Of a DNA stretch of 64,000 nucleotides, positions 1 to 64,000 are shown one piece after another. This DNA comes from Trichosphaerium sp. ATCC 40318. Lineage: Eukaryota > Protista > Tubulinea. Location of the stretch: the NCBI GenBank assembly GCA_038496445.1, contig JALMLS010000420.1, positions 372,001 through 436,000 on the forward strand, written 5' to 3'. Below the pieces are notes generated by a model. It did no database searches. It was given only the letters and a program-made list of their open reading frames with translations, and had not been told where the DNA came from. Within the stretch, counting starts at the first letter, position 1; each line of letters begins with the position of its first letter. The translations under genes were made by a program, and so were the position numbers.

Positions 1-2030
1 TCTTACATATTTATTTGTAAACAACGCGCCCGATACTGATATCTGTCTGTTAGCACACAAAATGGATGCGGACGCCTTCAGTCGCGTATAACATACATGG
101 CAATAAAGGAGCCGTTGTTACAGTTGGTAGTCACAGTGGTCACAATTTTATTGCAATGGAATTCATTAACGCAAATGGGGATAATCTAACATACAAAAAC
201 AAGATTATAGAAGCACCTAGCGTAGATTGCCCAGCAGTTGCGTATAATCCGTCTTCCGATAATTTCTTAGTTACGTATACTGCTAAGAATATAAGTTTGA
301 TCGATTTCTCCGTGAGGTATGCTCTTATTTTTAAAGTTATTTATTTTTTTCACCTTTTTGGTTTTTTTTTTATCGTTGAGCTTCTCTGGTAAACCCCTTT
401 TGATGACGCTTGTTAATACTAAGTGTTTTTATAGCACATCTATTTATGGCGTGTTTGTTGATAACTCAGGAAACATTATGGGTGATCATTTTTCAGTAAG
501 CACAACTCCACCGCAACAGAGTGGTATGTCACAATGGCCACCATGTCCTTCTGTAGCTTTCAGCACGGCAGATCAACAATTTTTTGTAACGTGGCATCAA
601 AGAAGGCCTAAAGAGCCTGGATTCGAAATTGTCGGGTGCCTTGTTAATAGACAGACTGGAGGTATTGTAAGTGTAACACAGTCCAAACACCTAGCGTAAG
701 TGTTCTTTATTTATACGTTACATTAAGTTACCTTTCTTAACCTTTAAGTTAGATACAATGGATTAAATCCGAAGAGTGTTTTCTCAGCTACAAAAGCGTT
801 TACTGCATACCAATCTGTTGATTTAGCAACATCTAGACATGAAGCTTTCATTGTAGTCTCTCACCCTCTCCAAGACGATAAAAACACATTCCATAAGCAT
901 ACACGTATAGATGTACGTTATTAAGAGTATACAGCACGCATAGCAACTAGAATTAATGTTGTTTAGAATCACAAAACAAGCAGTTTTGACGTTGGTGTTA
1001 ATACGCCACCAGATATAGTTTTTAATAGCGCTGTTGATAGAGTTATTACTGTGTGGTCTGCAGAGATTGTCACTGGAGAATCTGGTGCGTGTTATAGTTT
1101 ATAGCCTGATATCTGACGTATTTAGACATATACATACGCTCTGCTATTCAGACAGGAGGGTTTGATAGCAAGCCAATAAGAATCTCCTTCGCAAAGGATG
1201 CTTATGCTCCACGCATCGCTGTAGACCTTGTTCATGTAAGGACGATAATGTTTTAACTCGAAGCATCTCTAATATGTTTCTTTTAGAGACAATATCTTGT
1301 CATTTGGAATAAGAGAAGTGGTGGCGTTATGGGACAGTTTTTAAATGAAAGTTTTGAGTGGATAGGACTTAGCTTTGAGATTACAAGCGATAAGTCAGGT
1401 AAATCTATTACTGACCCTGCTACATCTCCTATTGTACAATATATTCCTAATTCCGATCGCTACATTGTACTATGGCCTGGTGCCAATGCGCAGACAATAC
1501 AAGGTGTATTCTTAGGTACATTGCTTAGCCAGTCTTCATTCTTACTTGTAACTTCAATAACCTCCAAATAGGTCCTCCAGATGTTAGTGTGGACATAATT
1601 GTCCCTGGTCAGACGTATACATATGCGCCTACCTCTGTACCAACAGAAGATGCGCCTACATTTGTACCAACAGAAGCTACTAAAGCGCCAGTACCAGCTC
1701 CAACACTTGAACCTACAACCGTACTTCCTCCAATATTTAGCCCAACTCCATTACCACCACTTCCGTCACCTGCTGACGATTTACCTACAATACAACCTAC
1801 ACCGCCTCCACCTGTAATGACACATACAGAATATGTGGAGAATCAGGGTAAATCAAGATCCACTGCCATTGCTTTTGCTAGTACGTCGACTACAATAGAA
1901 TTCTAAATGCTAACCACTTTTTTTAGTTCTTGTTCCAGCTTGCGCTTTCATTGTTATTGGCGTTGGTATTGCTGCATACAAGTGGATAAAGAGTCGTAAA
2001 GATTACCCTGTCATCGAGTATGCTTTGTAG
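1..2030 (+). CDS. Type I membrane protein with repeated propeller-like blades, Pro/Thr stalk, TM and short tail (5' end probably outside window; multi-exon)
   Basis: Recurrent motif P-x-V-A-[YF]...[FY]-[LFI]-V-[TLI]-[WY] (CPAVAYNPSSDNFLVTY, CPSVAFSTADQQFFVTW, PDIVFNSAVDRVITVW, PIVQYIPNSDRYIVLW). P/T stalk at 1600-1820. Hydrophobic TM exon at about 1930-1985. Tail ends DYPVIEYAL*. Confidence 0.7.
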
Positions 2031-2555
2031 ATAAAAGAATTATCGAGTACTTGACAAGACGCCAAGTAAATATTGTAAATAAATTTTGAAAAAAAAGAAC
2101 AAGATAGCAAACTTTTAACCACCAAACTATATTTGTAAACTAAATTGTGGTATTTCTCATTCAAAATTCTACCACGTTTTCCTTAAAGGTTACCCAGCAC
2201 AGCAAACAACCTGTTTCCTTTTCATTCAAAGAAAAGCTGAGATGTAAAATGATTTAAAAGTACATATTGATTTCTACTCAATCAGGAAACAAATCGTTCA
2301 AACATTCTTTTACCGTAAGCGAAGAGTATGGGCACGTGACAAAAAAACGCTTCAGGTATAACGTTACATTAAGCGCTAAAAACGTTCAAAATTACATCAA
2401 CTTTTACTAATTGTCTTGTTGCTTACAAACAAAGGAGCTGAATACTCACTACGATATCTGATCAGGCAGCTATTCATTTCCATCTTTACGTACTTGTCTT
2501 AAGGCACCACAAGGTTCAAACCACAATAAGTTGTGTACAAGTACATATTATCTCA

Positions 2556-5111
2556 ATGTATTTTATTACTGCGTGTTGGTCGTTCTTATCAGCTGTTACG
2601 TCAGTACACTCGTTAAAAATTTGGTTAACATTTTGTACAGTGGTTGGTGGTACCACAATAACTTCTATACGCCCACTACCAACTCTGTGCTATTATTTTC
2701 GAGATATCCCACGCCAGGTAATTAAATTAAATCAAATACGCTTAAAACCATCGCAGGTAAATGTAAATCTCGCCTGTCAAAAGCAATAGGCATACATGAG
2801 GCTGCCAAGACACAAAAAGAAATGACAGGTACAAAACGACTCAAAACGGCGCCTATAATCATTTCCCTGCGTAGAAAACATCAAAAACGAGATTTTACTG
2901 TTGAAAGCAACCTCAAACATACACGCGAAAGGTAGACAACAAAAACAGCGATAAACAAGCTGCACGTCTTGTGGTAGTGTCTAACTGTACGCAAAGTACA
3001 TTTTAAAGGAGATGTTTCTGAGCAAGACATGGAAGAATGGCTAGGAACAGAATTTGATTATGAGAAGCAACCTTCAAATGACTTGGGTGTTAACTGCACA
3101 CATAGTATAAAACAAGCTTTTGACAATGGGTTTAAAAGGCACGTGCCCTGTAACATGTTTTTTCTCTTGAACGAAATTACAATTGTTTTCTTTGGATTTC
3201 TTTGGATTTCGTCGCTTTCTTCGCTCTCTTACGTTGTTATAGGACTATTATTGTTGGAGCAGATATTCCAGGTAATTTTATTTGTCACGATGAGAACTCA
3301 AGGGCGAAATGTAGGCATTACATCGAGTATTATTAATGAAGGATTTGAAAAGTTATTGTCAAATGATGTTGTCATTGGTCCAGCTGAAGACGGTGTGAAA
3401 TTTTTATATTGGGCCCTTAAATCGCTTACATAATATGATATTAGGTGGCTACTATATGATTGGATTTAGATCTGGTGCGCGTGCATGGCCAGAGTTGTTC
3501 AAAGTACGCACAAAAAAGTGAAGGTTCTTCTTAATTAAGTTTTTTTGTTTAATTTATAGAACATAAACTGGGGCACAGATGAGGTCTTTGATCAAACCAT
3601 GAAATTGGCTAAAAATAAGGTACTTTATTATGCCGTATACTTAGCTTATAATCAAACCGTAGAGTCTATCAGTTGGAACAACAGCGTATTTGCGAGATGT
3701 TGATTTTGTTGAGGATTTAGTTGAATGGTATGTATTTACAATTCGTTTAACGTCAGCGTTGCTTACAAGCTGTGCAAGGGAGCGTGTGAAGAAACTAAAA
3801 AAAGAACAAGCATCTGAACACAAAATAAGTGTTGTGATACCTGTATTAAATGAGCAAGATAACATTGAACGAGTAAGTATCATCTATCTACAAAAAGTTA
3901 CCTAGGACCAGTCTTTTGATTTTTGTTTTACAGCTTGCAAAAGATCTTCGTAGTAAGGGTAAAAATATTGAAATTATTATATCGGATGGCGGAAGGTAAG
4001 TACCTTCATTAAAAAGTCAACCATGCTTACCTGAGTAGTGTTGATTCCACGCTTGACATTGTCAATAAATTAAAAGAAGAGTCAATTGTTGATGTTGTTG
4101 TAAATAGCAAAAAAGGAAGGTAATGCCAAACCTTCTTCTAATAGTATATTCACAGCATGTTAATTTTGCTGTTAAACATCAACATAGTTCGCATACTAAA
4201 AGTTGATCCATTTAAATGAATGATTTTGTTTTAACTTTTTTTTTTTTTTTAGAGCTTCTCAGATGAATTCTGGAGCTAGTGCTAGTACAGGCAACATACT
4301 TTTTTTCCTTCACGCAGATAGTGTAGTACCACATCGTAAGAAATAACTCTGATATGGTGTAAATACTAATCACGTGCTGTTTAAAACAGACTACGATGGA
4401 ATAATAAGAAAAATTCTAAATACAGAAAAAAATGGCAGTACACCTGGAGCAGGTTTGTGCACTTGACTCACTTTATATTACTCACTCTATTTCTTTTAGG
4501 TGCTTTCAGTTTTAAGGTGGATAGACCTGATAGCTTATGGGGATTACCCATGGTCGAAAGAAGTACTAATTGGAGAAGCAAGTACGAGCCCAACAACAAA
4601 AAAGTACTCTACAGCTCATTGCACTTTTCTGAAGGTTTCTCCAACTTCCTTATGGAGATCAAGGTTTCTTTGTCACCAAAGACAAGTATAATAAACTCAA
4701 TGGATACAAGGTATGACTTTCTTATTCATAGGTTAATAATAGCTTTTAAGAACATGGAAATGATGGAAGACTACGATTTTATTAAAAGAGCAAGGTACCT
4801 TTCTTGTTTTGAAATTGATTTCTCGTATTCTGTTAACTCCTTGTTTTAAAAAGTAAGCTCGGTGGTATAGCTATATCTTCTACACATCTCATTACAAGTT
4901 CAAGACGATGGCAGAAGCTTGGTACATGAGACTTACAGAAAAACGTTTAACTGATTTGGTAAAAGGTGTTTTGAAAGTAACAGCAACGAATTGGATGCTT
5001 GTTGCTCTTTACAATCTAGGATTTTCTACCTCAACACTACGTACGTAATAACTACACATGTGTCAATAATATTTAAGCGTAAATTTAGGTAAAATGTACT
5101 ATGGGAGCTAA
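2556..5111 (+). CDS. Fused TIGR04282 (DUF2064/CofC-like) + TIGR04283 (GT2) arsenosugar-biosynthesis-type glycosyltransferase (multi-exon)
   Basis: N-half after splicing: VLLFSRYPTPGKCKSRL, QPSNDLG, IIVGADIPG, DVVIGPAEDGGYYMIG, INWGTDEVF, LRDVDFVEDL. C-half: KISVVIPVLNE, IIISDGGS, RASQMNSGA, GNILFFLHADS, MEDYDFIKR, TSSRRWQKLG. Confidence 0.85.
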
Positions 5112-5429
5112 GAAAAGACGTCTTTTCATCACATAAAAAAAAAACAGTTACTTATTCCTGTTTGTACTTGGTGTCATCAAAAGGCATATGGTATTTTAAT
5201 AGTTTGGCGATATTCTTTACTCGTAGTTATCATTAAATCAATAGATTATTTATCAGTCGACCTGTAAGAATTTGACTTCCTCTTGCTTTAATTAGGGCTA
5301 GTAAAAAAAAAATTAGGACTAGTAACCCTTGTAAAACTTGGTCAAAACAGCTCAAAAATACTCGGAAACGCATCTCGCACATATGATAGACATGCTAAGA
5401 GGCTCGTTGGATGCCTACTTAGAGCAGTT

Positions 5430-8177
5430 TTTTATTCTTTCCTGAAAGCTGTCGTGTTATAAGATAAGCAGCCATAGTATAATAGATGAGTCAATACTGT
5501 CTGGTTTAACTATTGATAGACGACCAGAAGTACCACTCCAGGAGAGGATAACCTCAACAAGGTAGACAACAATGATAATCTTGGTCACACACGTTTGTAA
5601 AGTTTTTGTATTTGTACAAAGGTTTGGGTTATTTTTTTTTCTATTCACATGTTTTTCGGATCTTTTGATTTTACCTATCCCTTCTATTCCTTCTCCCATT
5701 GTTACCACTCCAGAAATAAAATCCACTACTGCGCCAATGAGGCCTTCTAAAAAACAAATACGTTATGAAGTTCATAAGCAACAGAATCAAAAACAAAAGG
5801 TAGCTTACGTATCAGTGTAATGTTGATAATACAAAGTGTCGTTTTCATTCATCATCCACCGCCCAATGAACTTCACGTTTTCAAAACCGGGCATCTTAAT
5901 AATAGATTCATTGTCGTTGTTACCTTCATCCTCAACAGTATCTGGTACTTTAATCCTTCGAATAAAAAAGTCAACTCTAAATATCAGGAAAAAATTAAGA
6001 AAATTAACTCACTTGTTGTTCTTTAACAGAACAAGACCTTGTACAGACTCTAGCTTAGGGAACTTAATGTCTTCAAGCATATAATTCTAACCAATGGATT
6101 AGAACTATGCAAAAGTCGAGTACTATTACTTGTTGGACATTAAGGTCAGTGTGAATCCTTTGTAACTTCGGGAAAGCAACTGAGGTTAACTTTAAGTTTC
6201 TAAAGATTAAGAGCTGAGATTTAGCTTGCTCAAGACTTTCAAAATTTGTTAGGGTCTCGAGATTAGTGTTATTAAATATTTCAATATGTCCAGAAACAAC
6301 TCTAAGACTTTGAAACGCCTAGGAGAGAATCTTTTAGAAAAAGATTACAAACAAAAAAAAAAGTACGTCGATTGTCTCCAATGCTTCATTACTAGAGATA
6401 GAGATACTATTTTTTATCTCAGTCAATGCTGTGATGCCCTATTTTGTAATAAGTCAACAATGTAGAAAATAGATAAAGGACGTACAGTGATATGAAGTAA
6501 ACTTGGATTTTGTTTTATTTGAATAAATCCACCAACTGACGATAAAACTGGGAACTCAACAACTCGTAATCCAGTGCCAAGAATGATTAAATAAGCACCT
6601 ACACTTCCTTAAAAGAGATCTATTACTTCCCAAGGTCAACATACTGATTGTGTGCAACGATTTCAATCGAAGAGATCGAAGGCTAGGACATTTATCGATC
6701 GAAATAAACTCGCAAGCTTGAAAAGCAGGCAAGTACAAAACAGCCAATAGCTCATTTTCTGAAACTGTAAGTTGACCAGGCTGTATAGTAACAACAAACA
6801 CATTAGTATAATTAAATGATGATACAAAAAAACACTAAATACGTACATGTGTTAACTTAGGAAGAGACACTGAAGTAAGTGAAGGGTTATTAGATATTTT
6901 AAGCGATTGAGATTTTCTGAAGGAAATGAAATTCGCGACTTTCAAAGCTGTATTGTTCGATACCTCAAGAACAACACCAGGATCTTTTAGTATATTAAAT
7001 CCTTTTATATTAACTAGCATTGGATTATTCCTAATACGTAATCTATTGCCAACAGACTCCAATGAAGAGAACCCATCAATAGCTTCCAGTTTGGGATTTC
7101 TTAAAATATCGATGTATTCTCCGACATGACCAAGTTTGTTAAAGCCTAGTGACTTGACACCAACAGTGTGAATATATAAGAATCCATTAACTTTCTCTAG
7201 AGATTCAAAATCGACAGTAATAAGTTCAGGGGCGCCTGTAATGTACAAGTATGTATCCACGTTTTTTATGCTGTTAAGGTATATCCATGTTAAGTTTGTA
7301 TTATTCCATATCGTAATAGATTTCGCAAAAGTCATATTTTCAAACCCAAAAATGCCAACTAATGCCGGACAATCTAGAAAAAATAATTAAAAAAAATGGT
7401 TGCAATGTTTTTTTTTCTCTTTTGTTTTCACGGACGCTACTCTTTGTAGTTTATCCAAATATCAAAGAAAATAGTGACTGGTATTTAAGTAATTAATAAT
7501 AAAACATTTGGTAGTGAAAAGAAATCAAGGAGATTTCAGGTCGAGCCGAAAAGGCAAAAAAAAAAAACTTGCCTTTAATAGTAAGTGAATTCATTCTCTT
7601 AATTTTATCGAATCCACCAATGAGCTATTTTAACAAAAAATTAGTCTCCTCTGACCCTCTTACCCACACTGTAACAAACAAAAAAACTATAACGTACTGT
7701 AAGTGAGTCACAACGTCTAAATACTAAATCACCACCAAGAGTTTCAATTGTGGAGAAATTCACAAATGTTGACAACTTTGGAGCGTCTTCTATCATCAAA
7801 TAGCCAGCAATTGATTTTAATCGTGGTATTTGTATAGCAGTCAAGTTTGTGTTATTGCTAATAAGCACATAACCTATAAAAGAAGCAGTTGGTGTAAACT
7901 GAAGATATAATGACGGTTCACAAACGCAAATAACACTAGACGCTTATAAACGGTGTTTAACGAGCGTACCTGTTATCGTCTCAAGTTTGGGGAACGACAA
8001 AATAGTAATATTCGTGTGTTCGACCAGTAGGGTGTTTATACTAGTACAGTTGACCAGGGCGAGCATTGTTTTCTCATTGTAAATCGATTGCGTTCCGCAA
8101 TTCAGTGTTTTTGGTTTATCTTCGTTACCGCGTACAATGAGGAATAGAGATAGTAATAAAAGTACGTACAGTCGCAT
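5430..8177 (-). CDS. Secreted/surface receptor L-domain (leucine-rich) repeat protein (multi-exon; 3' end uncertain)
   Basis: Signal peptide MRLYVLLLLSLFLIVRG. Many repeats of the type F-x-x-L-x-x-V-x-G-x-L-x-I-x-x-N-x-x-L in ORFs 6835-7335, 7641-7868 and 7944-8186. Confidence 0.7.
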
Positions 8178-8353
8178 ACGTGGCAAACTCTATTAATACG
8201 TCAGAAAACATATCAAACAGGCGTAAAACGTACTCTACAAGTATTTGTAGAACACCACAGCGTTGACATGTGCGGTAGTTACCTCAGTGCTAAGTTAGGC
8301 TAAGTCAATTTGATTTTGGCGTCAAACTGCCAATAAATCATTTCTGCACGATA

Positions 8354-11300
8354 ATGCAGTCTCGTGGAGCCTTTATTGGCTTTATAGCAGTACTCATGCT
8401 TCTTTTGGGGTCCTGTCAAGCATCACAAAATGTCATGGAGAAGTTTCTGAATATGCCAAATACTACGTTTATTCAAGAGTTCTCGCGTGAATATACAAAA
8501 GAACCTCATTTGGCGGGTACAATGGAAAGCTTCCTTGTAGCGAACTATACTTACACAAAGGCATGTACAGCGTTGTTTTAGAACTGTTTTAAACTGATAC
8601 ACGTGATTTTAGATGCTTGAGTTTGGATTTCAAGCAGAGCTTCTTGAGTTTGAGTCGTTAATGTCTTATCCTGCACGAAGAGAAGTTAAAATGCTTGCTC
8701 CCATACAGTACTGTTTCGAAACTAGTTTGCTGTCATTCATTTCACTTACGACTTTCGGCAAGGTTTGATGCTGGTCTCAAGGAGCCTGTTGTGCCAGGTG
8801 ATCCATTCAGTTCCAATCCAAAGTACCTTGACAGTCCAAGTTTTCTTAATAAATGTTTTTTTCTTACCATGTTCTTAAAGCATTGTCGATTCCTACATTT
8901 CTTGGGGGCCAACTGGTTCAGCACAAGGCTCACTGGTACTGCATAAAATACAAATTTGTCACCTCAGCTCATAATACCAACAGGTGTATGTAAACTACGC
9001 AAGAGTGGAAGACTTTGAACACTTAAAAGTACGTATTCGTTTTAAATTTAGATTGTTATACTGACATTACTCAGTCTATTGGCGTTTCTGTTGAGGGCAA
9101 AATTGCAATAGCTAGGTATGGATTTCTTCATAGAGGAACGAAAGGATATATTGCAGAGCAAAACGGAGCAAAGGTAGGAATGATTGTCATTTGCAAAGAC
9201 ATTCACTTTACATGTTATTTTTAGGCAATTCTCATTTACTCGGATCCACAAGATGACGGGTACACTTTCAAAAAAAGATTGCGTATACTTATATTATTTT
9301 AAAGATACGCAGTCGGACCAACATATCCGGAAGGCCCATGGAGACCAGAATACAGTACCAAATAACATTTCTGCTTCTTGTTTATTTCTTGCTTGTTGTT
9401 TATTTCTTGTTAAGGTATTCAAAGAGGAAGCGGGAAATGGGGATCTATATGTCCTGGTGACCCAAGGTACGCTTTTTGTTTGATATCATACTGTACAAAA
9501 CGAGTAATAACGTTGTACAGGCGCACGGAGATATGCTTGGGAAAAGCCAACCTAAACTACACAGGGAATCTAACACCTAACATTCCAATCATGCCACTCA
9601 GGTACAAACAAGCAGTACGCCTAGTTACCATGGTACTTACATAGATTATAGCTGGGGTGACGCGCTACCATTTTTGAGTAATATGGGAGGTCAAGAAGTA
9701 ATTGATGATTTCCGTGTAAGCCATAACAACTCCAATACTTTTTTCTTCACTTTCTTTGATCTCAGATTTTATCTAGGGTGCTCTAAATATCACTTACAGA
9801 TATGGTGATGAAGTAAATCAAGCTTCAGTTGTTGTAGAAATGAATTATGAAGTGAAGACTCTGTATCTACCCAACCAACATTTTGTTTACACTTTTTTTC
9901 ACGTCTAACTTTTCGTTAACTTCTGAAGATACAATGTTCGTGCAAAGATTGTTGGATCATCAGAACCAGATAAAGTCGTTCTTGTTGGCAATCATCACGG
10001 TACAATATAATAAAAGCTAAAGTCTAAAACGCTTATCACATCTCCAATACAAGATGCATGGACTTTTGGAGCAGCTGATCCCAATTCTGGTTCTTCTGCA
10101 ATGCTTGAAGTTATGCGTTGTTTCAGTGAGCTCATATCTGAAGGATGGAGCCCAAAGAGAGTAAGTACATATTTCCTACTGTTTGTTTACATATCTTTCA
10201 AGAGTATTTGGTTTCACAGTTGGGATGGCGAAGAACATAACTTGCTTGGTTCAACTTGGTATGGAGAAAAATATGCGGCAGAACTACAGGAGAAAGGCGT
10301 TGCGTACATTAATATGGGTACATTTAATAGATCAAAAAACTCCACATGATAAAATTAAAATGACACGTGAGTCTTTTTGTAGATGTTGGTGCAGCTGGCC
10401 CAAATTTCTCGACTGGAGTATCACCTTCACTCATAGTACTCATTGAAGAAATGGCGGGAAAAGTACCTTATCCAGGTAAAGTAGTCGTAGAAACTTTATT
10501 TTTTTCTGACTTTGTTGTTCCTCTTAAGGAAACGAAGACAATTCTACTGAGACTATTCTTGATCATTGGGATGATTTAAATGATAGACAAGTACTTGTTT
10601 TAGGATCAGGATCAGACTTTACTGTATTTATCGACCACTTGGGCATTCCATCTGTATCCATGAACTCACAGAACACCTACTTTGTTTATTATTAAGTGTG
10701 CACTTTCTTTCTTTTGTCCTTGACAAATCAAGATAGATTTTGGATTTAGAGCTGGTGGGCGTGGGGCTAGCTATGGAGTGTATCACTCTGCATATGACAA
10801 TACAAATTGGATGGAGAAATTTGGGTAAACACTTTTCGTGTTTTAGTTGCTTTGGTTTGTTATTTGTTAACCTTTTGTAAAGAGATCCAGGTTACCTGTT
10901 CCACCAAGGCTCTGCAAGACTTCTTGGATCTTTAATCATAAGACTTTCAGAAGATGATCACTATCCTATGGACTTTACAGTTTACGGAGGCAATCTCGAA
11001 GTGTACGCTTACAAACCACTTGTTTTTCTTACTACCAGTATCTAACGTATAACTAGGTACTATGATACCTTAGAAGAACTCATTGACAGCCACAATGCCA
11101 CAGAAGTAGATATAGTACCTATTCTGGAAGCTGTTACTGAATTCTTGGAGACAGCTATTAACTTTAAAGATGAAATCAGTGAGTACCTCGAGTTTGGTTG
11201 GCCAGATACAACAACAAGGCTGGAGGTAAGTTATTGTCCGTTTTGGGTGTTGTATCTTATCGTTTCTATTAGATCAACCAGCGCATGCAAGACTCTGAGA

Positions 11301-11744
11301 GAAGTTTTATTATACCAAGGGGACTCCCTGAACGTCCTTGGTATCGTCACATTGTTCAAGCACCAGGCTTGTTTCTTGGATATGGTGCACAAGTTTTCCC
11401 AGGTACTGACATTGCTTATATGATAAAACGCTGAAATATTTGTTGTAGGTGTAACGCAGGCTATCCTCGAAGGCAATTGGGAAGTTGCTAACGACCAAGT
11501 AGCAGTGGCTGCTGGTGTTATCAAACAAGCAAGCGATATGTTGAAACGTAAGAGCTTACAAAAAAGCAACCAACTTTTTCTTAAACCTCACTTATTTTCT
11601 TTAGCTCCCACTCAAGATAATAAGGCTAACTTTATCCTACTATATGTTGTTCTTGGACTTGCTGGTATTGTCGTAATAGCTGCCATTGTGGTTGCGATTT
11701 GCTACTGCAGGAAGAGCAAGAAACAGTATGAAGAAGTGTCCTGA
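8354..11744 (+). CDS. Glutamate carboxypeptidase II / M28B peptidase (PA, M28 and TFR-dimer domains) with signal peptide and C-terminal TM
   Basis: Motifs PHLAGT, VYVNYARVEDF, GNHHDAWTFGAADPNSG, SWDGEEHNLLGS, YINMD, LGSGSDF, YGVYHSAYD, GLPERPWYRH. C-terminal TM FILLYVVLGLAGIVVIAAIVVAIC. Confidence 0.92.
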
Positions 11745-11985
11745 TCATAAAATCTAAAAGGATAATAAATGAAAACTTTTTTTGAGTTAACTACCTTACC
11801 TGCCAGGACCCAAAAAGAAGCGTGAATACTGCCTCAATGCCAATGCAGGCTCTACTAGAGAGTGCATTACTGTTTACAAATGATTTGGTGAGGACAGAGT
11901 GACGAAACTGGGGACAATATTCTAAAACTGCAATAAAATAAAATTGCTGACTTTTTGTTAAGTGAAACCAAGTTACAGAGCAGCA

Positions 11986-12862
11986 ATGGCGTTCGAAAAT
12001 AAGGCAGACTTGAGGGACCAAGTTGCATTACGCGTAGATGATATAAAGGGATCAATTGAGCCAGAAGCTGAGGAAGAAAACTGGGATAAACCGCCATTCC
12101 CAGTATTAGGACCAGATTTAGTGTACAAGGTGCGTTTTTGGTATTATAACGCGTTTCTAACATAAAAAGGGCTATACACTTCGTGACTTTGATGAGCAGA
12201 ACCTTACAGGCTGTATGTTCTTTGTTAGGCGTCTGTTTGAGTGTATACGTACGTTTAACCGTATTTGAGTACAAAACTCACGCTAAATAGCATTTGGATA
12301 CTTTAAAGACTACCACAGGTATTAAACACGCGCCTCAAATCGAGAAACTCACTTTTTTTCAGAGATGGTTCAAATGACATTAAGTACTGCGACCAGCAAG
12401 TAACACAACTATACGCATGTCTAAGATACACAGCAAGCGCTGACGCACCTAGTGTCAAAAAAGTACGAACATGTCACAATCAAAAATCAAAAAAAAAAGC
12501 TAAAAAATCTTGTTTAGTCTATCATTGATGAGGCGAATGCAGATATACTGAGAATGTACCAAAGAAGGTATGTTGACTATTATTTTTTAAGAACACGTGG
12601 GGTTTCTTTATTAACAGATGTCTTTGAAAGGTACCCAAGATGGAATAAGTATCCGACAATATTGAAAAAGAGAAAAAATGTTACAGAAAATTGGGACAAT
12701 AATTTTAAAGGTCTTAAAACAAAAGTACAAGATGAACGCATACAAGAATATTTTGATCGTTTTTCACAAAATGAAGATATATGGGAGCGTTTTGATGATC
12801 CTACCATGAAAGAAAAGGTTGAAAAACAACTTTCTGGAACCGACGATGAGGTGGAAACTTAG
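11986..12862 (+). CDS. Hypothetical protein (multi-exon)
   Basis: ATG at 11986 with GT-AG-bounded exons leading to the charged terminal exon ending GTDDEVET*. No family recognised. Confidence 0.5.
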
Positions 12863-13079
12863 AAGAAAAAAAAACCAATAATTCTTTCAACACATTTTCT
12901 CCTTCACCTCGAACTGTAATTAATTAAAACACCTTTTTTTTTGTGCACATAACATAAGATGAATACATTAATATTTAAAAACAGCCTGGTTAGACAGCAC
13001 TAAAGAGAAATAGCTCAAAAAAACTAAACAATTTCATTCAATGAAAAACAAGGTTTTAACTAACTACATAATATTAAAA

Positions 13080-16000
13080 TTACTCTACTGACTCAGACAT
13101 ACGTGACCCGAATACATGCTCGACAATTCTATCCCTGAAAACAAATTAGCCAAATACAAGTTTGCACGTGATTTTTTTTTTTTTTCTGCAAAGCGGCACA
13201 CGTAGTATACCTTTGTTGGTTATTCGTTACATTAGTTTCTCTTCGAACCAATACAACAGAAACTATCACAACTATAATAGCCAATACCACTAGAACTACA
13301 GTCGCAATATAAGCATTTGAAAGGAATACACGATTCAATATACGTACATGATACTACACCAATAATGACCTTACTTGTGAGCGTCAGTGGACGTCTTGGT
13401 GTAGGCGCTATAACAGTTAAGCTACCAAACAATTCAACTTTAGAACTCACTTGGTTGATAACGTGTTGGACTACTCTTGGCAGGTGCAATGAAGGGACTT
13501 TGAGGTGCTAATGAAGGTGAATACGGTGAAGAATGGTTGGACGGTGCTGTCGTTGGAGTAGAAGGTGACATTGGAGAATTCGTTGGTGCTACACTTGGAG
13601 TAGTGGGATGCAGTGAAGGTGATGTAGGGCTGTAGGTTGGTGTTGTTGGCGAACTTGTAGGTACTGCGGGAGAAGGCCTTTGAGAAGGCCCGTGTGGCGA
13701 TTCTGTAGGGGGTACATAAGTTGGTGCAACTGGAGCAGTAGTCGGAGCTAGTGAAGGCTGTGTAGGCTCCACGGTAGGAGCATTTGACGGAGGCACTGTT
13801 GGTGACTTTGTTGGAGATGCTGTCGGAGCAATAGTTGGTACACTGGTAGGTGCTTGAGTTGGGGTTTCTGTAGGCGAGCTAGTAGTTGGAGCTTTTGTTG
13901 TAGGACTTTCGGATGTTGGAGGATTAGTAGGCGGTTTGGTTGTTGGATGCATTGTAGGTGCTTCAGTAGTAGGTGTTTGTGTTACAGGAGTACGTGTCGT
14001 TGGAGCCTCCGTTGTTGGTACTCTTGTAGGTGCTTCAGTTGGCGTCGTTGGTTCAACGGTTGGTGCAACTGGCGCTATTGGTGATTTTGTAGGAGCTTGT
14101 GGTGGTGTAGGAGGCACTGTTGGAATAGTGGGAGGCTCAGTACTCGGCGCGGTTGGAGGTTTTGTTGTTGGCGGTTTCGTTGAAGGTGGATTTACAGGAG
14201 ACATTGTCGGTGATACAGGCGGTTCGGTAGGCTGGGTAGGCGTAGTTGGGGCAATCGTTGGAGATAGCTGGGGTGGGAGAGATGTTGGAGCACTGAATAC
14301 TACAAATGTTCAGTACTTGGACTATAGTCGCACACTACCTCTAATCTGCTTGTTTATCGCTGCAGCACAAGGATCTATAACACGACTACCACTAAGTAAT
14401 ACAAGTGTTGCTACTCAAATATTAGTCGTTAAGCCTTATAGACAAACTATATACTCACCAATCCCTTCAGTAATCTTGAGAGGTACTGTAAAAAATGAGT
14501 TAATTAGATAGAATATTTTAAAACATTATCAACGACTAAGAAGTACCCAAAGTCTGAAGTAATCCTGGCCCTTCGTATTTAACTTCTGCTGTAAAATTTA
14601 AACCCTTATCTGTTTCGAATATAATCTTGTAAGAAGCTGTTGCGTTGAAAGAGAAACCAACGATATCTACTAACGTTAATATCAAGTTTATGAAACACGT
14701 GTTAACCCTACCAACAACATCTCCAGGAAAAACTGAGCTTATCGAATTTACAAGAGGGTTCTTGATACGCCATGTTTCACTCAAATCACTTGAAATAAAA
14801 GCAGCGCCTATGTAGACATTAGGAGTAGTAAGAACTTCAGTTGAGTAAAAACCTGTTGAGCGAAACAAAGGGGATCCAAAAATTCCAATATAATTATCCG
14901 ATATTGCCATCTCTTTTCCAAAGTTTGAGGCCCCAGTATAATCCGTTAATGCTGTAAATATAATAGAAACTATATTCGTATTTAGTAGTAAATAGAAATA
15001 GTGAAAAAACAATACCTAGATTCCATGGACCATTTCCGTGCTTAACAAACGCAAAAACAGTTCCTAAAATCAAATTAATGAACACTATCACAGGCGACCA
15101 GTACCCCTTTGAGCATGTGGTGATGCCTGTTGTTTCCCAGGAGCACTTACTAGTACCATAACTGCGTCCCCTATTGTAATGATAGCTGTTAGTGTTGTGT
15201 AAGTGTCATTGATGTACCTTTGCTAACATATGCCAGAGAAGTACCGAAACTATCAGCTTGTTCCAGATCTCTAGGAACCAATGATGAATTTGAACTGAAC
15301 TTGTTACTTAGACAACAATAAGACTAGTTTTATCAGTCTTAATAATTGTTAATCAACGGACGTAAGCATGACCTAGGTTTTGGGAGACATCTTACAAAAA
15401 AATAAGTAAAGTAGCAAGATCAAAGCCTCAGTCTACCTGTACCAACTGCAGCACCGACTTCACTTCCTGAAGGAAACATCAATACGGACGATCCAAATAG
15501 TTCGTTTCCTCCTAACTTCATAGACTCAATACGTCTTACACCTGGGGAGCGTGTTAATTTAAGTCACTTTTACAACATTACTACTCACGTGTCCATTTAC
15601 CATCCTCGTAGTTAAAAATAAATACTATGCCACTTTCTACTTCGCCACCAATAGCAGAATAAGGAGCTCCAATTATAACAGCACTACCATAAAGTGATAC
15701 AGACAAACCAAACTTTCCTTTTGAGATATCTGCTCCGTAAGGAAGCAGTGAACTCTGAGCGTTGTTAGTTTCTGAAGAAACGATTGCAGCAAAAACTCAC
15801 AGTCTTTAAGAATCCTTTGGAATCCGTGTAGACATGCACAGTCCCGTTACCTACAGAGGTGGTTACTTCCAAATAACTCATGTTATTGTTGTGTGCCTGC
15901 ATCAGGTTCTCCAACAACGATGGTATCTTTGAACACAGCAACTGAAGAACCAAAAGAAGAACACTGTATTAAAAAAATAACTAAAGCTACCACATGTGTT

Positions 16001-16641
16001 TTTGGTCTGATCACGTGCCTGCGTACAATTCGATAAGGTTTGATAATGAACCCAACAGTCTTTTAATTCAGTGCACTGCTTTCGGGTGTACACCTTACAA
16101 ACGTGTTAACGCCAGTCAAAGTACAAAAACATACATCTACAAAGCCTTTGGCGCCAATGACAAGAAACTCTGTACTAACGGCTAATGACCGACCATAACC
16201 TTCTGTATTGTTTTGAAGAGATAATTGGTCCCATCCTAGTGTCAAATATTACGAAAATAAACAAAAAAGGACGTCAACATTTCAGTTTCACCAGAATTTT
16301 CTTAATGGCCAAAAAGAACCGTTTTCTTCATAAAACGTGGTCAATAGACATGAGCACGTGCCTGTAGTAGCTTTTCTAAATATCCATACTTTTGACGGCG
16401 GTCCTACACGTAATTAGAAGCGCATACGCACTCTAACAGTATTACCAATGTCGGAAACAAAAAAAAAATTATTGACAGCTGTTACCGTCCCAAATGCTCG
16501 GATATTTGGCTCTAACGGTTTAAAACAGGTCTCAGACGCTGTGCAAACCAGTAGAACAGTGTACAATACAAAAAAACGTGAAACATGGCCTCTAAGGCTA
16601 ACAACGATATAAAATTTGTATTTTAAGCCAGAAAGCGCCAT
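13080..16641 (-). CDS. FG-GAP repeat (integrin-alpha-like propeller) type I membrane protein with long Pro/Thr stalk (start uncertain)
   Basis: Blades YGRSLAVSTEFLVIGAKG, FGLSVSLYGSAVIIGAPY, LFGSSVL, SFGTSLA, FGKEMAISDNYIGIFGSP. P/T-rich ORF 13440-14204. TM AYIATVVLVVLAIIVVIVSVVLV followed by RR. Confidence 0.8.
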
Positions 16642-17182
16642 CAACTGTTCTAAATCGCGTTTTGGTTACTTTTGGCTTATGAAAGCGTATTCTCCATGCC
16701 CTGTAGCCAACTTTGGGTTACAATAAACTGGCTACAAGGAAAAGGGAAGGAAGTGAGCCTGTTGGCGGCCAGCAGTAATATCTACGCATGGGGTGACCTG
16801 AAGAACAGTTAAAAGCTGGGTACGAAATTAAGAAAAGGAGTATTGGATGTACTATGCTGGGTGAGCGACCTTGGCAGTTAAGAGTCCTGCCAAAGCGACA
16901 AAATACAAGCGAAAAACACTTGAACCAACATTGAGTATAATTTTGCTCCACGAATGCTGCAACTTTGGTTGATTCGACAAAGATACACAGTAAAAGAGCG
17001 CTTGGTTCATATTTTCCTTCAAAAATACCAAAGCGTACCAGCAATTATTTACGGGGACTTGTATACGCAGTTGGTATACGAAGTGGTAACTTCGGATGCG
17101 AGTAGCAATGATAGCGGTAAGAATACTTCTTGTTGGCAAAAAAAATGGCGAGAATGAAATTTGACACTTTATTTATTTGCGT

Positions 17183-17770
17183 TTAATTTTCGTACATGTA
17201 CTCCTCGACGTCGCTCATAAATTCTTCACGGTCTTCTCCGTAGAGTGTTCTTGCTTGGTCATACATGTCAAACACGTCTTCTCTGCTTTCGTGCATTCTT
17301 TCATAATGAACAGCGCATTGTTGTCTGTTTCCCTCTGCGCGAGTGTATGCGGACTCGCATCCCATTGCGCGTAGTATAACGGTACAGTGAGATTTGACGA
17401 AAACTTCGTTTGTGAGGCATCTGTTATCTCTGGTTACAGGAGATGCAAAATGACTGGCTCCATAGTAGCAGTTCTACATGATTATGAGAATTCGTTTGTT
17501 TAAAAAAGAACGCACATAACCACCAACATAACACAAACCACAGAATGGCTCTGAGTGTGCATCATATCGAAATGGATTCTTACAGCGACTGTAGCCATCT
17601 CCACCGTTGGCCTCGCATTCGAAATCCTTTTTAAGGCCGCCAGGCCTGCCGTTCTGTACTCTACCTTGGTGCAAGTAGCTGTTGCAGTTTTGTATGTAAA
17701 CGCCGTTCAAGGCTTGAGCCAATACGCAAGCGATTAAACAAATGAGAATGGACGCGCGGATGAGTTGCAT
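17183..17770 (-). CDS. Small secreted cysteine-rich protein (2 exons)
   Basis: Signal peptide MQLIRASILICLIACVLA. One phase-0 GT-AG intron (about 17474-17515) joins ORF 17474-17770 to the frame of ORF 17183-17365. Ten Cys in the mature part and an acidic tail. Confidence 0.75.
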
Positions 17771-18093
17771 AGTGTTTGAAACGCGCTAAGTGTATGAAAA
17801 AGGCGAAAACGGAAACTTGGCAGCAAATAAGGAGCTACCCATTTGATAAAATGCGCATTAGTTCTGGACGTACCAGGTAAGTGCTATAGGTACAAAGCAA
17901 CTTGCTTTTTTTGGCCTGTTTAAATATTTCCGTCACAGCTCAGGCGTGGCTGTTTTGAGAGGTATGAATTGCTGTTTTCTGAGCGTTTGTAAGTTGTTAC
18001 GGTGGTATATAACTTTTTTGGGCTTCAACACGAACACTTGTGAACGAAAGCGTTTGATGACGAAAATCCTACTACTGTTATTATTGTGCTAAA

Positions 18094-19350
18094 ATGAAGC
18101 GTGTTGTATCTCTAGTGTTACTTGTAGTGGTATTTGTAAGTGTAACCCATGCTTCAACCAAGCCAGTTTTACGTGGGTGCGTTAAAAGATACATTAATCA
18201 TATCTCGCACGTATTGTAGTATTTAGAGAGTATTGTAGGTACGATTTGGTTCAATATTTCTTTTTGGAATCGCCATCGGATTATGGCGTACCTGGCATAG
18301 CAAATATAACATATTCATGGCGTGGCTATGAATTTTGGTTCAGTACAGTCGAAAACAGACAATTATTTATTAACGACCCTTGGAAATACGTACCCAAGTA
18401 TGCTCAGCGATGAATCATGTATTAGTGATGAACTTACAATGATTTTTAAAAGGTTTGGCGGGTTTTGCTCTTATGGTATTGCGAACGAGGTTGAAGGATG
18501 GCCTTGGAGGTACGTAGTCGCGTTAGAGGGTTCTTAAAGTAAAATACTAATGACACTGCAGTCGTAATCACATGGGTCCACCTGCAGGTCCTCGCGATGG
18601 ATGGTACGCATGCTCTCTATCTCTAACGTCTCATCGCGTACACTATAGGACAGTTTACAAGGGCTCACTTTATTTCAACATCTATCGCTCGTATTCCAAT
18701 TTGTGGCTTTCAGACGCCGACAACAACATCGAAAAGGCAACCAAAAGGTAATGGGTTTACTTAGCACTGTACTCTAATATAAAAAAGGTGGATTGAATGG
18801 TGGGGTTCTGAGAAGGAAGGACCATTAAATACTCACTGTTATGGCACGTGCTTTTTTTTTTTTTCCAAAAATAGAGTTGTTATGTAACTCCCTTTCTAGG
18901 TGAAGCCCCTACAGAGTTATGCCTGCGTAACCCACAGACACTAGAACCGCAAATCATTGTCAAACCAACCGGCACACCCCCACATTTGAATCCAATAGGT
19001 GAGCTTGTGGCTTGTTTTTTTTGTTTTGTTCCTAACTAAAAATACAGTTTCACCTTCTGAGGAGTTTCTTGAACCTTCTCTTAACAAACCAGATGATAAA
19101 GAAATTAGAGAACGTTATTGGTTATTACTTGCTTCTGGAATATTGGCTGTTATTGCTATAATATTTGTAACTGGCGCTGCTTTTTACGTATTCTATTTCA
19201 GAAAGAAATCTCAATGGAGTCTAGTAGCTAATGTACGCTTTATTTTTCTGCCTGAAACCTACATGTTTTTAACTTTTTTGTTTATAGGATGAACTAGCAG
19301 GTATGAATGACGAAAATGTTGTGAATCTTGAAGAGGAGTCATTAGAGTGA
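18094..19350 (+). CDS. YHS-domain (seleno)protein family member, Cys form, with signal peptide and C-terminal TM
   Basis: Spliced sequence KPVLRGYDLVQYF...YSWRGYEFWFSTVENRQLFINDPWKYVPKFGGFCSYGIA...WTVYKGSLYFN...NIEKATKRW. TM YWLLLASGILAVIAIIFVTGAAFYVFYF. Confidence 0.8.
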
Positions 19351-19685
19351 ATGTAATAGTAGATGTAACAAAATAAAATCAGTGATTTTATCATTTCTTA
19401 GTTAATCCTTTTGCAAAGGTAAACGCAACTCTTGCTGATTATCATACTCTTATTAGATTATCTCTTTTTACGTACTATTTGTGCCTCGTTTAGCAGACCA
19501 TTTTGTGATCCTGCGCGAAAAATACAAGAATCAACAATCGTACTTTTTTCTTAAGTCCAATAATTTCCCGTTTTACAAGAGAAAGTGCTGACGCCTATTT
19601 TATCAAGGTTACAACAAATGGAAGAACGACTTACTGGGATTAAGTTAAGGCGGGCTCCACAAACATCTGTTAGCAAGATAAAACT

Positions 19686-22403
19686 ATGCATACGTATCTT
19701 TTAGAGATATTGGTAGTGCTCCTAACAGGTAAAGTACAAAGTGCACATTCGCAATCTCTACGCGCTACTCTATTACGTTGCCGATAATTTGGTTTATACT
19801 GCTCATTCTTACGAAGTATTAGTGCTCCTACCATATGCGTGTTGTCAACCGATAATATCGAGGCTATCGCCTGTTAAGGATGCTACACTGATAGAAACAA
19901 TAGATGGGAGCTTAGCTAGCGGAACCGATGCGTCTCTGTACCTAGGAAAGCATAGAAAACTTTTATTGGCGATTAATGTGCATCATGTTGACGACATACT
20001 GTAGGGAGCGCTCTATCTAGCGGCCTACGCCGTGTCTTGCTTCAGTTTGATTTTTCGAGCATTCCAAACGAAGCACGGGTGTTATCGGCGTCATTAACGT
20101 TAAACCTAGTAGATAGTAGTGATACGCCGTGGGAAGCAAATATTCATATCATGACTTCTATTTGGGGTACTGGAGAGTTTTTACATCCATTTTTATGAAA
20201 AAAAAGCTTCTATTCAAAAAGTGTTTTTTTAGCAAGTTTGTGTTTGACTTGTATTTTTTTAGGCGAAGGTACTTCTTCCGGCGGAGGTATTAATGGATCA
20301 AGATCCCAAGAAGATGATGTGACATGGATACATGCATTTTATGATGGCACTTTATGGGCTAAACCTGGTGGCGACTTTACACCTCAAGGTCCCTTTCTTT
20401 TATTATGTTAATCTCAATAATTTCTTAGTTACCAACACTTTTTCTGTAACGGGCATGGAGACCGGTACAATAAAGTTTCCTACTGATTTCTACAATGTTG
20501 ACAACAACTTCTTCTAGTTTTGGTTATGTCAACTCAACAGATTATCAATGACGTATCTGGTTGGATATCAAGAGATATTAATAATGTGGGCTGGATTCTT
20601 ATTGGTGATGAATCAGTACCAGGACGCTCAGCAGAATTTGGATCACGCGAATCCCCTCAACCACCAGGTAAATTTAGCCTATAGGTTGACTTTAACACGT
20701 GGTTATAGTTCTCGAAGTTGAATGGGAATTAGAATCACCTCCTATAACCCAATCGCCAACAACCGTTAATCCCACAACTGCTTCTCCAACTGATGCGCCT
20801 ACACCAGTGCAAACAATACAACCTACAGCTTCACAAACAATATCACCAACTCTAGAACCTACTACTGAGCCTGTATCAAATACGCCACCAACAGAGGCTC
20901 CAACACTCCTACCAACTTTGCCTCCGACAGATGTACCAACTCAAGCTACTACACCACCTACAAGTACACATGTTACTGTATAACCGTACTTATTGGTTTA
21001 GCACAGCCTGTGCCAACAGTTTCACCCTCAACATCGCCTACGATATCACCTACGGCATCTCCTTCACACCCTCCGACTAACGCACCTACCCTTGAACCGT
21101 CGTTATCGCCTACATTGGCACCAACTGCAATGCCATCAGTGTTACCAACAACGATTCCAGCAAATCCGCCTACGCAAGCTACAAGCACACCAAGTACCTT
21201 ATTAAAAAACCCCTGGTACCTTATACTAACTAACTATTCAGCCTCTGTGCCTTCAACACAGCCTCCAACATCAACTACAGCGCCAACGATTACGCCCGCA
21301 ACTGTACCGAGTGTTACTCCGTCAATACCACCTACAACAATTCCCTCGCTTCCATCAACTTTGATGCCGACTACTAAACCTACAATTTCACCTCCGCTCG
21401 CATTGGAACCAACACAATCGCCTCCATCAAAAAACTCGTTTATATGCAACAGCGAATATCAAGTTTATAGAGGGGTTAAGTTCATTCATGTTAAATCTTC
21501 TAAAGGTGTACTGCCAAACGACTGTTTATTTTGGAGTAATGCTAAAGGTCTGGTCTATATTGACGTCTTAAAGAAGCCTTTGCATGCTAGTCACTTTCGC
21601 CTCTTTCGCAATGGAGCTTTCATTTACAAACCAAAACACCGCAGAGGGTTTCAACAGGATGACAGTTTCACATATGTGATAAGACAAACACAAGAACTTG
21701 TGCTAGATATGGCTACAGTACACCTCACTGTCACAGATCGTAAAACTATTGATTGAAGTTTTCCACTAATATATTATGTAGCACGGACATGTTGCTCTCT
21801 ATGGACGACCTGTGAGAAGCAGCAAGATTTAGGATGGATGAACGAACTGCCTGCTTGTCCATGTGAAACACCAGATGAAATGTCAGATGAATGGAAGTTA
21901 AATTACTGCTCTGAAAGTTGTTACAATAAGTACAAACCTGGAGCAAATAGGTGCTACTCTTCCACTGGAACTAATGATACTAAGCAGCAATGCTGCTATG
22001 ACAAGTACTTATCTCAAGTTATTTCATTCTAATACAGTTTTGTAGAGAAGGTCACTTGATCACTGATGGCGCTGGAGCAGGGTATCCTAGACAATTTAGC
22101 CTTGATAATACTGATAGCAAAGCATTCCATTTTTGTGGCAGGGAAAGAGGATGGAGAGAGTACCAAAGCGTTAGGCCAGCTAATAACAATAACATGTAAG
22201 AAAAAAGTGAGATATTGTGCTTTGTGTTCACGTGGTATTCTAGGTGTAGTGCCAACCCAATGTATCTTAAAGTACCGAGAAGAATACGTAAAAAGCTATG
22301 TTTTTGTAATGTAGACGATTGGCTTACGAATGATATACCTTGTGGGTTTAATTTTTCATTGAGGAAAAAATGTGCACCTAAACCTTGGGTAAAAATAGTT
22401 TAG
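19686..22403 (+). CDS. Secreted DNRLRE + Pro/Thr mucin + Big_9 Ig-like + AMOP domain protein
   Basis: DNRLRE: LSPVKDATL, RRVLLQFDFSSIP, WAKPGGDF, NVGWILIGDE, FGSRESPQPPVLEV. Big_9: GVLPND...NGAFIYKP...DDSFTYVI. AMOP: LPACPC, YKPGANRC, QQCCYD, LITDGAGAGYP, YQSVRPANN. Confidence 0.8.
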
Positions 22404-22529
22404 TTCATTGTATATAAAAATGTTATTCACTTTTGCTTTTATTTGATGAGCAACTATCTTGATACAAAATCACGTTGTTGTTGCGCTAGTTTTACACGCC
22501 ATGATGTACATATTTGACATGGTCTTCAG

Positions 22530-23410
22530 TTAAGGTCTCTGTTTAAGCTCGCAACTTATGCTTTGTAGGTGGTTTAAGATTTTTTTATTATTACAGGTTT
22601 TAAAGCTTGGCTTGCATTTTGTACTACTTTCTTTCCTAATTTCCCTAAATCTATAAGCCAAAAAAACAGACACATTGGATATGTAAATAGAGGTACTCTT
22701 ACATATCTTGTGTTGACCAGACATCTGTATAGGGAGTATCAAGCGCTTTGGATTAGTGCAAACGAACACGAAATCTGAGCTATTTTCTTCTTGTAAGTAT
22801 CCAGTGTCAATACCGCACGTGTCATTTTCTTTCTTTCGACGTAGTAGTTCTTCCTTAGATATAGAGCCCAGAACATCTACACGACCTATAATCGATGAGT
22901 TAGGCCTGAACTTTCGATGTCAAAGCCGAATGGTTTTGTCTTGTTTTTATTGTTTAGACGAGTTTGTACCGAGAAGAGCAGATACTGGGTAATGCTTTGG
23001 AAGCGTTGCATTAGTACCAACATATTGTTCTTCTATTTCCTTGATGAGTTCTGGAGTAGGCTCTTTTGAAGCGGCTTTATCAATTAAATAAGTGATTAGA
23101 GTTAATACAGCCAATTACCGTGTATCCAAAGAGGACCTGTCAAATCTGAAGGCCAAGTCCGTCCTTCAACTAATTTTACGCCATAAACTAGTAAACTAGC
23201 CCATGGTTGGTGCTATATATGCGTAAACAGGCCACAATTCGAGGTTAGTTTAATAATCGCACCATTGAGAGAACCTGCCCTAAAATCAAGTTAAAACGTT
23301 GAACATACGCGTGGAGTACCTGTATCAGCAATCTTTGCTGCATCGGCAGCTAAAAATTGTTATTTAGATTAAACAAGAGTACACATACGAAGTATAGTCG
23401 TGTTATACAT
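22530..23410 (-). CDS. ASCH domain protein (ASC-1/TRIP4 C-terminal type)
   Basis: Spliced VLSMHQPWASLLVYGVKLVEGRTW...GPLWIHA, YPVSALLG, FVFVCTNPKRLILPIQMSGQHKI. The 3' end is approximate. Confidence 0.85.
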
Positions 23411-23779
23411 GTTGCGACTTAAAAATGCATTAATTGACTTGAAACACACGTCAAGTCAATTAAAAAGGCACGTGGAATAAACAACAAAGGATTTGACCTG
23501 AAATAGCGCTAAACGTGGTTTTTACAAGGGCTGAAATAGTCCCATACCATACATTACGTGTAAAACCAGCCAATAGTGGATTACTCCAGAGTTTAAAGCG
23601 AGCTTGCATCTACCACGTGAACATACTACTTACTGGATGTAGCCTTACACGCGATACCTAAAGTAGACATGTAGTTGCTAAGATTCTTATTGTTTTCTTT
23701 AATGCGAGATCTTGCTCAGGAAATTCGGCTGACACAATCGTTCAATTATTGTTACATAACATCTGAATGTGGAAATAAT

Positions 23780-24030
23780 GTGTGTCTGTGAAATAACAAA
23801 CTTCGGAAGTGGATATTGTGCCGCCTCCAACAACGCTACCTCCTACTGCTCAACCTCCACCACCAACAATACCTCCAACGCTATAGGCTCCAACAATGTA
23901 CAGCCAACTACAACCGTCGACAATATCCCTACAACTACAACCGTACTAACAACAATGGAAGCAACAGCATCACCGACAACATCAAAGAATACAGCAACTC
24001 CTCAAACAATGTTGGGCGCCCACAACTTTA
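23780..24030 (+). pseudogene. Degraded Pro/Thr-stalk gene fragment
   Basis: One frame reads VDIVPPPTTLPPTAQPPPPTIPPTL*APT with an in-frame TAG. The Thr-rich sequence then continues in a shifted frame (QPTTTVDNIPTTTT). Confidence 0.4.
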
Positions 24031-25063
24031 ACCAAAATCTCCGAAAAGTTATAACTTACACGACGACAAGATTATCGCTTACATCACACATAACGATTGC
24101 TTGGTATAAATTGTTTATTGGTTTACAACAACCGCAGTATCAACATTAGCACATGTGATAATGTTAGGTTTCCCAATACATTTAACACTCTATTTTGGAT
24201 AGTACGTCCTTGCTTTTGTACTTGGTTTTTACTTCAAAAAAGCTTTTGGCGAAACTCGGAGAACACACAGTAAATTCTTGGCAAATTCGGGTCTTTGGGC
24301 AAGTTGTGGTAATGGAAATTATCTAGCAGTATCCAAAGTTTCTGTGCTTTCGAAAATTTCTTGGTATAATTCTCAAAACTCACAGTGGAAGAGATTTTCT
24401 ACTGAATCTGAAGCAAAATCCACTCGAGTGGATTTTGGTACCTAGTCACATATTAACCTGTGCTGCCATGCCCACCAATGGATGACATTTTTGTGAGCGA
24501 AGGTCGTGTTCTTGTCCCGAGCGAAGGGCCCGACCGAAAGCGAACAGTGCTCTATATTAGCTTGCATTCGCTGTCTCGTACTCGAGCGTTAAACCAAAAC
24601 TGGGAATACAAAGAATCCAGTACATATTTTGTGGAAAATGTGTCGTCTGCTGTAAAGATAGTCTAGCGCTGGAATGGCTATTTTGAATTCAGTCAAAAAC
24701 TTTGATACCGTTTTATCACATGTTTACGGAAAAATTGGCGGAGGGATATTGAGTGATACCAGTTGTGGTTCAACGGAAAAAAGTTTTGTCCGTTTGTTTC
24801 CGCATAGAATGGTATACTCTGTGATACCATATCCTAATGGCCAACGTGTACATCCACCAACCTTGTGTTGAACATTTTGCGAACCGCTGAAACGTTTTTC
24901 CGCTCACCTACACTTTCCTATACATTGTTATGCTAATTTTTTTATGTTCTAAACAGCTAGAATATTACATCGAAAACGTCACATGTTTATTCTTCTTGGG
25001 TTTTTACAAGTTACCCGATAAATGTTTTTAGTTCAAACAAATTCCAGTTTAGAGTTCATCAAT

Positions 25064-26320
25064 ATGCTAAGTGTACGCACCCTTTCTTGTATTATTTTGG
25101 TATGCAGTATAGCCTCCACAATGGGTTATGCCCATATGAAGAGTAATGCGGCTGATCCGTACAGTGGTCCTACTTGGGAACAACAATCTGCTGATTCGAA
25201 AATGAGCACACTTTGGAAGGACTTGACGGCTGATACTACTCCTCTACCATGGTTTTCTACCGTTCTAATGGCTGAACTATTCATCGAGTCTATGAACGTT
25301 ACATTCGATACAGTCGCTGAAGATCTACCAAAACAAGGTACCGTTTAGTAGTTTACGCAAGGCATTTTTGTTTATCTCGTCAATAACGTTTCATTATCAC
25401 GTGACTAACCTTTTACTAAAAGGTCTTTTACATACGGACAGGCATAAATTGATTCACACCGTTGGTGGTATTAGTCAGTGTGTATGGGAACCTGTTGGTA
25501 GCCATAACTACACTGGTATTTTCCAAAGTGGAGCTGATAACGTTTTATGCCGCTTGTCTACCGCCGCGAAACCTGTACCAGGAAATTACCCGCCAGGTCT
25601 TAGCGTAAAAATATTGATCGATGGTAAACCATCTGTTAACGTAATGGCAATGTACGTCAACATAATAATCATTACAAAGCTATTTTGTTTCACTACTGGA
25701 CACGTATCTTCAAGTTTAAACTCGCTTTGTTTTGCTTTCGCGTACCACTTTGTCTGATATTTGTTTATTTCAGGTACTCTTTGACTGGCCAAGATAGCTA
25801 CAACTTCTTTAAGCACGATCTTACCAACCACGTACCAACACTTGGTACAGCTGCTACACTAGCTGAAAAAGCTCTACTCCAAAAATTCGAAACAGCTTCA
25901 GCTTGGCCTAACATGCTTGGAGTCAGCACGTGGTCTCAACATGATCAAAAAGGAAACGCTGTCGCTAAACCAAACTTCCCTTACCGTCTTATCTTCCATC
26001 CTGCATTAGGAGTACACAATAAGTACCCAGACAGTGACCCAGGCATTGATTTGCCAACACAGCTAGAGACGCTTCAAAAAGGAAAAATCTACGATGTCTA
26101 CGCTCAAGGTGCCCCATTTGCTACGCCAGAGATGATTGCTACACTCTCTGTTACTTCTGAGATGACTGGATCGAACTTTGGAGATAAAAAGCTATTTTAT
26201 CAGCATGTCCGAATGGAAAACGATTTCGTTTTTCATCCAGAATGGATAAGTAGTGCATTCCAAATTACTAGATCACAACAATCTGTACCAAAATATGTGT
26301 ACCCTGATTTACCATGGTAA
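25064..26320 (+). CDS. Secreted catalase-superfamily (catalase-like heme) protein (3 exons)
   Basis: Signal peptide, then RHKLIHTVG (distal-His-like), CRLS, PGLSVKILIDGKPSVN, NFFKHDLTNH, FGDKKLFYQH. Confidence 0.7.
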
Positions 26321-26624
26321 ATGTTGTTTGTGTGTTGCGTTAGAGTCACATACACATTACTTGGTTTGAAGTTCGACCCAACGCTCACAAAGTCAATAAA
26401 TATTACCTTCCCATTTTTTCCAGTTTATCCTCAAAGAGTTAGCGTCAACAACACGTGGTGCGAGAAGACATAAAAGATAAGTCACCTAATGCGTTACACC
26501 AAGCACATGCAACATTTGTGCCTTATATTTGTGATAAACTAAGGCTGGTTTAATGATTACTTCTCAAAAACAGCAAACCTAGAACTTACAGCCTCAACTT
26601 TTTTTGTTAATTTTTAGATGTTTA

Positions 26625-29600
26625 TTATTCTACTTCAACAAAAAGTACTGCGTTTGGTACAAGACCTGAGAGGATTTAGTTGGTTTAAAGAAAAATAAAG
26701 AGAAATAAAATGGTAATGTACCTAGATCTTTAAGATTTTGAGATGACTCATCTGGACCAAACAATCTCTTTGGGTAATTTGATACAAGAGAAAATTTTTC
26801 ATATTTTGTTTCATATGCATCAACAAAGTCCATGACAGATGCAAGCGTATCAGTGTGGTAAAATAGTCTTTGTATACGATTCCCATTACTTAATCGTATA
26901 GCTATCTTTGTAACTGCACCCTATAAAATACGTTACCAACGGAGGACCTTGAAAAAGTAAATTACATTTTCTTTTTTAGCTTCATCAGGTAAACTTTGTT
27001 TTTTCTTCTCCTTTGCTTCCAGAACAGCCTACATAATAATGAGATATTAAAAAACAAAATAAGCGTATTAATACATCATCTAAGACTTTGGTTTTAGCTT
27101 TTTTTGCGTCTGCGGTTGAGCTGTCTTCATTCTCTTCTTTTTTCCTTGAAGTGAAAATTAGTACAATGTGAAAGTGTAATTCTTACTCTTTGGTATCATC
27201 TGATGAATTTTCGTCTTCCATATCAAGAGGTGGAGCAAAATCGACTTTGACATCTACATCTGTAATACGAACAGCACGAGCAGGTACACATTCTAAGACA
27301 TCAAACTTGATTATTTGCCCTGCAAATTCAGCATCAAAAACATCTCCAACAGTCAATGCAACAAATTTCGGTAGAATGCTCTCAAGCCATGCTACAACAG
27401 GTCAGAAGCTAGATATCTTTATAATATAGCACCTTTTGGATCCGGCACTTTAAGGAACTGTTTAGAGTGCGGTTGTAGCTTCAAGAATTCGGCACGAGGT
27501 AAGTTGACTTTTCGTACTTGTACCTTTTTGAATTTAATGGCTAAGCTGTTGGTAAATCTTATGTACGTACTATATCTCCTGGGTTTATAACAAGGCGCTC
27601 CATTAACCAAAGGGGTATACCAACTTCTCCATCTGGTGCTGTAAACTGCGTGACACCACAAAATGTCCTTTTTGTCTTTAAAGTCGAAAGTTCAAAAATC
27701 TTATAGTGTTAGAAGAAAGCAGTACTATATCTTATGTACCATCGGTCCTGACGCATCTTTGTCAACACCTGTAGCTCCGTATCCCCCTTTAGTAGAGCTC
27801 GAACTACCGATTGATGGAGCTCCAAAACGGTGGTGCATTGGTAGCGTCTTCATCTTTCCAGCTAAAGCTTCTATTGCTTTTGTAGGCAGTATAATCTTTC
27901 CTGCTTTATCAGCATCTTTCCCACCAATTGATATGGCCGGTACAGCTTTATACCTCTCCCAAAAAGAACTGACTGTTGCAATTTGGTCATGGCCAGTAGC
28001 ATTCATATCCACACGAATACCTCGCTGTAACGTCTATTAGCTTGTAATAAAAGGGGAACAGTTTTTTTTAGGATGTTATTTTTTTAAATTACTAGTGTAA
28101 GTGTACCTTTGATATTGATGCTCGAATATCACTCAGTAGATCTTTCATAGTCGTTGTTGGTTCCCAGATAGATATTTGTGACTTTTCAATTTCCATTGAT
28201 ACTGAGAGTGGCCGATTTTCTTCTAAAGGTACAGAGGACGATGTGGAAAGTGCGGGTACACCCATGTCAAATGCGTTTGTATTTGATACCTTGCATACAG
28301 GCTGAACTATTCTAAACTGAGGTGGGGCGTCAGGAAAGTCCCTCGAGATACGTTAGGAACCACCAATTAAAAAAATAAGAGCACCTTGGGAATTTGGCCT
28401 ACAAGAAAAGTTAACATGATACTTTTTTTTCTTTTTTTTTTGTTTGTTTAGTGTACCTCAAAAACAATTGCAGTCTTCTCCCATGACGCTCCTTTTTTAT
28501 CTGAAAAAAATGTTTCTGTAGCTGTAAATCCATTCTTGTTATAATATGTTGCTAGATCTATGCCCAAAGTCGATAAAGTGTCAAAACCAAAAAGAGCAAT
28601 CGCCCACTTGTAAAAAAAAGAAGTAAGAAAGATAGAAATACAGCTTCCTCTAAATACTTTGCCAATAGCTTAAATATATCTACGTACATGGTATATATCG
28701 CCTTCTATTGGGCATACGTAAAATCCAAGCTTATCTGTGTCTGCGTCATCAAATGATTTGATCTCTTTTAACAGCCTTTCGAACGCCTGAACAAAAAAGT
28801 ACTGTTAGCACAAGTTGTATCTGTAGTTCTCATTGTACTGCTTCTCTACCAATCTTTGGAGTGTAATGGGCGTGTTTATCTTCACTGTTTGTCTCTGGCC
28901 GGCCTCTAAAAGGTAAATTAGCAAAATCAAGCTAACAGGCACAAAATCAGAGAAATGGTATTAAGACGAACCTAGATTTAGGTATATACTTAGCAAGTTC
29001 ATCTGGAGGAGATCCACCTCCAAGAATCTCGTCTTTTACTAATAACATAGCATTAAAAGTTCCTTCTAACTCTACAAGATAATGGTTAGAACGCAATAAA
29101 AGAATACAGGAACAACATTGGTTTTTCTTATCAATGTTGCTTGTACCTCGTTTATTTTTGACTCGCCACATCCATTCTTCAATTTCGTATGGCTTGAATC
29201 CATCACGTTTAAGAAAAGCTTCTAAGGGAGAAAGCGTGTTACAGGGTCGAAGAAACAAGCTGTTATTTTATAAGTTTAAAGCGCACCTATTGCGGGTGCA
29301 ACTGTTTCTGTCCATTCCGTTTGAGATGGGTTTACCTAAGAGATATATAAGTATTAACAAGATAACGTTGTCATACCCAAGTTTCATCAACAGCTAGATC
29401 GCCTTTGTCTCCTTGTCCGGCTGGGGGTGTATAACAAGTCACCTGGTGGATGTGAGTTGGATTTCAGTTTACAATACGCGTCATGCTATACAACATACAG
29501 GCTCAACAGGTGGTTTGGGAATCTCAGGAGGTGGCATGGGTGGGTTTTTACTCTTGTTGGAGTGATAGCGAAAGCATATCAAATTGAATACTTCTGACAC

Positions 29601-30482
29601 TGTTGCTGGGTTTCCTAGTAACCTACGTTCCTGTATGACACTATTTGTGTCTGTTATATGATCTTGAAGTGACACGTCTTTGGATTGAAGCATCTAGAAT
29701 TCAAGTAAACTTCGAAACAAACAAGACAAGTCAAGCGAGACATTTTTGAGAGTTTTTTTTAGCTTTTTCTGTTTACCACTGGTGTTGTCCATGTCTCATC
29801 AAAGATCATTTGAAATTCTCTTACAGGGTATCTGTCTAAGGAACAGTATACTGTAAAATTCTGAATGAAAGATTTTGGTTAAATTGAGAAACGTTTCAAA
29901 TAAAAGAAAAAGCATGTCAAATGTACTTCTTCGTTTAGCTCTTTGAAGACTACTTTCGCGTAGGCATTGTCTCCAATCCACTTATAAATATCTGAGCGAA
30001 GCGCTGTAAGCAGAGGATTGTCTATTCATAGTTAGGAGTAGTTATAGCTCCGTCGTGCCTGTGGTTATCGAGGCTGTATTTGACGGCGTAGGGAGCGAAT
30101 ATGACGGTATTGAGGGCTCTTTTGACTATTTACAAAGTAAGTTGAATTACAGTTATCTGACGTGCCGTAAATAGCGCAGAATATGCGTTTGACAATACTT
30201 TGAGAAGGTCTGCCGTTTGACATTGTTGTGTTTGTAAATGTCTATTAACGCGTGTAATCCATTCACTCAAGCCTTGAGAATCCGAACATACAAACTACAG
30301 CTTATAAATAAGCAAACAGTAATAAATTGTACCATAGGTTGCCAACTTTGATCGCATAGCACTTGAAACGGCTTATCCTCTACAGTGAGCAATACTGTAT
30401 AACTTGTACTATCCACTGTGATTAAATCGTACTGCTTGTTTTCGGAACACCAAGCATTGAATGCTTCGTGTACTTTTTCCAT
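26625..30482 (-). CDS. Multidomain ubiquitin/p97 adaptor: 2 RWD-like repeats + UBE2Q-like pseudo-E2 + UFD1 + UBX
   Basis: Phase-consistent exon chain. E2-like: RLLKEIK...FPRDFPDAPPQFRIVQP. UFD1: AGKIILPTKAIEAL, FCGVTQFTAPDG, LPRAEFLKLQPH, ITDVDVKVDFAPPLD. UBX: IAIRLSNGNRIQRLF...LVSNYPKR...LKDLGLVPNAVLFVE*. Confidence 0.8.
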
Positions 30483-30735
30483 CCTCTAATCCCGTTTTAC
30501 GCTAGCACAAGACCAATGCTTCAAATCGGTCTCAAAAAGTAAGCATTCATTGAACAGGAGCTCCTGTTGCACTGTATCACGTAGGATTTTGTGGTTTTTG
30601 ACGACTGTGTTGTAGTTTTGTTTCTTTAGAGTGCAACAGATGATGTCCATTACGCCAACTGTATTTATATTCATTACATACGTAAGTACAAGCTGCGTGA
30701 TTTCTCGTTTATTTTTTTCTTTTTCTTTTTGATGG

Positions 30736-32873
30736 CTAGAGAATGCCATCAACTATTGTTTCCAGCTCAACTCCTATCTTCAAGAAGTCTACAATTAATT
30801 TATTCCGATTCTTTGTTGTCATGAATTCAAACAATCTATCGCTATCTGCATTAGGGAACATACACTCCCAGCCGTTCCTTAACGCAAAATAAGTCAAAAA
30901 ACCAGCAAGCAACAAGTAAACATGACGATCTCTACGTACATGCGTAATCGCTCAAACTGCGTATCTAGGATTGCACTAATATCACCTACACTGAGCTGAT
31001 GTACAGGGAAACTGAAATCTTCAGGATTCTTATTTCCTGCTTCAACATCCTCTTTTCTATCAAAAAAGAAATGAGCTTTATCTCAGCAACCTTAGTTACT
31101 GCTACGTACATTTTTATGATCTTTTCGTGTACTCTCTTTGTTGCCTTGTAGAGTTTTGGTAATTCTTTTCTTTCCACGTCTACTAGCTGTAATAGAGAAC
31201 GTAACATATTGCGCTTAACCTTAGTTTCAAGAACAGTATGTGGTTCAAGGTTAGGAGCATGGTTTACCTTTGAAATTTAGTGTTAATTACAGTACTATCA
31301 GTGTGCGCTTACTTCTAGAAGCCAAGGCTTCATATCTTCGTCCACTAATACATCAAAGCCTTTAGGCAGTTAAGATGACACTTAACTTAGTATACTACTA
31401 ACCTAATAGCTCAAAGCCATTGCTGCGACGAGGTACTTGCTTTTGTACAAAAAAACTGACTTTCTTTTCTACAGCAAGCCAAGTCTTTGTCATAATGTCT
31501 ATTAAACGAGTTAATGAGCTGTATACAGGGTATTTTAACACCAAGTAAAGACACTCTACGTGCACAATAAACGAACCTTTAATCTCGTTCCAAAGCTTAT
31601 CTACGTCATGTCCTTGGCTCTTTAAGCGTTTCCATATGTACAAGATGTCACTGCACAGCAAATGTAAGTACAAGGCATAAACCAAACATTTTGATTTTAC
31701 CATCGAAGTCCGTCATGGTCAACATCATCCGAGACTTTTTCATTGAAAGATTCCTCATTGAATTTATTCACATCAACGTTTGTGAGATGAATGTAAAGCT
31801 TGAGTGCCGTGGTAAATAATTAACGTAAAATAGAAGCAAATAATACCTTGTCAAAGGACTCCAAGTCGACAGTGTAGCTGCACAAAGGCGTCAATCATAG
31901 ATACGAAGTTGTATTTTTTTCAATGTCAACAAAATAAGTGTTGAGGATTTTTGGCACTTACCGCTCAGAACAAATACGAGTGAGACCATTTGGAAATACG
32001 TATAAGCGTAATGGATCAAAAGATGTTACTACAACGTAAATTCTGAACGTTATCTTGTAACCATCAAGCAGTATTGGATTAAGAATGTATCTGTTAAAAA
32101 GATTATTGCCGCATTCAAATAAAACTGTCTTCTACGCACTTCTGGGCAACTGGAGTCATTTTTTGAATGTACTCGCTATTGACATCTACTTGGGAAATAT
32201 CTGTAATACACTTAATGCCCGTACCCTATGCCACAGTGAGCATAGGTTTGTTCGAAAGTAAAACAATAAATAAATAAAAATAAAATTCAATAATTCTCGT
32301 TTGGAACATTACCATTGCATATCTTGATGGCTTGAGAATATAAGGTAGAGGGCCGCCGTGCTCCTCATACATTTTTTTAAAAGCATCGAACTCGTCTGGG
32401 AGGTAATAACCTTGAGGCCAAAAATCATAGTGCTATAAACGATTAGAGATACATATTTTGAGCTTGGTAATACCTCAGCTCCTTTTAGCTTTTTGATCGC
32501 GACCATGTTTTTATGTAGCAAATGCTTTATGCATAATTCTGGCATAGCAGGTAAGAAGTTAGCCTTTTGATGCGGTTTAAGGCTTTTTAGTTCTTCTGAT
32601 GTCATTTTCATAGTCCAAAACAAATCGCATATTTCTAAGCGTTGCATTTAGCGTCACCAACGCTAGATTGAGCGTGTACCGGTAGGCGCTGTACGTGGTA
32701 CCCATTTAAACCCTAAACGCTCTAATTCCTCTCTCACAATACGTGGGCCTCCAGCTGGATACCTTTTGAGTGTTGGTACGAAAAACAACTATTTTTGCGT
32801 ACTTTCCGCGTGTCTTTACGATCAACGGCTTTTTACCAACCTGTTCTTCAGCTTTTGGGGTAGTCTCAGCCAT
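30736..32873 (-). CDS. Tubulin-tyrosine ligase-like (TTLL) polyglutamylase-type protein
   Basis: [91 protein letters not shown]. Ends ETIVDGIL*. Confidence 0.92.
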
Positions 32874-33722
32874 TTTGCAATACGCAAACGCGTAGTCAAA
32901 CTATCTTCTTTCTGACCCGAAAGAAACTACGCAAACGTTATTTCCCACCATCGAATATAAATATGGTAATGTAACTAATCAAGTACAAATCTAGGGTATT
33001 ACAAAATATAACGAGTTTTCTGATAAGATTAAAAACGTGATTTTTACGTTATTTTACAATATGTGCAAAGCTCTTACCAGGGTACTTTTGAGTTACATTG
33101 GTGCTAGTTGTATGGTACATAAATAAGAGTAACTCCACCAGATGAGCCATCCCACAATTTTTTTTTACTTGCAAGTTCACTGTTTAAAAATCGGTTGTTG
33201 CTCTAATTCAATGGAGGTGCACCAGTAACAGTGTTTCATCGATGAAACTCATTCTACCCCAAAACAAACAAACCCCAACAACCCCCAAAGCTAAAAACAA
33301 AACTTATACTTCGACCGCCTCGTGTGGTATTGGCAAAGGAATGCTTGATAAGTAATCAAGTACCGGCGCCTATTGTATCGGACTGACAACACCAGCAGTC
33401 TGTACAATCAGTAACACTGTGCACAATCACCTTCTTTTTGTATTCTTCCACAGCACATACGTCGAGAATGCGAAACTTTAAGACAGCATTAGAAAGGCGT
33501 CGTTGTATCCAATTTTCCTCTTTTTTTCTGACAGCATCCACTACAAAAAAACTAATAACAACACGTAATGTGTATGGCCACCGTTACGAAGCTCCTACAC
33601 TACCACTAACACGCAATTCTGTCACACAAACAAATCAATGTGTCAGTTTGATAGGCTACCCAATTCTGCAGCGGTGACTTAGGACGTATTAAGTTATATT
33701 GATGGAGATTTACTCAACCAAA

Positions 33723-34905
33723 ATGTGGTGCGCCAGGCTTGCCTTGGTGGTGCTCGTTGCTTCTCTTTGTACCATGGTACTCGCTAGTCCAACCATCATG
33801 CTGGAATTCAGACAGCGCAGCCTACAAAAATTCTCTCAACACCGTTATGAGTATACCAACACCTTGGTAAGTTGTCAGTAAATAGAAAATTACAAATGTA
33901 AAATTATAACTCGTTATACTATCGTTTATGGCTTTATTAAACATACAACAGTCGTAACAATGACATGCCCTAATTTAACAAATTTAGAGGGAACTAGATC
34001 CGTCAACAACTGCCATTCTACTGACAGACATTTGGAATAAGCATTGGTGTACAGGGATCTCAGAAAGAACCGCTCCTTTGGCTGTTAAAGCGAACGCTAC
34101 AATCGCCGCTGCTCGTCAGTTAGGTACGCAATTAACGGAAGGTTATAAAACGGCAGTTCACCATCAAGCCTCGCTAGATTTTCCATCAACTTTTTTACAT
34201 CCTTACAAAACAATTAAAACACTTCGTAGGTATGCATATCATACATAGTCCAGCGTCAGTAGTAGAATATTACCAGGATACATTCATCAGATACCGTACA
34301 CTTAAACTGTCTTCCAGTAACGCTACTTGCTCTCCACCAGCTAAATCAGAGTGCGTTCTTTGTAGAGATTTGAGAAAAAGATGGTATACTAATGCCAATA
34401 TACGCGTAGATGGAATCCTCCTGGCTCTCCTTTCCCAAGCTTGCCAAGCGCTTGTGATACAGGCCAAACACACAACTACGTGGCATGGTATAGAGAGAAC
34501 GAGCTTGTCCATATTGACGAGGAGTACGACTACCTAGTAGACGCAAACAATGAACAAGAAGTATATTGTGTATTCAACAATCTCGGCATTAAAACAATAC
34601 TGTATTTGGGAGCTGCTTCTAATATGTGTATTGAAACACGTGCTGATGGTATGTACAACACAAGAAGATGGGAATACGATACAGCATTGGTACGGTTCAA
34701 AGAAGGACTTTTTTTTTTCACTTTTCGATCACCGACTCATGTTTTTTAGTTTCGTGATGTTACAGACTGCGCTTACTCCCCAGAAGATCCACCTTACTTG
34801 AATAAAGACGAAGTCTGTGAAATTCAAAACAAGTTTATCGAAACGTTTATTGGCACTTTGGGATCGCTTTCGTACTACGATATTATTGCACCAAATGTAG
34901 TTTGA
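33723..34905 (+). CDS. Secreted isochorismatase/nicotinamidase-like cysteine hydrolase
   Basis: Signal peptide, then TTAILLTDIWNKHWC, AARQLGMHIIHSP, GIKTILYLGAASNMCIETRADG (nucleophile Cys), RDVTD...PEDPPY. Confidence 0.8.
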
Positions 34906-35139
34906 GCAAATAAAGCAAACAGCTTGGTTTTCAAGCCTTAGAATTACTTGAAGCTTGGCGTATACTATACTGTGTTATGTTTGAACGCGTGCGAGCTGTT
35001 TGGTTGGAGCGTTTAAGCCACGTCAAAAAAAATGACGCAATTACTTATTGTTCGTAAGGCGCATTAGCTACACCTGGAAGCGTTGAAAATCTGGTCTCTA
35101 AGCATACCGGTGTAGCGTTTACGCAATCTCCGAGGAAAA

Positions 35140-36192
35140 ATGATAGCTGCGGGTAATGAAGGGCAGTTTAAAATTAAAGTAGGCATTGTAGGAGATTCCG
35201 GTGTTGGTAAGTAACATATTCAAGCAAGAATTCACCCTTTTCGCGCAGGAAAAACCTCGCTCCTCACTAAATACGTTGAAAATCAGCTACACCCTGTAAG
35301 ACCGAACTTCAATCTTAGTTGCATGGAAAAAACAATACGCATTCGATCAGTTTCGATTACTTTTGCAGTGTGGGATATTGGTGGTAAGAAATCGCGCGAA
35401 GAAATGATGCCATTAGTAGTGCAAAAGGCTGTTGCTGTAATTTTTTTGGTTGACTTATCTCGCCCAGAGACGATTAAAAAGTACGTAAAACGCATTATTA
35501 ATGCATTTTCTAACGCGTACAAACCCAGTGTGCGCTATTGGTACAGAAGAGTAAGGTCGGTCGAAAAAACATTTTTTCCTGTGTTGGTGGGCAACAAATG
35601 GGACTTATTTATGAAGCTACCGCTAAATAGGCGTATACAGATGGGCAACAAGGTATGTATAAATTATTTTTTGCCACAGACGGACTGCCAGCGTTCAAGT
35701 TCCAGAATGTTCGAAAAAAAAATTACCAAAACAAAAACTTTAACCTTTTACAGTTCTAACATTTTATTTTTAGATTATAAAGTACAGCAGAGCCATGAAG
35801 GCACCGTTGGTATTCTCCTCATGTTCAATGGGCATCAATGTAAAGAAAATTTTCAAAGTTATTCTAGTACGCGCATTTGGGCTTAAGAGTAACTTACCAA
35901 GTAACACAACGGATATTGGTACGTTATGGAATCATTTATATCTTTTTTTAAGCGCTAGGAAACACAGGAAAAAAAAAACAAAAAAAAACGTTTTATGGAA
36001 CCAAATCTGCTTTAATTTTTCCTCGCCTGTCTGATTTATTTTTTGCTAGATGCACCATTGGTATCACATCCTAAAGCACCAAAGAATTACTTGGTGTACC
36101 CTGTTTTTAGTTTAAAGCACTTGTGTGTTGACTATGTGCGTAAAAATAGAAGGCTTTTCACATTTGACACATTGCCTCTTGAACTTGCGTGA
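35140..36192 (+). CDS. Spg1/Tem1-like small GTPase (divergent) with C-terminal BC-box/SOCS-like motif
   Basis: KVGIVGDSGVGKTSLL, MEKTIRIR, WDIGG, MMPLV, DLSR, LVGNKWD, AMKAPLVFSS, INVKKIFK. Tail VFSLKHLCVDYVRKN...IDTLPLEL. Confidence 0.82.
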
Positions 36193-36462
36193 GTTGGTGT
36201 CAAGGGCTTACTAAGTCGCGCAATCAAACAAACAAAAAGAAAATACTAGATGTAAAATAAAACCTTGTACTATAATTATTATTATGAAATAGCAAAATAT
36301 GTATTCAAGAAGCACGTGAGCTGGCTTTTTACTTTTAGTGTTTGGATTTTATTCACCTAAGCCTCAGCATGCAGTTTCAGTTGTAAGGTGTTGGCGTTGG
36401 TGTCCCAGAACTTGTGTAATCACTCAATAAAATATGAAGCGAAGGAACAAGTGACAAGAAGG

Positions 36463-37058
36463 TCACTCAAGAGAGTGTGTTTTTTCAAAATTTGCTGCGG
36501 ATGCAAGTAGTTTGTCTATTGTCTTGCTTTGTAGAGAGTGAGGCGGATTCCATGCTATCCATTCGAATCCCTTTACAGTTTATGTTAGTTAGTTATGACG
36601 GTAAGCTACCAAACCTTGTGTTCAGTCAAACTGATTGTGACATCTTGTTGAAGCAATGCCATGCGGATTTCAATTGTTTTTTCTACTTTTTCGCCACCAA
36701 ATCGCTTATAAATAGGATAATATACCTCCTGTGTTCCGGTTAATACCATTTTCGAACGTTTATCGTACTTTGTAAACAAATCCTTCAACTACTTTAACAT
36801 TTGACTGTTTAATGCCTGTTTCTTCTTCTAGTTCGCGAAATGCTGTCGTAACCTCAGTTTCGCCAGCCTCCATGTGACCTATTGTCTATTATTCGTAATA
36901 TTATCTTAGTCGTTACCTTTTGGAAGATCATAGCGTCTAGGATGCTTCATAAGAAGAAATTCCTTACCACCATCCGTATTTCGAAACAAAAGGAACCCAC
37001 ATGATTTAACAGCCTTCATCTTGCCATCAGCTGACCTTCCAACGTGAATCTTTGACAT
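36463..37058 (-). CDS. Nudix hydrolase, bis(5'-nucleosyl)-tetraphosphatase (Ap4A hydrolase)-like
   Basis: SCGFLLFR...FLLMKH...DLPKGHMEAGETEVTTAFRELEEETG (Nudix box), LTEHKGFEW. Three introns. Confidence 0.88.
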
Positions 37059-37221
37059 GTAGCTGTTACCTTGGCAAAGGTTGTCTGAAACTGCTGACTT
37101 TTTTTATGTTATTTCACCGAATTTTACTGCCGCGTAGACCGCTGTTGCATGACGTTCTCTTTTAAGAAAAATAGTTGATATTTCATGTAAGTATGCCATT
37201 ATTTCTTGTTATAACTTTATT

Positions 37222-37352
37222 ATCATGATAACTTAGATTGAACGCTGTACTGGTAATTATTTCAAAAAAAAAATATCAAGCACGTGATAACAATAAGTTT
37301 GCTTTTACACTTAGCCTTCATAGTACCAGCACATAGTTCATCTCTTCATGAT
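37222..37352 (-). promoter_or_regulatory. SECIS element (type II-like) in the 3' UTR of the AhpC-like selenoprotein gene
   Basis: Minus strand: TGTGCTGGTA-CT-ATGA-AGGCTAAGTGT-AAAA-GCAAACTTATTGTTATCACGTGCT-TGAT...TACCAGTACA. Pattern is ATGA, 11 nt, AA, 27 nt, GA. Lower helix is 10 bp. An AATAAA follows at 37216-37221. Confidence 0.8.
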
Positions 37353-37417
37353 ATCCTAATGTACTTAGAAGAAAAAATACGAAAGTGCAACTTATACCTC
37401 GCTCTTGAGGCAAGAAA

Positions 37418-38216
37418 TTATATTTTTGACTTTTGTATCTTTTCTGTAAACGCCACATTTTTCTCGAGTTCTGGCGTATCCTTGTTCCCTTTTATTCTTT
37501 CTAAAATCAAAGGTAATATGGTCTCCGGCGTTGGTCTACCGTAAGGTGCTAGAAGGCTTTATTAATTCTTGGATTCTTTACAATGAAAGGTGAAATTCGT
37601 ACTATCTCTGTCAACTCTCCATTCATAGATGATTGCACCTGTATGAGATATAGCGAATACAGCAGGCTGTGAGTAACAAGAATAAGTTAGTCACATTGGG
37701 ATTAGTGCGCAGCAACATAGATCTTCTAAACACGTACTTGTGTGATAATACCATCTTTATGTGTGACATGAAATTTCGATGTAGTCTTCAAAATGTCAAG
37801 GCTTGGCGTTTTCAAAATCCCAAAAGTGTCTGCGTAGGTTTTGTCGTAGTCACACTTTATTTCAACATGTGGTAAATCATCAGAAACATCAGTATTCCAT
37901 TCTTTATTGATCTAAGAGAAAAAAAGGTCACTAAACATTTTTGACGCTTTGATTTTACTGTTTTACGCACTCCTTCAATGGTATCATTGTCTTGAGCTGT
38001 AAAGCAAAAGATATTACCGCCAGACTCTCGTATTGTTTTGGCAACTTTACGAAACTGTTGGTGGTAACGTTTACCTACACGTGGGCTTTGGTTAAGAGTC
38101 GCTTGTACAAAATAAAGGTTTTAATTACATGGTGGTCACCAAGAGCCACGAAAGAAGTTTAATATGATGAAAGTGTTGTTTCCAATAAGTTCTTTAATGT
38201 GTGGCGAAGATTCCAT
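37418..38216 (-). CDS. AhpC/TSA (peroxiredoxin-like, thioredoxin fold) selenoprotein with UxxC motif
   Basis: MESSPHIKELIGNNTFIILNFFRGSW-TGA-PPC (Cys codon split by intron 38075-38128), then KRYHQQF...GGNIFCFTAQ...QPAVFAISHTGAIIYEW...GRPTPETIL. Stop TAA at 37418. SECIS downstream. Confidence 0.85.
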
Positions 38217-38565
38217 TGTGTGACGTGCTATGACGCTTCAAAAATCTTCAACACGTTTCTTGTCATGCTTTTAACGCTTGGGTAAACAATTCGAACAGGC
38301 TGAACGTCTATTTGTTGTGTCGAGGTTGCCACTGCGTAACAAAGGTTAACATGTTTTTTGGGTGAAGTTTTGTTGCAACAACGTAGTTATCTTTTTTTTG
38401 GGAATGTTAGAATAAATGGCTGTTCATTGTGTAGTAACTTGTAGTAGACAATACCACATGATAAAGGGAACTCTATTTCTGTTGCAGACTAGCTATGTTA
38501 AGTTGTGTTAAGGTTCATAAAATCTTTTATCGGCAATTCATGCGTTAGCTCATCACCGCATATCA

Positions 38566-39930
38566 ATGGCCAGGTACCATCAAACAAGCGATTGGTGTAA
38601 TATAAATGATTAAATTATTTGCGTTTTAGCAATTCTGTGTCAACCACCAATATATGTGATATTCCCACGTGCTTCCTTCTACTGCTACCATTAGAAATTC
38701 AACATAAAATATTAAATCTCAACGGCAATACTTTCATTAAATGGCCTCTGCTCAACTACCAGACGGCTGTAACGTCCAGGTTCTCTTCCGATCTTGAAAA
38801 ACATGGCCTTTTTAAGAAATATAACAAAGTTTGGCGTGTTGTACGATTACAATACTTTGAAAATGGTAAAAAACATGGAGAGTTTAAAGTTTGGACTCGT
38901 CTTGGTAAGGCTTTATTGAAATGCGGTTTTTATCGTAATGATATGCTTAATGGTCCATTACGCACGTGGCATTATTTAGGTCACGTGACAAAAGAATGTT
39001 CATTTATTGAAGGAAAGCTTCACGGAGAATACAAGACATGGTAAGCGTCAAAACTTTTTTTACTTTTCTATTCGTTGATGCTTATGTTTCTTTTGGTACC
39101 CTAACGGTCAGATACACTCTCAAAGGTTATTCAATAGAGGTAAATTATATGGCGTAGGTCGTGTTTGGTATCGTACTGGGCAACCTTGGACGCTTGTGGG
39201 GTATAAAGACAATGAATATAATGGTGAATATAAACGATGGCATGTCAATGGACAGATAGCTTCTGCTTCGACATATGTTATGGGAAAGAGACATGGCTTA
39301 TCACAAGCATGGTATACAAATGGTCAGTTAGCATCTATGTGTTATTTAGATAAAGGAATGATGCAAGGAGAAAAAAAAACGTGGTACATGGAAGGTCAAG
39401 TTAAATCGATTGGAAACTACAAGAACGGAAAAAAACATGGCGAACACAAGGTACGTTTGCTAGCCGTTTTATAGAACAAAGCTTCGCGAAAAACACTTTG
39501 ATTCAAATAAAGCGATATCGTTGGCTTGATACCCACTTGTCAACTGGAACAAGCCATCCTTTTAAAGGCTTGTCAAAGCAAAAACTTTAATTTGTTTTCT
39601 TTTTGAAAAAACATTTTTAAATGTTTATGGTAGGTTTGGTACCCAAGTGGACAGGTGAGAAAATGTGCGATGTATAATGAAGGCTCTGTTAATGGAGAAT
39701 ATGCTTCATGGTATAGGGATGGACGAAGACAAGTACAGACATATTTTATTAAAAGCAAACAAAATGGTATTTATCAAAGTTGGTTCTTTAATGGTCAAGA
39801 AAGAGAACGTTGTTGGTACAAGGATGGTTTAAAAGATGGAGAATATACACGTTGGCGTGTCAGCGGTGCTATAGAGACTCAAATAGTATACAAATCTGGC
39901 AAAGAAGGTAATACAGAGTACAAGAAGTAA
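38566..39930 (+). CDS. MORN-variant repeat protein with F-box-like N-terminal motif
   Basis: LLPLEIQHKIL followed by many repeats of the type Y-x-N-G-K-K-H-G-E-Y-K-x-W-Y-x-N-G-Q. One intron lacks a canonical AG acceptor. Confidence 0.8.
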
Positions 39931-40333
39931 TAAACAAGTTGTGACGCGTTGTGTACAACAACTTCGATAGATTTGAACAAACAATTATTTGCTTACATAG
40001 AACTCAGGCTTGTCGTCTAACATTATCGTGAAACGTCCCCAACATACTCTAAATAGAGTGTATGTACGTGTTATAGCAGTGGTTCACACCACGACACATT
40101 CAGTCTTATTCCCGTCTTACAGTGTTGTTTCTGTACTATAGCCAAAAAGCGTCTACCTCGCTACTTTCAAAGTGTTTCTATGTCCTGAGGTGCTTGGTAA
40201 GTGTCACGCTAAATTCAGCATATGCAAATCTAGTCTAAAAAGGCAGCAATTTTGAGACTGTCATAGGAAAATCGTTTAGTTCAATGAAATAGTGTTCAAT
40301 TTCTTTTTTTGGTTTAAACGACAACATCAAATA

Positions 40334-40909
40334 ATGCTGTGCAACTTAGCTCTAAAACATTGTAAACCTTCCACACGAACACTCCGTACTACCCTGGTAC
40401 GGTGCTATTCAGAAGAGAACAAGGGTGGGAAAAAGGAGGAAGATGTCGTTGAAAAAGGGCTAAAACTCACGTTTGCCACTCCCAAGAGTACTATTGTAAG
40501 TGAAAAATACAAAATAAAAAAAGACGGCAAAGAGAAAGAGATTATTGTCCTATACGATAATCGTGAGGTCAAAAGAGTTAGTATACCTGGTCGTAGTGGT
40601 GTTCTTGGTATTCTAGATAAACATGCACCTATTATAGAGCCACTGGTACCTGGTCTTGTTAAAGTACTAGAGAAGGATGGCTCTGAAAAGAGGTTTTTGA
40701 TATCTGGTGGTTATGCAGTTGTTCACAAGGACTCCTCGCTCACAATTAGCGTTGGAGGAGAATCTCTTGAAGATTTTGATAGAGATAGGGCAGCAGTATT
40801 GCTATCTCAGTACCAAGACGCTGCAACGAGGGCCAGCACTGATGAGGAAAAGGCAATATCAGGCGATCAGGTTAAGACATTGCAAGCACTGCTAGCAGCC
40901 TTGAATTGA
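40334..40909 (+). CDS. ATP5F1D: Mitochondrial F1 ATP synthase delta subunit
   Basis: Basic/hydroxylated presequence, then LKLTFATP...VKRVSIPGRSGVLGILDKHAPIIEPLVPGLV...FLISGGYAVV, and a C-terminal helical hairpin. Confidence 0.9.
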   Translation: MLCNLALKHCKPSTRTLRTTLVRCYSEENKGGKKEEDVVEKGLKLTFATPKSTIVSEKYKIKKDGKEKEIIVLYDNREVKRVSIPGRSGVLGILDKHAPIIEPLVPGLVKVLEKDGSEKRFLISGGYAVVHKDSSLTISVGGESLEDFDRDRAAVLLSQYQDAATRASTDEEKAISGDQVKTLQALLAALN

Positions 40910-41304
40910 GCTATTCATTTATTCTCATTCCAAGGTATGCATATTAAATTCATAACCCTCCATCTGGCATCCTGGGTGTTCTTATTTTTAAACGAATGTA
41001 ACAATAAATCACTTTCAATATACTCTTATTCATTTTAAACAAATGCCCCTAATTACCGAGTCATTTTCGTGCTGTCAAACTGAATGTGGAGTTTATGGAC
41101 ACGAACCAATCTAAGGATAAGTCTGGGGTCGACATTTTCTACCTCAAGTTGGTTCAGAATTAACGACTGTTCAAGTTGATGTGATTCCTCGGCGAACACT
41201 AGTTTCGAGTTTACTCGTCGCTGTTCTCTAGGTCTGTAATTCTGTGCTGTTCATTCTTAAGTCTATAACTTTAAGCACTTGTCATTACAAGGCGAGAGTT
41301 ACTC

Positions 41305-43258
41305 ATGATCATTGTTCTTGTTATAGTAGCTTTGATATTAAGTGTTTTATTTGGCGTATACTACGCACAGTGGGTTAAAAGAATAACACAAGCGAATATA
41401 GCAGATTGTACAGTGTACATCCACATAAAACACTGTTTTTATTCTTCTAGGGTCTCAAATAGCAAACTTGAAGGTAATTAGACAACTGACTCCTTTTGAG
41501 TCGTTGTATATTATTCTACACGAGGTACAAGAACGTGTTTTTTATGTGGAACGTAGCTAGTGTTCGAATTAAAACGTTTTCTGATTATTTTAGTTCGCAG
41601 CATCAAATAAACTATGTTCTGCTACAAGCTTCTCTGTTGACGCTTCAGTAAGTGATATACGAAAGGCGGTGCTTAAATTACAACAACGACACCAAAAACT
41701 CAGGTTCCTAAAAATGATCACGTGATGTATGTCGTTTCATATTTTCTTAGGTTTGGTGTTCATAGACAGAATGGCAACTTCTTTTATCATGAATATGAGA
41801 ATGCAGACCGCCTTGTTCGTTTTGATGCTCTACAACGAATCAATGATGATCAATACTATGATGTGCGTAGAAAACTTGTGGTTGAACTTTAATCTCAACA
41901 ACTTCTGTTGAGGTGTGGGATGAGAGTATGAACAGTTTTGATAGTCCGATTGGTTTTGACAAGTTACTTTGGAGTATTAAATTGGTTCATAACCCTGAAC
42001 CTGGAAAGCAAAAGCATGAAATTATAATGAATATATTCCATTTTTTAGTAGATGGAACAGGTCTTACAACCCTGACCAAAGACCTCCTTGAATTCATAGA
42101 CAATCCTGATAAGCGTTAGTTATTATTACCTTTAAGATTTCTCACTAACACCCTAAGCCGTTGAGCAACTACTTGAGCACCCACCCATGAATACTGTTTT
42201 GAACGACGCTAAATTTAAAGCAGTTAGAGATTTCATTCCTTCGTACTTCTTGTGGGTTCCATTATGGTGAGTTCAATGTGCGTGCCAACCAAGGTCTTAT
42301 TTTGCTAGGTTTTTATCTCTTTGCCTTTTAATGCAAACTGATGAAGGCCATCACCTTCCTAGAGATAGCGAAGCAAAAATCAAATACAGAAAGGATAGAA
42401 TATTTGGTTTAACGTTAGCTCTAATCCAAACTAAATGACAATTTGACTTACTAAAACGTTTAGGATAAAAAAAACAGATTTTGACAAGTTTGTAGCTAAA
42501 TGCAAAGAAAAGGGAATGACAGTAAATTCAGGACTGTGTGGGGTTCTTTTTGAAACACTACAAGAAGAACTTGATCTTAAAGATGGTTTTAAGCTATCTC
42601 TAGATATACCTGCTAGTTGTAGAAAGCTCTTAAATATACCAAAGACAGCTCTTGGACCTTATATTGCATACTACAATCCTTTCTTTGTGATAAAAAAAGG
42701 CAACACTTGTTGGGACTATGGAGACCAGGTATGAGTAGAAATAAGATAAAAAAGGTTTAATATGCTTTAGATTGGAGCATCTAATAACCAAAATATACCG
42801 AACAAAAGTATTCCTTACTGGTACATGACACTTGGAGTTGCAGATTTGTTTAACATCAGTACACAACCTTTTTTCCTTATTTTTTCTCATTGTTATCTTA
42901 CCGTTCAGTTGGATACCCTATCGCCCGGATAATGCTAAATGAGAACTCTGGTAGATCTCCACACACTCTACTGTCTAATTTAGGTATTTTTTGTACTGAC
43001 AAAACGTTTGGAAAGAATCTTGAACTCAACGAATACTACTTTGGTTCTAGTAAGCAGTTTAGTCTCTTGTGCTTATATTGTTTACTTTGAGATAAAGGTA
43101 GAAGAGGTACTGGCGAGGTATTCCAGATGTTTGTTGTAACATGGGGAGGAGACTTATATGTTACATCACAATGGGTGGAACCATTTATGAGCGCTAGTAC
43201 AGCTAAGACAATTGCAACAAAATTTGGCTCTAAAGTTCGAACAGTAAACAAAGAATAG
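41305..43258 (+). CDS. Membrane-anchored CoA-dependent acyltransferase (condensation / alcohol acetyltransferase fold)
   Basis: N-terminal TM MIIVLVIVALILSVLFGVYY, then IRQLTPFE, LQQRHQKL, catalytic HFLVDG (HxxxDG), KCKEKGMTVNS, PASCR, LLSNLG. Confidence 0.78.
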
Positions 43259-43280
43259 GGCAAACTTCGCTTGTACGTAA

Positions 43281-43823
43281 TCAAACTGTATGTAATACAT
43301 ACCATGACTGTGGTTTTTGATACTTCACAATGGACTTAAATTTTTGGCTAAACGGAGAAAGTTTTTCATTCCTCTTTTTTCCAGAGCCTTTTGGTGAAAG
43401 TACCAAACTATGAGTAGGTACTAGTTGCAAGCGTTGCTTGTTAATATGGACGATTAGTGTTATGACACGGTATTGTAGTGATTGTCGGGAAGTCTTAATG
43501 ATTCTATTTTTTGCTTTTGTCACCTTGATACGTTCTATCAAACTAACTCCAAGCTCTTTCAAAACATCTTGAGCAATTTCATTAGTTTTAATACCAAGCT
43601 CATCTATCAATGATACAAGCTCTTGTGCTCTGTCAGTTGCAATCCAGTACTAACATCAGTTTCAACACGCTCAATTTGTATGGATGTTGTTGATCACCTA
43701 ACATGACGGTTGAGCGATGCCCATTTGAATGCATGAAGCTTTGCTAAATACAACTACTTAAAATATACTAAACTGAAAAATACATAGTTGTATCACTAAC
43801 CGAAGCATAGGGCTTATATCCAT
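43281..43823 (-). CDS. Possible small SAM-like domain protein (model uncertain)
   Basis: LIDELGIKTNEIAQDVLKELGVSLIERIKVTKA resembles a SAM helix pattern. Exon structure is not resolved. Confidence 0.3.
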
Positions 43824-43974
43824 GAATTCTCACTTGATATTCTATTGGTGTCATGTGGTGAAAAACGTTTGGCTAAAAAACTCGTAAAAAGGTAATTACT
43901 TTTCACACTTAAAACGAGGCTGGTTTAACCCGTTTTAGTAAAAAAGCAGTCTTTAGTTTTCCTATTGTTTGCGT

Positions 43975-46604
43975 ATGGCACAACACCACACCAGGCTTAT
44001 ATTTATTGTTACGGCTCTTATATTTGTACGGTTTTTTCCAACAGGTGTACACTCAAAAAAGACTACGCCACGGTTCAAAATCATAGTAAAGCACGTGTCA
44101 TATTATTTTTGCGAAGAACAAGTTAAATTTGAGAACATTCAGAATCGGTAGCTAAAATTCTGTCCTCACTTTTTAGGTGATCATAGCGCAGGCGCCTCCA
44201 ACAACACCTTCAGGTACCATAAACTATAACAAAGCGCTGAATTTTTTTTTACAGCTCCAACGCCGGCACCTACGCCACCACCAACAACCTCACCTGTAGT
44301 AAGTTTCACATGCCACGTTTCACCACAGGGATTGTCAACTGTACGTACTTGTAATCGGTTTTTTGCAAATGTGCTAACCATGATTTCAACAGAACAATGG
44401 TACCCTTGCCTCCCCATTTTTCAACATCAGTGATTGTTTCAACTCTCGACCAAGCTCTAGTGCTGTGCAACAAGCAATTATCATCGCTTCTGGTACGTTT
44501 TTAAACTAGGTTTTTTCACTTGTTTCGTGTAAATGCATGAACGAACGAAGTTCTTTTTAGGCGGTGTGTACAACTACAACACTAAACAAAAGTCTGCGAT
44601 TTTACATCTCAACATTACAAGTATCACAATAAAATCTGTTGAAGAAAATGAGAGCAAACCTATGTTCCGCGGAACGAACGGATTGGTACACCATTACACT
44701 TGTATTCTTTCAAATCCTCCACTTTTTTTTTCCATGCTTATTTATTTACAGTACCTTGAATTTGACACTCCTACCACGTGCATCTTCAGCGATATTGATG
44801 CCTACCCCTTCACATTATATGCTAACGTGCTACATAATTACGGCGACATAATTAGAATACAAAATAGTACCTTGCGTCAAGGTATATTCAAACCAAAACA
44901 AAAATGTAATCCTGAATTTATCTTTCTAGTGCTTGTTGACTTTTGGTTCATCAACTCATTCATAGTTAAAGAATCCACACTAGATAACGTCGCTTCTGTA
45001 TCAAAAATGTTTATAAGGGAGATACTAATGGAAAACTCTAATATCTCCAACTTCCTGCTACGTACGAATTGCATTGAAGGAAAATATCACGTGACTTCTA
45101 GTTGTTACTGAAAGCTAACGTTTCTATCTAAAGATGCTGACCTTCAACTATGTGATTTATTCAGCATGTACAATGTAATCGCTACAAAGGTAGATTTTAG
45201 GCAACAATGTGATACTGGTATAGTCTTTCTTCGTTTTTTTCGCTTTATGACTTTCTTACCAACTAATTTAGTTTCTGTAAGGAAAAGCACGTTTATAGAA
45301 TCAAGCTTAGCTATTACTCAATCATACACTGTTATGATCGAGCATTCTTCTTTTAGTGACTACATTGGTGCACCGGATTTTGTACGTCCACAAAACAAAA
45401 TACAAGTTCAACTCTCTTTTTGATGTTTATTTACCTTTCACACTCTAATTCTTCGAAGCCTGTCTTGAGTTTAGCACAAGTAAATTTACCAGGAACTTAC
45501 TACGATATTTCTATCTTAAACTCAACATTCACCAGTAATGGGTACGCTAAAACTTGTTTGATTTGACTCAAAGACTTTCAAAAAAATTCTTGTGTGATGT
45601 GTTTAACTTCTCTGTAGTGTCAATTTCGACCTACCCCCATCTTATACTTCTTATTATTCAACAATATTGCTTGGTTCATCTTTCTTTGAACAAGGAACCA
45701 ATAGTTCAATCAGTATCTCTGGGTGTACTTTTATAAACAACACAGCTGTTAAAAAGAACTCAACAATATTTGCTCCTCCTCTCGGTACAACCCCAATGTA
45801 TAGGATAGTAGAATGGCCTCTGAATAGCACACTTGACTTTGTTGTTGAACCGAAAAACCCAAGTAAGATCAACCTCTGGTTGTCTCTTGTTTAACTTATC
45901 ATTTTTCATAGCTTGTTTCCCTGGATCAGACACTTTGTCGAAGAATGACACTTGTGTTCTATGTGACTTTGGACAGTACTCACCAAAAGGTGGATTATGC
46001 CAGCCTTGCGCCATTGGTCATATTGCGAAACTACAGGGTCAAGATAAATGTGAACCTTGTCGCCCAGGATTATTCCAAAACGAAACGTACACCTCTGCTA
46101 GAAACAGTATTTTTTCAACATTTAGCTGATTTTTATATCTAGTGGGCAAAGTAAGTGCAACCCTTGTGGTAAATGGTCTATTGCCCCAGGTATTGGTAGT
46201 ATAAATTGCACATTATGTGAGCCTGGATATCACTCAAACGATAATTTGAAATGTAAACCATGTGAGGCAGGTAAGTCTTTGAGTTGGAAGTAAATGTTAA
46301 CAAGTTCTTTGTAAGGCAAGTACCAAACACCTCATGATTCTGACAGTCTCCTCGGCTGTAGTTCTTGTAAGTGGTTTGAAGGATCAAAGGAAGGTTCTAT
46401 AAAGTGTAGCTGTACGTTGTTGATGGCTCCTTTTTTAACACCTTGCTTATTTTTTTGTTGTTTACAGTTGGAAGCATAATTATCTATGGTGTTATTGGTG
46501 CTGGTGGAGCTTTAGTTTTATTAATTATTATTGCTATTGTAATCTGTGTTTGTTGCTGCAAGAAAAAGAGAAATGATGGATACGAACCAGTGAATTATTC
46601 GTAG
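43975..46604 (+). CDS. Type I membrane protein with beta-helix-like ectodomain and ephrin-receptor-like (GCC2/GCC3) Cys-rich repeats
   Basis: SISGCTFINNTA-type repeats. C-x-x-C-x-x-G repeats CVLCDFGQY, CQPCAIG, CEPCRPG, CTLCEPGY, CKPCEAG. TM followed by tail KKKRNDGYEPVNYS*. Confidence 0.75.
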
Positions 46605-47039
46605 GGATGACGGAATCAACTACAAAAAGAAAATAAAGGCTTGCCTTTGTCTTGTTAGAAAACTGACATTTGTTGCAAAGTCACTTTGATTCAAGCTTGA
46701 TAATACATCAGCCAGTTGTTACGCTCACGGCTTACCCGAAAAGCCATCCTGAAATTAAGGGATTCAGTTAACTAGCAAAAGTAGTTAGTAAGTCACGTGC
46801 AAATGATACAACATCACGCAGCGTTTCTATTTTTCGCCATAGCACTTACGCATGTATGGTTTTCTCCTTCCATTTAGCTTTCAAAACGTAGTAAGCTCGG
46901 TACACGCCTCAATATCATGTGAGGTTATAAATAGCAAGATGTCTAAACCTTAAATGGCTCTTTATTATTACTACAAAAAAACAACAAAGTGTTTTTTTTT
47001 CAATTTAATTCTTTGACTCTTGAAGTATTTAATGCGAAT

Positions 47040-50000
47040 TTACTGTCCTGCTTTTGCCTTCATCTTTGCCAATAACTTAGTTACACAAGATTGGCAAAAT
47101 GGACGCCCTTTTACATCACGTGTATCCGACTTTGGAAGCTGAATCTTACAAAGACTGCAAGAAACAGTTTCAACTGGTGTAGGAGTATACAAAGCGACAG
47201 GAGGTTCAGGTTGAGCATAAGCTGGTGGAGGAGTTGCATATGCAGGTGGAGGAGGTGTTGGCGTGTAGATTGCTTGAGGTGCAACTGGTGGCGGAGCCCT
47301 AGGAGACATTTCTTCTGACACAATAGCGCCATCTTCAGGAACTGAAACAGCAACAGATGTTTGGTAGATACCTGTACCTGAACCACTAGCAACAACGCCA
47401 CTGCCTCCCTTCTTTTTCTTTACAACAACGAAAACAATTACTATAATCACTACAATGATTATAATAACAACAACAGCTGCTACAGCAGCGATCCATATTG
47501 GAAATCCGCCTACGAAGAAAAAATAAGGATTTGAGAAAATTTTTTTTTGTAATTTCTAACGTACCTGAAGATCCTTCTGATTCGTCGACAACAGTTTCCA
47601 CTTGTGATCCTGGTTCTGCTTCAGGGCTAGGGTTTAGACTACAGGAAGTCCAAGATGAGTCAATACTATCAGCAATAGCAGCGTTCAAAGTTGGATTTGG
47701 GTAATGAACACGACAAAGATCTGTTGCTGCTTGTTGTGGTGATATACCACTACCAGAAGGTTGGAACTCTAATGTTGCTTCAACAGTTGTTTGCTCAAAA
47801 TCACGTTTTCTGCTTGTTGTTGTCACTTGGAATCGAGATTTATCTATTTGAAGTGACGCAGCAAGTGCATCAGACAGAGCGTCTGTGTCCATTGACGATC
47901 CGGAGTTTAGTTCAAACTCAACAAATGCGCTTTCAGCTAAAAGTAACATGAGTAAATGACGGAAGACTAACAGAAACAAGGAAAAAAACAAGAAAAAGGT
48001 ATCATCTCTTTGAATGGTACTACGTACTTGCTGCACATTGAAGTGTGTTTGCGAATACTGATGCAGCATATCCGTTTAAGGTCCATGTTGGTGCTTCATC
48101 AGTTTTGAAGTAGTCATAGTAGAAAACATAACTTGCTCGTCCTTCAGAAAAAGTGACAGGCAATCTTGTGAAAGAGAGCAAGTTGTTGTCTTCGCCAATT
48201 GGAATACTACATTCTCCAGTGATATTCATGCCTTCCCAACCAAAGTACATGCGGTATTTATCCCCAAGAAGTTCTGTACATTCGACTATAGGTTGTACAG
48301 TACGGAACTAGAGCATTACAAGTTAGGTCAAACCACCGATAAAGAAATGCTGTACCTCACACGCATCTCCTAGAGGAGCTGCCTCAGTTGGTGCAAGTGT
48401 CACGCCATCAAAGGGTGGTGGACTAGTTGGTGCTTCAGTCGTTGGAGGAGCAGTTGTTGGTGGAGGTGTAGGTATGGTACTATCAAATGGAGCCATTGTC
48501 GTTGGAGGCAATGTTGTTGGTGATAATGTTGTTGGTGGTAATGTTGTTGGAGGCAATGTGGTTGGCGGCAACGTTGTTGGTGGTGCTGTAGTAGGCGGCA
48601 ATGTTGTTGGAGGCAGTGTGGTTGGAGGCAATGTGGTTGGAGCAGCAGCAGTCGACGAAGTCTTAAAACTTGGTTAAATTGAAAACTTTTGAAGAAAGTA
48701 AATTGCTACTTACAATAACATTACTGATTTTACTGTTGCCCTCAGAGTTGCTAGCGTATATTCTATATTGGTATGATGTAGATGATGGCAATGAATTATC
48801 ATTAAAAGATAGCGAAGAAGAAGTTCCTACTTGAGTCCAGCTTCCTGAACTAGCAGGTTTTCGTTGAACTCTACATCAAACTTAGTTCTGCAACAGCAAC
48901 AAAATCAAACTCGATAACTTACACATAAGAGGTAACAGGAGCGCCGTTTGGATTCGGTTGAGTCCAACTTACACCGATAGATGTAGGAGAAACAGATTGA
49001 ACACTTAGTGTTGGTATACCAGGAGGTGCACGGAAGTCATTGTAAGAATGGTCGGCTAATGGTCTTTGAGGACATTTAATGTCATCTATTGTTAATGCTC
49101 CAATATTTGGCTGTAAAACAAATTCATTAACTCCAAAGAAATTTATGTTTGTTGTTTTGTTTCTGTTTTTTTGGACGTACGTTTCCTACTTGACTAATAG
49201 CATAGGCTGGTCTATTTACAAATTGCTCATCAAGCTTAGTTTCACAAGTGTTCTTGTTTTGGTTTCCACCACATCCTTTAAAAAACAAACCCATTAAAAC
49301 TTTGTCAAACGCAACAACAAAAAAAAATTTTCTGTCTGGACATGTACCACCAGCTGATGCATCACACTCAGTCTTGTTGAACTCTGCTAATAATTTTGCC
49401 ATTTCAGCACGTTGTGATGCTGTAGAGAAAACAGTTTGTGCCAAAAGTTTCTGAAAAAAAAGAGAAGAGAGGTTAGCACAAGAAAACTGGAATAGTAACA
49501 AAAATGTAAAAAAAAACCAAAGAATGACTTGTTTAAACATACCACACGCTTATTATACGTGTCACTATCATTGTCAATAATAAGTGATTTGATTCTTGCA
49601 TTTTTTTGCTTGATGGTATTACACTGTTGCCAAGCAGGCTTTGACTATAAAAATAACGTCAAAAAAGTATAGGTTCACAACTTTTGTTGGAAGTGATGAC
49701 GTACACTCTCACAGTACAATCTATCAGCGTCCCAAGGAAAACGAGACCATTTTCCATCAAGTGGCTTGTAAAAGAATTGATTATGGAAAACATCATCCCA
49801 AGCACCAGCAATATTAATTGCAGCGGCATCAGCTAAGAAAAAAATCAGAAAATAATCAAAAAAAAAAAGAATATAAACACCAAAAGCAGTTAAAAAAACG
49901 GCTGTTCCTCAGTAATAAATAAATAAACAAACCATAAACGTACAGTGAGCGAGGTTAGTATCAATATTAGCTGAAATATACGCTTCTTCATCAAAAGAAG

Positions 50001-53000
50001 ACTGAGTCATACCTAAAAAACAAACAATTGAGTAAGGGAGCACTAAAAATAACTTTTGTTGTCTTAGTTACCCTCAATCCAATCTTTAATCATTGTGTGA
50101 CTCTGTGTTGGAGTATCAAACGTAGATCCATACGTCTAGGGAAAAACCAAAGTCAACACATACACTAGCTCTTTTCTTTAGAAAAATACCTTTCTTCCAT
50201 AAGTCCAGAAATAACGATCAATAACAGACCACTGAGGACAAGATGAACGAAATGGAAGTCTCCTACATAGTATATTTGAGTAACAGGACCCTTGGGGCGA
50301 GGTGAAAGGTCAAAGTGACGCACTGTTGATCAGCTTTACCATAAGGACCTTCGTCTAAATTTGCTCCTTGAGCTTTGAATAAATGCCCAACACGTTCTTC
50401 TGCTAGATGTCTGCATTCTCCATTTCTTCTCTCAATTGTCTTTTTTACCAAGTCGGAACCACCTCTGCTTATTTGCATAGCATACCTCCAGTACTTTCCA
50501 TTAACTACAAGCCAAAATTAACTTTTTGGTTTCATCACAACAACACCAGTTTATCTTCAAACAACGTACTGTTCAACCGAACAAATGATACATCACTAGT
50601 ACCCAAACCAAGTTTTTGACATGTACGGTAAAATATAGGTGTAGTATACATTGTACATCCTTGTTGCATCTTGTGAAGAATATATACTCCTTGTCCGTTT
50701 ACTTGTGACCATTTTGGGAACGCCAAGCGCCAAGAACTACCCTTGTGATTTCCTGTGGCAGGTTTTGGTGTAATACTTGAGCTAATGTCAACACCATTGT
50801 CCCTTTTGAAAGGGAGTAAGTAAGTATGACTTTATTAAGTCAAATGGGGTTTTTTTTTTTGGTTTTTCAAAAAAAGATTGTTGAAATAGGAGCGTACCTG
50901 TTCCATCTGGAACCTTGAAATCTTACTCTTGAGTTTAGAATAACTGTACCTGTAGGTTCATGTACTACTACAGCATTTTCTCTGCCACCAAAAGATTCTC
51001 TCAAATCACATTTGTTGGTACCAGTTACACGGGCATCATTTTGATGAAAATTGCAATTTGTTAAAAGTTGAGCCCAATTTGTTGGTTCAATAAACAAATG
51101 CCAAATGGGTGTTGTTGTATGATAAATGGGCTTTACAAAGTAACCAAAATATCTGTATGGATCTGTTTTTCTTGGTGCCTCGAAGGAGCTAAAGTAGAAA
51201 CACAGGGTAAACAAAGTTACTTGCAAAAAAAACCAAAAAAATCGTACGTCGCATCTGCCAATGTTGCAACAACTTTGTACTTTACAACTGTGTTTTCAGG
51301 GTACCCAGCAGGGATACTGTAAGAGTATATTGCGGAATTTTGAGGATCCTATATTATAATATGTTACTGCTAGAGGGCAAAAGGTAGGGTTTTTTTTTTG
51401 TAAATTACCTGAACCATAGTCCTTGCGATAGGTGACTGACTAGTCTCATCAATTGCATTATAAGAAAAGTATGTGAGTTGAACAGTAACTCCTTGTGCAG
51501 GAACTGGGTCAAGCTCGACTGAGATCGTAACCTAAATAACTTAGTAAGAAAACTAAAACAAACTTGTATTTTTTTTCCTGGAAAGAAGAAATTTTTTTGT
51601 TGAGAAACGTACAACATCTCCTGCAACAATATTCTTCCTTGGTGGATCAAAATCAATATCCTTGATACCAGGTAATACATGATTAGACGTAATAGGATTA
51701 GCTGATCCTGGTGAAGGGTCATCAGCTTCCCAATTATAAGCCTTATATCCAGGCTCAGACCAACTCTTTCTTTGAAGAGATAATCCATTAAACTGGTAGT
51801 TGTCATATGTGCTTGCATAAGGAGATTGTCCAGCGATTTGATACTCAGGACCATCACCCAAAGCATCTACAGTCAAGGTCAATAAAAAAAGATATAAGGG
51901 CTCCCAGTGGAAGGTTGTGAATGGCTCAAAACATCATTTACCTGCAGCTGTTGGCCATGGGAATTCGTCATCATAATCGACATAATCGACTGTATAACCA
52001 TCCTCATTTACAATAGCTACCTTTTCACCACCATTAGATAGTTCTCCGCTGTATGGACCTAGCGGTGTTGTAGATAGACTATATTCGCTCTGAACCTTGC
52101 TTACATCCCTTGCGATAACTATGTAACAGCGTTAAAGGCGTCTAACGACTTTTACATGTGATTAAGGCGTACCAAGGTATTGCTTAGAACCAATAATAGT
52201 GCCTGCAGGGAATTTGTAGTCAACAAGGTCTTCTGACAATAAACGCCAGTGTGAGATGTCTACATTGAAGTTTTCGTTGTTGAATATCTCAACAAACTCA
52301 TGAGCATCGTACATAGTACGCTATTAATAGTGTGAGCGATTAGAGTACATAACAGGCTGTTATTGTACCTCTTCTACCGGACTGTACATAATTTCAGATA
52401 TTTTAATATCTCTCTTTTGTACTACACCAACAGGACAGTTTTGGTATGTAGGACCAAAGCCAGGTGTACCACCCCATTCAGCATGTCTGTCTGGGCTCAC
52501 TAGTTGTTTAATGAGCGGAGAAATCGAAGTCTAGACTTGGAAAAAAAATACAAAATAAAGGATAAAGGTAAAAAAAAACGTACCTGGAGCAGGTGTAGCA
52601 ACCCAGAAGTTTGCGTTATCGTATGCTGTTGTAGAATAACAAATGAGCTCCAAAGACGATCCAAAACCATCTGCAAGAGGGTCCCAAGGGAAGCGATCAT
52701 TGTAGGTAACAGAGAAGCTACAAGGAAAAGGACGTGAGTGAGTGTACGGGACAATTATACGAAACTGCGTACTGAACGGCAGAAGCACTAGTAAGAAGTT
52801 GTAGAGTTTCCCCACTGTTGCTTAAGGTTCCAACATAACTGGTAGAAATCACTTGAGATGATTGCAGGTTGTCGTAAGCCCTAAAACGGAATATTTGTAC
52901 TGAATTGATAAATTTTCTGATAAAAGCAAAAACAATACTACAAACCACTAAATACAACTAGCAATATCGCAATAAAATGTTTGAGCGATAGATACGTTTG

Positions 53001-53542
53001 CTGACGTCAGAAATTGGGAATTTGACTGTTTTGCTTTTTTTTCGATGTAACGCAGCGTAAACTGCTAAAAACATGTTGCGGGTGCGTACGCTAGTAGTGT
53101 ATCCCTATTTTTGGCCAAAACCAAGTAATTCCCTGCGCCAATTGAAACTGAAGGAAATACGTAGTCTGGTTCTCCAACGCCTAAAAACAACGCATTCATT
53201 AGTATTTTTTGTGTATCCATAACAGTCGAAACGCACCGGAAATTTTCCATCCATTGAGATTAACAGAGCTACCTCCTTTGTTGTACAGTTCAATGTATTC
53301 GTACTCGTCATCTGAAATACGAGCGTTGTACATAATCTCAGATATAATAACCTATAAAACATCTCTCAGTACCGCTACTAGGCCACCAAACAAGCCTGCC
53401 AAGTCGACAATGAAACTAAAATACGTACTTGACCGAGAGCATTAATAATCAACGCAGATAGCACTATAAGCGCCGTTGTCTTGCCTAGTTAACGTTTAAA
53501 TCAAGGTGGTACAAAACCAGTTTTAAATGTACTTGAAACCAT
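47040..53542 (-). CDS. Large type I membrane protein: 2 lamin-tail domains (LTD) + CotH kinase + FN3 + Pro/Thr stalk + TM + cytoplasmic PPxY and zinc finger
   Basis: LTD1: IISEIMYN..EYEYIELYN..LSNSGE..WDPLADGFGSSLE. LTD2: ISEIMYSP..HEFVEIFN..LSNGGE. CotH: RVRFQGSRWNR, WDDVFHNQFFYK..GKWSRFPWDADR. FN3: VSWTQP..GAPVTSY. Tail: PPPPAY, CSLC..CQSC. Confidence 0.82.
48497..48640 (-). repeat. Coding 15-bp tandem repeat (PPTTL)n
   Basis: About nine imperfect copies encoding PPTTL, PPTTA or SPTTL in ORF 48323-48631. Confidence 0.85.
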
Positions 53543-54025
53543 AGCTTTAATTACTACAAGTTGCCTATACCACAGGAGGTGGCAACTAGCGCTTTACTTT
53601 CTGTTTTTATAGTTTGACTAACATGGAAAGCGTAATCCATTAAAACTTGATGGCGTGCTTGCTTTCTGTAGTGATTGTTAAACAACCATAACCACAACGT
53701 CCACAAACTGGTTTGTCCGACATTATCGGTCACCCTTTTTTTTTTTGAAGCCAAACGTGCATGCAAATTATTGCCAGTGTTGGTTTTCATGAAGAAACGC
53801 TTACGTCATTGTGTAATGGCTGACTGTTTGAAAAATCAGAGGATTTTATCATAATTTGTTTGTCAAACTAAGATTACAATGCGATGACACAGAACTATAG
53901 GTATTACAATATTGGTCGTGGCGTGGCAGTGTCAAATATTTCTAACAAAATTCGCTGAAAGCTATTCTGTGACACGAACAGTTGCAATTTAGTAAACTCT
54001 AACTACAACACGCATCTACTCCGCA

Positions 54026-54991
54026 ATGAATAATAGCAATAACAACACCATAACTAATAGTACAGGCTGCCAAACTTCTAAATCCAACTGCACCGCGTCG
54101 GGGTATCGCTGCGGGATTCACCGGGAAGGGTACCCTCTTTTTAAACGGGTTCAATACCTTCTATGTGTCGACAAGTTTTGAAGTAGCAACAAACTTCAAA
54201 ACTAACTTCACCGTCAACACATGGTTGAGCGGTGTTGCTACAGACGAGAGCGCGTTTGTTGTTACAAGCTTTAAAGCAAACAAGAAGCGAACCGCCATAA
54301 AACTCACCGACGGTGGCGTAAAATTGTTGACAGTACCAAACGTACGCGCTCCACTGATTTACAAAACAAAATTAACTCACAAATAGGCTGGTGGGTCATC
54401 TGTCCACTCTGAGGTTATGTCTTTTGAAGTTTTGGCCGCTTTGCATAACGCAACGTTGTGTCAAACAGAAATGGTACGTTTTAAAGCTTATAGCGATGAA
54501 TTCCATTTCTGACATGTTTTTTCAGGAGATAACCTACGCAGGGTCTTCAAATATAACTGACTACAGTGTATTCACGGAGGGTAATGTATTCGGTGTATCA
54601 GTAACGCGAGCAATGAAGTTTGGAGCTGGGAAATTCACTTCAAATGACGCTTTTGTTTTGTTGAAGAAAAAACTCAAAGGCGTGGTTGAATCTACAAAAA
54701 ACGTAGTGGGTAACAAGACCTGGAAAAAACAGATATTGCACGTGTGGTACGTCCTTCTCGCGAGAAATCCGAATTTGACGTCATTCTTTGAATTATCTTG
54801 TTTTTCCCTTATTTGTTGGAAGTATTTTGGGCTTACACGTGATTTTCAGGGCTGAGGAAGATTACATAGCTGAGACTTTATTTAAAGTTTGGAAATGTAT
54901 GAAAGTAAAAGAGAAGAGTAATACATTGGTGTATGTTACTGTAAGCAAGAATGCGAAATGGATATTTTACGAGCCATGGAAGGTTGAGTAA
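54026..54991 (+). CDS. AAC4-like protein (Dictyostelium AAC-rich mRNA clone AAC4 family); 5' end uncertain
   Basis: PNAGGSSVHSEVMSFEVL, TEMEITY, ITDY, FGVSVTRAM, LLKKKL, WKKQILHVW, NTLVYVTV. The upstream ATG frame is offset by one base at a GGGG run near 54100. Confidence 0.75.
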
Positions 54992-55149
54992 AACTAGCTT
55001 TGTAAATAAAACTGCCACTGAGGATACTGTTCAACAGTGGCTTAATCGATTAAAAACGTTACAATCACTACACCTAAAAGAAAAACTATGATATCTACGT
55101 ATAATTACTAAAGTTGGTTGTTTTGGCTTTTTTTTTTGACGTCTTAGCC

Positions 55150-56195
55150 AAGCCTGGTATGCTAGCGTTTGCACAAGTTTATAGGACGTATTTATTTTCC
55201 GACAAACGTTGGGCAAACTTTCCGAAATAGAAGAATAAAAACTGCGGCTAGTAAGAAAACTCCTACGTACACAATTTTGAACCAAACAAACTTTAATTAC
55301 AGCCGTAAGCTAATTTTGTTTATTATTTTGCTACAACGAGCAAGCCCATGCTACCGCATCGATATTTACAGCAAAGTCGAAAGAACGAAGCTCCATGTAT
55401 GATGAACTATTATTGCACTTCCATACCCACGTGATAGCAAGGTTTTCATTTATAATGCTGCTTATTTCAAGTTTTACTTCACACCAACGCGCAGCTTCCG
55501 TTTTTTTCATTGTAAATCGCCAAGACCGACCTTTTTTCCGCGTATCAAGCATGTTAACCCACCTGCAAATAGAGTTAAAACATCAACAGTTGTGAAGTTT
55601 AGCCAAACTGTTCCTTCCTTTGAAAAATTAAAAGGCTTTACCTAGATATTGATCTGTACGTGCTATACGCGTTGATAGGTCTCTTACTCTTCTCTGAGCA
55701 GAAAATTGCAATGGAGAGCATAAACGAGTCGTGATTACTAGTATGGATAAGGAAAACCAAACGCTCCGCAATTGTATTCAATTGAAGTGTAAAAAAAAAC
55801 CGTACACCACATTATAATATCTTCCCTCCTGACCCTCAACAGGTACAACGCCTATCCTCAGCAATATTGTCATAGCCAATGCGTATAATACAGGCCTTGT
55901 ATTTTTACCGAAGAACTTTTGTAGTATTGGGTCATAGTCCAAAGAGAAGAGGGAGAAGGGATCCTTTTGTAAAAAATTAGCTACAAAGAATAAAAAATTA
56001 CTTCCAGAAGAGATTTTTTGGATAATGTTTTGCCCGCTTTTTAAAACAACGTACTGCACTCTCATTGTCTTTACTGCCATTACCATCTTTATTGCCATTC
56101 GCCGCCAAGCTCACCTCGCTGTATGTAGGGACGCCCATATTACTTGTGTTTAGTACAGTACAATACTGAGGGCTTCTGTTTGTAGTTGGTATCAT
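55150..56195 (-). CDS. Hypothetical protein (multi-exon, boundaries approximate)
   Basis: ATG-initiated exon 55998-56195 plus GT-AG-bounded open exons 55778-56098 and 55331-55552. No family recognised. Confidence 0.4.
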
Positions 56196-56579
56196 GGTGA
56201 ACGTGTTGTGAATACTTTACAGTTGGCGAAGAGGGTGGAATGCCAATGATTGAGTGCGGCAATGTGATTTCAGGGCGAGTGTCAAAATTTTATGACACGT
56301 TTTATCATTAAAGCGAAATGGGATGCTTCCAATGGTGTTCCATGTTACGAGAAAGCTAAAAAAGACCCTCAAACTTCGCTTTTTTTCCTCTGAGCTAGCG
56401 TCGCGGCTGATTTCTTTGCCTTGTTTTTTTGAAACTATTCGTACGTAACCAAGCGGTAATGGAGATATGAACTTTGTAGTCGCGTCTAGAAAAGGTAAAT
56501 GATGAGTATTTTATCAGTATTTTATCTCAGAGGTGATTTCTTTTGGGGTTTTTAACTTGAAAAGTAATAAAAATCACGT

Positions 56580-57180
56580 GCCTGTAGTGTTTAACGAAGG
56601 GGTGTTAATTTACGCGGTTGGTGCGACTCGGAAGCTCAGAAATGAAGTATTTTCGATGTGTTGTATAGCGTCAGAGACGTCGATGTGTTGGTGTGAAGTA
56701 AACCATGAAATCAGTAGCCTCTTACCAGCATTGCAGCATTATATCTTGAAAAAAGTATCTCCGTAAGGATGATACCTCCACTGCCTGTAGCAGTAAGTTA
56801 GAAAGAGACGCAAGCGATATGGTTCTTGACCGTAAATGCTATTTTCTTACCTTATCGCAATGAGTTATTGCTTGAGAGAGTGAAGCTGGTTGTAGCAGAA
56901 AACAATACGATATTCCTACAAATTTTCAACTTGTTGTGTTCAACAATCTTCTCGTAGGTGCGTACCTTATTACTTCCCAACAGGTCCATACTTCTGTAAA
57001 TCAATAGAGGCACGAACTGAGAGCTTCAATCGCTAATCGTAGCTGTCCGCAAAGTTAGTGATGGAAGTCACAAAAGAACTTCCTTGGCAACGTCACTAGT
57101 ACACGAGTGCCAAGCATGTATGTTGGCCAGTAAATTTTCTGCAGCGCTGCCGCAAGTTCAGTGTTATGAAAGCTTTACTG
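56580..57180 (-). pseudogene. Intron-retaining degraded gene
   Basis: Two well-formed GT-AG introns in compatible phase, but the joined frame contains several TGA and TAA stops. Confidence 0.4.
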
Positions 57181-57880
57181 ACTACAGCTAACCTTCGTTA
57201 CTGTAAAGGTTATGATAACGCACACAGACCTCCAGAAAACGTGTCACTGGCTTGCACATTTAATTCTGCTCGTAACTCCTGCACTGGCACAAACTACAGC
57301 TAGTTTAGCGACTGCTCAAGCGGTGTTTGGAAAGTTTGACAATAGACTCGTAGCTACAGTTGCTCTCGCTGAAACATCACAAGGACGAGATTATAAATCT
57401 ATTCATTTTTTCATTCTATTGGAGTAACAGCTCAGTTGTCAATAAATCACGTGATTGTTCCAGGTTTTGTTTCCATTATTGCAATTGTTCTCATTACGGA
57501 TAATTTTTCGAATGACGTTGGGAATGGTTCTAAGCTTCACCCAGGTACTTCACTTTCACTTGTATGGAATATTCAAATGTTGTGGAAACTCCGTTTATTT
57601 TCAGTACAAGTCCAAACATTCCAGTACAAGGACCTACGTACTTATGTAGCTCCGGAAGTAGCGTCACAGTGTTAGCACCAGTACGAATGATTCTATCAAC
57701 CCACTACCATCTTTTTGTATGACAACAATCATGATTCCGGTGGCAATTGAGTGCACGAAGTTTTGAGTTAAGTAGACACGATAAAAAAAACCAGCGAAAA
57801 ATCATAAAAACAATGGCTCTCTGGAGTGAGTTCACTGTTTATTGGGGTAGGTCATTCATTACCTTACACTTTCAAGACAT

Positions 57881-59622
57881 TTAGGTGTACATTTGAAGAA
57901 AAATGCCTACAGTCCTTGAACCATCACCAAGAGGTCTTAGAGATACATAGTATTCGTACATATCTTCAAATATCATTGTAATAGCTCTATGAGGTTTTGG
58001 CATTTTAGCCAATCGCCTTTCAAGAGCCCTGAGCCTCGTCTTTTGAGTCTTATGCTTCTTTTCATTTCCAAACATGGGGTATAATTTCTGAGCAATAATT
58101 GCATCATTCTTCCATTCGTTCTTCCATAGAGTCTTAAAGGTACCCTTGCAGACGTCATCGATAGGCAAATCAAAGTAAAGAATCCAAAGAGAAGAGTCAG
58201 CAGCCCATCCTGGAAACTCTTCTTTATCTAAGTCGCATAACAGCTTCTTGATTTCGAGTCTGTCTTTGTACATTTGTTCGAAGTCGTGCGAAGCAGAAAC
58301 ACATTTCTCGCATGGTTCTGATTTTTTTCCGATGGTACCACAAGGATACAAGCAATTGTCTTTGAAAATAACAGGTACTTTATCTCCTAAATCGGTAGCT
58401 AAACCACCACCACTAACGTTAAAGTCAAAACCAAGTCCGCCTTTGTTAAAACTTTTTGGTATTCCTATTTTTTCTTCATGACATTTTTCTATCCAGTGCT
58501 CCTTCGTTTCGGTTTCTTTCACGTTATCATCTTCACTCTCTTCACTGTCGTCGCTATTTTCACTGTCTTCTTTAACAACTCGTTGGCGTTTTTTGGACTT
58601 TGCGAGAGGTTCTGCAGCTTTGCGTTTGTTCTTCCTTGTCGGCTTTTTGTTTACTACCAGTGTTTGTCCTGTGGAGATACTTGCGAGAATTCTTTCAATT
58701 AGGACCTACAGAACTAGTCAGCGTATTTTAGATACTTCATATTGATACTACCTTTTTGCGTCCACCACACGACATGCCATTTGACATGCATATTTCCGTT
58801 AGTTCATCATATAAGTAAGTTTGAAATATTGCATCGTATGTGACGCCTTTTACAAGAGCTGGCTTCTTTGTATAAACCTTGGTTTTCTTTGGCTTTTTCG
58901 CTTTTCGTATTACATCTTCATTGTTGATAATAGCGTCGCAAACTAGACTTTTCGAATTGGTTTGGATCCTAGACAAGATAAATGAAAAAAACAAGAAAAT
59001 GAAGAAAAACTTCAAAACCGTACACTAGTTCCAAGTCATTCTCTGCCATGGATTTCAACATCTGGACAGGTAAGCGTTGGAGTAATAGTTGTAGTCCAAT
59101 TACGCAAGATTCTTCAACAATCAAATCGACTAAGGCATCTAGAGGTTTCTTTTTTATGTATTTTCTATCGTATCCTAAGTCTTCCAAAACAACTATCGAT
59201 ATTTCTTTTGATTGCTCGGCGAAGAACTCTTCAATACCACAACTATTGTTCATTAGCACGTCAATAAAAGGACGGCGTATTATGTTGCGTTAACGTACCT
59301 ACAGACGTAGTTTGTGATGAGTGATATCATTACGTTCTTACTTGAAGGATTGTCATTTTTTCTCACCGAAACGTCACTTAGTTTATCTAAATCAGCTTTT
59401 AGTCACGTGACAATTAAACTTTGTACCTCTAATAGATACCAGATGGTGTTTCTTTAGATTTTTAATAAAGTACTTGGCAGCGTTCTCTTGAACAGTATCG
59501 TTGATGGTATTAACAATATTGGCCTTAGTTGGGCGTGATTCAAACGAGATTAGTGCTTGCTTAGCGATAGCCAGCAGCGACTGTTTAGAAAATCTGCTGA
59601 GAACTTCTTTGGAGAATGACAT
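57881..59622 (-). CDS. SAP-motif-containing protein with charged linker and unknown C-terminal domain
   Basis: ELTEICMSNGMSCGGRKK|VLIERIL is a SAP-like motif. Similar helix-extension-helix at the N-terminus. Long terminal exon 57881-58700. Confidence 0.6.
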
Positions 59623-60449
59623 GTTGTTTGTGTCGCGGGAAATGTCAATATTGACGTTATGACATCTTCGAGGAAGTTAATAAAATTGATATTTTTAAAC
59701 GGTCAATTGGCAGGCTTTAATTTTTGTACATAAACTGTTGTCTATTGTTTCCGTTACGTGTCACAATATGATCCTTCGCTGGCGGGAAATAGTCTTTCTC
59801 AGAAAGACAACAGTCATTTTGGCGGGTGTTCGCATCAATATGGTGACTCAGATTCGCCAATACAGTTTAATCAAGCACGCACGTTTACTGTAAAATCGGG
59901 AAACTCAACATGTCAAGGCTCATGTACATTCGCTCACAAGGTTAAAATGGAAAGGTTGTTGCATACCTTAGATGGTATGGGGTATTATAACTGAGCAATC
60001 CATCTGTTGGATTTCGCTTTGCAAGCGTTTACGAGCTCATTTGACTCTTGTCATGCGTTCTCACGTAGTTATCTCGAAGCTCGAGAAGGTCAAACAAAAA
60101 CCAGTTTTCAGTTTAGGAATTCGCTTACAGGGATAATGTTAGCATGCTCACTCCAGAGTACGTATTACCCCATTATGCCTAGTACGAGTGCACCAAACAA
60201 TTGTACAACAAACTTTCCTTTTTTCAGTTATTACTTATTTCAAAATATGTTATTATTCTTACACATATGCCTTTCTTGGCTTGTCTTGAATCTACAAGAC
60301 AACTACAAACGAGAATGAGTTTATGTGCTCACGTCACGAACATTGAAAATATGGTTAAGCGTGTACAAAGTCATTGTTTTACTTCAATAAGTACAACTGG
60401 GTGCAATGGTATGGAGATATTTATTTTAATAAATTGACTGACATAGGTA

Positions 60450-63400
60450 TCATCCCCTACTCAAAAGGTATTCATCATCTTGAACCATTTGTGAGTAAGG
60501 ATACTCTTGTTTAGTGTTTCCTTTTAAGACTTCTATTACACGGTCTCTTACAAGCATTAACGTTGTCTTTTCAAGAGTGAGGTTTATTCTATAGTATCCA
60601 GGCTTTGAAGAAGTTCCTCCTATAGCCAACACGTGTTAAAACTTATAAATAGTTGCTTATTAATTAAAGGTTTTGTGACGCACCCATTCCAAATCCGTTT
60701 CCTCTTTGTCCTGTTATTCCCTTTCCAGCAAACAAATTATAACATTCTCCATTGGTCAAGTCATTACATTTTAACCTATCACATCAGTTGTTAGATACAG
60801 CTAAGACGAATACTATCTTACCAAAAGTAGCACGTGTACGGAATTGATTCAATTTCAAATCCATTGTTTGGGTTCTGTTCACTAGCTAAAATCACACCAT
60901 CCCAGAACTCTTTAAGTATAGCCTATGTACAAATAGATTCTTGAGAATCGTTGTCAAATGGCAATAGTATTTATACCTTGACGTCCTTGTTAAATTCGTC
61001 TCCTCCAGAGGTAGCCATGAACTGGAAAATGCGAAGAGCTCTTTTTAATAGTTTAGTTACTTATTTGATGATTTTTGGATGTACCTGTAAGCAGCAGTAA
61101 TGCTAACATGTTTCGATTGAGTTGTTACATATTCCGCCATTAAATCAGCTGTAGCCTTATCCTTTACCCAAGCCCATCCAAATCGACTATATTCAAAACC
61201 AGTTAATAATTTGTTAAGAAAACAGTCCGTAGTTTGAATAAAAAGCCACGTGCGTTGCTGCATGCCCTGGAAAAACAATAAATTAGCGGAAAGGAAAAAA
61301 ATAAGAACGGTAAAAAAATCGCTTGCTAACCTGTCATCTTTGTAAAGGTGTGAACAATGATTGGTGCGTCCTTTTTCTCAACACCATAAGGTACAAACCA
61401 AGGCCTAAGACATGTAATTACTATTACAACTAAGCAATCAAAACACTTACCAGTAATAAGCGTGATCCCTCATGTAAGTAAATTGCCCTGGCACGGATGG
61501 ATCTCTGTTGTCACCAGTTGGATTATTTGGTGTTGTTAGGATCTCAAAAGTACGTTTTGGATCAGGGTCGTCGCTGTTCCATACACACCTTTCTGCGAAC
61601 TTGTCGCATTGAGGCTTGTAAGCTGAATAGTACGGACGCCTTACATACATTTGTACAGTGTCTAAAGAACTGTTAGTCTATCCTACACGTTCAGCTAGAT
61701 CATACCTTGTAGTTGTTTTGAAACAGCATAAAAAGCAGCTGCTGTAAGTTGTCGAGCTCCTGTACCTAACACTAAGTACTTTTTCTCAGGGTCCTTAAAA
61801 ATTGTAAGAAGGAAATATCTAAGCTCGATGCTTAAGTGTACCAGTATATTTCCAAACTTGTTATGGGCAGCAATGATAGCTGATTTAAGGGCACCGAGGA
61901 GTCCAGGTGTGTTTTCACTTCCAAGTGCTGCAATGCCCAAGTTATTTTCGTCAAATCTATAACAACCAGGTAAGTAATCGGAAGAAAAAACCGAATTCGG
62001 TTCACCTGTAGTTTGTAGGTGACACAACATCTATGAGCAAAATTAGCATGATACACATACAGTAGGTATATGTTGTTACCTGGTATATTTAAGCGTTCTC
62101 TATTTTCGTTGAACCAAGCAGACATTAAGTAAGGCATTCCTGATGTAAAATTAGATGAAAAGCACGTGTTGAAAAAGAAGAAGGTAGGTGTACCTGAAGA
62201 TGCACTCACACGGCAATCAGTGTTAAACACAGAGCAGTCGGTTTGAGTGTAGCAAGGGTAACATGTACATGTACCAGTATCAGGGTATACAATGCCATTA
62301 ACGCAATCAACAGCAGTCAATGGTTTATAAACATCTTTCAGTGTCACAGGCAAATGAACCTTGAATGTAGTGGTTAGGTAAAGCAATGTAGCAAAGCGAT
62401 TGTACTTGTTCTTTCATAGTATTGTAGTCTCCTCCGACTGCTTGTCGTAATTTTGGTGTCAAAATACTGAAGGTGTCTTCATGAAGTCCAAGATTTATTC
62501 GAACATGTCCAGGTACTCCAGTCATTCCAAAATCGCTTCCACTTAAACGATTGATGAGAAAAAGTGAGACCAAGAACTCAAAGTCTTACCTTGCTACGAG
62601 GATCTCGTATTTACTAAAGTGAGCGACGCAAGCCGCGCTGTCAATGAAACTACATTTGACCCACAAAAATGGAGTTCCTTCTTCACTATCAATGGTGAAC
62701 TCCTTATTGTTTTCTACAAGTATTAGTAACACTAAGACAGACACTGAAATAGTAAGAGTACCAAATATTTGTTTGATAACAGACCATCTATTATTCATTT
62801 CGTTGTTTATCCATGAGATATAATTATCACTGTTTTCCAGTACTTTTTCTATCATTGTAAATGTTCGGAAAACCGTATCCACACTGATATGGATAGTGTT
62901 GGCATTTATGTAGCTAGATACCGCTCGCGCTACACTAGAATCTCTAAAACAAGCCCACCCGAAACTCCTAGCAAGACATGTCAACACACGGCCTCACAGT
63001 GAGGACGTACATTGAACTCTGACCAGTAATTGCTTCCATGTCAAACACGTGAATAGGAGCTTCTCTGCTAAGGTCTCCTTTTCTCCATAAAGGCCAATTT
63101 AAGGTCTAGAAACAAGGTGAGTGTACACAATAGTTGGTAAGAAACGAGAGAAGGGTGTACATTATCTTCAATCCAAAAGTTGTTACTTGTGAATTGTCTT
63201 TCGCCGTACTTGCCAGTTGTGTAACTGGGCGCCAAAACAACCTAAAAAGACAAAATGAGAAAGCTGGTACGTGTTAAGAGTGAAGATACCTCAAAAAGAT
63301 TAGATTCAGTAGGATTACTTGATGACCATTTACAACGTTTGTCAGTAAAGTCACAGAACTCTTTGTTGTGTTTTGAATACGGTGCCTCACTGTACATCTC

Positions 63401-64000
63401 ATTTACAATGTTTCCTAAGTGTGTCATTATCTTGCGCTAAGATAGAAAGTGCACACAATGCTGTGCGCTGAAATACCTCTATTTTGAGAGTACACGTAAT
63501 TGATCCCTGCTACAAGCATTTCCTAGGTACGTCAGGTGACTGTAGATCGCTCCTTTTATTATTTTTCGTACCTTTCCTACGCCACCTACAATATGGCACG
63601 TTTCATAAGCCTCAATGTTATTGAATTTATCATGGAGCGCAAAGAGGGCATCCTATAGGTTGGTGAGTTTTTTTTGAAAAGTAGTCATTGTTCACGTGCG
63701 CGAAAAGGGCATCGTAAGCCCGAGCAGGAGCTAGTTTTAGTGTAGACGCCTTGTAATGAATATTCGTAAGGTATACGATATGATTGAGGTTCAACAAACA
63801 TTTCTTCATTTTGGTTCCAATAAGCAGATAGAAGTGGTAACGAAGTTCCTAATTTGTAATGACCACGTGTTTTTGGGCAAAAAAATAGTTCACTTACTCG
63901 CTGTATCTATTACGCAATTTGGCGTCGTGCGCGAACAATCGGTACCCTCATGGCAAGGAAAGCATTCGCACTCGTTTGTATCTGGGAAAATATAGCCTTT
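60450..64000 (-). CDS. Tandem alliinase / TAA1-TAR-like PLP enzyme (EGF + PLP domain) x2, 5'-truncated by window end
   Basis: EGF units CECFPCHEGTDCS and CTCYPCYTQTDCS. Unit 2: YLVLGTGARQL, PYYSAY, TTPNNPTG, DHAYYWP, FTKMTGHA..RFGWA, YRINL. Unit 1 is homologous but degenerate. The units are joined by a phase-0 intron at about 62360-62405. Confidence 0.85.

What the first reader, a model, noticed from the sequence alone, without database searches (positions are those of the whole stretch)
2556..5111. Intron-rich eukaryotic fusion of the two bacterial arsenosugar-associated glycosyltransferases (TIGR04282 + TIGR04283)
Seen: hallmark motifs of both families in one gene. The junction (LRDVDFVEDL...KISVVIPVLNE) lies within one open frame, ORF 3690-3905, and the gene has more than a dozen introns. 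Established: in bacteria these families (rSAM/selenodomain-associated transferases 1 and 2) cluster with the radical SAM enzyme ArsS and the methyltransferase ArsM of arsenosugar synthesis. Inference: a protist has domesticated this pair, and may make arsenosugars or arsenolipids or use a two-step glycosyl-transfer enzyme on another substrate.
Basis: partly seen in the sequence, partly recalled or inferred. Interest (0 to 1): 0.8.

Follow-up and report, generated by a model that had tools for sequence, protein, structure and literature searches.

The report
Amoeba fused arsenosugar-type glycosyltransferase gene
An amoeba's nuclear genome has one 21-exon gene joining two bacterial-type enzymes thought to finish arsenic-sugar synthesis, and it also encodes the two upstream enzymes, so it probably makes arsenosugars; the fused layout is already common in bacteria.

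Summary
Window 2556-5111 (+) can be read as one gene of 21 exons and 20 short introns, giving 480 codons with no internal stop. Exons 2-10 match TIGR04282/DUF2064. Exons 11-21 match the GT2 family TIGR04283. The junction lies in a stop-free stretch.

The whole-protein HMM test could not be run, because a spliced model may only be searched exon by exon. Exon scores sum to 63.3 and 85.2 bits. A bona fide bacterial fusion cut at the same places gives 72.2 and 92.1 bits, and scores 203 and 229 bits whole. Membership is therefore likely but not formally met.

The same 70 Mb genome encodes an intron-bearing ArsS (378 bits summed, covering 3-302 of 303 positions) and an AS3MT-type arsenite methyltransferase, both unlinked to this gene.

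The fusion is not a eukaryotic invention. Proteins with the same domain order, 410-470 aa long, are common and already named in bacteria. Whether the amoeba received the gene fused or fused it later is unresolved. No close relative was found among 1.84 billion protein representatives. The amoeba's ArsS, in contrast, sits among many eukaryotic ArsS proteins.

Transcript evidence could not be obtained, and the arsenosugar role remains an inference.

Verdict: a real gene, a new eukaryotic member of a known kind, of moderate interest.

The parts
2556..5111 (+). Whole coding region, ATG to TAA: 21 exons, 20 introns, 480 codons. Introns: 2600-2640, 2718-2756, 2829-2874, 2932-2996, 3139-3242, 3272-3314, 3393-3444, 3504-3559, 3620-3662, 3728-3769, 3873-3933, 3996-4038, 4120-4252, 4336-4389, 4453-4499, 4582-4634, 4711-4750, 4795-4853, 4922-4965, 5041-5088.
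   Evidence: the frame is kept through all exons with no internal stop, and every intron has GT/GC...AG ends; the exons align colinearly over the full length of bacterial fusions.
2556..2599 (+). Exon 1: start codon and a hydrophobic N-terminus (MYFITACWSFLSAV...). It is absent from bacterial homologues and may be a signal peptide or membrane anchor. This is the least certain exon.
   Evidence: the frame of exon 2 has no ATG upstream, and the 41-nt GT-AG intron 2600-2640 joins the only nearby ATG in frame. Inference; no RNA evidence.
2641..3727 (+). Exons 2-10: the TIGR04282 / DUF2064 (CofC/MobA-like nucleotidyl-transferase fold) half. Motifs: SRYPTPGKCKSRL, VGADIPG, GPAEDGGYYMIG, NINWGTDEV, LRDVDFVEDL.
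   Evidence: TIGR04282 is the only family hit for exons 3, 5, 7 and 9 (13.9, 19.6, 17.1, 12.7 bits). PF09837 at 16.6 + 16.5 bits; both stretches match about 200-aa TIGR04282 proteins..
3139..3242 (+). Intron 5, the one GC-AG intron (104 nt).
   Evidence: only the GC donor at 3139 keeps ...NGFK|R|TIIVGADIPG in frame. The nearby GT at 3143 gives the wrong phase. Inference from frame and homology.
3728..3769 (+). Intron 10 (42 nt, GTATGT...AAG), between the last N-half exon and the junction exon. It is in frame and free of stops, so the protein stays fused whether it is spliced or retained.
   Evidence: (ORF 3690-3905 reads through it).
3770..3872 (+). Exon 11: a basic linker (CARERVKKLKKEQASEH) followed by the first strand of the GT2 half (KISVVIPVLNEQDNIER).
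   Evidence: TIGR04283 positions 1-15, 13.8 bits. The control piece of P0049 gives 15.6 bits.
3770..5111 (+). Exons 11-21: the TIGR04283 (GT2, GT-A fold) half. Motifs: ISDGGSVDS, ILFFLHADS, GAFSFK, NWRSK, LPYGDQGFF, MEDYDF, SSRRWQ.
   Evidence: TIGR04283 is the best or only family for exons 14, 17 and 19 (35.5, 23.3, 12.6 bits). PF00535; about 49-52% identity to named TIGR04283 proteins.
4219..4262. The stretch that the reads tool would not lay: the T-run at the end of intron 13 plus the first three codons of exon 14. It was kept out of all shared search tools.

Best explanation
This is a functional nuclear gene of an amoeba. It encodes one bifunctional enzyme of about 480 aa. The N-terminal half belongs to TIGR04282/DUF2064 (a CofC/MobA-like nucleotidyl-transferase fold). 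The C-terminal half is a TIGR04283 family-2 glycosyltransferase. The gene is of bacterial ancestry and long resident in the eukaryote, as its 20 spliceosomal introns show.

It most likely acts after AS3MT/ArsM (As(III) to dimethylarsenite) and ArsS (dimethylarsenite plus the 5'-deoxyadenosyl group of SAM to 5'-deoxy-5'-dimethylarsinoyl-adenosine). It would turn that nucleoside, or the ribose-1-phosphate derived from it, into dimethylarsinoyl-ribosides (arsenosugars).

My proposed mechanism is inferred, not shown. The N-domain would make an NDP-activated 5-dimethylarsinoyl-ribose. The inverting GT2 domain would transfer it to a glycerol-type acceptor, giving the beta-riboside. Fusion would channel the intermediate between the two sites.

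Shown: the gene structure, the family resemblance of both halves, conserved catalytic motifs, and the presence of ArsS and AS3MT in the genome. Inferred: expression as one mRNA, the substrates, the arsenosugar product and the role of the N-terminal anchor.
For: Gene model and open frame.

Exon-wise family hits, colinear and specific.

Calibration: the Pontiella fusion P0049 scores 203.2 and 229.3 bits whole. Cut at the amoeba's exon boundaries it gives 72.2 and 92.1 bits. The amoeba exons give 63.3 and 85.2 bits, i.e. 88% and 93% of that member.

Conservation: 86 of 107 near-invariant columns are kept.

Partners in the same genome:
- ArsS at G000:C37:65878-67196 (-), exon hits of 101.7 + 105.1 + 135 + 36.4 bits over positions 3-302 of 303. 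It is 50-64% identical to bacterial ArsS and carries CNQACSHC.
- An AS3MT-type gene at C97 with YYGCG, SNCVVNL and WGECLSGALYW.

Bacterial context: bona fide TIGR04282 and TIGR04283 genes sit next to arsS, in that order, with arsM nearby.

Chemistry of ArsS: it is reported to form DDMAA from DMAs(III) (PMC13598754).

Folds: the C-half resembles GT2 enzymes that glycosylate glycerate-type acceptors, and the N-half resembles 3CGX and CofC.
Against: - No whole-protein HMM score: every exon score is below the curated cut-offs (134 and 182 bits), and the extrapolation from a chopped control is indirect.
- No RNA evidence. Exon 1, the intron 4 acceptor (2996 or 3008), intron 10 and the last intron are model choices.
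- The arsenosugar label of both families rests on gene neighbourhood only ('hypoth_equivalog' for TIGR04282). I found no paper testing either enzyme.
- The three amoeba genes are unlinked (contigs C11, C37, C97), and the neighbours in the window are unrelated to arsenic.
- The ArsM candidate reaches only 118.5 bits summed, against a cut-off of 263. Bacterial arsS-linked ArsMs also score only about 105-158 bits.
Confidence: 0.55

Rival explanations
1. The gene is a real fused enzyme but works on another small molecule or glycoconjugate, not on arsenic. The co-occurrence with ArsS and AS3MT would then be coincidental.
For: The family names rest on genome context only. Fused DUF2064+GT2 clusters occur in many bacterial phyla, and I did not check each for ArsS. 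The gene is not linked to arsS or arsM in the amoeba. I could not show that other ArsS-bearing eukaryotes have this gene.
Against: Exon hits go to the narrow equivalog models TIGR04282 and TIGR04283 rather than to generic GT2 models. The nearest proteins are ones NCBI names as these families. In 80 bacterial ArsS loci the two families are the immediate neighbours of arsS. All three partners are kept, with introns, in one eukaryote.
Confidence: 0.3
2. These are two separate products: the halves are made as two proteins, by an internal promoter, alternative splicing or cleavage, so the 'fusion' exists only in the DNA.
For: No transcript data could be obtained. Bacteria often keep the two genes separate but adjacent.
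Against: Only an 18-residue linker and a 42-nt in-frame, stop-free intron separate the domains. There is no ATG-led restart and no room for terminator and promoter signals. Bacterial single-chain fusions of the same order and similar linker length are common.
Confidence: 0.06
3. Decaying or silent gene: a relic of horizontal transfer that is no longer expressed or active.
For: No expression evidence. No close relative was found in 1.84 billion representatives.
Against: The frame is intact through 21 exons, all splice sites are usable, and 80% of near-invariant family residues, including the catalytic motifs, are kept. The partner genes are also intact.
Confidence: 0.06
4. Bacterial contamination or an assembly artefact.
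For: The nearest relatives are all bacterial.
Against: The gene has 20 spliceosomal-type introns. It lies inside a contig of an assembly whose other genes are eukaryotic. The bacterial and metagenomic homologues are all uninterrupted ORFs.
Confidence: 0.01

Closest known systems
Bacterial single-chain TIGR04282-TIGR04283 fusions (PF09837 + PF00535, 410-470 aa). Examples: P0049 of Pontiella sp. and P0099 of Leptolyngbya sp. FACHB-36, which NCBI names 'TIGR04283 family arsenosugar biosynthesis glycosyltransferase' and JGI names 'rSAM/selenodomain-associated transferase 2 / transferase 1'.
   Same: Same two domains in the same N-to-C order, similar length and the same conserved motifs. Identity is about 45-50% exon-wise in both halves.
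   Different: The amoeba gene is nuclear with 20 introns. It has an extra hydrophobic N-terminus and a longer lysine-rich linker, and it is not next to arsS or arsM. No bacterial protein is closer than about 50%.
Separate, adjacent TIGR04282 and TIGR04283 genes beside arsS in Bacteroidota, Cyanobacteria and Planctomycetota (e.g. L044 5128-5766 and 5736-6461; L105).
   Same: Same families and the same gene order as the domain order here. The unfused cyanobacterial proteins are as similar to the amoeba halves as the fused ones are: 49% (P0116) and 52% (P0175).
   Different: They are two polypeptides, operon-linked to arsS.
DUF2064 structure 3CGX, and CofC (2-phospho-L-lactate guanylyltransferase, TIGR03552).
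   Same: The fold family of the N-half. Bacterial TIGR04282 members hit 3CGX at E 3e-30 and CofC weakly.
   Different: The substrate of TIGR04282 is unknown, and no activity has been reported for it. The relation was measured on bacterial homologues, not on the amoeba protein itself.
GT2 enzymes acting on small acceptors: glucosyl-3-phosphoglycerate synthase GpgS (NF010496; 7P5L) and the mycofactocin glycosyltransferase MftF (TIGR03965).
   Same: GT-A fold, with the N-terminal nucleotide-binding strand and the DxD-type 'HAD' motif. They are weak second-best family hits for exon 11 and for bacterial members.
   Different: The scores are far below those for TIGR04283. The donor and acceptor differ or are unknown.

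Membership tests
TIGR04282 (NCBIfam, arsenosugar biosynthesis glycosyltransferase, hypoth_equivalog) | Whole-protein HMM score of at least 134 bits | tested here: inconclusive
   Only exon-wise scoring was allowed: 13.9 + 19.6 + 17.1 + 12.7 = 63.3 bits. Control: the member P0049 scores 203.2 bits whole but 72.2 bits when cut at the same boundaries.
TIGR04282 | Colinear coverage of the profile and conserved family motifs | tested here: met
   Hits fall at profile positions 12-34, 54-96, 109-133 and 151-169 in exon order. The motifs KxxSRL, GxDxP, GPAxDGGYY, WGT and DVD are kept. PF09837 is hit on two exons.
TIGR04283 (NCBIfam, arsenosugar biosynthesis glycosyltransferase, equivalog) | Whole-protein HMM score of at least 182 bits | tested here: inconclusive
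   Exon-wise: 13.8 + 35.5 + 23.3 + 12.6 = 85.2 bits. Control: P0049 scores 229.3 bits whole and 92.1 bits chopped.
TIGR04283 | Best-scoring family compared with other GT2 models, and GT2 catalytic motifs | tested here: met
   TIGR04283 is the only family for exons 14, 17 and 19. Exon 11 is ambiguous among GT2 models, as is the control piece. DGGS, FLHAD, PYGDQ, MED and RRW are kept.
Arsenosugar gene set (ArsM + ArsS + TIGR04282 + TIGR04283) | ArsS (TIGR04167) present in the same genome | tested here: met
   G000:C37:65878-67196 (-). Four exon hits sum to 378 bits over positions 3-302 of 303, against a cut-off of 300. The CX3CX2C motif is present. Identity to bacterial ArsS is 50-64%.
Arsenosugar gene set | Arsenite methyltransferase present in the same genome | tested here: met
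   G000:C97, about 126988-127949 (-). NF008823 exon hits sum to 118.5 bits, in the range of arsS-linked bacterial ArsMs. The AS3MT cysteine motifs YYGCG, SNCV and GECL are present, and Methyltransf_31 scores 34.8 bits. The NF008823 cut-off of 263 bits itself is not reached.
Arsenosugar gene set | Physical linkage of the genes (operon or cluster) | tested here: not met
   The three genes lie on contigs C11, C37 and C97, and the window neighbours are unrelated. Linkage is a bacterial feature and is not expected in a eukaryote.
Arsenosugar gene set | Production of dimethylarsinoyl-ribosides | not testable with these tools
   This needs arsenic speciation of the organism or enzyme assays.
Single fused gene product | One mRNA spanning both halves | not testable with these tools
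   No RNA run is on record. The DNA shows an uninterrupted frame across the junction.

The most novel reading that the evidence does not exclude
A heterotrophic amoeba makes arsenosugars or arsenosugar lipids with a complete, intron-bearing, unlinked gene set: AS3MT, ArsS and this fusion. The fusion would be the missing late enzyme of the pathway. Its CofC-like domain would nucleotide-activate 5-dimethylarsinoyl-ribose, and its GT2 domain would transfer it to glycerol-type acceptors. Co-retention of unlinked genes in a eukaryote would be independent evidence, beyond bacterial operons, that TIGR04282 and TIGR04283 belong to arsenosugar synthesis.
Probability: 0.3. Interest if true: 0.65.

Novelty: new member of a known kind. 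Interest (0 to 1): 0.4.

Why it matters
In the open literature I could search, the enzymes that convert the ArsS product (dimethylarsinoyl-adenosine) into arsenosugars have not been tested. TIGR04282 and TIGR04283 are candidates by operon context only. This eukaryote has kept both domains, as one protein, together with ArsS and AS3MT, even though the genes are no longer linked. That gives an independent co-occurrence argument and a single-gene target for expression or knock-out tests.

It also suggests that arsenosugar production is not confined to algae and cyanobacteria. ArsS relatives turned up in many protists and even in marine invertebrates. This bears on where the arsenosugars and arsenobetaine precursors in food webs come from.

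If the role is confirmed, the fused enzyme would be a convenient reagent for working out the late pathway steps.

Tried and rejected
1. Whole-protein searches of the spliced model against NCBIfam, Pfam, the protein libraries, structure prediction and a phylogeny were left out. The joined CDS was used once, inside, to count its length and stops.

2. RNA evidence. The look-up of sequencing runs found one small run of unknown kind. After that, no shared search tool received those letters; exon 14 was referenced from 4263 onward. Its exon-14 entry includes the three codons 4254-4262.

3. The search of 1.84 billion representatives with window:2999-3430 (exons 5 and 7 in one stop-free frame) gave 17 weak hits, all 269 aa or shorter. 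It returned neither the amoeba's own protein nor a close relative.

4. Looking for eukaryotic relatives of the fusion. The top-120 lists seeded from bacterial queries held no eukaryotic names. It returned only intronless bacterial-type fusions. This is not evidence of absence.

5. Gene neighbourhoods of eukaryotic ArsS genes (Ectocarpus, Dunaliella and an ENA eukaryote-like contig) show no DUF2064 or GT2 neighbour.

6. Aligning exon fragments with the MAFFT tool mangled several of them, so I did not use those alignments as search profiles.

7. Fused versus unfused ancestry. Exon-wise BLAST sums rank fused and unfused bacterial proteins equally, so this stays unresolved.

8. Contamination was rejected because of the introns.
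Full report
WHAT IS THERE

Reading window 2000-5800 and its ORFs shows short open segments on the + strand in alternating frames, separated by 39-133 nt stretches with GT...AG ends. A model with ATG at 2556, 20 introns and the stop at 5109-5111 gives 1443 coding bases, 480 codons and no internal stop. Nineteen introns are GT-AG. Intron 5 (3139-3242) must use a GC donor to keep ...NGFK|R|TIIVGADIPG in frame.

It contains a 42-nt, in-frame, stop-free GTATGT...AAG intron (3728-3769). The end of the first domain (LRDVDFVEDLVE) and the start of the second (KISVVIPVLNE) therefore stay in one frame whether or not that intron is removed.

Earlier notes of this scan call the organism an amoeba. The assembly has 70.3 Mb in 642 contigs, and the window is C11:372001-436000.

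FAMILY ASSIGNMENT, EXON BY EXON

A spliced model may only be searched exon by exon, so I did that.

- NCBIfam finds TIGR04282 as the only family for exons 3, 5, 7 and 9, at profile positions 12-34, 54-96, 109-133 and 151-169, with 13.9, 19.6, 17.1 and 12.7 bits.
- NCBIfam finds TIGR04283 for exons 11, 14, 17 and 19, at positions 1-15, 61-86, 132-155 and 172-191, with 13.8, 35.5, 23.3 and 12.6 bits.
- The six-frame genome search finds the same exons and no second locus.
- Pfam gives DUF2064 on exons 5 and 7 and Glycos_transf_2 on exon 14.

The sums, 63.3 and 85.2 bits, are below the curated cut-offs of 134 and 182 bits. To judge what chopping costs, I cut a bona fide bacterial fusion at the homologous positions. 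This was P0049 of Pontiella sp., which scores 203.2 and 229.3 bits whole. Its pieces give 72.2 and 92.1 bits, and the same pieces fall under HMMER's filters. The amoeba exons thus reach 88% and 93% of a true member. That makes membership likely, but it is an extrapolation.

I also placed the exon peptides one by one on an alignment of 79 bacterial fusions. They cover it end to end and match 86 of the 107 covered columns that are at least 90% conserved. The matches include GPAxDGGYY, WGT, DVD, DGGS, FLHAD, PYGDQ, MED and RRW.

THE FUSION IS NOT NEW

A word search seeded with one of the best hits (P0002) returned dozens of proteins of 410-470 aa carrying PF09837 and PF00535. Many are named 'TIGR04283 family arsenosugar biosynthesis glycosyltransferase' or 'rSAM/selenodomain-associated transferase 2 / transferase 1'. 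Seven that I scanned have TIGR04282 at the N-terminus and TIGR04283 at the C-terminus, both above cut-off. The ESM Atlas holds several such clusters in Thermodesulfobacteriota, Pseudomonadota, Bacillota, Acidobacteriota and Actinomycetota. Metagenome contigs show many uninterrupted fused ORFs.

In 80 bacterial ArsS loci the two families are instead separate neighbouring genes, in the same order, sometimes with overlapping ends.

Exon-wise BLAST sums put the amoeba halves at about 47-52% identity to the best fused proteins and the best unfused (cyanobacterial) proteins alike. I therefore cannot say whether the amoeba received a fused gene or fused two genes later.

An exhaustive search of 1.84 billion representatives with the stop-free stretch 2999-3430 (exons 5 and 7) gave only 17 weak hits, all 269 aa or shorter, at no more than 49% identity. 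So neither the amoeba's protein nor any close relative is in that library. Distant eukaryotic relatives cannot be excluded.

PATHWAY CONTEXT IN THE SAME GENOME

TIGR04167 (ArsS) matches G000:C37:65878-67196 (-) in four exon pieces of 101.7, 105.1, 135 and 36.4 bits, covering positions 3-302 of 303. The gene has the radical-SAM motif CNQACSHC and is 50-64% identical to bacterial ArsS along its length.

Its nearest relatives are eukaryotic:
- brown algae, 68-71%;
- cryptophytes, green algae, Bigelowiella, a diatom, an ochromonad and a dinoflagellate;
- an oyster (70%), a sea urchin and a hemichordate;
- a metagenome protein at 81%.

An arsenite-methyltransferase candidate lies at C97, about 126988-127949 (-). 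Four NF008823 exon hits sum to 118.5 bits. That is similar to what the arsS-adjacent ArsMs of Adhaeretor and Moorena score. The translated exons carry the AS3MT cysteine motifs YYGCG, SNCVVNL and WGECLSGALYW and a Methyltransf_31 hit.

The three genes are on different contigs. The window neighbours are a Pro/Thr-rich secreted-type protein upstream and a leucine-rich-repeat-like gene downstream on the minus strand, neither related to arsenic.

HOW IT PROBABLY WORKS

Established: ArsM supplies dimethylarsenite, and ArsS adds the 5'-deoxyadenosyl group to give 5'-deoxy-5'-dimethylarsinoyl-adenosine (PMC13598754; bioRxiv 10.1101/2022.09.23.509062). I found no paper that tests TIGR04282 or TIGR04283.

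The N-half family is related to CofC guanylyltransferase and to the DUF2064 structure 3CGX. The C-half is related to GT2 enzymes, including glucosyl-3-phosphoglycerate synthase.

My inference has three steps:
1. The arsenical nucleoside is converted to a ribose-1-phosphate.
2. The N-domain activates it with a nucleotide.
3. The inverting GT2 domain transfers it to a glycerol-type acceptor, giving the beta-riboside typical of arsenosugars.

A hydrophobic N-terminus that bacterial homologues lack may anchor the enzyme to a membrane. None of this is shown.

WHAT COULD NOT BE DONE

No RNA run is on record for the stretch. Those letters went to no shared search tool afterwards. My local scripts did reuse an earlier exon-14 peptide that includes those three codons.

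The joined protein was not searched, folded or placed on a tree.

Eukaryotic genomes other than this one cannot be searched with the tools at hand. The neighbourhoods of three eukaryotic ArsS genes show no DUF2064 or GT2 gene.

VERDICT

The gene is a real, intron-rich, probably active eukaryotic member of an already known bacterial fused family, and it sits in a genome that also has ArsS and AS3MT. The arsenosugar role is plausible (about even odds) but rests on association. Novelty is that of a new member in a new host lineage, not of a new architecture.

Noticed in passing
G000:C37:65878-67196 (-) (loci L006-L009, L098): An intron-bearing ArsS (TIGR04167) orthologue with the CX3CX2C motif and an N-terminal extension of more than 100 residues. 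It is the Cys form, with no in-frame TGA. Its nearest relatives are eukaryotic, not bacterial.
   Followed up: partly
G000:C97, about 126988-127949 (-) (locus L099, about 7007-7949): An AS3MT-type arsenite methyltransferase gene with several introns. All the conserved cysteine motifs (YYGCG, SNCVVNL, WGECLSGALYW) are present.
   Followed up: partly
Proteins P0273-P0387: ArsS-like proteins (PF04055 + PF12345) occur in brown algae, cryptophytes, green algae, Bigelowiella, diatoms and dinoflagellates. They also occur in animals: Saccostrea cucullata, Strongylocentrotus purpuratus and Glandiceps talaboti. This hints that some marine invertebrates could adenosylate dimethylarsenite themselves.
   Followed up: no
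P0270 (JGI metagenome, 338 aa): This ArsS is 81% identical to the amoeba's ArsS exon, so DNA of a fairly close relative of this amoeba is probably present in a public metagenome. Its copy of the fused gene was not recovered.
   Followed up: no
window 3139-3242: A GC-AG intron among 19 GT-AG introns. Most introns of the gene are only 39-65 nt long.
   Followed up: partly
window 6835-8186 (-) and 66-1906 (+): The neighbouring genes are a leucine-rich-repeat / receptor-L-domain-like protein on the minus strand and a secreted-type protein with a Pro/Thr-rich segment upstream. Neither is related to arsenic.
   Followed up: no
L018 (Adhaeretor mobilis) about 7841-10894; L087 (Moorena producens): Compact bacterial clusters with an ArsM-like gene, TIGR04283 and ArsS side by side. 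The ArsM-like ORFs score only about 105-125 bits with NF008823, well below its cut-off.
   Followed up: partly

Follow-up and report, generated by a model that had tools for sequence, protein, structure and literature searches.

On the reverse strand of the DNA analysed here, a stretch of 64,000 nucleotides from Trichosphaerium sp. ATCC 40318 (the window), lies a coding region whose predicted product joins two RWD-like domains, an E2-like domain of the UBE2Q type, the ubiquitin-binding domain of UFD1 and a terminal UBX domain (Table 1). The ATG lies at 30482 and the stop codon ends at 26625; the reading frame is continuous across the model, and the introns, all with GT-AG borders (21 of 21), measure 38-140 nt (median 56) and have a GC content of 0.32, as against 0.40 in the exons. 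The initial annotation had read this region as one phase-consistent exon chain, and the comparison with homologues bears this out: the spliced product matches P0006, an Acanthamoeba-type protein of 1116 aa, in a single BLAST segment (693 columns, E 4e-85, model residues 100-752) that runs from the second RWD-like domain up to where UFD1 ends, and a MAFFT alignment of the model with its homologues is collinear. In addition, an RNA contig of the public run X1, which covers UFD1 N1, N2 and the linker as far as 27102, has introns 27700-27739, 27524-27570, 27392-27432 and 27145-27186 removed; in the Trichosphaerium genome, no RNA reads run across the E2-to-UFD1 junction or extend into the UBX exons. 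Intron 27524-27570 can equally be placed at 27520-27566, a 4-nt repeat fitting both readings. Splicing is uncertain at the 140-nt intron 30161-30022, at the linker exon 28905-28839, the frame of which was set by homology (GREAAFERL vs GTKEATERI), and at the acceptor, where 28033 and 28024 lie 9 nt from each other and both keep the frame; the chain stays intact in each case.

Table 1. Features of the multidomain gene (positions in the window)
Feature	Coordinates	Strand	Exons or basis
Whole coding region	26625..30482	-	22 exons, 867 codons, 21 GT-AG introns
RWD-like domain 1	30162..30482	-	exons 30482-30333, 30294-30162
RWD-like domain 2	29538..30021	-	exons 30021-29927, 29860-29777, first part of 29693-29499
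Pro-rich linker and conserved helical region (YEIEEW motif)	28839..29537	-	conservation shared by P0006, P0007, P0008 and L002
E2-like (UBE2Q-like) core	28107..28786	-	exons 28786-28688, 28606-28457, 28398-28385, 28341-28107
Ser codon TCA at the position expected for the E2 catalytic Cys	28197..28199	-	motif and flanking alignment
Junction exon: end of E2-like part (RGIRVDM) and start of UFD1_N1	27740..28033	-	alignment in five proteins
Rest of UFD1 ubiquitin-binding domain (UT3 = N1 + N2)	27187..27699	-	exons 27699-27571, 27523-27433, 27391-27187
Charged linker, without SHP motif and without ATG	26966..27144	-	exons 27144-27075, 27028-26966
UBX domain and stop codon	26625..26920	-	exons 26920-26722, 26665-26625

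The N-terminal part gave no match to Pfam RWD, and neither the single RWD exons nor the single E2 exons matched any Pfam family; because single exons did not reveal them, the likenesses to RWD and to E2 domains were shown through homologues. A Pfam search, a check suggested in the initial annotation, thus recovered the UFD1 and UBX domains from single exons and failed to find the E2 and RWD domains. Two RWD-like domains had been proposed, and the homologues support both. Domain 1 aligns repeat-wise with domain 2, and also with the two N-terminal domains of P0006. The segment homologous to domain 2, P0006:143-262, was modelled with a pLDDT of 87.5 and shows an alpha-beta4-alpha2 topology, the model being that of the homologue and not of the window protein. 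When this model was compared with known structures, RWD domains came first (those of Knl1, the SEA complex and listerin, Z 8.0-8.5), and E2s, UFC1 and the RWD domains of RWDD1 and GCN2 came next; Z scores of 8.0-8.5 are close to what the tool calls "common", yet almost all rows are RWD or UBC-like folds.

A UBE2Q-like fold had likewise been proposed for the central domain, and both profile and fold comparisons agree with it. The family profile A3, searched against the PDB, retrieved UBE2Q2 (1zuo, 1.3e-9) and UBE2Q1 (2qgx, 1.6e-9), followed by more than 100 E2s, and Foldseek with a homologue model placed 1zuo and 2qgx on top (E 1e-9, target-normalised TM-score 0.7); these tests concern the family, with the window's exons included in the alignment, and one homologue, the structural models being of homologues at about 30% identity and not of the window protein. 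The E2-like homologue model has a pLDDT of only 69, and the Ser site lies inside a weakly predicted stretch. The E2 exon alone had no relevant match in the PDB, and its Atlas look-alikes gave a weak UQ_con/UFC1 lead. Within this core, the 14-nt microexon 28398-28385 is backed by the alignment of EAKFPRDFPDAPPQFRIV with EMKFPPNYPETAPQFRLV.

The initial annotation had placed a Ser codon where UBE2Q enzymes carry the catalytic Cys, and this codon was found in the context PLSVSMEIE, with a Trp 11 residues past the Ser (in UBE2Q, the Trp follows CMELL after 9). That this Ser corresponds to Cys351 of UBE2Q1 is indicated by motifs and flanks rather than by residue-level superposition. Among six homologues the residue is Ser in five and Ala in one (Protostelium), and in none is it Cys. 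Immediately ahead of the site the chain carries a disordered insert whose length varies widely, between about 20 residues (window protein) and about 90 (P0005), and the equivalent of Tyr343 is not kept, the window protein reading AFDMG where two homologues read GYG. The alignment to 2qgx reaches only residue 150 of the 169 in that chain, and UFD1_N1 comes directly after it; the region of His409 and Trp414 is therefore absent. UBE2Q1 activity requires Tyr343, His409 and Trp414, and the UBE2Q enzymes are atypical in lacking the HPN motif (PMC10971424). The window protein shares with UBE2Q1 and UBE2Q2, its best matches in both sequence and fold, an RWD-type N-terminus followed by a UBC core without HPN (PMC10971424), and differs from them in the Ser at the place of Cys351, in the long insert before the site and in lacking the C-terminal helices that carry His409 and Trp414. 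The loss of the two C-terminal helices from the E2 fold is an observation that goes beyond the initial annotation. UEV domains (Tsg101, Mms2/Uev1), which serve non-covalent binding, are likewise E2 folds that lack the Cys and the two C-terminal helices; the window protein resembles them in these respects but has no sequence relationship to them beyond the fold, and it descends from the UBE2Q branch.

The UFD1 and terminal UBX domains, also named at the outset, were both confirmed by Pfam on single exons: UFD1_N1 (3.6e-11, 42.9 bits; residues 26-72 of the junction exon), UFD1_N2 (2.4e-13, 50.3 bits) and UBX (1.5e-16, 60.8 bits vs a cut-off of 21). The Atlas look-alikes of the junction exon were noise, and its best HMMER match, P0001, is a bacterial repeat protein and was rejected as spurious. 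Like UFD1, the window protein has both UT3 subdomains, N1 and N2, with 31-42% identity to the UFD1-domain proteins P0010-P0014 over 130-270 residues; in contrast to UFD1, it carries the domain in mid-chain of a large protein, has a low-complexity insert within N1, and lacks the C-terminal tail (UT6), which holds the SHP motifs (FxGxGxxL) and the NPL4-binding site. UT3 is followed by just a 56-residue charged linker and then by UBX, and the F.G.G motif of SHP occurs nowhere in the entire model, whereas, of the five other UFD1-domain proteins that were retrieved, four have it (P0010, P0011, P0012 and P0014). The closest solved structure to the UBX domain is that of FAF1 UBX; the Arg of strand 1 is kept (IAIRLSNG vs LRIRTPSG in FAF1), and the loop between strands 3 and 4 reads NYPKR vs TFPRR, a conservative change of FPR to YPK. 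Among the best 30 of the nearest named Atlas clusters, 28 have UBX alone and the remaining two have UBX with OTU1_UBXL or SEP. The protein resembles FAF1, FAF2 and UBXN7 in combining, within a single chain, a ubiquitin-binding part with a UBX at the C-terminus, the UBX being preceded by a charged helical stretch; in place of UBA, UAS and UBH, however, the ubiquitin-binding part consists of UT3 and a dead E2.

Beyond what the initial annotation had described, the first ~730 residues belong to an already existing amoebal family, whose members usually have zinc fingers at the C-terminus. Its members (P0006, Acanthamoeba-type; P0008, from Protostelium nocturnum; P0003, P0005, P0007 and P0009) combine RWD-like domains, a dead E2 and UFD1 with zinc fingers of the XAF1/TRAFD1 type, with or without MYND, and over these residues the window protein is collinear with them at about 30% identity. 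The backbone is thus common to both, whereas all of the family members end in zinc fingers and none has UBX. In Acanthamoeba castellanii (one annotated genome), the family is annotated merely as a 205-residue fragment. Our literature search found no paper on the RWD-like/dead E2/UFD1 family or on the full domain combination, and no second organism with the UBX ending was found among the sequences searched, so that conservation of this ending cannot be judged. Two RWD-like domains, a Cys-less UBE2Q-type E2, UFD1 and UBX in one gene thus form a combination that we met in no other sequence or paper, and its front three quarters represent an undescribed amoebal family. Our best explanation, which as a whole we hold to be probable, is that the window encodes one expressed gene for an 867-residue multidomain protein, and that this gene arose from the amoebal family by replacement of the zinc fingers with UBX.

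It could be argued that the locus holds two adjacent genes, an RWD/E2-like gene ending at a stop at 28094-28092 (after ISKVHLH) and a UFD1-UBX gene starting at the ATG at 28009 (MNATG), since both signals exist in the sequence and the junction is without RNA reads. We consider this very improbable: stop and ATG are only 82 nt apart, the putative intron has a local GTAC donor and 76% A+T, and the conserved RGIRVD, aligned with five homologues, lies upstream of the ATG at 28009, which is the only in-frame ATG of the junction exon. Moreover, the E2-like and UFD1 parts share a single uninterrupted ORF in P0003 (genomic, L001), in L005 and in the transcript proteins P0006 and P0008. Within a single chain, the E2-like domain might still be catalytic, with ubiquitin attached either to the Ser through an oxyester or to a different residue, a Cys elsewhere in the protein. 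Engineered Cys-to-Ser mutants of E2s can form stable ubiquitin oxyesters, and Ser is retained in five of the six homologues; UBE2Q enzymes are themselves atypical, without the HPN motif (PMC10971424). To this idea we give hardly any credence, as the residue is Ala in Protostelium, the equivalent of Tyr343 is not kept in the window protein, the C-terminal part with His409 and Trp414, essential in UBE2Q1 (PMC10971424), is absent, and the disordered insert immediately precedes the site. The Cys of QPVCK, which the initial annotation had singled out as the residue that might prove to be the active site, is not conserved either, the homologues reading RPGL, RPGI and KPRF.

A more serious contender, which we nevertheless regard as unlikely, is a ubiquitin reader that acts independently of p97, its UBX being a ubiquitin-like fold for another partner, as is the case for those UBX domains that lack p97 binding. 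The loop reads YPK and not FPR, and the sister proteins with zinc fingers and MYND have no UBX, so the core job of the family need not involve p97. On the other hand, the window protein retains both the strand 1 Arg and a loop of the aromatic-Pro-basic type, the nearest solved structure to its UBX is one that binds p97, and to our knowledge the UFD1 ubiquitin-binding domain is otherwise known almost only in a p97 cofactor, within the UFD1-NPL4 pair. According to a review, human XAF1 is a VCP adaptor (PMC13579142, citing PMC10720657), which, as a lead only, hints that the exchanged modules could have a partner in common.

The most likely function is that of a ubiquitin-binding p97 adaptor working without NPL4 binding of its own. 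The case for a p97 adaptor is strong because the UBX is nearest to that of FAF1 and keeps the Arg and the aromatic-Pro-basic loop. Through its UBX the protein would dock onto the p97/Cdc48 N-domain, UT3 and probably also the UEV-like dead E2 would hold ubiquitin or ubiquitin chains, and the RWD-like domains may bind a partner or client. Because the NPL4-binding region is lacking, the protein most likely serves as an accessory or alternative ubiquitin-recruiting adaptor like FAF1 and UBXN7 and would not replace UFD1-NPL4. UBX adaptors with ubiquitin-binding parts boost p97-UFD1-NPL4 (PMC9377798, PMC12630741). More tentatively, we propose as a possibility that the RWD-like/dead E2/UT3 backbone is an unrecognised class of ubiquitin-chain reader, here plugged into p97/Cdc48 through UBX and recruiting ubiquitylated clients without NPL4 binding. 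If this is true, the exchange of zinc fingers for UBX would mark the XAF1-type zinc fingers of the sister proteins as a p97-linked module. The gene would also offer a natural experiment on what each part of UFD1 is needed for, UT3 having been cut from the NPL4- and p97-binding tail and rejoined to p97 through UBX, and on the effect that a ubiquitin reader tethered by UBX has on p97, which is currently being studied with FAF1, FAF2 and UBXN7.

On the minus strand, the sequence of 26500-30700 reads as a eukaryotic gene with many very short introns, and its exon chain was assembled by hand and then adjusted using homology. The resulting model has 22 exons and 867 codons, and its ATG (30482) and stop (ending at 26625) match exactly the gene limits proposed in the initial annotation. 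The 21 introns, every one of them GT-AG, range from 38 to 140 nt (median 56) and have a GC content of 0.32 versus 0.40 in exons; the splice assignment of the longest (140 nt, 30161-30022) is tentative, and the borders of a linker exon at 28905-28839 are approximate. Two acceptors 9 nt apart (28033 and 28024) both keep the frame, and with the shorter product, ISKRGIRVDM, the agreement with the family alignment is marginally better. A 14-nt microexon that at first seemed doubtful is validated by family homology and not by RNA: the window has EAKFPRDFPDAPPQFRIV where P0006, an amoebal relative, has EMKFPPNYPETAPQFRLV. The genome is compact around the fusion gene; a convergent plus-strand neighbour (25685-26320) terminates about 300 nt from its stop, and another minus-strand gene lies upstream, about 250 nt from its ATG.

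Features of the fusion gene and its relatives (window coordinates unless a relative is named)
Feature	Position	Details
Conserved helical stretch	29147-29335 and homologues	between RWD-like and E2-like domains
Microexon	28398-28385	14 nt, AKFPR plus one base; flanking introns of 58 and 43 nt
Alternative acceptors	28024-28036	aatag/ACGTTACAG/CGAGG
Intron	27700-27739	spliced out in RNA contig, seen as loose end
Intron	27524-27570, equally 27520-27566	spliced out in RNA contig; 4-nt repeat fits both
Intron	27392-27432	spliced out in RNA contig
Intron	27145-27186	spliced out in RNA contig
Sister endings	L001 1-3400; L002 whole; L005 240-2240	XAF1_N, TRAFD1/XAF1, TRAF and UBZ-like zinc fingers, then C2H2, MYND

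Part of the stretch is present in only one public run, as a 480-nt contig that maps to 27102-27751 and lacks four introns, whose borders agree with those predicted. Because the contig skips predicted introns, the run contains spliced RNA and the gene is expressed; its span places UFD1 N1, UFD1 N2 and the charged linker on a single transcript, and stops short of both the E2 part and the UBX exons.

In principle, the E2 and UFD1 parts could belong to two genes 82 nt apart, the first ending at a stop (28094-28092) and the second starting at an ATG (28009). Both signals are present in the window, but the residues conserved at the junction sit upstream of that ATG. When the junction exon (27740-28033) served as query in an exhaustive HMMER search, three genuine relatives emerged, in all of which the last E2 helix, the GARVDM motif and the UFD1 start are continuous. 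In addition, a single ORF spans the junction at the genomic locus L001/P0003, the relative L005 has a 666-codon ORF without introns, and full-length transcript proteins are available in P0006 (1116 aa), P0007 and P0008 (941 aa, complete ORF; Protostelium nocturnum). The spliced window protein aligns with P0006 in one BLAST segment (residues 100-752 versus 146-804, 30.6% identity, E 4e-85), which leaves very little room for the two-gene reading. The UBX exons as a stand-alone gene were likewise rejected: no ATG occurs between the UFD1_N2 exon and the start of the UBX domain, the linker's single Met lies in the RNA-confirmed exon that also carries UFD1_N2, and a stop is encountered if either of the last linker introns is retained.

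Within this single gene, the E2-like domain resembles the UBE2Q enzymes. Single sequences matched weakly (P0003 residues 1-150 to the Ubc6 UBC domain, 0.0016, and UBE2Q1, 0.005; P0005 residues 1-250 to UBE2Q2, 0.0027), and a family profile of eight sequences, two window exons among them, retrieved UBE2Q2 (1zuo, 1.3e-9) and UBE2Q1 (2qgx, 1.6e-9), followed by more than 100 other E2s. In an AlphaFold model of P0007:128-322 (pLDDT 69, pTM 0.66), helix 1 and four strands precede a disordered insert, after which come two helices; its top Foldseek matches are 1zuo and 2qgx (E 1e-9 to 7e-7; target-normalised TM-score 0.64-0.77), ahead of canonical E2s. In L005, where ORFs 7-354 and 240-2240 overlap, the acidic insert of this domain is interrupted by a frameshift or an assembly slip. 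The window has PLSVSMEIE at the active-site position, with 11 residues from Ser to W, and UBE2Q has CMELL, with 9 from Cys to W; the HMMER alignment covers both flanks, and the correspondence is motif-based, there being no residue-level superposition. The Ser that the initial annotation placed at the UBE2Q Cys recurs in five homologues, with Ala in Protostelium and Cys in none, and the Cys of QPVCK, whose alignment with the E2 active site would by the initial annotation have counted against a dead E2, is not conserved among homologues. Because UFD1_N1 starts about 23 residues past the long helix, both C-terminal E2 helices are absent; in UBE2Q1 these bear His409 and Trp414, which are required for activity (PMC10971424). 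Judged from its sequence, the domain is a dead, UEV-like E2 descended from the UBE2Q branch.

Upstream, a domain of about 100 residues occurs twice in the window protein and P0006 and once in P0008. In Foldseek, the model of P0006:143-262 (pLDDT 87.5), in which a helix and four strands are followed by two helices, had no more than weak matches to E2 and RWD domains. Against every representative chain, it matched the RWD domains of Knl1, the SEA complex and listerin at Z 8.0-8.5, followed by FANCL, UFC1, E2s and the RWDD1/RNF25/GCN2 RWD domains; these scores are near the tool's "common" level, yet nearly all rows are RWD or UBC-like and cover the whole domain. Two RWD-like domains, as first proposed, is a fair description, and the RWD-like plus E2-like order resembles that of UBE2Q1 and UBE2Q2, where RWD is combined with UBC (PMC10971424). 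The helical stretch between the RWD-like and E2-like domains, with YEIEEW and then LGNEKAL and EILG in homologues, has no Pfam match.

Single exons gave Pfam matches to UFD1_N1 (E 3.6e-11, its first half matching more weakly), UFD1_N2 (E 2.4e-13) and UBX (E 1.5e-16). The nearest solved structure to the UBX exon is FAF1 UBX (window IAIRLSNG versus LRIRTPSG, and NYPKR versus the loop TFPRR), and its Atlas neighbours are exclusively UBX clusters. After the ubiquitin-binding UT3 domain come a 56-residue charged linker and UBX, whereas UFD1 has a p97- and NPL4-binding tail. No SHP motif (F.G.G) was found in the 867-codon model, and four of five other UFD1-domain proteins retrieved have one or two copies; together with the linker and UBX, this indicates that UFD1's usual tail has been replaced.

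The window protein also differs from its amoebal relatives, all of which end not in UBX, found in none of them, but in zinc fingers of the XAF1/TRAFD1/TRAF type, in many cases with a C2H2 and a MYND finger behind them. At 90% identity, P0006 clusters with a fragment from Acanthamoeba castellanii whose annotation is MYND finger protein; in strain Neff, its sole annotated piece is XP_004332982.1, a 'MYND finger domain containing protein' of 205 residues. Since full P0006 occurs in transcript assemblies only, public annotation is fragmentary. Word search, exhaustive search, metagenome scan and Atlas, seeded with parts of the protein rather than its architecture, returned no second UFD1 + UBX protein.

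We propose that UBX would dock on the p97 N-domain, that UT3, and probably the dead E2, would hold ubiquitin, and that the RWD-like domains may contact a partner or client. Mammalian UBX proteins with ubiquitin-binding parts act as recruiting or enhancing adaptors (PMC9377798, PMC12630741), and the fusion protein may do likewise; having no NPL4-binding site, it should work beside or instead of UFD1-NPL4. In one review (PMC13579142, citing PMC10720657), XAF1 is reported as a VCP adaptor, so the exchange of zinc fingers for UBX within this family is suggestive, though only as a lead.
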